Assembly: GCA_963743635.1 (NCBI GenBank)
Contig: CAVUQO010000002.1
Span: 256,001 to 320,000 of the forward strand
Reading direction: 5' to 3'
Origin: Candidatus Babeliales bacterium
GTDB lineage: Bacteria > Babelota > Babeliae > Babelales > Vermiphilaceae
DNA: 64,000 nt
Part shown: piece by piece, positions 1 through 64,000 of the stretch
How positions within the stretch are numbered: position 1 is the stretch's first letter
How the letters are laid out: every line of letters begins with the position of its first letter
The notes under the pieces: generated by a model
What the model was told of the DNA's origin: nothing
Databases searched by the model: none
The model's input: only the letters and a program-made list of their open reading frames with translations
Position numbers and translations under genes: made by a program

Positions 1-15615: not shown

Positions 15616-16192
15616 GGATTTGAAACTCGGGGTGTTTATCAATACTATAACAATTTCTACAGCGTGCTTGGTATGCTTCTTGCGTGCCGATCATAATAAT
15701 AGGATCTTGATATTGGGCAGGTTTGCCATTCACTAACCGTTGAGTATAGTGCGCATCTTGGCCACATGCAGGCAGATTGCACGTAATTTGGTAATTTCAT
15801 CGGCAATAGCAAGCAAGATGGGCATGGGACCAAAAGGTTCGCCACGAAAATTAAGATCAAGCCCAGCCACAATAATGCGTTTTCCTTTATTGATGAGTTC
15901 GCAGATCGTATGAATGATTGTGCGCGGAAAAAATTGGATTTCATCAATGCCCATTACTTCAATATGATGCCATGCAAGTTCAAAAATGATCTGTTCATTA
16001 TCTACCGCATGAGCATCAATTTTACTGCCATCGTGGGAATAAACGTATTCGACTAGCGGTTCGACTATCGAACTGTGTTTAAAGGCAACAACTTGTTTTT
16101 GCAATTTTTGCACGCCGCAATCTGCGAATGAGTTCTTCTGATTTGCCAGAAAACATGGGGCCGCAAATAACCTCTAAACGTCCATGATCCAT
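15608..16192 (-). CDS. tdk: Thymidine kinase paralogue 1, cytoplasmic type (frameshifted)
   Basis: [51 protein letters not shown]. Confidence 0.88.
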
Positions 16193-16289
16193 TGAATATA
16201 CTCCTGGTATGACCTTACTATGAGATGACGATATAATCTAGTATACTGTGGGGGGTTAAAAAGTGAAAATGATCATTGGAGATTGCACT

Positions 16290-16757
<468 letters not shown>

Positions 16758-16914
16758 CGGGGAGGCAGTAAAAATCCTATAATGGGCAAAAGGGCGTGAT
16801 ATTGGGATGATTTAGAGGCCGCAGAGAAGAATGGTCTGCTCAAGAGGTCTATTTGGAAGGGAAATTAGTTAAAACAGCCGTTTTGGCTGTTTTAAGGGCC
16901 CCTTTAGTTTCTAC

Positions 16915-16943
16915 TTGAAATAATATTAAAGTTCTGTTATAAT
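16915..16943 (+). promoter_or_regulatory. Strong sigma70 promoter of the RBR gene
   Basis: TTGAAA-17 nt-TATAAT with extended -10 TG; palindrome 16869-16895 upstream. Confidence 0.75.
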
Positions 16944-17005
16944 GGTATCTAGGAAGAGAAAAAAGTGATTTTTACTCTTATTATTAACCAAAAAAGGGAG
17001 ATATC

Positions 17006-18301
17006 ATGAAATTTATAACACAATTAGTATTAGTATCAATGGTCCTTACTGGCCAATCGATATCCGCTATGAGCGCAAAAGCACTGGCGGCTTATAGAGA
17101 GCGTGAAATGGCAGGAAGAACAGAGCAAGCCTCTGCAGCTTCAAGCAGCTCATCATCGTCCTCATCAGCGAGCAGTCAATCATCAGAAGGGGAAGCGCGT
17201 AGACCTAAAGGAAAACGAGCTTTAACGCGTCAAGAATTGACACAGATGGAACAACAAGAAAAAGCAGCCATAGAGGCACTAAAATTGGCAGAAAAAGCAG
17301 CGTATGAAGCAGAGGATAAAGCAAGAGAAGAAGCAAAAAAACTCGAAGCATTAGCTGCAGAATTGGCACAAGAAGAGTGGAATTTGGAAAGGCAAGCTGC
17401 AGAGAAACTTGCAAAGCAAGATGAAGAATTAGCGAAACAATTGCAAAAACAAGCAAGTATTGAAGCAAAAGAAGAAGAATTGAATACTCTTAAACAGCAG
17501 CAGCAGATTGCAGAAAAAGATGCGCTGTTAGCGAAGCAATTGGCAGAGCAGGTAGAGGCAGAAGCGCAAGAGCTTAAGCAGCGAATTGCCGAAGATGAAG
17601 AACTAGCGAGAAAATTAGCTGAAGAAAGTGGCCCTTCTGGTCAGTCGAGTGCGAGTAGTTCTTCACAAGCGGCCGAGCTCCAGCAGTGCGGCATTTGTAT
17701 GGAAGACGTTGAGCCGCAGAATATGGTAAATCTTGCATGTCAGCATGCCTATTGCCGTGGATGTTTGACTCAGCTTGTTGAAACCGGTCTTAAGGAAAAA
17801 AATATTGAAGGTATTAAGTGCCCAACGTCTGAATGTAATGCTCCAATGACCCGGGCAGATATTTTTGATATTACGCAAAATCCTGCAAAAGTTGAGGAAT
17901 ATAATGCTATCGCTACCGAGACAGCCCTACCTAAGCTGCAAGGTATCAGGCAGTGTCCTACGGCGAACTGTCCATACCAATTTTTAAATGAAGCAGATGA
18001 GACTCAGGAAACGCGGTGTCCTATGTGCACAAAGCGCTATTGCGCAAACTGCTTAAAAGAGCACAGTGCTCGCATGTCGTGCGAACAAGCGGCAGCTGAC
18101 GCGGCAATGACCTCAGATGATCGGGAGCGGGCAACGGAAGAATGGAAAAAAACACACACAAAGCCATGTCCGAAATGTAACGTTTCAATTGAGAAAGATG
18201 CAGGATGTAATCATATGAGATGCATAACTCCTAGCTGCAGCCACCAGTTTTGTTGGGTGTGTAAACAGCCATGGAACGCAGACCATTACCGCTGTCAGTG
18301 A
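17006..18301 (+). CDS. Secreted RBR (RING1-IBR-RING2) E3 ubiquitin ligase-like protein with coiled coil and MIU-like motifs
   Basis: Signal peptide; RING1 CGIC..CQHAYCRGC..CPTSEC; IBR CPTANC..CPMC..CANC..H..C; RING2 CPKC..KDAGCNHMRC..CSHQFCWVC. Confidence 0.9.
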   Translation: MKFITQLVLVSMVLTGQSISAMSAKALAAYREREMAGRTEQASAASSSSSSSSSASSQSSEGEARRPKGKRALTRQELTQMEQQEKAAIEALKLAEKAAYEAEDKAREEAKKLEALAAELAQEEWNLERQAAEKLAKQDEELAKQLQKQASIEAKEEELNTLKQQQQIAEKDALLAKQLAEQVEAEAQELKQRIAEDEELARKLAEESGPSGQSSASSSSQAAELQQCGICMEDVEPQNMVNLACQHAYCRGCLTQLVETGLKEKNIEGIKCPTSECNAPMTRADIFDITQNPAKVEEYNAIATETALPKLQGIRQCPTANCPYQFLNEADETQETRCPMCTKRYCANCLKEHSARMSCEQAAADAAMTSDDRERATEEWKKTHTKPCPKCNVSIEKDAGCNHMRCITPSCSHQFCWVCKQPWNADHYRCQ

Positions 18302-18328
18302 CCGTTATAATTATAGGTATAAATCTGT

Positions 18329-18361
18329 GCCCCCTTGTTTCTGACTAGAAAATAAGGGGGC
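18329..18361 (+). terminator. Hairpin/terminator after the RBR gene
   Basis: GCCCCCTTGTTTCT-loop-AGAAAATAAGGGGGC. Confidence 0.65.
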
Positions 18362-18482
18362 TACTATTTCTAGATGGGCAGCAAAAATCCTAAAAAAGTG
18401 TATACTGATAAGGATTTTGATAAATACCTATGCCTGGCCTGATACCTAAAAAGCCATGGCTTTCAGTGATGTGGAATGATTT

Positions 18483-19228
18483 ATGAAAAAAATAATACAA
18501 AAACCAGCATTGGTGACCTTAAATACTTATCTTGCTCATGCGGGCGTTTGTTCTCGTCGAAAAGCGGCTGAATTGGTTGAATCGGGCGTCGTGCGCGTCA
18601 ACCAGCAGGTTGTGGCTGATCCCGGCTATCGGGTAAAACCAGATGATATCGTGGAAGTCTCGGGAAGAAACATTACTCCTGAAGATCACGTCTATGTTTT
18701 GCTTAATAAGCCAAAAGATTATGTAACGACCGTTTCAGATGAGCGTGGCCGTAAAACAGTCATGGACTTAGTTCGCGGTGCTGGGCACGTTCGGCTGTAT
18801 CCCATTGGGCGCCTTGATCGGATTACAACCGGATTATTGCTCATGACCAATGATGGTGCATTTGCAGAAAAATTGGCCCATCCTCGCTATGAAGTAGAAA
18901 AAGTATACACGGTGACGCTTGATAAGAGCGTGAGCTCTGGTGATATACAGACGATTATGCGTGGAATTCAGCTTGAAGATGGATTGATTAAGGTGGATGA
19001 TATAGCGTATACGGGGACCACCAAAAGAGAGGTTACCTTAGCGCTTCACAGCGGAAAATATCGGGTTGTGCGTAGAATATTTGAACAACTTGGGTATGAT
19101 GTGCGTAAGCTTGACCGTATAGAATATGCAGGGTTAACCAAAAAAGAGTACCGGTTGGTATGTGGCGTTACCTGACGGATGGCGAAGTTGCCGCACTAAA
19201 AAGAATGAAAAATGAGGAAAAGGAATAA
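18483..19228 (+). CDS. rRNA pseudouridine synthase, RsuA/RluB family (3' frameshift)
   Basis: S4 domain (GVCSRRKA), LNKPKDYV, IGRLDRITTGLLLMTNDG; C-terminus continues in another frame (WRYLTDGEV). Confidence 0.9.
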
Positions 19229-19230
19229 TC

Positions 19231-20017
19231 ATGGATTATGGAACGATTGTTCGTATTGGTATTTTGGTCGCAATGGGCGTAGTTGGCATTTCTGCCATGA
19301 AACGCGTCTTAACCAGAGCTCTCGAGCGATGGTACAATGATCCAGTTCGCATACCGATTATGGTACGATTGTTGACCTATTTAGCGGTATTTATTGTCGG
19401 TGCCTCAATTATGCAAGAATTGGGCATTAATATTACTGCATTGTTGGGTGCTGCAGGGATCTTGGGTGTGGCCATTGGTTTTGCCGCACAAGCGAGCGTC
19501 AGTAATATCATCAGTGGTATATTTATCCTGATCGAACGTCCGTTCTCAATAGATGATGAAATTCAAATTGATGAGTTCAGTGGAAAAGTGGTAGACATCA
19601 ATCTATTTTCTATCGGATTGCTGACTCCCGATCATCGTTCTATTCGTATTCCGCACGAAAAATTATTGAAAAACGTTATCATCAATAAAACTCATCGCGC
19701 AAAGCGCCGTTACGAAGTCACTATTGCATTAGCATCGTATGAAGATCTTGATCGTGCACGTGCAGTGTTTGTGGATGCTATGCGTAATGAATCGTATTGC
19801 CTAATCTCACCTGAGCCAATTGTGTGGGTGGATACAATCAATGGCGATGTAACGCAATTGATCGTTGGTGTTTGGGTTGATAGCAGCAAATTGGTTGAAG
19901 CAAAACACCGTCTTGTTGGCGCGTTATATCCCGCGTGTAAAAAAGAAAATATACATCTCATCAACCATCTACGATGTCGATACAAGTCACGCAGAAGTAA
20001 TTTCAACAATGATGTGA
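19231..20017 (+). CDS. mscS: Small-conductance mechanosensitive channel (end approximate)
   Basis: LLGAAGILGVAIGFAAQASVSNIISG, ERPFSIDDEI. Confidence 0.85.
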
Positions 20018-20100
20018 GTTTTTGTAGGCAACGTCTGGATCTTATGATACGCTCCTTGCATAAATTATGTAAAAATTATCTATGCGTAGCAGGTATTCGT

Positions 20101-21433
20101 ATGTCAAATGCTCATCTCGTCATTGAACAATCGTGGGGTCTTTCAGGAGAATTGGAATTGGTTGGCGCAAAAAATGCGGTGCTGGTCATTATGGCAGCAT
20201 TAATTTTGACGCGCGGCAAGTCAGTTCTAAAAAATGTTCCGGCATCATCTGATGTCGATCAAATGATTTTAGTGCTCGAAGAATTGGGCGCTCAGGTTAC
20301 GTTCTGTCGCAAAGAACATCGTCTTGAAGTTGATACAACGTTCCATCTCAAAATACAGCGTCAGTCCTGAAATCATGCGCAAGATGCGGGCATCCATTTT
20401 AGTAATGGGGCCGTTACTTGCACGCTTTGGTAAAGCAGATATTGCATTGCCGGGCGGTTGCGTCATTGGCGCGCGTCCCGTTGATTATCACATCAAAAAT
20501 TTTGAACAAATGGGCGTCATGGTTGAAATGCATGGTGACTACTTAAAAGCAGTAGCGCCAGTTTTGCAGGCAACCACGTTAGTGCTCGATTATCCAAGCG
20601 TTGGTGCAACTGAAAATATTATGATGGCTGCAGCGCTGACGCCGGGCGTAACGCGCATTATTAATGCCGCATTAGAGCCGGAAGTGTTGGATTGCATTGA
20701 AGTGCTGCGTAAAATGGGTGCAGATATTGCGATTTTACCGCCAGCAACGCTTGAAATTAGAGGCGTGAGCTCGCTAAAACCCATTGAGCATGCGATTGTC
20801 TATGATCGTTTAGAAGCGGGCGCATTATTGCTAGCTGCGGCGATTACGGGCGGAAATATTTCATTGCCACAAGCGCCAGCATACACGATGGATATTGTGA
20901 TTAAGAAATTACGAGATATGGGGCATATTCTGAACGTGGGTGCAGATGGGGTCGGAATTACCTTACACGCAACGCAAACGCCGCGCGCCGTATCATTCAA
21001 GACTGGTCCATATCCGAGCTTTCCGACCGATTTACAAGCGCCTATGATGGCAGCGCAATGTATTGCCAATGGCACGAGTATGGTCGAAGAGACGGTTTTT
21101 GAAAATCGTTTGGTGCATGTGCGTGAATTGCAAAAAATGGGTGCGCAGATTACCGTTGAGCACAATAAAGCAACGGTAATGGGTGTTGAGGAATTGTATG
21201 GAACGCAGATCATTGCAACCGATATTCGCTCTTCATGCGCATTAGTTCTTGCGGGATTAGTGGCAAAAGGAGCAACGCATATGACCGGCATTCATCATTG
21301 GCAACGAGGTTATGAAATGCTTGAGCGTAAACTTGCTCATTTGGGTGCGCGTATTGCGCTTAAAGAATTCGAGCCAGCTCGCGTTGAGTTTGACGAAACT
21401 CTTGATAAGAAATGGCACGAAGTACAATCGTAG
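20101..21433 (+). CDS. murA: UDP-N-acetylglucosamine 1-carboxyvinyltransferase (one frameshift near 20345)
   Basis: GAKNAVL, MRASILVMGPLLARFG, LPGGCVIGARP, SVGATEN, FPTDLQA. Confidence 0.95.
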
Positions 21434-21560
21434 TTCGATGCGCTTCGCTACTCACCATGAACGGATTATTCTGAGTTTGACGAAGGAGCCATCACGACTG
21501 CGGCTATGTCAGACGTAGCTCCAGAAAGAAAGGAGCGAAGAGTGAATAAACGAAGTCGGA
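21433..21560. repeat. Cluster of palindromic REP-like elements between murA and atpG
   Basis: GTTCGATGCGCTTCGCTACTCACCATGAACGG and GTCAGACGTAGCTCC..GGAGCGAAGAGTGA, with relatives at 24271, 36554, 40098 and 63774. Confidence 0.65.
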
Positions 21561-21564
21561 AGGG

Positions 21565-22413
21565 TTAGAACCCACCCGTGAGTTCGGTAAGTTCTTTGGT
21601 AATTTTTGCCTGACGCACTTTATTGTAGTGCAATTTATTCACTTCAAGTAAATTCTCAGCGCTGCGTGTTGAATTATCCATGGATAAAAAGCGCGCAGCT
21701 TGTTCTGCAAGTAATGAATGAAAGAGGAGCATATGTACCGTTGCTTGTAAGCATTGGCGCGTAATGTCATCAAGTAGTTCGCTCGGAGATTCTTCCCATC
21801 GATATTCAATTCTTTCCAGCGTGCTGTGATCTCGGGTGCCCGGATCGAATGGAATGAGGCGCGTTATGTGCGGTTGTTGTACGAAAAAACTTCTAAATTT
21901 ATTACTGACGACGGTCACGTGCGTATAGGGTACTGGCATAGAGATCAGGTCTTGCACGATCGCTTCTGCAGTCAGTGCAATGGTGCTCATGGTCAGCGGA
22001 GAATAGATTTTAATGATTTTGCCAAAAGGCATGTCCTGTGTGTAATCAACCGTTTTTTTACCGACTATCATGACATCAGGCGTTTTGGTATAAGTACGAA
22101 GAGTGGCGCGCAGGAATTGAAAGAGCATAGTATTAAAGCTACCGCAAAGACCTTTTTCTGATCCCATGATGATGATAAGAGGTCGAGACTCCAGGTCTGC
22201 TTTTGGATTGAAATAGGGATGGTGCCAAACAGGAACTTCTTTTTTAATCATATGAAAGAGGGTATTGAGCGTTGTGGTGTACTGAGAAAGTGCAACTTCT
22301 TTATTTTTAAGGCGTGCATGGGTCGAGATAGAGATAAGTCGCATCGCGTGAGTAATTTTCTTAATTGTCTCGATCGCTTTTATTCGCTGTTTGAGCTGAG
22401 TCAATTGAGCCAT
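21565..22413 (-). CDS. atpG: ATP synthase F1 gamma subunit
   Basis: KITHAMRLIS, EKGLCGSFN, EQAARFLSMDNST, YNKVRQAKITKEL. Confidence 0.95.
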   Translation of the reverse strand: MAQLTQLKQRIKAIETIKKITHAMRLISISTHARLKNKEVALSQYTTTLNTLFHMIKKEVPVWHHPYFNPKADLESRPLIIIMGSEKGLCGSFNTMLFQFLRATLRTYTKTPDVMIVGKKTVDYTQDMPFGKIIKIYSPLTMSTIALTAEAIVQDLISMPVPYTHVTVVSNKFRSFFVQQPHITRLIPFDPGTRDHSTLERIEYRWEESPSELLDDITRQCLQATVHMLLFHSLLAEQAARFLSMDNSTRSAENLLEVNKLHYNKVRQAKITKELTELTGGF

Positions 22414-22504
22414 ATATGCGCCTTATATAAAATTATGGTAGGATACGTACCTTAATTACATATGGTATCGCTAACAAACTGTTTTTTCAATGGTGAGGGT
22501 ATGT

Positions 22505-23086
22505 ATGATTTTAATAATCGATGGTTATAATATTTTAAAGCGCCAGCATGTGGTCCGTTTTGTGGATGAGGCGGTACGCAAGCGATTCATACAAGGAGTT
22601 GCTGCATACGCGCGTCATAGTGGTAATAAAGTTCTCGTGGTGTTTGATGGTGGCCCGCAGGACGATGCTTATGAAGAATATGGGCGTGGCGTGCAGGTTG
22701 TCTATTCGGGTACGCGAGAAACGGCTGACGATTATATTAAACGCTATGTGAAAAGGCATAGTAATAAAGATCTTATGCTCGTGACCTCTGATCGCGAACT
22801 GAATAGTATTGCAGATCGTTATGCAGTTCCTTCGCTTGATGCGCATGAATTTGTGCGGGTTTTGATGTATAGTGAGCATGAGCGTTCGACGGGAAGTTCT
22901 TCAAAACATGCGCCAATTATAAAAATGAGCACTGAAGAAATACCAGAATTGGATGAATTGATGGAGCAAGCGAGTAAAGCCGTACCACAAAAAACTGATG
23001 ATCTGATGTTGAAAAATCGAAAAAGCGCCGCGCAAAAAATGTCAAAAAAAGAGCGCGAGTTGCTTAAAAAAGTAAAAAAATTATAG
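22505..23086 (+). CDS. NYN/YacP (Rae1-like) ribonuclease
   Basis: LIIDGYNIL, VVFDG, TADDYI, VTSDREL. Confidence 0.85.
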   Translation: MILIIDGYNILKRQHVVRFVDEAVRKRFIQGVAAYARHSGNKVLVVFDGGPQDDAYEEYGRGVQVVYSGTRETADDYIKRYVKRHSNKDLMLVTSDRELNSIADRYAVPSLDAHEFVRVLMYSEHERSTGSSSKHAPIIKMSTEEIPELDELMEQASKAVPQKTDDLMLKNRKSAAQKMSKKERELLKKVKKL

Positions 23087-23092
23087 GGGCTT

Positions 23093-23524
23093 ATGGCAAA
23101 CCACCAATTAATATATACACTTGATCAGCTTGATAATGCGGTTAAACTGGTCAAAGAGCGGATGAATTCATGTCAGGTTGTGACTTTTACGGGGAATTTG
23201 GGTGCGGGAAAAACGACTCTCATCCGAGCCCTCTTACGAGATTTAGGGGTTTCGCAACCCATTACAAGTCCAACCTTTACGTATATGAATCGGTATAAGA
23301 CGGCGGATGGCAAGATTATCTACCATTTTGATTTATACCGTTTAAACAGCCTGGATGAGTTTATAGAGCAGGGATTTCATGAATACCTGTACCAACCTGA
23401 AAGTTGGTGCCTGGTTGAGTGGCCGGCGATTATTATGCCTCTTTTGACCCATGATGTATGCCATATAACCCTCGATTATGAGAACGACGCTCGCTGTATG
23501 CGCTGGAAAATGAATAAGGAATAA
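23093..23524 (+). CDS. tsaE: tRNA t6A biosynthesis ATPase TsaE
   Basis: GNLGAGKTT, ITSPTF, YHFDLYRL, VEW. Confidence 0.95.
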   Translation: MANHQLIYTLDQLDNAVKLVKERMNSCQVVTFTGNLGAGKTTLIRALLRDLGVSQPITSPTFTYMNRYKTADGKIIYHFDLYRLNSLDEFIEQGFHEYLYQPESWCLVEWPAIIMPLLTHDVCHITLDYENDARCMRWKMNKE

Positions 23525-23528
23525 CAAT

Positions 23529-23738
23529 ATGCAAGATGATGGAAGTCCGTTGCTCCAAAGGCCAGATTATTTGGTTTGCACCTGTATGGGGGTCATGTAC
23601 TCGGATATCTGTGATGCCATAAAAGGTGGCGTACAGACATTTGATGAACTTTATGATACGTTAGGTGTGGGGACTGGGTGTTCAAGTTGTGTGAGCGAAG
23701 TGCATGAAATATTGGCAGAACAACTTAAAAAAAAATAA
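23529..23738 (+). CDS. BFD-like (2Fe-2S)-binding protein
   Basis: VCTCMGV...GTGCSSC pattern. Confidence 0.8.
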   Translation: MQDDGSPLLQRPDYLVCTCMGVMYSDICDAIKGGVQTFDELYDTLGVGTGCSSCVSEVHEILAEQLKKK

Positions 23739-23898
23739 TTTAAAAAACGCGATTATACACACTAGATCGACCTTTTGGTGTGTTTTGGGGTGAAAAAGAG
23801 GTGATAAACTCTTATTTTTTTGTAAAATTAAGTTGAAATCTCCTGAGAAAAACACTATCATATTCACGGTAATCGTGATTATAACAATATTTGAAATA

Positions 23899-23983
23899 GG
23901 CGAGATTCCCGAGCGGTCAAAGGGGACGGACTGTAAATCCGTTGGTTCTGCCTTCGCAGGTTCGAATCCTGCTCTCGCCACCA
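23899..23983 (+). tRNA. tRNA-Tyr(GTA)
   Basis: Long variable arm, anticodon GTA, CCA. Confidence 0.95.
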
Positions 23984-23989
23984 TAGGTT

Positions 23990-24065
23990 GCGGGAATAGC
24001 TCAATTGGTAGAGTGGCAGCCTTCCAAGCTGTAGGTTGCGGGTTCGAGTCCCGTTTCCCGCTCCA
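23990..24065 (+). tRNA. tRNA-Gly(TCC)
   Basis: Cloverleaf, anticodon TCC, CCA. Confidence 0.95.
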
Positions 24066-24197
24066 TTCATTTTTCAATCCTCGTTAGCTGAGAGCTTTCT
24101 TTGCAGCGGATAAAAATGAATGGCTGGCCATTTTCGTCAAGGCTTACGAATGGTAAGTATGGGCGTAGATTGGTAGGAATCAAAAAAAATATACATT

Positions 24198-24273
24198 GCT
24201 GGCGTAGCTCAGTTGGTAGAGCAACTGATTTGTAATCAGTAGGTCGCGGGTTCAAATCCTGCCGCCAGCTCCA
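24198..24273 (+). tRNA. tRNA-Thr(TGT)
   Basis: Cloverleaf, anticodon TGT, CCA. Confidence 0.95.
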
Positions 24274-24419
24274 GTCTTCGCTCCTCATGGAGCTTCGTCT
24301 GGAAAGCCAGGCATAGGAACTGGTTTTATTGAAATAGTAAAAGGGGCAGAGCGTAGACTGTCCGATCGAAGCAAAACGCTTCGTGGAGTAAATCTTCGGA
24401 GTAATAGCGAAGACGGACT
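24271..24419. repeat. Palindromic repeat element at the tRNA-Thr 3' end
   Basis: CCAGTCTTCGCTCC..GGAGCTTCGTCTGG is the reverse complement of the element at 36556-36586; further CGTAGAC/CGAAGAC hairpins follow. Confidence 0.7.
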
Positions 24420-24542
24420 CATCCAGTTATACAGGTATGTGTTAAATCCGGGGCTTTATTGTAGTTTCAAGCAGAAAATTAAGTTGTTTTTTTCCTTTTT
24501 TTTAATTAATCTATAATAGATCACTGTAAGATACGTTGCAGT

Positions 24543-24618
24543 GCCCACGTAGCTCAGTTGGTAGAGCACTTCCTTGGTAAGGGAGAGGTCACCGGTTCAA
24601 GTCCGGTCGCGGGCTCCA
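24543..24618 (+). tRNA. tRNA-Thr(GGT)
   Basis: Cloverleaf, anticodon GGT, CCA. Confidence 0.93.
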
Positions 24619-24679
24619 TTTTCGGTGTAATACGCGATCAAAAAAAACAAAACTACTTATACATTAACGAGTGAATTTT

Positions 24680-24840
24680 ATGGCAAAAAATCGAATTGTT
24701 AGTCACCTGATGTGTGAAGAAACAAAAGAAAAAAATTATACCTTAGTTGTTTCTAAAGGAAGAACTCTAGGTTCATTCGACTTCGTAAATACTGCCCTAA
24801 ATTGCGCAAGTATACGATGCACAAAGAAGTTAAAAACTAG
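24680..24840 (+). CDS. rpmG: 50S ribosomal protein L33 (frameshifted)
   Basis: MAKNRIVSHLMCEETKEKNY then RLRKYCPKLRKYTMHKEVKN in the shifted frame; upstream of tRNA-Trp/secE. Confidence 0.85.
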
Positions 24841-24847
24841 AAAAAAA

Positions 24848-24924
24848 AGGCCAGTAGCTCTAATTGGTAGAGCGGCAGACTCCAAATCTGAGGGTTGGGG
24901 GTTCAAATCCCTCCTGGCCTGCCA
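24848..24924 (+). tRNA. tRNA-Trp(CCA)
   Basis: Cloverleaf, anticodon CCA. Confidence 0.93.
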
Positions 24925-24971
24925 GGCCAAGAGTGAACATTGTCTCATACCTATAACTAGTTGGAACATGA

Positions 24972-25169
24972 ATGAAAGATGTTATTCAGTTTTTGAATGA
25001 AGTGAGATTAGAACTCAATAAGGTCGTATGGCCTAAAATTGATGAGTGGGTTGGATCAACCATAATCGTATTGATACTTGTGGTTGTCTTTGCACTTTAT
25101 TTGTGGGCGATCGATACAGGATTCTCTCGACTGGTGGAATACGTTATCAAAACGTATGGTCTTTCATAA
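24972..25169 (+). CDS. secE: Preprotein translocase SecE
   Basis: FLNEVRLELNKVVWP plus one TM helix; synteny. Confidence 0.93.
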   Translation: MKDVIQFLNEVRLELNKVVWPKIDEWVGSTIIVLILVVVFALYLWAIDTGFSRLVEYVIKTYGLS

Positions 25170-25192
25170 GGTTCAAAGTAGGGTAATTTTAC

Positions 25193-25715
25193 ATGAAACG
25201 TTGGTATGTTGTTCAGGTGTATGCAGGTCATGAAGAGACGGTCAAGAATGATCTAGAGCGTCGTATTCATGAAGAAAATGCTCAAGAATTATTTGGGCAG
25301 GTGCTTGTGCCAACAGCTCGTATGCAGGGAATGGTGAATATTGGCCAAGAACAGCAAGATGAACAGCTCTTTCCTGGGTATGTCTTAGTGGAAATGGAGC
25401 TTGCTCCACAGTCAATGCGTTTAGTACTCTCTAGTTCTCGAGCAGTTAAATTCTTGGGGGGCAAGGATCCTGCGCCGCTCAGTAAAAAAGAAGCGGATAG
25501 AGTTCTTGTCTCAGATACGTGGTGATGTAGTAGTGGCTTCGAAAAAGAGTGACTTTGTCGAAGGTAGAGAAATTGATATTGTTGACGGACCGTTTGCAGG
25601 ATTTGTTGGTATCATTGAAAAGATAGATGAAGAAGATGAAAAACTTACCGTTATGGTTAGTATTTTCGGTAGGATGACTCCTGTCGAATTGAGTTTTAAT
25701 CAGGTAAAGCGATAA
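25193..25715 (+). CDS. nusG: Transcription factor NusG (one frameshift near 25505)
   Basis: RWYVVQVYAGHE, LFPGYVLVEM, KOW DGPFAGF, VSIFGRMTPVEL. Confidence 0.95.
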
Positions 25716-25736
25716 TTGTAAAGTAGGTAAGATATT

Positions 25737-26159
25737 ATGGCAAAAGCAGTAAAGGCAAACATTAAGCTGCAAATTCCAGGTGGTTCTGCAACTCCAGCTC
25801 CCCCAGTGGCTTCAACACTCGGGCCGCATGGCGTGAACATGATGGAATTTTGTAAGCAATTTAATGCGCAAACAGCAACTCGAAAGGGCGAAACAGTTCC
25901 GGTAATTATTACTATATACACTGATCGTACCTTCTCATTCATTCTCAAAACACCACCTACAACTGAGCTCATCAAGAAAAGAGCTAATATTTCAAAAGGC
26001 TCAGCAAGACCGAATACTGATAAAGTTGGTACCATCTCATGGGCGGATGTTGAAGAAATTGTGAAAATTAAGTTTTCTGATTTGAATGCATTCGACATGG
26101 AGCAAGCTAAAAAAATTATAGCTGGTAGTGCTCGTAGCATGGGTATAAAGGTCGAATAG
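25737..26159 (+). CDS. rplK: 50S ribosomal protein L11
   Basis: ATPAPPV, MEFCKQFNA, GSARSMGI. Confidence 0.97.
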   Translation: MAKAVKANIKLQIPGGSATPAPPVASTLGPHGVNMMEFCKQFNAQTATRKGETVPVIITIYTDRTFSFILKTPPTTELIKKRANISKGSARPNTDKVGTISWADVEEIVKIKFSDLNAFDMEQAKKIIAGSARSMGIKVE

Positions 26160-26169
26160 GGGCAATATC

Positions 26170-26868
26170 ATGGCAAAACATGGAAAAAAATATCAGAATG
26201 CGGTAACAGGTGTTAAGCCGGGCGTTACTATGCCAGTAAAAGAGGCATTAGCTAAGCTTAAAGAACTTGCGTATGCAAAATTTGATGAATCAATCGATGT
26301 CAGTGTAGGTTTGGGTATTGATCCAACGAAGGGCGAGCAAGCCGTTCGTGGATCTACATTATTACCTCATGGTAAGGGCAAAAAAGTTCGCGTTATCGTC
26401 TTTGCAAAAGGCGAACATGCCGATGCAGCTCTCGCTGCAGGAGCAGATGCAGTTGGCGCGGAGGATCTTGTTGAAAAGATTGAAAATGGATGGATGGAAT
26501 TTGATGTTGCAGTAGCAACACCAGATTTGATGGGACTTGTTGGTAAGCTTGCTAAATTGCTTGGACCGCGTGGACTATTGCCTAACAAAAAAGTTGGCAC
26601 AGTTACGTTTGATGTAGCTCCAGTAGTTAGTGATCTTAAAAAGGGTCGTGCATTCTTTAAAAATGATAAGAGCGGCTTCGTTAACTTCTCATTTGGAAAA
26701 AAATCCTTTGATGTTGAGAAATTGCATGACAATCTTGTTGCATTTGCTAAAGCGCTTGCGTCATCAAAACCAGCATCGTCTAAGGGTAAGTTTTTAAGAA
26801 AAATGACGATTTCTTCAACTATGGGTGTTGGTATAGCTATCAGCCCAGATGAAGTCTTACAGTCTTGA
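26170..26868 (+). CDS. rplA: 50S ribosomal protein L1
   Basis: AKFDES, LPHGKGK, LGPRGLLPN, SSTMG. Confidence 0.97.
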   Translation: MAKHGKKYQNAVTGVKPGVTMPVKEALAKLKELAYAKFDESIDVSVGLGIDPTKGEQAVRGSTLLPHGKGKKVRVIVFAKGEHADAALAAGADAVGAEDLVEKIENGWMEFDVAVATPDLMGLVGKLAKLLGPRGLLPNKKVGTVTFDVAPVVSDLKKGRAFFKNDKSGFVNFSFGKKSFDVEKLHDNLVAFAKALASSKPASSKGKFLRKMTISSTMGVGIAISPDEVLQS

Positions 26869-26889
26869 TTGGTATAAAGGGCATATACG

Positions 26890-27411
26890 ATGAATCGACA
26901 GCAAAAAGAGTCAGTTGTATCGCAATTGCGAAAGGAATTTTCGCATAGTGAGGCTGCATTTTTAGTTGGGTATCGTGGTTTAACGGTACATCAATTAGAA
27001 CGGCTTCGTGGCGATCTCCGCCAAAAAGGCGGTACATTTAAAATTACTAAAGCACGCTTGATGAAATTGGCTGTTGAGGGTTTGGATGGACAACAGGATT
27101 TAACGCCCTTTTTCAAAAATCAAGTTGGTTTAGTATTTTCCACACAAGAAACCCCCGCTATTGCAAAGGTTTTAAATGATTTTGCAAAAGAACATCAAGC
27201 TTTAGAGCTCGTTGTTGGGTGTCTTGATAAAAAAGTACTTCAAAAAAATGACGTAATTCGCATTGCTTCTCTTCCGTCTCGCGAAGTGTTGCTTGCGCAA
27301 GTTGCAGGTACATTAAATGCACCGATCAGTGGCTTGGCGTCAGTCTTGAATATTCTTATCGTTCGTCTCTTGTGGACATTAAAGCAAGTGGAAGAACAAA
27401 AGAATCAATAG
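26890..27411 (+). CDS. rplJ: 50S ribosomal protein L10
   Basis: YRGLTV, IASLPSREVLLAQ; synteny. Confidence 0.95.
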   Translation: MNRQQKESVVSQLRKEFSHSEAAFLVGYRGLTVHQLERLRGDLRQKGGTFKITKARLMKLAVEGLDGQQDLTPFFKNQVGLVFSTQETPAIAKVLNDFAKEHQALELVVGCLDKKVLQKNDVIRIASLPSREVLLAQVAGTLNAPISGLASVLNILIVRLLWTLKQVEEQKNQ

Positions 27412-27478
27412 AATTTGAGAATTGTTTAATTAAATACGAATATTATTGGTGTATTTCCTTAACTTAATGGAGAATGCA

Positions 27479-27859
27479 ATGGCATCCAAATTACACGAAG
27501 AAATGATTAGAAGAAATTGGTAACATGTCTGTTCTAGAATTGCAGATTTAGTAAAAGCACTAGAAGAAAATTCGGTGTTTCAGCAGCTATGCCTACAGCG
27601 CAGCAGCGCCTGCAGCAGCAGCACCAGTGGCAGCAGCAGCAGAAGAAAAATCTGAATACAAAGTTACCTTAAAGAAGTCTGGCGCGAAAAGATCAAAGTG
27701 ATCAAAGCGGTCCGTAAAGCAGTTCCTGAATTAACTCTGCAGAAGCAAAGAAAAAGTTGAAGGCGCACCAAGTGTTCTTGTTGAATCTGCGTCAAAAGAT
27801 GATGCTAAAAAGATCAAAAAGAACTTGAAGAAGCTGGAGCTAAAGTAGAGCTTTCATAA
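27479..27859 (+). CDS. rplL: 50S ribosomal protein L7/L12 (multiple frameshifts)
   Basis: MSVLE.., LVKALEE, Ala-rich hinge, EEKSEYKV, KIKVIKAVR, LEEAGAKVELS across frames. Confidence 0.88.
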
Positions 27860-27962
27860 TTTTTAGCCTGCGTATTAAATACGCTCCAATAGATATAATA
27901 TTTGCGCGATACGTAAATAGTCATGTGAGAAATAGTTTTTTCGAATAACGAGGAGCGACTTA

Positions 27963-36524
<8,562 letters not shown>

Positions 36525-36601
36525 TCCGCCTACATTGCCGGAAGGCTCGGCCTGTCAGGCGTAGCTCCAAAAGGAGCGAAGACTGGACAAGCGTAGACGG
36601 A
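36525..36601. repeat. Palindromic repeat element at the tRNA-Val 3' end
   Basis: TCCGCCTAC...GTAGACGGA enclosing CAGGCGTAGCTCC-AAAA-GGAGCGAAGACTGG. Confidence 0.7.
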
Positions 36602-36670
36602 CATACACAAAAATATTATTTGTGGTATTATTAGATAAAGACTATAAAAAATACATAACTAGAGGTTAGA

Positions 36671-36943
36671 ATGACCCGAACAAAAGAAGAAAGATTAGAG
36701 ATCATAAAACCGTTTCAGTTGAATCCCCAAGATACAGGTTCAGTTGAGGTACAAGTTGCCTTGTTGACCGACCGTATTCTTGCGTTGACGGAGCATTTTA
36801 AGGTTCATAAAAAGGATTTTTCTCTTAAGAGTGGCCTTTTGAAGCTTGTATCGCGTCGTCGTACCCTATTGGGATACTTGGAACGAAAAAATGCTCAAAA
36901 GTGTCAGGCTGTTATGAGCGCTTTAAATCTTCATAAAAAATAA
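36671..36943 (+). CDS. rpsO: 30S ribosomal protein S15
   Basis: DTGSVEVQVALLT, HKKD, GLLKLVSRRRTLL. Confidence 0.97.
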   Translation: MTRTKEERLEIIKPFQLNPQDTGSVEVQVALLTDRILALTEHFKVHKKDFSLKSGLLKLVSRRRTLLGYLERKNAQKCQAVMSALNLHKK

Positions 36944-37019
36944 CAAATAACGGAAGATCCATGAGGGTCGTCTCGATACGAATAAATAAGAATAATAATA
37001 TTACAATAGGTTTGTTGGA

Positions 37020-39104
37020 ATGGTAAAAACGTTTCGTTTAGAAGAATTAAATTATGAAGTAGAGATTGGGAAATACGCCTGTCAGGCTGATGGCGCAGTA
37101 TGGTTAAGACAAGGGGGCACCGTTGTACTAGCGACTGTCGTTTCGGCAAAATCACAGGAATTCCCTGGATTTTTACCATTAACCGTTGATTATCGAGAAA
37201 TGTTTGCAGCTGCGGGTAAAATTCCGGGTGGTTACTACAAGCGTGAAGGTCGATCTACCGACAAAGAAATTTTGACAGGTCGTCTTATTGATCGCACATT
37301 GCGGCCACTATTTCCATCAAACTACTTCAATCAACTACAAGTTCTTGCAACAGTTTATTCTGTTGATAAGGAACATATGCCAGGAACTCTTGCACTAGTC
37401 GCAAGTTCACTGGCTCTTTCTATTTCAAAGATCCCCTTTCTCGGGCCAGTAGGCGTTGTAGAAGTTGGACGTGTAGATGGCAAATGGATTGTAAATCCTA
37501 CTTTTTCACAAAGCCAAAAATCTGATGTTCGCATTGTAGTGAGTGGTACCGAAGAAGGTATCGTCATGGTTGAAGGTTCATCAAATGAAATTTCTGAAGC
37601 TGAAATGGTCGATGTACTATTCTTAGCGCATGATTCAATTAAGAAGCAGGTTGCTTGGCAAGAACAAATTCGTAAAGAAGTTGGCATTGCTAAAGAAGAA
37701 GTTGACCAAGCGCTCAATTGGGATTTGTGGAACGGAAAAGCTCATGCATTCCTTACTAAGGACGTCTTGAGCCGTTTGAATGTTGCCGATAAAGTTGAAC
37801 GCAGCAAAAACTTAAAAGAAATAAAAGAAACGTTCATTATGCATTTAGCAGCAGAGGTTGCTGAAGGTGTAGTGACGGAAAAAATTCTCGATTACGCTTT
37901 TGAACAAGCATTAAATCGCAATGTTACTGATTTTGTGATTGCTCAAAGCAAGCGTATGGATAACCGTGCATTTGATAAAATTCGTGCAATTTCGTGTGAA
38001 GTTGGGTTGTTACCATACAATCACGGTTCAGCGTTATTTACACGAGGAAGTACTCAAGCGCTGGTGAGTGTGACTCTTGGAAGTGGACAAGATGAACAAC
38101 GCGTAGAAAGTCTTATGGAAGACGACACAGTGGGTCGCACTTTCATGTTGCATTACAACTTCCCTCCATTCTCAGTGGGTGAAGTAAGACCGATGCGTGG
38201 TCCAGGACGTCGAGAAGTTGGGCACGGGTATTTGGCAGCGTCAGCGCTTAAATACATGCTTCCAACCAAAGAAGAGTTCTCTTACACGATTCGTGTTGTT
38301 GCGGACATGCTTGAATCTGACGGTTCAACGTCTATGGCAACCACGTGTGGGACAACACTCGCTTTGATGCAAGCAGGTGTTCCAATTAAAAAAATGGTAA
38401 GCGGTATTGCTATGGGATTACTCCGTAATACTCAAGGTGATTTCCGTGTACTTTCAGATATCTCCGGTTTTGAAGATGCCTTTGGTCTTATGGACTTTAA
38501 AGTGACCGGTACGGATGACGGTATTACCGCGATCCAAATGGATATTAAATATAAGGGAGGCTTGCCCCGTGAAATTTTCGAATCCGCTCTTGCTCAAGCT
38601 CGGCAAGGACGACTACATATATTAGGCGAAATGCGTAAAGTAATGGATAAACCAAACACAAAATTGTCAGATCTAGTTCCTCAATTAGAAACCTTCAAAA
38701 TTTCACCAGATAAAATTGGTGCAGTTATTGGTACAGGTGGCAAAACTATTCGTGAAATCATTGAAAAAACTGGTGTTGCGAGTATCGATATCGAAGAAGA
38801 TGGCTTAGTTAAAATTTTTGGAACTCCGGATTCAAAAATTGATATGGCGATCAATTGGGTAAAAACAATTGCTGGTCAAATCGAATCAGGCGCACGTTAC
38901 GAAGGCGTTATCAAACGCATCGTTGATTTCGGTATCTTCGTTGAGCTAGTTCCTGGTCAAACAGGCTTGGTTCACGTTTCAAACATACCAAAAGAAAAAC
39001 AACGTACTTTTGCTCGTGATTACAAAGTTAATGACGCTGCAACGGTTGAAGTTCTTGACTATGATTCAGCAACTGGTCGTATCAGACTTCGTATTATTGA
39101 ATAA
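37020..39104 (+). CDS. pnp: Polynucleotide phosphorylase
   Basis: FLPLTVDYRE, RREVGHG, ESDGSTSMA, MDFKVTG, KH and S1 domains. Confidence 0.98.
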   Translation: MVKTFRLEELNYEVEIGKYACQADGAVWLRQGGTVVLATVVSAKSQEFPGFLPLTVDYREMFAAAGKIPGGYYKREGRSTDKEILTGRLIDRTLRPLFPSNYFNQLQVLATVYSVDKEHMPGTLALVASSLALSISKIPFLGPVGVVEVGRVDGKWIVNPTFSQSQKSDVRIVVSGTEEGIVMVEGSSNEISEAEMVDVLFLAHDSIKKQVAWQEQIRKEVGIAKEEVDQALNWDLWNGKAHAFLTKDVLSRLNVADKVERSKNLKEIKETFIMHLAAEVAEGVVTEKILDYAFEQALNRNVTDFVIAQSKRMDNRAFDKIRAISCEVGLLPYNHGSALFTRGSTQALVSVTLGSGQDEQRVESLMEDDTVGRTFMLHYNFPPFSVGEVRPMRGPGRREVGHGYLAASALKYMLPTKEEFSYTIRVVADMLESDGSTSMATTCGTTLALMQAGVPIKKMVSGIAMGLLRNTQGDFRVLSDISGFEDAFGLMDFKVTGTDDGITAIQMDIKYKGGLPREIFESALAQARQGRLHILGEMRKVMDKPNTKLSDLVPQLETFKISPDKIGAVIGTGGKTIREIIEKTGVASIDIEEDGLVKIFGTPDSKIDMAINWVKTIAGQIESGARYEGVIKRIVDFGIFVELVPGQTGLVHVSNIPKEKQRTFARDYKVNDAATVEVLDYDSATGRIRLRIIE

Positions 39105-39128
39105 CCTTTTCAAGGGTTTAAAGCAGTA

Positions 39129-39959
39129 ATGCAGAAAACAATTCGTAGAATTGGTGGGCGTGCGTATAATCAGCTACGCCCACTTTCCATTTCATATGAT
39201 GTATATGGCTATGCACTCGCCTCGGTACTCCTAGAAGTAGGCAACACCAAAGTCTTGTGCTCTATACATATACAACACAATGTGCCTCCCTTCTTACGTG
39301 GTAAGAAACAAGGATGGCTCACCGCGGAATACAGCATGTTGCCGAGCGCAACACAAGTGCGCACCGTACGCGAATCTTCGAGTACGAATCGTAACGGCCG
39401 TTCGGTGGAAATTTCGCGTCTTATCGGCCGATCATTACGATCGGTTCTCGATCTCACCAAACTCGGTGAACAAACCATAGTAGTTGATTGTGATGTGTTA
39501 CAAGCAGATGGCGGTACACGTACTGCGTGTCTGACTGGCGCATTTTTAGCAGTTGAACTTGCGATCAAACGCTTGCATTACCTGAGTGAAGAAGATCGCG
39601 CTGCGATCATAAAAGATCGTCTTGTGGCACTTTCAGCTGGCGTATGCGGCGATCAAGTGTTACTCGATATTGATTGCGCAGAAGATAGTAGCATTGATGC
39701 TGATTTTAATTTTGTGCTGACCGAGTCAGATAAAATTGTTGAAGTTCAAGGTACTGCCGAACATCACGCTATTGACTGGGCGCTCTTCCAGCAACTGTGC
39801 GATATTGCACGCCAAGGTGCTCAGGATCTTGCCGATCAACTCAAGAAATTCCCTGCGCCAGAAGTAAAACAAACTCATGGCTCATCGTCAGAAAAACGCC
39901 CCGCATTCTTTAGCTTGCAGAACCGCTCCTCGGCACGTCAAAGCACCACATCTGAATAA
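39129..39959 (+). CDS. rph: Ribonuclease PH
   Basis: GWLTAEYSMLP, EISRLIGRSLR, DCDVLQADGGTRTA, EVQGTAE. Confidence 0.95.
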   Translation: MQKTIRRIGGRAYNQLRPLSISYDVYGYALASVLLEVGNTKVLCSIHIQHNVPPFLRGKKQGWLTAEYSMLPSATQVRTVRESSSTNRNGRSVEISRLIGRSLRSVLDLTKLGEQTIVVDCDVLQADGGTRTACLTGAFLAVELAIKRLHYLSEEDRAAIIKDRLVALSAGVCGDQVLLDIDCAEDSSIDADFNFVLTESDKIVEVQGTAEHHAIDWALFQQLCDIARQGAQDLADQLKKFPAPEVKQTHGSSSEKRPAFFSLQNRSSARQSTTSE

Positions 39960-40097
39960 ACCGCACTCCTCCTTCGATACATTTTCATCTCGTCTCTTTC
40001 GTTACACTCAGGATGATCGGGATCCCGTTCCTGGTGAACTATCCACTACTCACATTTTGAATTGTCACTTCTTGATTTTACTTTAAAGCTATTGATC

Positions 40098-40286
40098 CCC
40101 TTATATCCCGCGTTACGCCCTTGCGGGCTACTAGGGACGAACGGGGATGGGAATCTTCAGTTAGATTAAGCATTATTAAAGAAAAAAACATAAATAAATT
40201 CATATGAAAAAACCTAAATTTTGAAACAAATATCCACTCCCGTTCGTCCCTAGTAGCCCGCAAGGGCGTAACGCGGGATATAAGGG
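40098..40286. repeat. Perfect 48-bp inverted repeat with 93-nt AT-rich spacer (REPIN/MITE-like)
   Basis: 40098-40145 is the exact reverse complement of 40239-40286; each arm has an internal GCCC-GCAA-GGGC hairpin. Confidence 0.9.
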
Positions 40287-40446
40287 ATAAATTTAATAAG
40301 CCTGGCTATAAAAAGTCGTTCCTTGAATCCTCTTCATTTCAATGTATACTGGAAAGTAAACAATTAGTTTATTGTTATAACAACAATTCCCCCGTTCATC
40401 ATGAGTGTTCTGAGGGTGAATGTAATGAGCCCAAAGAACGTATCGA

Positions 40447-41397
40447 ATGATGGATTTTATTACGGTATTAAAAAATGTTGCCTCTCCTTCCTGGATTGCG
40501 CAACACCATGTCATCAAATGTACGGGTACCCAAGAGTATCCACTCCTCTTTTTCTCATTGTTGTTACAACAGCTTAAAAAACAGAGCAACCAACCCATGC
40601 ACACGGTGCAAGAGGATGAAAGTTACTCCAGTCTTATCCATCGTTTCGAGTCATCATTTTTAGGAATGTCGAGTGTCTACTGGCTTGGCGATATACAACG
40701 TTATGACCAGTCAACGCGAGAAAAGCTGACCACCTACATCGAGTCCTATCAAGGGCCGAATGTGCTTATTATCTACATGGCGCCGCATGCTGAACGTTCC
40801 TCCTCAAAGAAGATGGTGACCGTAGAAATTCCCGCAATCGTTGATAAAAAACAAATTCAAGAACTATGCACGCTGTTTGGTAACGGGCGCGTGCGTACGG
40901 TGCCCGATCTTGGCGTCTACGAAAAGCAATTGACGCTCGATCGCGTATGCTTGCTCATTCAATATTTGAGTGTGGTGGGTAGCGGTGTGCGTGATTTCAA
41001 TGAACAATGGCTCGGGCATGTCATCGTGCCGGAACTATCGCTCTTCACGTTGAGTCAATACTTCTTTGCACGTGATGGTATGCGCTTTTTCAAACAATGG
41101 GCAGTGCTCAAAGATCAATATGCCGCACCATTCTGGATCTCATTCTGGTCCGAACAAGTATGGCGCGCAACCCTCTTTATTGAACTTTCGCAACAACGTA
41201 ATTTCGCCGAAGCAAAACGTATCAGCTTTAAGCTTCCGTTTTCATTCATTCAACGCGATTGGAAAAATGTTACTGCGCAAGAATTAAAACGCGCACACGA
41301 CGTTCTCTATCGTTGCGATCACGCCATCAAAAATGGCGGCGACGCTAATATGCTCGAACTCTTCTATACCGACTATTTACAGCGGTTATATCAGTAA
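40447..41397 (+). CDS. holA: Probable DNA polymerase III delta subunit (divergent)
   Basis: 316 aa; SSFLG motif, 'SLFTLSQYFFARD' helix, C-terminal 'LYRCDHAIKNGGDANMLELF' resembles the HolA C-terminus. Confidence 0.6.
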   Translation: MMDFITVLKNVASPSWIAQHHVIKCTGTQEYPLLFFSLLLQQLKKQSNQPMHTVQEDESYSSLIHRFESSFLGMSSVYWLGDIQRYDQSTREKLTTYIESYQGPNVLIIYMAPHAERSSSKKMVTVEIPAIVDKKQIQELCTLFGNGRVRTVPDLGVYEKQLTLDRVCLLIQYLSVVGSGVRDFNEQWLGHVIVPELSLFTLSQYFFARDGMRFFKQWAVLKDQYAAPFWISFWSEQVWRATLFIELSQQRNFAEAKRISFKLPFSFIQRDWKNVTAQELKRAHDVLYRCDHAIKNGGDANMLELFYTDYLQRLYQ

Positions 41398-41412
41398 TGG
41401 ATTTTTAAATTT

Positions 41413-41685
41413 TTACTTCTTCAGATCACGATAAAAATTTTCATGTGATCCCAAAGAAAGCAAGATCAATGTATCCTGATGTTCTTGCCATTCATACGCA
41501 AGTAACGTGAGCTGTTTAACCATACTGAATTTGTAGACTTGTACTCCATCGAGATCGCCTTTTTTTAAAGCTCCAACTGTAGGATTAGCCATAACCGTTG
41601 TTATCGCTAAATCGAGATCTTTTTTTTGATTGGTGTGTAGTTTTTTGACTTGCTTAGAAAAAGTTGAAGTTTGTAAGATTTTCAT
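41413..41685 (-). CDS. RelE/ParE-family toxin
   Basis: FSKQVKKL, GALKKGDLDGVQVYKF, LGSHENFYRDLK. Confidence 0.85.
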   Translation of the reverse strand: MKILQTSTFSKQVKKLHTNQKKDLDLAITTVMANPTVGALKKGDLDGVQVYKFSMVKQLTLLAYEWQEHQDTLILLSLGSHENFYRDLKK

Positions 41686-41687
41686 AA

Positions 41688-41909
41688 CTAGTTCTCATCA
41701 AATTCATAGGCCTCAAGTTTGTCCGCAATTGCCTCTTGTTGGGCAATAAGAATATTTTTGATGAACTCATAGGTTAAATCAGGATTTTCTTCGGCCAATC
41801 TTCCGATTTTAGCCCAATGTTCTATCTGTCCGGCCAGAGAACGATTTAACGCCTTAGATATAATTTTTGCCTCTGAAATTATATCTTTTGATAATTTGAC
41901 TGTTGCCAT
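41688..41909 (-). CDS. ParD-like antitoxin
   Basis: TVKLS..RSLAGQIEHWAKIGRLAEENPDL; 2 nt upstream of the toxin. Confidence 0.85.
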   Translation of the reverse strand: MATVKLSKDIISEAKIISKALNRSLAGQIEHWAKIGRLAEENPDLTYEFIKNILIAQQEAIADKLEAYEFDEN

Positions 41910-42050
41910 AGTGGTTTTTTCCTTTAAATTTAGATTTAAGAGCTTTATTAGAATTATACGTTATTTTGACTCAAAATGCAACCATATGCGTAAAATAAAG
42001 TCCTTTTGACCCGTTTTAAAGTGAAAGCGAGGGAAATTAAAATTGGTACG

Positions 42051-42152
42051 CACGACGTTCTCTATCGCTGCGATCACGCCATCAAAAATGGCGGCGACGC
42101 TAATATGCTCGAACTCTTCTATACCGACTATTTACAGCGGTTATATCAGTAA
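42051..42152 (+). repeat. Direct repeat of the last 102 nt of the holA-like gene (copy 2)
   Basis: Matches 41296-41397 with one mismatch and includes the TAA stop. Confidence 0.95.
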
Positions 42153-42197
42153 AAATAGGAATAATGAAATCTGTCAGCACGTTGCATAGGAATAGAG

Positions 42198-43085
42198 ATG
42201 TCTCCAAAAAAAATGCATGAACACGAGATTGATATTGATGTATCGCTTGTCAAAGAATTGGTGAATGCGCAATTCCCAGAATGGGGGCAATTACCGATTA
42301 AGCGAGTTGAATCAGCGGGAACCGATCATGTAATGTATCGTCTTGGTAATGATTTGTGTGTGCGATTGCCGCGTATCATTGAGGCGGATGCATGTATTGC
42401 AAGAGAGCAAGCATGGCTGCCCAAATTAGCACCTCTCTTATCACTTGCAGTTCCAGTACCTCTTGTATATGGAAAGCCGCAGGGTAATTACCCATGTCAC
42501 TGGTCTGTGTATCGATGGATTGAGGGCGAGAATGCATTTCATGCACCAATAGATGATAATCCACAAGCTGCAATCGATCTCGCGCAATTCATACATGCCT
42601 TGCAATTAATTGATACAGCAGGCGCCCCACATTCGCGTCGTGGTGTGCCACTTGCAACGCTTGATGGAGAAGTTCGTTCTGCAATGATGTCACTGCAGCA
42701 TGTGATTGATGCAAAGGCGGTCACTGCCGTATGGAATGAAAGCCTTGCAGCGCCTGAGTGGAATAAGCCTCCTGTGTGGAGTCATGGTGATCTGCTGCCA
42801 GGAAATGTGTTGGTGCGTAATGATCGAATCAATGCGATTCTTGATTTTAGTTCCGTTGGTATTGGCGATCCTGCATGTGATATGATTCCCGCATGGAGTA
42901 TTTTTTCGGCTAAAACACGGGATATCTTTCGAGCTCATCTGAGCGTTGATGATGCGACGTGGATGCGTGGTCGCGGTTGGGCGCTGTCTATTGCAGTTAT
43001 TGCACTTCCTTATTACCAGGACACTAATCCTGTACTTGTGGCAATTGCGCACCGTATGTTAAAAGAAATTTTAGGCGAACGTTAA
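42198..43085 (+). CDS. Aminoglycoside phosphotransferase (APH/choline kinase-like) family protein
   Basis: SAGTDHVMYRLG, VRLPR, HGDLLPGNVLV, ILDFS, GDPACD. Confidence 0.88.
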   Translation: MSPKKMHEHEIDIDVSLVKELVNAQFPEWGQLPIKRVESAGTDHVMYRLGNDLCVRLPRIIEADACIAREQAWLPKLAPLLSLAVPVPLVYGKPQGNYPCHWSVYRWIEGENAFHAPIDDNPQAAIDLAQFIHALQLIDTAGAPHSRRGVPLATLDGEVRSAMMSLQHVIDAKAVTAVWNESLAAPEWNKPPVWSHGDLLPGNVLVRNDRINAILDFSSVGIGDPACDMIPAWSIFSAKTRDIFRAHLSVDDATWMRGRGWALSIAVIALPYYQDTNPVLVAIAHRMLKEILGER

Positions 43086-43138
43086 AATTATATGCGTAGG
43101 CAAAATATGAAAAAAGTAAGCAAGAGAGGTATCTTATT

Positions 43139-44011
43139 ATGACATCGTCCTCAGGAATCATCGAAATTGATGGTTTTAAAATGCATTATACGATCGAAGG
43201 TTCGGGCAAACCGGCGCTCGTAATTGGCAGTGCCATCTACTATCCACGCACCTTTTCACAAAATTTGCGCAATCATCTGCAACTCATTTTTATCGACCAT
43301 CGTGGCTTTGCGGAATCGAATATTACTGATACCAAGAAGTTTGAGCTTGATCTTTTACTCGATGATGTTGAAAAGATTCGGCAACATCTGAATCTCGAGG
43401 ACATCATCGTCATAGGCCATTCCGGCCATGGCTATATGGCGCTTGAATATGCCAAAAAATATCCACAGCATGTTTCGCACGTCGTGCTTATTGCAACCGG
43501 CCCTGATCAAAGTCCTGCAAGTATGCAAGCAGCTGAGCAGTATTTTAATGATACGGTAAATCCCGAGCAAAAAGCGTTCTTAGAGGACGATCTTAAGAAA
43601 TTGCACGCTGATATTCAAGCTGATCCTGATCGCCGCTTTGTGCACTTTTGTGTGCGCCTTGGCGCTAAAAGTTGGTATGACTTTACCTACAATGCGTCTA
43701 AATTGTGGGAAGGGGTTACCACGAATATGGCAATGATCGATTATGTGTGGGGAGCCGTATTTCGCGATCTTGATATCACGAAAGGTCTTGAGAATTTTAA
43801 TAAGCCGGTATTTCTCGCGCTCGGACATTTTGATTTTCTCGTCGCACCATTCTATTTATGGAATCCAATCAGATCAAAATTTAAGAATCTCACGATTCGC
43901 CTCTTTGGCAAAAGTGGCCATACACCACAACTCGAGGAGCCGGCATTGTTTGATGCAGAACTGTTGAAGTGGCTTTCTGCAAATCAGGGCACAAGGAATT
44001 TCAATTTATAG
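43139..44011 (+). CDS. Alpha/beta hydrolase (proline iminopeptidase-like)
   Basis: DHRG, GHSGHG nucleophile elbow, D and SGHTPQLEEP. Confidence 0.85.
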   Translation: MTSSSGIIEIDGFKMHYTIEGSGKPALVIGSAIYYPRTFSQNLRNHLQLIFIDHRGFAESNITDTKKFELDLLLDDVEKIRQHLNLEDIIVIGHSGHGYMALEYAKKYPQHVSHVVLIATGPDQSPASMQAAEQYFNDTVNPEQKAFLEDDLKKLHADIQADPDRRFVHFCVRLGAKSWYDFTYNASKLWEGVTTNMAMIDYVWGAVFRDLDITKGLENFNKPVFLALGHFDFLVAPFYLWNPIRSKFKNLTIRLFGKSGHTPQLEEPALFDAELLKWLSANQGTRNFNL

Positions 44012-44058
44012 TGCCATAATTTGTTCTGCTGAAGTTTGCGAGCTTTCATTATTTATCC

Positions 44059-45027
44059 TTATGTAAGGTTTAATTTTTGCATTTTTTCTAATCGTGTGGG
44101 TTCTAATTTTATAAACCAATCGTTTTGCGAAAGATCTTGGTATGCAAGTCCTGCGAACTGTTTCGCAAATGCCAAATGAATTTCTGCCAATTCTTCATAA
44201 ACCATGCCGCGTCCGACAGCGATTATCTCAGGCGGTAAGGCACTTTTTTTTGCTATTTCGTCATATTCAGCAAGAACGGCTTGCTGAATAGTCAACGCTT
44301 CATCGAGCCGTCCCAGCGAACGTAGTGCACGTCCAATGCCCCATTTGGCGCCTCTCACAACAATTACGTCGCCTCGCTCTTGCCCATATTTTTTACATTC
44401 TTCGAATGCAGAAAGCGCTTTATCATACTCCTCACCTTGGATGTAAGCCTGTGCCAAATTATTATAAAGGGCGCCCAGCCACGCCTGCGCACGCGTACCT
44501 TTTGATGCACGCGCCAACTCAATTGCCTTTTCATTCCATTTGATTTTGTCCTCAGGACGTTTTTCAACTATCGCGATCATATGAGCAGCATTAGCGGTAT
44601 GAAAGTCAAATCCATGCTGTGCACTCAACTCATACGATTGCATGAAAAGCGGTAATGCTTTATCCACGTCGCCCGCTTGATGATATACACGCCCACGCTC
44701 AAGCAGTATTCTCACGCGTGCAAGATCATACTCAGGCGCCAGTAATGCTTCCGCTGTGTCCAATGTTTCATGCGCCTCAACGAATTTTTGCTGCATGGCT
44801 TGAACCAGCGCAATTTGAGATAGGATCTGCAAATATATTGATTTATCTTCTAATGCTTGCGCTTCCGGGAGTAACGCAGAGAGATTCTTCTCTATGTCTG
44901 GACCACTGCCCGTAAAAAGCTCATCAAAGTTTTCCAATGAACTGACCTTTTTCTGTTGATTCATATAAAATCCAAAAGCTATGAGTAGAACGGTAAAAAC
45001 TAACAAGAATAGATATCTTAAAGACAC
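44059..45027 (-). CDS. Membrane-anchored tetratricopeptide repeat protein
   Basis: N-terminal TM; TPR-like helices (LLERGRVY, LYNNLAQAY, GRALRSLGRLDEAL). Confidence 0.8.
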   Translation of the reverse strand: MSLRYLFLLVFTVLLIAFGFYMNQQKKVSSLENFDELFTGSGPDIEKNLSALLPEAQALEDKSIYLQILSQIALVQAMQQKFVEAHETLDTAEALLAPEYDLARVRILLERGRVYHQAGDVDKALPLFMQSYELSAQHGFDFHTANAAHMIAIVEKRPEDKIKWNEKAIELARASKGTRAQAWLGALYNNLAQAYIQGEEYDKALSAFEECKKYGQERGDVIVVRGAKWGIGRALRSLGRLDEALTIQQAVLAEYDEIAKKSALPPEIIAVGRGMVYEELAEIHLAFAKQFAGLAYQDLSQNDWFIKLEPTRLEKMQKLNLT

Positions 45028-45124
45028 GTCGTTTCCTTTATTGCGCTATGATTGGTATGATTTTACATAGTACTATTAATCTGCTCATTTTTAAATAAGT
45101 GCTATAAACAATACTTTTGGCCGT

Positions 45125-45164
45125 AAAAAAAGAAAGCCTTTTTCAACCGAGGAAAAAGGCTTTC
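45125..45164 (-). terminator. Intrinsic terminator
   Basis: AGAAAGCCTTTTTC-loop-GAAAAAGGCTTTCT with an A-tract on the left. Confidence 0.75.
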
Positions 45165-45187
45165 TCTGAGAAGTTAATGATCTTGAA

Positions 45188-45748
45188 TTATACAGATTTA
45201 TTCGTATTAATCTGTTCTAGTATAGGTGTGGTTTCTTTAGATTTAAGGAACCATTCAAGAGCACCGTTTTTAAGAGCAGGATTTCCTAAAGATTTTTGTG
45301 AGAACATTGGTTGTTGTACGTGGCGTGCAAGCATACGCGATGCTTTTTGAGCATGAAACAAAGATCTTGTTGCTAATGCCCCGGAGGCAACCGCAATACC
45401 TGCAGTAATAGCAGCAGGTGCAGCCAAGGCATCTATATTACCACCACCTGAAATGATCATCCCGCTATCGAGTCCGACCATTAATGAGCCTGTCATTGTT
45501 AAAAAGGCACCACCGGCGACGGCTGCAAGAGCTACAAATCGGTTGCCAATTTTGATATAACGCAATGTCTTTAAGGTGCCTTCAGGACGAGCTTCATAAC
45601 GCATCGTGTGGCGTCCGTGAGTATCTTCGTAGTTATGCGTAACCTCGCCAACTGGTGGATTATCAAGAGGGTTGGCATGCAACAGCTCTGTAGGCAGTGC
45701 GCTGAAAGTCAAAAGGAAGGCGATTGTTTTAATGATATTTTTATTCAT
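45188..45748 (-). CDS. Hypothetical secreted protein with glycine-rich hydrophobic hairpin
   Basis: Signal peptide (LLHA-NP); two Gly/Ala-rich hydrophobic helices. Confidence 0.6.
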   Translation of the reverse strand: MNKNIIKTIAFLLTFSALPTELLHANPLDNPPVGEVTHNYEDTHGRHTMRYEARPEGTLKTLRYIKIGNRFVALAAVAGGAFLTMTGSLMVGLDSGMIISGGGNIDALAAPAAITAGIAVASGALATRSLFHAQKASRMLARHVQQPMFSQKSLGNPALKNGALEWFLKSKETTPILEQINTNKSV

Positions 45749-45866
45749 AAATTGGTCTCTGATTGTTTTTTGATATGTTTTTTCATTGTTAAATAGTACC
45801 ATAAATGAACGTGAAAAAGAAATAGAGCTTGTAGGATAGAAGTCGCATTATATAGAAAGAACTACC

Positions 45867-46226
45867 ATGCATAAAATTTTATTATTACTCATAGCAACCA
45901 GCACATACGCATCATTGATGGGTATGGCACAACACAAACAAATCACTCCGGCATTACCTGCCAACAATGGGGCGGCGAGAATGGAAGATATTGAATTGAC
46001 TCGTAACACGGCCACTCAATCTACTACTTCGGATAATGCAAGAGGTTTTTGCGATAATTCCTGTGACCTCATGTGTTGCGGTGTCTGCGCAGCTTGCATG
46101 CTTTGCCCTATTTTTAGTGCCGCAGTCGTATGGGATACCGCACACGTCATATCTGACTGCAAAGAAAAAAAGTGCTATCCGGAAACAAAAGAAGCCGCTA
46201 AATTATGCTACTGCTTCTTGCATTGA
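45867..46226 (+). CDS. Small Cys-rich secreted hypothetical protein
   Basis: Signal peptide (SLMG-MAQ); CDNSCDLMCCGVCAACMLCP. Confidence 0.6.
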   Translation: MHKILLLLIATSTYASLMGMAQHKQITPALPANNGAARMEDIELTRNTATQSTTSDNARGFCDNSCDLMCCGVCAACMLCPIFSAAVVWDTAHVISDCKEKKCYPETKEAAKLCYCFLH

Positions 46227-46252
46227 GAGCGCCTGCGCTTTATCATAGATGT

Positions 46253-46287
46253 AAAAAAGCCGTTCTGCAGTAATACAGAACGGCTTT
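46253..46287. terminator. Terminator between convergent genes
   Basis: AAAAAAGCCGTTCTG-loop-CAGAACGGCTTT. Confidence 0.8.
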
Positions 46288-46330
46288 GTATATTGAGCTG
46301 TTTTTTCGTGGAGATTATGCTTGAGATGAC

Positions 46331-47218
46331 TTATTTCTGTTCAGCTTCATCAGCCCAACGTTCGAGATACTTTGCGCGGGTGATTAGTGGTGGATGTGGA
46401 TTCCAATGATCATGTTTGAATTTCATTAAAGAGCCAAGTGTCGATTTCGCTTGAGGAATACCGATTTCATTGGCAAGAACTTCTCCATCTTCTTGAAAAT
46501 CCTGTATTTGGGTATTGTCCATCTTGCGGAAGAAGGTTGCGACGGCACGAGCCAGAACCGGTTTATCCCTCAATGCTGCATCAGCATCTCTTTCTAAACA
46601 TTTGAGCATGCCAAGTTTGATGGGTATGGCGAGTGTATACAGCGCAGCTGCCAGCGGAATACGCAAGAGCGATCGTGTTATTGATGGGGGGATGATAGAT
46701 GCTTTTGCAGGAGATAATGCTTCTTTTACGCAATGCAGCCCGAACGGTAATGAGGCAGCAATTGCAGGAAAATAAGTGAGGTGATTTCTATCGATATGCC
46801 GTTTTTCGTGAAAAAGTGCACCAAGGAAAGCATCATCACTGAGACCGTCATATTTACTGGCAACCTCAATGGCGAGAGGGTTTATAATGATGGTGTTACG
46901 TGGTGCAGCCATCGCAAAGGGGAACTCTGGATGCTTCTTAATGGTCACTTCATCTAAATCATTGATTCCGTGCTGATGTGCTAATGCTAAAATATTTTCT
47001 CGATAGTTCGAGCAGATTGGCAGAGTTTCTTTTTCAATGATATCAATGATTTCCTCTCTTGCGACGATACTGTTGTAAGCAGGAAGTGCGACAATGGTAC
47101 CCCAATAGCCGGCAGCTCCAATGTAGGAGGCCAGTTTTTTGAATGGAGTTGCCTGAATCGATCCCAGGGATCCGATACTGAGCGCAAGCGCTATGATTTT
47201 ACCTATTCGTTTGTTCAT
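46331..47218 (-). CDS. Secreted M48-like zinc metallopeptidase
   Basis: Signal peptide; LFHEKRH (HExxH), ERDADA, HPPLITR. Confidence 0.8.
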   Translation of the reverse strand: MNKRIGKIIALALSIGSLGSIQATPFKKLASYIGAAGYWGTIVALPAYNSIVAREEIIDIIEKETLPICSNYRENILALAHQHGINDLDEVTIKKHPEFPFAMAAPRNTIIINPLAIEVASKYDGLSDDAFLGALFHEKRHIDRNHLTYFPAIAASLPFGLHCVKEALSPAKASIIPPSITRSLLRIPLAAALYTLAIPIKLGMLKCLERDADAALRDKPVLARAVATFFRKMDNTQIQDFQEDGEVLANEIGIPQAKSTLGSLMKFKHDHWNPHPPLITRAKYLERWADEAEQK

Positions 47219-47653
47219 AATGATCTTTCATTTTTAGCTATTGTTAATAATCTACTACTTAAAATATTATCAAATAGAAAACAGCTTGTAAAATGGTGTG
47301 TAGGTTTGGCCTAGCCGCCACATTGATTTTATATACAGAGTAGAACAGGTTCGAATATCGCTCCACCTCATCCCTGAAGAATCGTTTGAGATCATTGCAT
47401 TGCATATGCTTGGATTTAATCCGTTAGAATCCTAATTCCTCTACACCACCGGTGCAGAATCATCCACAAGTCGAATCTCAATGTGACCGATCGATGGCTA
47501 CCGTTCCCAGATATTTCATAGCAAAATACTTTATCTTTTAGTGGCATTGTATTACCTGTATACATGCTTTTTGCACTCAAAACCCTTTTTATATTTGGGA
47601 TATTAAGATATGCTAATGGGCGTTATGTTTTTTTGCAGTGAAGGTACCACATT

Positions 47654-48898
47654 ATGAATAAAAGAACTCAATTATTAAAGGTTATGATGTTCAATCTCCT
47701 TGTATGGACTCAAATGCAGGGGATGGACGCAGGCTCTTCTTTTACTGAACCTGAACAATATATAAAAAATTTTAATGAACGATATTTTCCTCGTAGGACT
47801 GAAGAGGAAAAAGCGCTAGAAGCGCTCGCAGATGGAATAGACAATCCATATCGTTTTGGACCTATTGCCATTGATCGAATAACTGCACAAGATCTTGCTG
47901 ATATAGAAGGTTTAAAAGAAGGTGAATCTCTCTTTCATATGGAATCCCGTATTAGAACGTATGTAGAAAAGCGAACGCTCATGGCAAAAGCGGGGCGACA
48001 ACGATGGTATGATAAGTTCATGGATTGGGATTGCAACGAACCAGACCGTGATGAGCATCTTATAAATTGTATTTTTGGAGCGGCTATTCGTAGAGAGGAT
48101 GTTCCTCTTGCAAAAGATTTACTTAAGCATGGCACAAATCCCAATAAAGACATACAGCTGCGCTGTGGTTATCGAGGGCAGCCTATTTTTGAAGTTATGA
48201 CAGTACCAATGCTTGATTTATTGGTTTCTCATGGAGTCGATCTTGATAAGCCTAATAGATATTATGGACCTGGATATTATCCACCACCTGGATATGAAGT
48301 ATCTCTCGTGCATCATGTAGTTGCATATAGGTCACCAGAAATTTTGGAGCGATTGCTTCAATGTCCAGGAGTTAACGTCAATGCCCGAAGGAACCCAGAA
48401 GCTAACTTCACTGGTCCAACGAGAAACGATCTTCCAGCTTCATACAGGCTTCCACCTTCATACAGGAGTGATATTAAGGACACGCCATTGCATGTATGGG
48501 CTAAGCTGTCCCCTTTTAAGTCGAAGTTTCTGGGTATACAAAAGCAGTTAATGAGTTTAATACGCGCCGGTGCCGATGTGACCTTAAAAAATAGCGAAAA
48601 TTACACAGCGCTTGATATTCTTCGCTCAAAGCTTGCAGATCCTTATGAATACGAGATGCAAATAGTAGTCCAACTCGTCGCCCAACTCGCTGCTTTAATG
48701 CCTCCACAGCCTCAAGCAGATATTGCAAGAAAGGCAGTAGTCGCCACAGAGGAATCAGCCTGCGTTATTTGCTTGGAAAATTTTCAACAATCTGATGATC
48801 GCACTACATTACCATGCGCACATGTATTTCATACGGCGTGTGTAAATCCCTGGATTGCATCAAACAGCACATGCCCTACTTGTAGAACTGCGATATAG
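47654..48898 (+). CDS. Secreted ankyrin-repeat + RING-H2 protein (E3 ligase-like), copy 1
   Basis: Signal peptide; DTPLHVWA, GADVTLKN..TALD ankyrin motifs; CVIC..LPCAHVFHTAC..W..CPTCR. Confidence 0.88.
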   Translation: MNKRTQLLKVMMFNLLVWTQMQGMDAGSSFTEPEQYIKNFNERYFPRRTEEEKALEALADGIDNPYRFGPIAIDRITAQDLADIEGLKEGESLFHMESRIRTYVEKRTLMAKAGRQRWYDKFMDWDCNEPDRDEHLINCIFGAAIRREDVPLAKDLLKHGTNPNKDIQLRCGYRGQPIFEVMTVPMLDLLVSHGVDLDKPNRYYGPGYYPPPGYEVSLVHHVVAYRSPEILERLLQCPGVNVNARRNPEANFTGPTRNDLPASYRLPPSYRSDIKDTPLHVWAKLSPFKSKFLGIQKQLMSLIRAGADVTLKNSENYTALDILRSKLADPYEYEMQIVVQLVAQLAALMPPQPQADIARKAVVATEESACVICLENFQQSDDRTTLPCAHVFHTACVNPWIASNSTCPTCRTAI

Positions 48899-49107
48899 AT
48901 CTATACCGTCGGCGCGGAATCATCCACAAGTCTAATCTCAATGTGGTTGATCGATGGATATTGTTCTAATCTTCCATAGAAAAATACTTTATCTTTCAGC
49001 GATATAGTACACCTGTATACATGCTTTTTGCACTCAAAACCTTTTTATATTTGGGATATTAAGATATACTCATGGGCGCTATATTTTTGCAGTGAAGGTA
49101 CCACATT

Positions 49108-50199
49108 ATGAATAAAAGAACTCAGTTATTAAAGGTTATGATGTTCAATCTCCTTGTATGGACTCAAATGCAGGGGATGGACACTGATTCTTCTTTTACT
49201 GAAGAGGAAAAAGCGCTCCAAGCGCTCGAAGATGGAACAGGCAATCCATATCGTTTTGGACCTATTGCCATTGATCGAATAACCGCACAAGATCTTGCTG
49301 ATATAGAAGATTTAAAAGAACGTTATTCTCGCTATCTTATGACATTCGATATTAGAACGTATGTAGAAAAGCGAACGCTCATGGCAAAAGCGGGGCGACA
49401 ACGATGGTATGATAAGTTCATGGATTGGGATTGCAACGAACCAGACCGTTATAAGCCTCTTATAGATAAGATTTTTGAAGCGGCTCTTAGTAGAGAGGAT
49501 CTTCCTCTTGCAAAAGATTTATTTAAGCATGGCGCGTATCCCAATGAACGCATAGCGCGGGGGCCTTTTTTGGGAGTTAGAACAGTACCGATGCTTGATT
49601 TATTGATTTCTCATGGAGTCGATATTGATAAGACTGGATGTAATCTACCTATCGTGCATAATGCAGTTGCATATGACTCACCAAAATTTTTGGAGCGATT
49701 GCTTCAATGCCCAGGAGTTAACGTCAATGCCCGAAGTAACCCTGGTCGAATGAAAGACGTTTTTGAATGGAGGCAAGATTTTGAGGACACGCCATTGCAT
49801 GTATGGGCTAAGCTGTGCCCTTGGGAGTCGCGGTTTCCGGGTATACAAAAGAAGTTAATGATTTTAATACGCGCCGGTGCCGATGTGACCTTAAAAAATA
49901 GCAAGAATCACACAGCGCTTGATATTCTTCGCTCACATATTGCAGATCGTACATATTGTGTAATGCTGCGCGAACTCGCCGACCAACTCGCTGCTTTAAT
50001 GCCTCCACAGCCTCAAGCAGATATTGCAAGAAAGGCAGTAGTCGCCACAGAGGAATCAGCCTGCGTTATTTGCTTGGAAAATTTTCAACAATCTGATGAT
50101 CGCACTACATTACCATGCGCACATGTATTTCATACGGCGTGTGTAAATCCCTGGATTGCATCAAACCGCACATGCCCTACTTGTAGAACTGCGATATAG
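49108..50199 (+). CDS. Secreted ankyrin-repeat + RING-H2 protein, copy 2
   Basis: Near-identical N- and C-termini to copy 1; divergent middle. Confidence 0.88.
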   Translation: MNKRTQLLKVMMFNLLVWTQMQGMDTDSSFTEEEKALQALEDGTGNPYRFGPIAIDRITAQDLADIEDLKERYSRYLMTFDIRTYVEKRTLMAKAGRQRWYDKFMDWDCNEPDRYKPLIDKIFEAALSREDLPLAKDLFKHGAYPNERIARGPFLGVRTVPMLDLLISHGVDIDKTGCNLPIVHNAVAYDSPKFLERLLQCPGVNVNARSNPGRMKDVFEWRQDFEDTPLHVWAKLCPWESRFPGIQKKLMILIRAGADVTLKNSKNHTALDILRSHIADRTYCVMLRELADQLAALMPPQPQADIARKAVVATEESACVICLENFQQSDDRTTLPCAHVFHTACVNPWIASNRTCPTCRTAI

Positions 50200-50405
50200 A
50201 TCTACATCGTCGGCGCGGAATCATCCACAAGTCTAATCTCAATGTGGTTGATCGATGGATATTGTTCTAATCTTCCATAGCAAAATACTTTATCTTTTAG
50301 TGGCATTAATATCTGTACACATGTCTTTTTTGCATTCAAAGCATTTTGTATTTGGGGATTATGGTATGCTAATAGACGTATTTTTTGAAACGAAAGAGAT
50401 TATAT

Positions 50406-51260
50406 ATGAATAAAAAAATGCAGTGGATAGCGGTGATGTGCATTGGGTTTTTGACGGGGTGCGTAAGCGCTATGAATGATCGTGGCATGCACTGGGCATG
50501 TTTTAACGATGATCATGATCAAGCTCAGGAATTACTAAACGAAAGTAAAAATAGTGTCCATAATTTTACCTTGAACAATGTAGAAATCAGATCTATACCC
50601 GTTCTCTTTTTTGCCAAATCAATTAAGATTGCGGATTTATTAATGCGATATGGTGCGGATCCATATCAGGTAGCTACTTATTATCCCCATGGTGGTGAAA
50701 CTATTATTCATAATTCAATGAGCGCAGATTATTCGATTCCACTTTTGAAACATTATATTGATACTGTACGAATTAATATCAATACAACCACAGCAAATAA
50801 AGATACCCCCTTGCATTATTGGGCACGTTCATCACTTTTTACGTCATCACATTATTTAGGTGTGCAGCCGTATTCAGGGTATTTATCTATCGCACAAGAA
50901 AAATTAAAGATACTCATCGCAGCGGGGGCAAATACAATGCTCAAAAATGCTACGGGGGATACAGCTTTGGATGTTCTCCGACGAAAAAAACTTTCATATA
51001 TTGACAGGCTTCCTGTTACAAAGCAAGAGCGTGAATTGCGAAATGAGGCTTTTGACATACTTGCTCTGCTGCTTAATGCGGCAACAAGAAAACAAATTGC
51101 AAGCATGCCAGAACAGCCTTTTTGTGTTATTTGTCAGGGCGAGCTTGAAGAATCTGATGATCGCACTAGATTACCTTGTACACATGTATTTCATATGACG
51201 TGTATAAATAGCTGGATTACATTAAACGGAATTTGTCCTACTTGTAGAAGAGAAGTATGA
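50406..51260 (+). CDS. Secreted ankyrin-repeat + RING-H2 protein, copy 3 (divergent)
   Basis: Signal peptide (CVSA-MN); KDTPLHYWA, AGANTMLKN..TALD; CVIC..LPCTHVFHMTC..W..CPTCR. Confidence 0.85.
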   Translation: MNKKMQWIAVMCIGFLTGCVSAMNDRGMHWACFNDDHDQAQELLNESKNSVHNFTLNNVEIRSIPVLFFAKSIKIADLLMRYGADPYQVATYYPHGGETIIHNSMSADYSIPLLKHYIDTVRININTTTANKDTPLHYWARSSLFTSSHYLGVQPYSGYLSIAQEKLKILIAAGANTMLKNATGDTALDVLRRKKLSYIDRLPVTKQERELRNEAFDILALLLNAATRKQIASMPEQPFCVICQGELEESDDRTRLPCTHVFHMTCINSWITLNGICPTCRREV

Positions 51261-52162
51261 AAATGAATTACATGAAAAACGCTTATTTTAATCTTATCGC
51301 GCTTGTGGCGCTTTGCATGAGTGAGTCGCTGTATGCAATGGATCAGTTGAGAGCTTTTGAAAATTATTTTCAAAATGGTGATCTGTGGGTCGATGAAAAT
51401 GAAGATGTAATGTCTGATCATATCGTCAAAATACAGAATCATCTTGATGTGCAGCGGCATCTTGGAATGCGGACATATCCCCCGATAAAGACACCGCCCC
51501 CTTTAAATGATGCAACGCAATTAAAATCAGCATTGATGCCACAAAATGATATTGATCGACTTTATGGAGAATACGAGCAGCATGTAAATAAATTTGTTGG
51601 CGCTGTTGTATGTCAGCAAGAGGTTTTAAAGCGTTTGAGGCAAGAAGCATCAAAGTCAGAAAAGCAGACTGGCTTCTTTATTGAATTGCATCGAATATTC
51701 GAAGGTGTTGAGGCATTGATACTGGCTGGTTCAAAATGGCTTGCCGTAACCCGAGAATCGGGCGTAGAGCATTATCTCATTTTAGAGAAATGTCGGCCTT
51801 CTATGGAACAGCAAAAGTACATCAAGTATCGCGTTGATACTCCCGCAATACGAGCAGAATTTTGGAAGTATGCACTGCAACAAGCGCTCTTAAATAATTG
51901 GCAGGCGCATTACAACGATGAGCATTATTGTTTTTGGAAGCATGCAAGCCCACTATCAATGCTCATCATACGGCACCAACTCTATAAAGGGTTTGAAGGT
52001 TTAGACTATAAAAAGACCACTGAATATACTGGTCCTCCGCTTTGTCGCCTAAAATTTAAGGACGGAAAGTTTTGTAATTGGCCGTATGAGAAATTAGAAA
52101 AGTTGCTGGCATTAGCGGATGAAGAGGCGAATGAGCTTAATACAGAACTGCTCTGGAAGTAA
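51257..52162 (+). CDS. Hypothetical secreted protein, translationally coupled to ANK-RING copy 3
   Basis: ATGA overlap; signal peptide (SLYA-MDQ). Confidence 0.65.
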   Translation: MKMNYMKNAYFNLIALVALCMSESLYAMDQLRAFENYFQNGDLWVDENEDVMSDHIVKIQNHLDVQRHLGMRTYPPIKTPPPLNDATQLKSALMPQNDIDRLYGEYEQHVNKFVGAVVCQQEVLKRLRQEASKSEKQTGFFIELHRIFEGVEALILAGSKWLAVTRESGVEHYLILEKCRPSMEQQKYIKYRVDTPAIRAEFWKYALQQALLNNWQAHYNDEHYCFWKHASPLSMLIIRHQLYKGFEGLDYKKTTEYTGPPLCRLKFKDGKFCNWPYEKLEKLLALADEEANELNTELLWK

Positions 52163-52170
52163 AGGGGGAT

Positions 52171-52428
52171 CTATGCCGTCGGCGCAGTGTCATCCACAAG
52201 CCGAATCTCAATGCGTTCTATTCCTTTTCCCGGGCGATCTCTTTTGAGCGTCACAAACCCAACTTCACTGGTTTTCGCTATGATCATTTGAACACCATAT
52301 ATATTGTCACGTATGTATCGATTATCATCCGCTTCTCCATCTTTAAGATATTTTTCAAGCGTAGGTTTCTCCATGGCGAGGAGTGGAGATGTCATCATGG
52401 ATAGAATGAAAACGAGTTGTTTTTTCAT
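52171..52428 (-). CDS. Small secreted hypothetical protein; chimeric paralogue of the next gene
   Basis: Signal peptide (PLLA-ME); LEKYL..YIRDNIYG similar to VEEYL..HIRDNICG; ends in the repeated IEIRLVDD tail. Confidence 0.6.
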   Translation of the reverse strand: MKKQLVFILSMMTSPLLAMEKPTLEKYLKDGEADDNRYIRDNIYGVQMIIAKTSEVGFVTLKRDRPGKGIERIEIRLVDDTAPTA

Positions 52429-52442
52429 GGAATTCCTTCGAA

Positions 52443-52913
52443 TTAATTAGTTACTATTTTTTCAGAAGAACCAAACTTCTTCTCGTATTCTTTAATGTTA
52501 TATTGCCGTCGCTTTTCCATGAGCTGTGCCAGGCGATCATTCATGTTAGCAGTGAAAGCCTCTAGTGCTTTATGCGCTTCTTCAATCGATATATTTTCCA
52601 CTACTTTTCGCTCAATAAAGCCTTCTTTGTCATGTTTGTCTATCTTTAACAGGGTAACAGAGTAAGGAGTTTTATCTTCTATTTGCATGAGTGTTTTCAT
52701 GAACTTTTTTGCCTCAGGGCAAGAGAGAAGATATCCCATAGGCCAGAAGCAGCCTTTTTTCTCTACTATTATTTCAGTGCCACAAATATTATCTCTAATG
52801 TGGGCTTCATCTTCTACTTTTTGTTCCTCGAGATATTCCTCTACATTTTCATAGTTCTTACCAAAAATTGGCAATACCATTATTGATAACATTAAAACAA
52901 GATTCTTATTCAT
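52443..52913 (-). CDS. Secreted hypothetical protein
   Basis: MNKNLVLMLSIMVLPIFG signal; paralogous to 52171-52428. Confidence 0.6.
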   Translation of the reverse strand: MNKNLVLMLSIMVLPIFGKNYENVEEYLEEQKVEDEAHIRDNICGTEIIVEKKGCFWPMGYLLSCPEAKKFMKTLMQIEDKTPYSVTLLKIDKHDKEGFIERKVVENISIEEAHKALEAFTANMNDRLAQLMEKRRQYNIKEYEKKFGSSEKIVTN

Positions 52914-53028
52914 ATGCATTCTTTGGGATATAGGGTTGAAAAATTCAAGAACTGAGCGCCATTGTATCAAGTTTGAATATACTCCGCAATCAACTGCGGA
53001 ATCGGGGAGTAAAGGTCTTTTTAACAGT

Positions 53029-53057
53029 AAAAAAAGCCGCCCCGAAGGACGGCTTTT
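53029..53057 (-). terminator. Intrinsic terminator
   Basis: AAAAAAAGCCG-CCCCGAAGGA-CGGCTTTT. Confidence 0.75.
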
Positions 53058-53087
53058 AAAAATTCAAGGTGGAGTTGCTTTTGCTGT

Positions 53088-53612
53088 TTAGTTGTCTTTA
53101 GCATGGATGTATTCATTCATCGCGAAAGCTCCCAAACCAGTTGCTATCATAGCTAATCCGGCTGTTTCACCTACTCTTCCACAACGCGATAAGATCTTTG
53201 CTGTTCGTGCAGTGCGATATTTATCGCTGAGTATTAACGGAATAACTTGGATACCAGATCCGACCATATAAGTCGTGTATCCTGTGCCTATCATACCGAA
53301 TGCTATGCTGGAGCCTTTCGAATATGTAGAACGTTGCGGAGTTTTTACTTCGGTAGTGTTTTTAGTTGCTTCAGCAGGTTCTTTAATATCAATAATGGTT
53401 TTAGTTTTTTCAGCAGGTTTTGTAATACCAACATCAGCGCTGTTAGTTCTTTCAGCAGGTTTTGTAATACCAACATCAATTGCGGTAAAATCGGTTTTTT
53501 TGAGCGCTGCTATTACTTCGTTGCATAGATCCCTAATAAAATTAGCTTTAATCGTTCCCAAGGCGCTGGTAGCCAAAACGATGACTGCTATTTTTAGTAT
53601 TCGTTTCTTCAT
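53088..53612 (-). CDS. Secreted/membrane hypothetical protein with internal repeats
   Basis: Signal peptide; DVGITKPAE twice (42-bp period, 53409-53478); two C-terminal hydrophobic helices. Confidence 0.6.
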   Translation of the reverse strand: MKKRILKIAVIVLATSALGTIKANFIRDLCNEVIAALKKTDFTAIDVGITKPAERTNSADVGITKPAEKTKTIIDIKEPAEATKNTTEVKTPQRSTYSKGSSIAFGMIGTGYTTYMVGSGIQVIPLILSDKYRTARTAKILSRCGRVGETAGLAMIATGLGAFAMNEYIHAKDN

Positions 53613-53759
53613 AATTACCTCTCATTTATTAGGCATTGTTAATACTATGTTTTCACTTCTAAGATTACCAAATAGAAAAATTATTGTAAAAGGGGCGCTC
53701 TGGGAGGCCTTTTTTAGATGGGTATGCCTGGAAAAAGCATATTGGCCCAGGTTTGGGCT

Positions 53760-53837
53760 GATTACGCCATCAAAAATGGCGACGCTAATATGCTCGAACT
53801 CTTCTATACCGACTATTTACAGCGGTTATATCAGTAA
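53760..53837 (+). repeat. Direct repeat of the holA-like 3' end (copy 3)
   Basis: ACGCCATCAAAAATGGC[GGC deleted]GACGCTAATATG...TATCAGTAA matches about 41317-41397. Confidence 0.93.
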
Positions 53838-53881
53838 GCTTATATGATAATCATAATCACATTACCAAGAGGTATCTCATT

Positions 53882-54025
53882 ATGGCATCTTCTTCAGGAA
53901 TCATAGAAATTGATGGCTTTAAACTGCGTTATGCAATCGAAGGTTCGGGCAAGCCTGCGCTCGTAATTGGCAGTGCCATCTACTATCCACGCACCTTTTC
54001 ACAAAATTTGCGCAATCATCTGTAG
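53882..54025 (+). pseudogene. Truncated copy of the 5' end of the alpha/beta hydrolase at 43139
   Basis: MASSSGIIEIDGFKLRYAIEGSGKPALVIGSAIYYPRTFSQNLRNHL*, with the same GAGGTATC..ATT RBS region; CAA changed to TAG. Confidence 0.9.
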
Positions 54026-54058
54026 CTCAAAGCAGATTTGTATGCCTTGGTATTGCGA

Positions 54059-54520
54059 TTAATCCTCACGTCTGAGCCTTTGTTGCATCTCTACGTATTG
54101 CTTAATATCTGTCCCGAGTATATCAAAAAATTGCCTATCAACCGCCTCAACCAAGGGAATCGCCTGCTCAACAATCGCAGCACCGTGCTCTGTGACCTGC
54201 GAAAATTTCGAACGTGCATCATCTTCACGCTGCAGACGCTTAACGTATCCTTTTCGCTCAAGCGATCGCAGGACTTGCGAAGTCATAGTCACATCGGTGC
54301 CACAGTGCTGGGCAAGTTTCACTTGTGTCATGCCAGCATTATTTCTTGTTGTCCAGCCAAGACTCGCCAACAAGACAAACTGTTGATAAGTAAGTCCAAT
54401 TTTTGCGAGTTCAGTTTCAATGTGCCAGCGCCACTGCGTACTCACTTTCCATAACAAAAAGCCTGGACTTGGTTCAGCTCCTTCAAATCTCGTTATTTTT
54501 TTATGGGTAGTTTTTTTCAT
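54059..54520 (-). CDS. MarR-family transcriptional regulator
   Basis: PGFLLWKV, GLTYQQFVLL, TQVKLA, LERKGYVKR, DARSK. Confidence 0.9.
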   Translation of the reverse strand: MKKTTHKKITRFEGAEPSPGFLLWKVSTQWRWHIETELAKIGLTYQQFVLLASLGWTTRNNAGMTQVKLAQHCGTDVTMTSQVLRSLERKGYVKRLQREDDARSKFSQVTEHGAAIVEQAIPLVEAVDRQFFDILGTDIKQYVEMQQRLRRED

Positions 54521-54954
54521 GAGTTTATCTCAGCTTTACTGAGCTCTTCAGCTATTTTAATCATTGCCGCCATTTCAATAGGAATTTTCTTTTTTATGTC
54601 TTGACCAATCAAGAATACCCAAATGAATGCAAGAGGTCCACGTATCTCAGTCTGAAAAGTGACAATCGTTTTGCTGTCTCTTTCAATTAAAAAGTGTGAC
54701 ATAATAATGCGCGCAAGAGGAACTTTAGCCTCTTGAACAAACACTGTCATGGGCTCTACTCTGGTGAGTTTCGTTTGCAAAACCGGACCATCTTTAGGTT
54801 TAAGCTCCCCGGTTGTTCCCGTTGCGAACGGCCCATTAATTGAGCTGCGTTCAGTGCCGTGATCCCACATTGGCCAGTTACTGACATCACTCAAAACTTT
54901 CCAGATTGCCCAAGCAGGTACAGTAGTTTGCACTGAGTGTTTGGTGATAAGCAT
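54517..54954 (-). CDS. SRPBCC/polyketide cyclase family protein
   Basis: IWKVLSDVSNWPMWD, GPFATG, GPLAFIW. Confidence 0.85.
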   Translation of the reverse strand: MLITKHSVQTTVPAWAIWKVLSDVSNWPMWDHGTERSSINGPFATGTTGELKPKDGPVLQTKLTRVEPMTVFVQEAKVPLARIIMSHFLIERDSKTIVTFQTEIRGPLAFIWVFLIGQDIKKKIPIEMAAMIKIAEELSKAEINS

Positions 54955-54972
54955 AAATCCTCCAACTATTTT

Positions 54973-55017
54973 AAAACAATATATGTATGTATATAGTATG
55001 CATGCATATATTGTTTT
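54973..55017 (-). promoter_or_regulatory. Long inverted repeat, probable MarR operator
   Basis: AAAACAATATATGTATGTATA-TAG-TATGCATGCATATATTGTTTT just upstream of the SRPBCC-marR operon. Confidence 0.6.
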
Positions 55018-55125
55018 GTCAAAACAAAGGAGGAGTTGGAGTTACTGAAAGGCCTTTCTGGGGACTATTCTGATACATCATCGGCGCGGAATCATCCACA
55101 AGCCGAATCTTAATCCGTTTGGCTA

Positions 55126-56454
55126 TTATGAACAGAATGAGGTTACCATGGTACTGACTGGATCTGAAACATTACCATATGCGTCGGTTGCTACAATGCT
55201 GTAGGTGTGGAGAATGTTTGGATTGCAGTTATGAACCATGTATTGCAAAGGATTGCTTGCAGGAATAGTAGCAATCGGTTCATTCGACGAAGAAATAGTA
55301 TAGGATACTGGCGGATTACCGGTTGTTGGTGCTGTCCAGGCAAGATTATTAATATAATCCGTTTGCGTCAGGAATCTATTTTGTGTTTTGCACCCCTGAA
55401 ATGCGGTAGGGGGAAACACGGAAGTAATACTCATAATACTCACGGTATTGCCTTGCGTATTGGCGATATATCCCGTTCTGCCATTTGGCATAATTGAAAT
55501 GCCACCCGACCCATCAAGTGTTGCCAGAGGATCAGATACCGTTGCGGGTACTCCTACCGTATCGTTGATTGCATCGATGATAATAACGGTGTTGGAAGTC
55601 CCTTGCCCAGCGTATGCCGTAGTGCCATCAGGGGTGAAGGCAATGCCAGTGCAAAGACTAAAAGGGCCATTGGTAATAACAGACGTTACGCTATCATCAG
55701 CAGTAGAAACGACCTGAACGCCTACGCCATTGAGACTGCTTACGTATGCTTTGGTGCCATCGGGAGATAGAGCGATAGCATATGGTGCGCTAAAAGCAGT
55801 CATGGTATTAGTAACATAATGCGTAGCGCGGAGAGAAGGGACGTCGATAACGGAGACACTGTTGTTGGTTTGATTGACGACGTATGCTTTTTGCTCATTG
55901 ATGAAAGCAAGTTGTTGAGGAGTGTCAAATGGTGCGTCAGTACCATCTATCAATCTCACGAATGTATCATTGATTGCATCAATAACGCCAACAACGCTAC
56001 TGCCGGTGTAGGAAACGAATGCTTGCGTGCCATCCGGAGAAAAAGCGATGTATAGTGGGTACAGGTAGTATGGCTCAGTGATGTTCATTATGGCAGTCGC
56101 AGGATTTTGGGTAAGATCAACAACCGTCACAGAATTACTAGTATTTCCCACATATGCTTTGCGTCCATCAGGAGCAATGGCCATTCCGACCGGTTGAGAA
56201 ATATAACTATATGGATCATATACAACACCCACTACCACCGCAGGATTTTGTGTAAGATCAACAATACTCACTCCACCACTGTTATTAGTAACGTATGCGG
56301 TAGTTGCATCAGGAGCAATAACAAAAACGTAGGGCGTCTCGATGGTGGCTTGGCTATCAATGACGGTACCCGTAATAATGCTCTGAGGAGTAACGCCATA
56401 GAGCGTTGATATGACCATACAAGATAGTAGTAACGATATGATTTTTTTATACAT
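55126..56454 (-). CDS. Secreted YVTN/YncE beta-propeller protein with C-terminal FN3-like domain
   Basis: Repeated PDG..AYV(TN)..NSVSVID blades; LAWTAP..YTI..YSIVATDAYGNVS. Confidence 0.85.
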   Translation of the reverse strand: MYKKIISLLLSCMVISTLYGVTPQSIITGTVIDSQATIETPYVFVIAPDATTAYVTNNSGGVSIVDLTQNPAVVVGVVYDPYSYISQPVGMAIAPDGRKAYVGNTSNSVTVVDLTQNPATAIMNITEPYYLYPLYIAFSPDGTQAFVSYTGSSVVGVIDAINDTFVRLIDGTDAPFDTPQQLAFINEQKAYVVNQTNNSVSVIDVPSLRATHYVTNTMTAFSAPYAIALSPDGTKAYVSSLNGVGVQVVSTADDSVTSVITNGPFSLCTGIAFTPDGTTAYAGQGTSNTVIIIDAINDTVGVPATVSDPLATLDGSGGISIMPNGRTGYIANTQGNTVSIMSITSVFPPTAFQGCKTQNRFLTQTDYINNLAWTAPTTGNPPVSYTISSSNEPIATIPASNPLQYMVHNCNPNILHTYSIVATDAYGNVSDPVSTMVTSFCS

Positions 56455-56540
56455 GAGAGATATTCCTTTTTAAGATGGGGATATCATATGTTTACTACAT
56501 CTGGTGACGGAGTAGCAAGCTTTTTAAGTGATGGCGGAAC

Positions 56541-56948
56541 TTAGATCAGAGCTTGCAGCAATGCTACAATTGGTAAATCGGCTTCTGGCATATCGTATTG
56601 AGAGAGTTCAGCGGGAAATACCCATGCCATCGCAGAATGTTCGCATAGAGTTATTTCGCCTTCGAATGAGGTCACTTTAAAGACGCACATATCAAAGAGA
56701 GCGTCCTTATGTTGAAAGGTACTGGTGCAGAGATAGTCGCCAACTTCTGCATGGATGCCCAACTCTTCAAAGAGCTCGCGTTTGAGGCATTCTTCTAACG
56801 TTTCACCAGCTTCAACTTTACCGCCGGGAAACTCCCATTTTCCGAAATTACATCCCCTGTCTGCGCGCTGAGCAATGAACATTTTGCCATCACGTTCTAT
56901 AACAGCGGCAGCTATGAATTTTTTTGGAGAAGTTTGATTATTGTGCAT
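56541..56948 (-). CDS. MutT-like NUDIX hydrolase
   Basis: GKWEFPGGKVEAGETLEECLKRELFEELG. Confidence 0.9.
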   Translation of the reverse strand: MHNNQTSPKKFIAAAVIERDGKMFIAQRADRGCNFGKWEFPGGKVEAGETLEECLKRELFEELGIHAEVGDYLCTSTFQHKDALFDMCVFKVTSFEGEITLCEHSAMAWVFPAELSQYDMPEADLPIVALLQALI

Positions 56949-57017
56949 GATTAAGCCTCTTTTGATATTTATATTCAGTATATCAGGTTGTAAAAGAGGA
57001 CGCCACGGGGGTAGGGA

Positions 57018-57944
57018 TTATTGAATATACTGAGCAATTAATGCTGGAGCATCCAATAAAATCGATAGGTGCGCAGCATTTTCGACGATCTGTGCTTGCA
57101 CGGGTGCATGAATCAGATCTTTATACGCAATTACTTTTTCTGGGATGAATTGTTCATCCTGGGCACCGATGAAAAGTCCAACCGGCTTATTGATCTTCTG
57201 CAATAAGGGAGTGATGTCATACGGCGTTGTAGCGCACGACATGGCAAAGGTGTAAAAGGGGAGTATTAAAGGATCTGCTTGTAGCAAGACGTCTGAATAA
57301 TTGAAGAATAATGCTTTGTAATGAATGAACCATGAGTTGGGAAACATCATACCAAGCATATAAACCCATGGGCGTACACTTTTGATAAAGTGTTGATCAG
57401 CATGTTCGTGTGTTTTTGCGGTGCCCGATTGTGGCCCGAGATAGGGCGCCAAGAAAATATAACCATCTTCCAGGGTCTGAGTGTTGTTTGCAGCGTAATT
57501 AATAATGAGTCCCGCGCCCGATGAATGCCCGACTAAATAGAGCTTTGCATCGACCTGTTCATTTTTCACAAAACCGACTGCCTGAGCAACATCATCCCAT
57601 ACTTGATTGATTGATGCTGCATCACCACGTTCTCCCTCGGAATGGCCGTGCCCACGAATATCAAAAACATAACATCCAATGTTGTATTGCTCATTCAATG
57701 TTTTAGCGACCCATTGATATGTTTTGTTGCCGTATAATCCAGCGCCAGCATAGAGGATGGTGATCGCACGGTTATCATCATTGACGAAAGGGTAATAGGC
57801 AAGCTGAACGCCATCGGATGCGGTGAGAAATTGAGGTTTGGTGAGGGTGAAATCTTGGATTGCATCGATTTCTTTGAATGAGAAAGGTTCGTGTGCGTTC
57901 ATAAGGAAACTCCAGCTCAGAATGAGCAAAAAATAATGTTTCAT
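57018..57944 (-). CDS. Secreted alpha/beta hydrolase (lysophospholipase-like)
   Basis: Signal peptide; DIRGHGHSEG, GHSSGAG, QDE, AAH. Confidence 0.85.
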   Translation of the reverse strand: MKHYFLLILSWSFLMNAHEPFSFKEIDAIQDFTLTKPQFLTASDGVQLAYYPFVNDDNRAITILYAGAGLYGNKTYQWVAKTLNEQYNIGCYVFDIRGHGHSEGERGDAASINQVWDDVAQAVGFVKNEQVDAKLYLVGHSSGAGLIINYAANNTQTLEDGYIFLAPYLGPQSGTAKTHEHADQHFIKSVRPWVYMLGMMFPNSWFIHYKALFFNYSDVLLQADPLILPFYTFAMSCATTPYDITPLLQKINKPVGLFIGAQDEQFIPEKVIAYKDLIHAPVQAQIVENAAHLSILLDAPALIAQYIQ

Positions 57945-57950
57945 ACAGGA

Positions 57951-58580
57951 TCAGGCTTCGATCTTGATGCGTTCGGCGATTGCCATTAACACGCGCCGAG
58001 CACGATGTGCATTTTGTGCTTGGGCTGTTTTCCATGCGGCCATCATTTCATCTTTTGACGCAGTAGGATGGGTGATCTGCATTTCTTGCATGAAATTAAT
58101 GTAGCGCCACTCTTTTTTCGGATCTTCTGGCGTTTTTTTACGCCGTTCATATTCCGCAACCCAATAATCGGCAAATTCTTGATAAGTTGGGGGTTTGCCT
58201 GCCATCCAACGATCATTGATCCAATCAATGCCAAAGGCGGTGTAATGAAAATAAGGGCCAATTAATGTTTTAAAAAATGTTCTGGTTGCCGCGTCATTCT
58301 TATACAATCCATAGAGCATGAGCGCATTTGGATGTAATGTTGCAGGATGTCCGCGGCGAAGGGTTGCGCGTGATTGAGCAGGAATCGTAGGTAATGTCAT
58401 GGTCTTACCCGTGCGAATGAAGAGCATAATTTTTTCTATGAGTTCAGCCTTTTTTCCCGCTTCAGGAAGACCAAGAATACGGCATGCATCGTGCAATTCA
58501 GCCATCTTCATAAAGTGCATTGCATCACTGAGTGATGCTTGTTCTTGCTCTGTTAATAAGGGATAGGAAATGGTCTTCAC
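57951..58580 (-). CDS. SAP-like domain hypothetical protein
   Basis: MKMAELHDACRILGLPEAGKKAELIEKI SAP-like motif; PTYQEFADYW. Confidence 0.65.
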   Translation of the reverse strand: MKTISYPLLTEQEQASLSDAMHFMKMAELHDACRILGLPEAGKKAELIEKIMLFIRTGKTMTLPTIPAQSRATLRRGHPATLHPNALMLYGLYKNDAATRTFFKTLIGPYFHYTAFGIDWINDRWMAGKPPTYQEFADYWVAEYERRKKTPEDPKKEWRYINFMQEMQITHPTASKDEMMAAWKTAQAQNAHRARRVLMAIAERIKIEA

Positions 58581-58596
58581 GCTAATCCGATCTACT

Positions 58597-59565
58597 TCAA
58601 ATTTTTTTACACTCTATTGCACACATAAGATTGCCCAAGGGGCGAATGGAAACAATTTCTAGTCCAGCGGCTGTGATAAGCATTTCAAAGTCTGCCCTTG
58701 TTCTTTCACGCCCCTGGAAAATAGTCAGCAATGCAAGATCAATAGCAGCCAAAAGCTTTTTGTCTTCAGAGTAATCAAGAATGCCGTCGATAATATACAA
58801 GCTTGAATCTTCTTGCATCGCGTTACTGACATTGTTGAGAATTTTTAACGATTCTGCATCATCCCAATCATGCAAGACTCTTTTGAGAATGAAAATATCA
58901 GCGGTGCACGCAATAGGCTCAAAAAAACTACCAGCTTTTTTAGTGCAGATCGGATCTAAATTATCAGCTTGTGCCACCACTTCGGGAAGATCGAATAAAA
59001 TACCCTCGGTAAGAGTATGAGTGCGAGCAATGTTATTAATGAGTTGTCCAGTGCCACCGCCAATATCAATGACTCTGTTTTTGAAAGAGATCGTTTTTGC
59101 AATCATTGCATCTTCTTGCGCAGAAATGATGGTCATTGCATCATTAAAGCGTGCACTTAAAAGCGGATGTTGTTTTAAATGCTTAAAATAGTCAGTTCCA
59201 TAGAGCTTATCAAATGAGGCTTTTCCGGTAGCAATGGAATACCCTAAATGACCAAAACAGTTCCACCGGGTTTCATCATCATGCAATAAAAAAGGTTTTA
59301 TAGTATGGGGATCGTCAGTGCGCATGGTTTGGGAAAAATCAGTCAGGCAGTAGCGCTGATCCTCTTGTTTTTTGAACACATCATTGAGTTCTAAAAAGTA
59401 TAATAAACGCTTTAATGATGACGCTTCAGTATGCGTTACGATCGCGATTTCATCTGCGGTCATCGCTTTTAATGCGAGATGCTCAGCAATATTAAGATCG
59501 GCTGCAACGAACAATGCGCGTGCAAGAATGATGCTTTCAAGTAATGCATTAATAGAAATTGCCAT
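58597..59565 (-). CDS. SAM-dependent O-methyltransferase (class II, with dimerisation domain)
   Basis: VIDIGGGTG, LFDLPEVV, GSFF, KRVLHDWDD, GRERT. Confidence 0.92.
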   Translation of the reverse strand: MAISINALLESIILARALFVAADLNIAEHLALKAMTADEIAIVTHTEASSLKRLLYFLELNDVFKKQEDQRYCLTDFSQTMRTDDPHTIKPFLLHDDETRWNCFGHLGYSIATGKASFDKLYGTDYFKHLKQHPLLSARFNDAMTIISAQEDAMIAKTISFKNRVIDIGGGTGQLINNIARTHTLTEGILFDLPEVVAQADNLDPICTKKAGSFFEPIACTADIFILKRVLHDWDDAESLKILNNVSNAMQEDSSLYIIDGILDYSEDKKLLAAIDLALLTIFQGRERTRADFEMLITAAGLEIVSIRPLGNLMCAIECKKI

Positions 59566-59677
59566 AGGTGCGCCTTTTGATTAAGCAAATGTAAGGAAAT
59601 ATGTGTGTTATATCATGAATGTTTCGTTTGATATGTATTCCAAGTATAACAGGAAGTAAAAGAGGGCGCTATTGGTG

Positions 59678-59864
59678 TTAGACTGTTGGCTCAGTGACGA
59701 ATTCAAGAATTTTATGCTGCAGCTTTTTCAATTCCTCTGGATGATCTAAGAGCCAAAGGTCAATTTTGTGCGGGCATTCAGGAATGGTATATATTTCTTT
59801 TTTGCGGGTGTTTGGTGTATGCCGAGAAAAATGTTCTTTGCTGTTACATGAGTATGATTTACAC
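59678..59864 (-). pseudogene. Start-less 3' gene remnant (hydrolase-like C-terminus)
   Basis: Open frame ...KKEIYTIPECPHKIDLWLLDHPEELKKLQHKILEFVTEPTV* with no in-frame ATG. Confidence 0.45.
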
Positions 59865-59951
59865 TATCAGTGTAACGAAATGCAGATTAAAATGTTAAGT
59901 ATCTTTTCACGTTAAAGTAATTTAATATTCCGAAGTATCAAGGAAACCGAT

Positions 59952-60968
59952 ATGATCAAAAAAACTCTCAGTTTCATTTTTTTATGCTCAGCAATGGTCA
60001 TTCATGCATCAGGCGTGAATGAGATTACGCCATATAAGTTTAAGAATCCACTGAAAGAGCCAGCCTATGATATTCCTCCATCATCACGATTTACGATCCC
60101 GCGTACAGATCTAGATGCTGCAGACATCGTTTATTATCTCAGCAAGCCTCCGGTTAATAATTACCCTATAGCTGTTCTATGCGGCGGATCATCGCATAAA
60201 GATGCCATTTTCAGCATCATGCTTTTTCATCGTTATTTGTTACAAGAATTTAAGGATTTGGGCATTGCCGTGTTAACGGTGGAGCAGTGGGGCGTTGATG
60301 GCAACATCATCGATGCAGATGCATTCATGGAGCATTACACGCGTTCACAACGGCTCAAAGATCACCAATCGGTGATCGAATATTTGAAATCAAATCCGCC
60401 GGCTGGATGGAATGGCAAGCTTATTTTCTTCGGAGTGTCTGAGGGCGGACCTTTGGTGACAAGTCTTACCACTGAGTATTCAAACATAACGAGTGCGACC
60501 ATCAATTGGGTTGGTGCGGGAGATTGGTCTTGGCGCGATGAACTCTGGGAATTTATTGTAATGATGAGAAAAGATGCGCCCTGGTGGATAAAATTATGGG
60601 ATTTGATGCCGCGATGGGTGCCGTTTGCCTTCGATCTTCCGAAAACAAGAAGTGAATATGATTTAATTATGGATGCTACGCTTGAGGATCCCTGTGTGGA
60701 AAAGGAATTTATGGGCATGACGTATCGATACCATGCTGATGCGCTTACCTATCCATTGCCAGAATATGACAACATTCGTACACCATTTTTGGTAGTTGCA
60801 GGTGTACGAGACTCGATTATTCAATCGTGTGATGCATTCATTGAAAAAGCCCGTGCTGTTAGTGTGCCCATTACTTATATGCGTATTTCTGATATGGACC
60901 ATTATGTGATCAAACGACCGGTTATCGTTCAACAATCATTTGAATGGCTGGCTGAGCATATAGATTGA
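59952..60968 (+). CDS. Secreted alpha/beta hydrolase (S9 peptidase-like)
   Basis: AAGGA SD; signal peptide; GVSEGG, GVRDS, DMDH. Confidence 0.8.
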   Translation: MIKKTLSFIFLCSAMVIHASGVNEITPYKFKNPLKEPAYDIPPSSRFTIPRTDLDAADIVYYLSKPPVNNYPIAVLCGGSSHKDAIFSIMLFHRYLLQEFKDLGIAVLTVEQWGVDGNIIDADAFMEHYTRSQRLKDHQSVIEYLKSNPPAGWNGKLIFFGVSEGGPLVTSLTTEYSNITSATINWVGAGDWSWRDELWEFIVMMRKDAPWWIKLWDLMPRWVPFAFDLPKTRSEYDLIMDATLEDPCVEKEFMGMTYRYHADALTYPLPEYDNIRTPFLVVAGVRDSIIQSCDAFIEKARAVSVPITYMRISDMDHYVIKRPVIVQQSFEWLAEHID

Positions 60969-61044
60969 GATTTTTCTGGGAAAAACCGTAAACTAAGGTA
61001 TTAAAAACTCATTGTGATACTGCTTTACTCAAGGTGAAAAAGCT

Positions 61045-61461
61045 ATGAATAAAAAAGAATACTTCCTCACGGGGGCAATATTTACGCTCATGTTTATATT
61101 ATTTGTGATGTTGTTTGGGATTATCCTCAATGTGATCGGATATAGTGATGTAAACGTTACCTCATGGCGCTATTGGGTCGGCATGATGGCCTGTTTTATG
61201 CCGATGGCAGTTCCCGTATTTCTGAACCGTAATAATATTTCGTTAACGAGTATTCTAGGCCGCATGATTTATTTTTATGTCACCGGCATTTCATACCTCA
61301 TGATTTACACCTTTATCGGTAAGCAATCGATAGATCTTTGGCAGGTCTTTATTTGGGTAGTGGTTTTCAGCATTCTCTATCCTTGTTTAATGTGGATTAT
61401 GCAGCACCCATGGACTCAAGGGCGCATACAATCTATAAAAAACTATTTTTCCAGAAAGTGA
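61045..61461 (+). CDS. Four-TM membrane protein
   Basis: Four hydrophobic segments; AAGGTG SD. Confidence 0.7.
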   Translation: MNKKEYFLTGAIFTLMFILFVMLFGIILNVIGYSDVNVTSWRYWVGMMACFMPMAVPVFLNRNNISLTSILGRMIYFYVTGISYLMIYTFIGKQSIDLWQVFIWVVVFSILYPCLMWIMQHPWTQGRIQSIKNYFSRK

Positions 61462-61513
61462 CCCATGATGCATAACACGCTGTTGCTCTTGCGGTATCTT
61501 ATTTTTATGAACC

Positions 61514-61627
61514 CTGAAAGCGGGCTGTACGCAGGCACTCTTGCTTGCATCAGCAGTAGGCAAGCCGCTCTATGAACGTATGGGATTTAAAGAATACGCA
61601 GTCTACAAGATATATGCTAACGGTTAA
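61514..61627 (+). pseudogene. 3' remnant of a GNAT acetyltransferase
   Basis: KAGCTQALLLASAVGKPLYERMGFKEYAVYKIYANG* (GNAT motif B LYxxxGF) with no start. Confidence 0.7.
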
Positions 61628-61647
61628 TATTAAAAATAAGGGTTTTC

Positions 61648-62193
61648 ATGAAACGCGATTTATTAATGCAGCAGCTCCTGCGCTATACCCCATCTCCTGC
61701 AGAAGAAACATTTAAAAGCATCATGCTTGATTTTTTGTCAACGAGCGAAGATGTTTTTGAACGATCACATTGTTGCGGACATATTACGGCATCATGCTGG
61801 CTACTGAGCAAAGATCGCTCGCACGCGCTCATGATGCATCATAAAAAACTTGATCAATGGTTTCAATTGGGAGGTCATTGTGATGGAGATCCTGATACGC
61901 GTAAGGTAGCGATTAAAGAGGCGCAAGAGGAATCAGGTATTAATGATATTATAGCCATCTCTCCTGACATATTTGATATCGATATTCATTGGATTCCTTC
62001 CAACAAAAAAGAAGCAGGGCATTATCATTATGATGTACGTTATCTTCTAGGCGTAACCTCGGATGAGCAGATCATTCAGAATCCTGAATCAAAAGAATTG
62101 CGCTGGATATCAATGGAAGGAGAACTTCCTACTCATAATGCATCGGTGCTGCGTATGTTCAATAAATGCAAACACTCTATGCGCAATGCCTAG
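61648..62193 (+). CDS. NUDIX hydrolase
   Basis: GHITASCW, WFQLGGHCDGD..AIKEAQEESG, HYDVRY. Confidence 0.9.
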   Translation: MKRDLLMQQLLRYTPSPAEETFKSIMLDFLSTSEDVFERSHCCGHITASCWLLSKDRSHALMMHHKKLDQWFQLGGHCDGDPDTRKVAIKEAQEESGINDIIAISPDIFDIDIHWIPSNKKEAGHYHYDVRYLLGVTSDEQIIQNPESKELRWISMEGELPTHNASVLRMFNKCKHSMRNA

Positions 62194-62349
62194 TCATGAA
62201 TGGAAGACCTAAGCAAAAAAGATGGTCACCGCGCTTATTCTACCCTCATCCTTAGATTCTTTTTAAGATCATCGCACATCAACTATAGATCCAGCGCTGG
62301 AATTATGTAAGGTTATAACGGAAATGAAGATCTATAAAAAGGAGCGGGT

Positions 62350-63681
62350 ATGAATCGTTATTGCCGTATCATCATATGGTTATTAGTGTTGAGTGGTGGT
62401 CAGTTCTTATCGGGTGATGATCAGATACTCATCGATAATCTCACGCGGTATGTTCCCGTTCCAGAGATTATTGCGCAAGCGCTGACCAGTCTCATAAATC
62501 CTGTGCATGAGAGTGCAGATTTTACGTTGTCATCCAAAGAGCAAGACTGGCCTTTATATCGCGCGTATCCCGATCTGATGGAAACGTTGCCGCGCGTTGT
62601 GCTGTGCGAGTTGCCAACGCCAGTTACGCATCTTGAAGCGTGTGGTGAACAGTTGGGCATAAGCCTGTGCATGAAGCGGGATGATCTGACCGGCACTAAG
62701 AATCATTTTGGCGGTAACAAACCGCGCAAATTAGAAACGATTTTGGCAGATGCAAAACGTCATAACGTGGATACCGTAATTACCTTTGGCTGCATTGGAT
62801 CCAATCATGCAGTCGCCACCGCTGACTGTGCGGAGCGATTGGGGCTCAATTGCATTCTCATGTTAAAGCCGCAAACAATATCGCGCGTTGTCAGAAGAAA
62901 CTTGCTGCTCATGGATTATTTCGGTGCAGATATACGCTTTTCACCGACGCATGCATTGCGCGATTTGGACGTTGCCAATATCTTTTTACATCAGCGTTTA
63001 GATTCTGGTGCATTTCCCTATGTGATCCCGACGGGCGCTGAAACGGCGTTAGGCGCCGTTGGTTACGTCAATGCCGCGTTCGAATTAAAAGAACAAATTG
63101 ATGCAGATGAATTGTCAGAGCCCGATTATATCTACCTCGCGGCCGGCGGTTATGGTCATCCAACTGGTTTACTGGGCGCTACGATTGCCGGACTTGTGGT
63201 GGGGTTAAAAGCAGCAGGGCTCAAGACTAAGGTAGTCGGCGTATTTACGCAGCCGGAAAAAAAGAAAACGATCGAGAAACTGTTATTGCAACAATGTACT
63301 GAAACGGTTGCGTTGCTCCATGATGCTGATTCTGCATTTCCTGCATTACGCATTACCCCTACTGATTTCATTATCATCGATGATTGCGTCGGCGAACGAT
63401 ACGGCGTATACACGTCCGAGGGCGTTGCAGCGATGAAGTTGGTCAAAGAAACCGAAGGTATTCACCTCGATGGAACGTATACCGGTAAAGCATTTGCCGC
63501 ACTCATACGCGATGCGCGTGCAGGGAAATTAAAAGCTAAGAATGTATTATTCTGGAATACGTTTTGCGGTAATGATTTCAAACGTGTGCTGAAACGCCGC
63601 TCTTATGAGGCATTGCCATATGCATTGCATGCATACTTTGAAGGCGCTACGCAGCCATTAGATGGGGACCCTTCGCTTTAA
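62350..63681 (+). CDS. PLP-dependent D-cysteine desulfhydrase/ACC deaminase family protein with signal-like leader
   Basis: PTPV, KRDDL, GGNKPRKLE, GSNHAVATA, LGAVGYV, LDGTYTGKA. Confidence 0.88.
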   Translation: MNRYCRIIIWLLVLSGGQFLSGDDQILIDNLTRYVPVPEIIAQALTSLINPVHESADFTLSSKEQDWPLYRAYPDLMETLPRVVLCELPTPVTHLEACGEQLGISLCMKRDDLTGTKNHFGGNKPRKLETILADAKRHNVDTVITFGCIGSNHAVATADCAERLGLNCILMLKPQTISRVVRRNLLLMDYFGADIRFSPTHALRDLDVANIFLHQRLDSGAFPYVIPTGAETALGAVGYVNAAFELKEQIDADELSEPDYIYLAAGGYGHPTGLLGATIAGLVVGLKAAGLKTKVVGVFTQPEKKKTIEKLLLQQCTETVALLHDADSAFPALRITPTDFIIIDDCVGERYGVYTSEGVAAMKLVKETEGIHLDGTYTGKAFAALIRDARAGKLKAKNVLFWNTFCGNDFKRVLKRRSYEALPYALHAYFEGATQPLDGDPSL

Positions 63682-63773
63682 CTCCCTACTACGCTAAAGC
63701 TTCGAAGGGCAGGCGGGGCAGTCGGGCTGGGGGATTTTTCTTTTGTTAACCGGCAATCAATTTCATCAAAAAA

Positions 63774-64000
63774 ATAAGTAAAATCCCCTCATCCGTTCGT
63801 CCCGGGTGTTTCTATTCCTGCGCGAAGCGGAGGATAGAAATGTGCGAGGGATTTTAAATCAGATAATTCATATTTTAGTGTGGAGTACATGCAGATTTTA
63901 TGTGGAATATTATTTATCAACAATTCCTCGCACAATTCTCTCCTTCACTGCGTTCAGGATAGAATCACTCGGAACGAACGGGGGAGGGGATTTTACTTAT
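63774..64000. repeat. Imperfect long inverted repeat (REPIN/MITE-like); may extend beyond the window
   Basis: ATAAGTAAAATCCCCTC..CCGTTCGTCCCGGGTG at left versus CACTCGGAACGAACGG..GAGGGGATTTTACTTAT at right; AT-rich spacer. Confidence 0.8.

What the first reader, a model, noticed from the sequence alone, without database searches (positions are those of the whole stretch)
17006..18301. Bacterial, Sec-exported, complete RBR E3 ubiquitin ligase
Seen: signal peptide, Ser-rich linkers, coiled coil, then intact RING1, IBR and RING2 with the catalytic motif KDAG-C-N-H-MRC and an Ariadne-like linker (EEWKKTHTKPCPKC). It has its own strong promoter (TTGAAA-17-TGnTATAAT), SD and terminator, and no frameshifts. 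Known: RBRs (Parkin, HOIP, ARIH1, RNF14/RNF144) are eukaryotic RING/HECT hybrid ligases; characterised bacterial E3 effectors are mainly NEL, HECT-like, U-box/RING and SidE types. The protein ends right after RING2, with no Ariadne autoinhibitory domain. Inference: a constitutively active host-directed RBR effector acquired from a protist or giant virus.
Basis: partly seen in the sequence, partly recalled or inferred. Interest (0 to 1): 0.88.

Follow-up and report, generated by a model that had tools for sequence, protein, structure and literature searches.

The report
Bacterial secreted RBR ubiquitin ligase family
A protist-parasitic bacterium of the Dependentiae group carries an intact copy of a type of ubiquitin-tagging enzyme (RBR) otherwise known from eukaryotes and giant viruses, fitted with a bacterial export signal, and it is one member of a large family of such genes for which I found no description.

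Summary
ORF 17006-18301 (+) encodes 431 aa: a signal-peptide-like N-terminus, two Ser-rich disordered linkers, one 133-residue helix, and a complete RING1-IBR-RING2 module. All zinc ligands and the catalytic Cys401/His403 are present, and the protein ends one residue after the last ligand. Best solved relatives are ARIH2 and ARIH1 (phmmer E 6e-31; Foldseek E 3e-13). It is a real bacterial gene. Short-read contigs from two studies reproduce the whole ORF without a difference.

It is not an isolated recent capture. An IBR domain occurs in 46 of 261 genomes of its phylum (Dependentiae by record titles), often in tandem arrays. In a 71-row tree the bacterial-type sequences form one group (100/100) apart from eukaryotic Ariadne and giant-virus RBRs.

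Relatives also carry hydrophobic N-termini (112 of 147, against 3 of 79 eukaryotic Ariadnes), and none of the 20 best hits has the Ariadne autoinhibitory domain. The genome has Sec, signal peptidase and secretins. I found no E2, ubiquitin or DsbA/B.

Most likely this is a Sec-exported effector that uses host E2~ubiquitin. Activity, constitutive activity and delivery into the host are untested. My eight literature searches found no paper describing bacterial RBR ligases.

The parts
16915..16943 (+). Sigma-70-like promoter: TTGAAA, 17-nt spacer, TG-extended TATAAT
   Evidence: 11 of 12 matches, TG before the second hexamer; sequence read. This is a consensus match only. There is no transcript evidence.
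16996..17000 (+). Shine-Dalgarno GGGAG, 5 nt upstream of the ATG
   Evidence: sequence read directly
17006..18301 (+). CDS of the 431-aa RBR protein (stop codon included)
   Evidence: Identical in short-read contigs of two studies. A near-identical protein, P0001 (one difference, G37R), sits on another public contig.
17006..17068 (+). Signal-peptide-like N-terminus, residues 1-21 (MK, h-region F3-G16, QSISA, then M22)
   Evidence: Hydrophobic 11-mer with mean KD 2.31 starting at residue 4. The same feature is in 112 of 147 family members against 3 of 79 eukaryotic Ariadnes. An [AGSTC]-M follows the h-region in 61 of 112. Cleavage is not tested.
17132..17185 (+). Ser-rich disordered linker 1 (residues 43-60)
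   Evidence: 35% Ser over residues 31-70; pLDDT below 50 at 46-69
17228..17626 (+). Long E/A/L/Q/K-rich helix, residues 75-207. It holds three D-E-E-L-A-[KR]-x-L-type repeats at residues 139, 172 and 197.
   Evidence: AlphaFold2 gives a single helix at pLDDT about 95. Heptad signal is weak. There is a weak Pfam CCDC50_N match, E 0.001, below the cut-off.
17630..17671 (+). Ser-rich disordered linker 2 (residues 209-222)
   Evidence: pLDDT below 50 at 208-218
17681..17836 (+). RING1 (residues 226-277), C3HC4; the last ligand pair is C-x4-C
   Evidence: Pfam zf-RING_UBOX / zf-C3HC4. Ligands are 89-100% conserved in 192 bacterial-type domains. Aligned to ARIH2 RING1.
17894..18082 (+). IBR domain (residues 297-359), C6HC
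   Evidence: Pfam PF01485, E 4.2e-13, profile positions 1-65 of 65; found again by the own-genome search
18149..18295 (+). RING2 / catalytic domain (residues 382-430)
   Evidence: Pfam IBR_2 E 2.1e-13 and IBR_1 E 8.5e-13; aligned to ARIH2 RING2; pLDDT about 90
18206..18214 (+). Codons of the predicted catalytic Cys401, Asn402 and His403
   Evidence: Cys is conserved in 192 of 192 bacterial-type and 83 of 83 eukaryotic domains. His at +2 is in 141 of 192 and 83 of 83. It aligns with the GCNHM stretch of ARIH2. That this Cys is the active site of ARIH1/2 is recalled knowledge.
18329..18361 (+). GC-rich hairpin followed by a U-rich tail: probable intrinsic terminator
   Evidence: -25.6 kcal/mol for the 84-nt stretch, z -2.2. 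Not called by the strict scan. Short-read contigs break here.

Best explanation
The gene encodes a Sec-exported, host-directed ubiquitin ligase of the RING-between-RING (RBR) class. It is one member of a large family that has radiated within the Dependentiae, obligate parasites of protists.

Proposed mechanism:
1. The N-terminal signal takes the unfolded, reduced protein through SecYEG. Signal peptidase I cuts around A21|M22.
2. The protein leaves the cell through the secretin-dependent pathway or in outer-membrane vesicles and reaches host cytosol.
3. There it binds zinc. RING1 docks a host E2~ubiquitin.
4. Ubiquitin is passed to Cys401 of RING2 as a thioester. With help from His403 it is then passed on to a host substrate.
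5. The 133-residue helix and the Ser-rich linkers act as a spacer and probably as a targeting or ubiquitin-binding part.
6. Because the Ariadne domain that masks the active site in ARIH1/2 is missing, activity should not depend on neddylated cullins.

Shown: gene, fold, ligands, family, and the export machinery in the genome.
Inferred: export, cleavage, delivery to host cytosol, catalysis, lack of autoinhibition, and the substrate.
For: - Complete RBR by Pfam, by sequence to solved ARIH2 (E 6.1e-31 over residues 226-430) and ARIH1 (about 1e-26), and by fold (AlphaFold2 mean pLDDT 86.9; Foldseek top hit ARIH2 7od1_A at E 3.4e-13, followed by ARIH1, HOIL-1, parkin, HOIP and RNF216).
- The catalytic Cys is kept in 192 of 192 bacterial-type domains, and most zinc ligands in 94-100%. 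This argues for selection on catalysis.
- The gene is bacterial. It lies between tdk/radA and rluB-mscS-murA, 9 kb from a bacterial rRNA operon. GC is 0.44, like its surroundings. The ORF is identical in short-read contigs of two studies.
- Homologues lie in single-contig 1.2-1.7 Mb genomes of the same family (G009, G010, G017). One of these records is titled Candidatus Dependentiae bacterium.
- N-terminal hydrophobic signal in 112 of 147 family members, against 3 of 79 eukaryotic Ariadnes.
- The own genome has SecY, two signal peptidase I genes and two secretins. No UQ_con E2 and no ubiquitin were found, nor DsbA or DsbB.
- Six further RING-H2 genes score over the cut-off in the genome, three of them in this window with the same kind of N-terminus.
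- Published genome analyses of the Dependentiae Babela and Chromulinavorax infer signal-peptide-bearing ankyrin and ubiquitin-system proteins to be secreted into the host (PMC4378268 and PMC6561590; passages read).
Against: - No experiment and no transcript data support any step.
- No dedicated signal-peptide predictor was available. The -3 residue of the A21|M22 site is Ile, which is not ideal.
- How a Sec substrate would cross the outer membrane and any host vacuole membrane is unknown for this phylum.
- A domain with 25 cysteines passing through the periplasm is unusual. The missing DsbA/B comes from an 85%-complete, indel-ridden assembly.
- For the E2 and ubiquitin searches the control genomes could not ring, so absence is weakly supported.
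- His at +2 is replaced in 51 of 192 family members, so not all members need be active.
- Short-read contigs stop at the hairpin (18369-18387) and at the GAT repeat (16683-16745). They therefore do not themselves bridge the gene to its neighbours.
Confidence: 0.62

Rival explanations
1. The N-terminal hydrophobic stretch is an uncleaved anchor. The protein stays tethered to the bacterial envelope. The Ser-rich linker and the roughly 20-nm helix act as a stalk that holds the RBR head away from the membrane, so that it works at the bacterium-host interface rather than as a free effector.
For: The architecture of anchor, disordered linker, one 133-residue helix and a globular head resembles surface-displayed stalk proteins. 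The helix has weak heptad character. The predicted cleavage site is not ideal.
Against: The h-region is only about 14 residues (F3-G16), short for a membrane span. An inner-membrane anchor would leave the head in the periplasm, where there is no E2 or ubiquitin. Secretins indicate an outer membrane. Relatives place the RBR right after the signal or put quite different regions before or after it, so a stalk is not a family feature. The [AGS]-M motif conserved at the end of the h-region looks like a processing site.
Confidence: 0.12
2. It is not a working ligase. It is a decoy that binds host E2~ubiquitin, ubiquitin or cullin-type partners and blocks host ubiquitination, for example of the parasite's surface.
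For: Ubiquitin-system mimics that act by binding are known among pathogens (recalled knowledge). The helix carries three D-E-E-L-A-x-x-L repeats that look like ubiquitin-interacting helices (the resemblance is recalled). There is a weak CCDC50_N match. His at +2 is lost in 51 of 192 relatives.
Against: This copy keeps Cys401, His403 and every zinc ligand. The catalytic Cys is invariant in 192 of 192 relatives, which a pure binder would not need.
Confidence: 0.1
3. One reading: a recent capture by this bacterium of a protist or giant-virus RBR gene.
For: The RBR core is closest to the eukaryotic Ariadne subfamily. Giant-virus MAGs carry RBRs at 27-33% identity. On the 107-row data set a tree holding bacteria and giant viruses together was not rejected and had a higher likelihood than the quick free tree (p-AU 0.67).
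Against: The nearest sequences are bacterial-type (36-46% identity). IBR is in 46 of 261 genomes and 8 of 21 families of the phylum. Bacterial-type rows form one side of a branch at 100/100, with giant viruses inside the eukaryotic side, in the careful 71-row tree. GC content is like the surroundings.
Confidence: 0.05
4. Eukaryotic contamination or a chimeric join in the assembly.
For: The assembly has many indel errors. Short-read contigs break on both sides of the gene.
Against: It has a bacterial-type promoter, SD and terminator, no introns and a signal peptide. Contig depth over the gene and its neighbours is similar (about 7-9 in X1 and X2). Homologues are embedded in complete single-contig bacterial chromosomes. 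The window sits inside a 594,567-bp contig.
Confidence: 0.01

Closest known systems
ARIH2 / ARIH1 (HHARI), the eukaryotic Ariadne RBR ligases (PDB 7od1, 4kbl, 5udh)
   Same: The same RING1-IBR-RING2 order, spacing and ligands, the same GCNHM active-site stretch, and the same W...TK.CPKC linker. phmmer E 6e-31 over the whole module. Foldseek E 3e-13 with 31% identity.
   Different: No UBA-like N-terminal domain and no C-terminal Ariadne domain. It has a bacterial signal peptide, Ser-rich linkers and a long helix instead. It belongs to a separate bacterial group in the tree. Regulation by neddylated cullins is therefore not expected (inference).
ANKIB1 (ankyrin repeats + Ariadne-type RBR) of animals
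   Same: Several relatives of this gene in Dependentiae genomes combine ankyrin repeats with the RBR (L006, L007, L012; Pfam columns of P0137, P0040, P0052).
   Different: The window's copy has no ankyrin repeats. The bacterial ones lack the Ariadne domain and carry signal peptides. In the first, 107-row tree ANKIB1 sequences fall on the eukaryotic side.
RBR genes of giant-virus MAGs (IMG/VR GVMAG contigs, loci L047-L050)
   Same: A complete RBR outside cellular eukaryotes, in parasites of protists; 27-33% identity.
   Different: No signal peptide in the two N-termini I printed, which are acidic like eukaryotic Ariadnes. They sit inside the eukaryotic side of the careful tree.
Characterised bacterial E3 effectors: NEL (IpaH/SspH), HECT-like (SopA, NleL), U-box/RING-like (LubX, NleG, AvrPtoB), F-box (AnkB), SidE family. 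All recalled from memory. Also the RING ligase of Simkania negevensis (PMC12591485, passages read).
   Same: A bacterial protein that would use host E1, E2 and ubiquitin to tag host proteins. Like HECT-like and NEL effectors, it would work through a Cys-ubiquitin thioester.
   Different: A different fold and catalytic module (RBR). Export is by a Sec-type signal, not type III or IV secretion. My searches found no paper describing a bacterial RBR ligase.
Ubiquitin-system proteins reported for Babela massiliensis: one F-box, one RING finger, three secreted USPs, Ulp1-like proteins (PMC4378268, passages read)
   Same: The same phylum and the same logic: eukaryote-like ubiquitin-system domains behind signal peptides (called 'somewhat atypical' for the Ulp1-like proteins), inferred to be secreted into the amoeba.
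   Different: That paper does not mention IBR or RBR (0 occurrences of 'IBR'). The RBR family is a further, catalytically distinct class.

Membership tests
RBR (RING-between-RING) E3 ligases | RING1 with C3HC4 zinc ligands | tested here: met
   C228, C231, C245, H247, C250, C253, C272, C277. Pfam RING models E 7e-7 to 1e-5. Aligned to ARIH2 RING1.
RBR (RING-between-RING) E3 ligases | IBR domain (C6HC) between the two RINGs | tested here: met
   PF01485 E 4.2e-13, residues 297-359, profile positions 1-65 of 65, above the cut-off
RBR (RING-between-RING) E3 ligases | RING2 with eight zinc ligands plus a free catalytic cysteine | tested here: met
   PF22605 and PF22191 at E about 1e-13. C401 lies in GCNHM and is aligned to the same stretch of ARIH2. 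It is invariant in 192 of 192 bacterial-type and 83 of 83 eukaryotic domains.
RBR (RING-between-RING) E3 ligases | Overall fold of the tripartite module | tested here: met
   AlphaFold2 pLDDT above 90 over most of 226-430. All of the first 50 listed Foldseek PDB hits are RBR proteins.
RBR (RING-between-RING) E3 ligases | E2-dependent ubiquitin thioester on RING2 and transfer to a substrate | not testable with these tools
   Needs biochemistry.
Ariadne subfamily (ARIH1/ARIH2/ANKIB1/CUL9) | C-terminal Ariadne autoinhibitory domain (PF19422) | tested here: not met
   The protein ends at residue 431, one residue after the last RING2 ligand, with no PF19422 match. None of the 20 best non-self hits has the domain.
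Ariadne subfamily (ARIH1/ARIH2/ANKIB1/CUL9) | UBA-like domain N-terminal of RING1 (PF21235) | tested here: not met
   No match. The N-terminal part is signal, Ser-rich linkers and a long helix.
Ariadne subfamily (ARIH1/ARIH2/ANKIB1/CUL9) | RBR core closest to Ariadne proteins among RBR subfamilies | tested here: met
   PDB ranking: ARIH2 6e-31, ARIH1 1e-26, CUL9 8e-13, parkin 2e-11, RNF216 2e-7, HOIP 1e-6. The named eukaryotic hits of the profile search are Ariadne/ARI/ANKIB1. In the tree it lies outside the eukaryotic Ariadne group.
Sec-dependent secreted proteins (type I signal peptide) | Basic n-region, 7-15-residue h-region, polar c-region with small residues before the cut | tested here: inconclusive
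   MK / FITQLVLVSMVLTG / QSISA|M fits on a hydrophobicity heuristic. No SignalP-type tool was available. The -3 residue is Ile.
Sec-dependent secreted proteins (type I signal peptide) | Sec translocon and signal peptidase I present in the genome | tested here: met
   SecY (in three frames, probably assembly indels), two Peptidase_S26 genes and two secretins

The most novel reading that the evidence does not exclude
Dependentiae carry a phylum-wide, single-origin radiation of minimal Ariadne-core RBR ligases, each led by an export signal and stripped of the autoinhibitory domain. This would be a further mechanistic class of bacterial E3 effector, a true RING/HECT hybrid beside the NEL, HECT-like, RING/U-box, F-box and SidE types.

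The family would be old enough to stand outside all sampled eukaryotic and giant-virus Ariadne sequences. Its members would be routed by a lineage-specific N-terminal signal that ends in [A/G/S]-M-[E/D/N/Q]. The same signal marks well over a hundred candidate effectors in this one genome.
Probability: 0.45. Interest if true: 0.78.

Novelty: new variant of a known kind. Interest (0 to 1): 0.62.

Why it matters
Bacteria that live inside eukaryotic cells are known to hijack ubiquitination with several enzyme types. RBR ligases (the parkin, HOIP and Ariadne class) are treated as eukaryotic in the reviews I saw.

A large natural collection of small RBR modules without the usual autoinhibitory domain, attached to varied targeting regions, would offer three things:
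- a new effector class for an almost unstudied phylum of protist parasites;
- simple, probably unregulated RBR cores for mechanistic and structural work;
- a case for dating gene exchange between early eukaryotes, giant viruses and intracellular bacteria.

The shared N-terminal motif could give a direct way to list the secreted effectors of Dependentiae from sequence alone.

Tried and rejected
- Homodimer test of the helix (two copies of residues 70-210, complex prediction): no answer.
- RNA evidence: no RNA holder was listed among the public runs, so nothing can be said on expression.
- Short-read contigs did not bridge the gene to its neighbours. They break at the GAT repeat and at the terminator hairpin.
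- The word-indexed protein search with the single sequence found only two relatives. The exhaustive HMMER search and the profile search were needed.
- UIM/MIU idea: a strict D-E-x-L-A-x-x-L-Q pattern is in only 2 of 149 bacterial-type family members and 0 of 81 eukaryotic ones. It is therefore not a family feature. Pfam gave only a sub-threshold CCDC50_N match.
- The strict terminator scan found no '+' strand terminator after the stop codon. Folding shows a hairpin.
- The quick 107-row tree placed eukaryotes plus giant viruses on one side with only 89.5 SH-aLRT. The AU test showed that the quick search had missed a better tree, so I rebuilt with long branches removed.
- Literature searches that returned nothing on bacterial RBR ligases. 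The preprint 10.64898/2026.04.11.717937 uses 'RBR' for rubrerythrin, as does PMC1522038 (listing only).
- Earlier notes of this scan hold nothing on this protein. The notes on inteins in giant-virus RBRs concern other DNA.
Full report
**What is there**

The ORF at 17006-18301 on the + strand is real and intact, and it begins at the first start codon after an upstream stop. It encodes 431 residues.

Pfam finds a RING finger at 226-277, an IBR domain at 297-359 (E 4.2e-13, full profile) and the RING2-type IBR_2/IBR_1 models at 382-426 (E about 1e-13). All eight ligands of RING1, eight of the IBR and eight of RING2 are present. The extra cysteine Cys401 sits in KDAG-C-N-H-MRC with His403 two residues on.

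Against all solved structures the best matches are:
- ARIH2, E 6.1e-31, query 226-430 on chain 137-340;
- ARIH1, about 1e-26;
- CUL9, parkin, RNF216, HOIL-1 and HOIP, further down; 48 distinct sequences in all at E up to 0.01.

An AlphaFold2 model (69-row alignment, mean pLDDT 86.9, pTM 0.43) has the RBR part above pLDDT 90. Foldseek returns ARIH2 first (7od1_A, E 3.4e-13, 197 columns, 31% identity) and only RBR ligases among the first 50 listed hits.

The protein stops one residue after the last ligand, and there is no Ariadne or UBA-like domain.

**The N-terminal half**

Residues 1-21 read MK, then a 14-residue hydrophobic stretch, then QSISA followed by Met22. This looks like a signal peptide on a simple hydrophobicity measure. 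I had no dedicated predictor.

Two Ser-rich stretches (43-60 and 209-222) are predicted to be disordered. Between them the model shows one unbroken helix, 75-207, at pLDDT about 95. Its heptad pattern is weak: 26 of 133 residues are core hydrophobics, and a/d occupancy is 3-4 of 8. 'Coiled coil' is therefore not established, and the dimer prediction gave no answer.

The helix holds three D-E-E-L-A-[KR]-x-L-like repeats at residues 139, 172 and 197. They recall ubiquitin-interacting helices, but that resemblance is from memory. Pfam gives only a sub-threshold CCDC50_N match, and the strict motif is rare in relatives (2 of 149).

**Expression signals**

The promoter-like site TTGAAA-17-TATAAT with a TG extension scores 11 of 12 at 16915-16943. 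GGGAG lies 5 nt before the ATG. A GC-rich hairpin with a U-rich tail follows the stop codon, although the strict scan did not call it. These are consensus matches. No RNA data were available.

**Is it really bacterial?**

The window is part of a 594,567-bp contig of a 1.45-Mb, 3-contig genome scored 85% complete. A bacterial rRNA operon lies 9 kb upstream. The neighbours are thymidine kinase, RadA, a pseudouridine synthase, MscS and MurA. GC content over the gene (0.44) is like that of its surroundings.

Short-read contigs from public metagenome runs of two studies reproduce the gene exactly. One 1,396-nt contig covers 16987-18382 with no difference or gap. Another covers 17171-18369 likewise. 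One of these runs may be the source of the assembly.

Those contigs stop at the upstream GAT repeat and at the terminator hairpin, so they do not themselves bridge to the neighbours. Depth is similar over the gene and downstream (about 7-9).

The same runs show one-base indels relative to the window at 19139, 19959 and 20339. The apparent frameshifts in mscS and murA are therefore assembly errors, and probably also those in radA, rpoC and secY.

**Which organism**

Genome G009, which the tool places in the same family as the window's genome, holds an RBR match at exactly the coordinates of a record titled 'Candidatus Dependentiae bacterium'. Other RBR-bearing records are also titled Candidatus Dependentiae or candidate division TM6.

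One record of the same family is titled 'uncultured Pseudomonadota' (G003 = L014). Submitter labels therefore disagree with the genome-based grouping.

**The family**

This genome has a single RBR gene, but relatives have many:
- 11 of 60 related genomes match the RBR domain. There are 11 matches in G010 and 9 in G024, several side by side.
- Across the phylum, the IBR model hits 46 of 261 genomes (45 over the curated cut-off; 32 of 189 high-quality genomes), in 8 of 21 families, and 0 of 14 control genomes.
- The exhaustive HMMER search of 1.84 billion representatives gave 12,293 proteins at E up to 0.001 and 142 at E up to 1e-30. The best reach 36-46% identity.
- In the profile search, the 20 best non-self hits (E 1.5e-72 to 5.3e-44) have neither the Ariadne nor the UBA_ARI1 domain. 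Named eukaryotic Ariadne proteins (Anaeramoeba, fungi, plants, insects, ANKIB1) start at E 2.7e-43.
- All ten relatives cut from related genomes begin with a hydrophobic N-terminus. They combine the RBR with quite different parts: ankyrin repeats, Gln-rich tails, coiled regions.
- Among the top 151 representatives, 112 of the 147 that start with Met have such an N-terminus, against 3 of 79 eukaryotic Ariadne-type proteins.
- The catalytic Cys is kept in 192 of 192 bacterial-type domains. The His at +2 is kept in 141 of 192.
- Weaker homologues (about 28-30% identity) occur in Parendozoicomonas species, an Endozoicomonadaceae MAG and a Myxococcota MAG.

**Phylogeny**

Of the 319 sequences with a hit, 294 had at least 80% model coverage. 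I thinned these to 219 by identity.

The first tree was a quick search on 107 rows: 30 bacterial and 3 giant-virus loci rows, 37 eukaryotic rows, and 37 unnamed representatives up to P0045. It put the 37 eukaryotic rows, 3 giant-virus rows and the plant-like P0004 on one side, with only 89.5 SH-aLRT. A constrained tree holding bacteria and giant viruses together had a higher likelihood (p-AU 0.67), so that tree was not decisive.

I then removed 19 long or compositionally odd rows: both Parendozoicomonas, the Myxococcota row, L011, L022, L025, L026, L028, L032, L034, P0004, P0007 and seven eukaryotic rows. I also removed every second unnamed row.

The careful tree of the remaining 71 rows gives:
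- the 38 bacterial-type rows as one side of a branch at 100/100, and in 100% of 200 bootstrap trees;
- the three giant-virus rows as a 100/100 group lying inside the eukaryotic side.

The tree is unrooted and holds no other RBR subfamily. Direction and age of the transfer are therefore not shown. What it does show is that this gene was not captured on its own from a sampled protist or giant virus.

**Mechanism**

The genome has SecY, two signal peptidases I and two secretins. I found no UQ_con E2 and no ubiquitin (the controls could not ring, so this is weak). I found no DsbA or DsbB although the controls rang.

It also encodes six other RING-H2 proteins over the cut-off. Three of them are in this window (47654-48898, 49108-50199, 50385-51260).

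The simplest reading is an exported enzyme that depends on host E1, E2 and ubiquitin:
1. RING1 binds E2~Ub.
2. Cys401 takes ubiquitin as a thioester.
3. His403 helps pass it on to a substrate.

The steps after the gene and fold are inferred from the established RBR mechanism. Published genome analyses of Babela and Chromulinavorax make the same inference for their signal-peptide-bearing ankyrin and ubiquitin-system proteins (PMC4378268 and PMC6561590; passages only).

**Novelty**

Eight full-text searches found no paper describing a bacterial RBR ligase.
- The 2015 survey of the ubiquitin system reports only F-box, U-box and DUBs in intracellular bacteria (PMC4327156, passages).
- The Babela paper lists an F-box, one RING finger, USPs and Ulp1-like proteins and never mentions IBR.
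- A 2026 preprint notes in general terms that Dependentiae, Chlamydiota and viruses sit next to eukaryotes in ubiquitin-system gene trees (10.64898/2026.05.08.723234, passages).

The library lacks most subscription journals, and database domain annotations of these MAG proteins surely exist. I therefore rate this as a new variant of a known kind (eukaryote-like E3 effectors of intracellular bacteria), not as categorically new.

**Side observation**

The N-terminal signal has a conserved end. In 61 of 112 signal-bearing family members an [AGSTC]-Met follows the hydrophobic stretch (background 4.7%), most often followed by Glu (22 of 61).

In this genome, 1,354 raw ATG-ORFs of at least 120 aa include 684 with a hydrophobic N-terminus. 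Of these 684, 127 carry [AGSTC]-M-[EDNQ] at that place, against 1.25% of background 13-residue windows. The window's RING-H2 genes are among them.

This looks like a lineage-specific processing or sorting motif for secreted proteins. A second start codon is the alternative. For the RBR gene itself I saw no SD-like sequence before Met22.

Noticed in passing
whole genome G000; in the window e.g. the N-termini of ORFs 47654-48898, 49108-50199 and 51257-52162, and residues 1-22 of the RBR protein (17006-17071): A conserved ending of N-terminal signals: a hydrophobic stretch, then [AGSTC]-M-[EDNQ]. It is in 127 of 684 ORFs with a hydrophobic N-terminus (background 1.25%), and in 61 of 112 signal-bearing RBR family members from many genomes (background 4.7%). 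It may be a lineage-specific cleavage or sorting motif marking secreted effectors. One search listed no paper that describes it.
   Followed up: partly
window 47654-48898, 49108-50199, 50385-51260 (+): Three neighbouring genes with a C-terminal RING-H2 finger (zf-RING_2, E 3e-14 to 3e-12), one also with ankyrin repeats. The genome has 10 zf-RING_2 matches, 7 over the cut-off including the RBR's own RING1. This bacterium therefore carries several kinds of E3-like genes.
   Followed up: partly
window 19139, 19959, 20339; also radA 14265-15411, rpoC 32543-34995, mscS/murA 19231-21433; secY at G000:C2:374519-375510: Essential genes are split over frames. Short-read contigs of three runs show one-base indels relative to the window at the three named places. 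The apparent pseudogenes are probably assembly errors, not gene decay.
   Followed up: partly
window 16263-16757 (+), repeat 16683-16745: The ORF just upstream encodes 164 aa with a hydrophobic N-terminus and a tail of about 20 Asp coded by a GAT repeat. It has no Pfam match. Short-read contigs break at the repeat.
   Followed up: no
G010:C1:584417-600183; G024:C2:76337-82633 and 568017-570070: Tandem arrays of RBR paralogues in related genomes: 11 and 9 matches per genome. This is typical of fast-evolving effector families.
   Followed up: no
L014 (CAZQNW010000002.1) and L027 (JBDHVY010000001.1): Two records that the genome tool puts in one family (G003 and G009) are titled 'uncultured Pseudomonadota bacterium' and 'Candidatus Dependentiae bacterium' respectively. 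The first label looks wrong.
   Followed up: partly
L025:1239-2060 (+): A 274-aa Dependentiae RBR protein has, right after its signal peptide, the stretch DSDLRRALEFSLLE. This looks like a canonical ubiquitin-interacting motif (the motif is recalled, not tested).
   Followed up: no
protein P0162: An Anaeramoeba ignava Ariadne-type protein of 1,444 aa is named 'intein-containing E3 ubiquitin-protein ligase ari5-related' by its source. Earlier notes of this scan describe inteins at the catalytic Cys of giant-virus RBRs.
   Followed up: no
window 9022-12378 (-): A 1,118-aa ORF with no Pfam match at E up to 1e-5.
   Followed up: no
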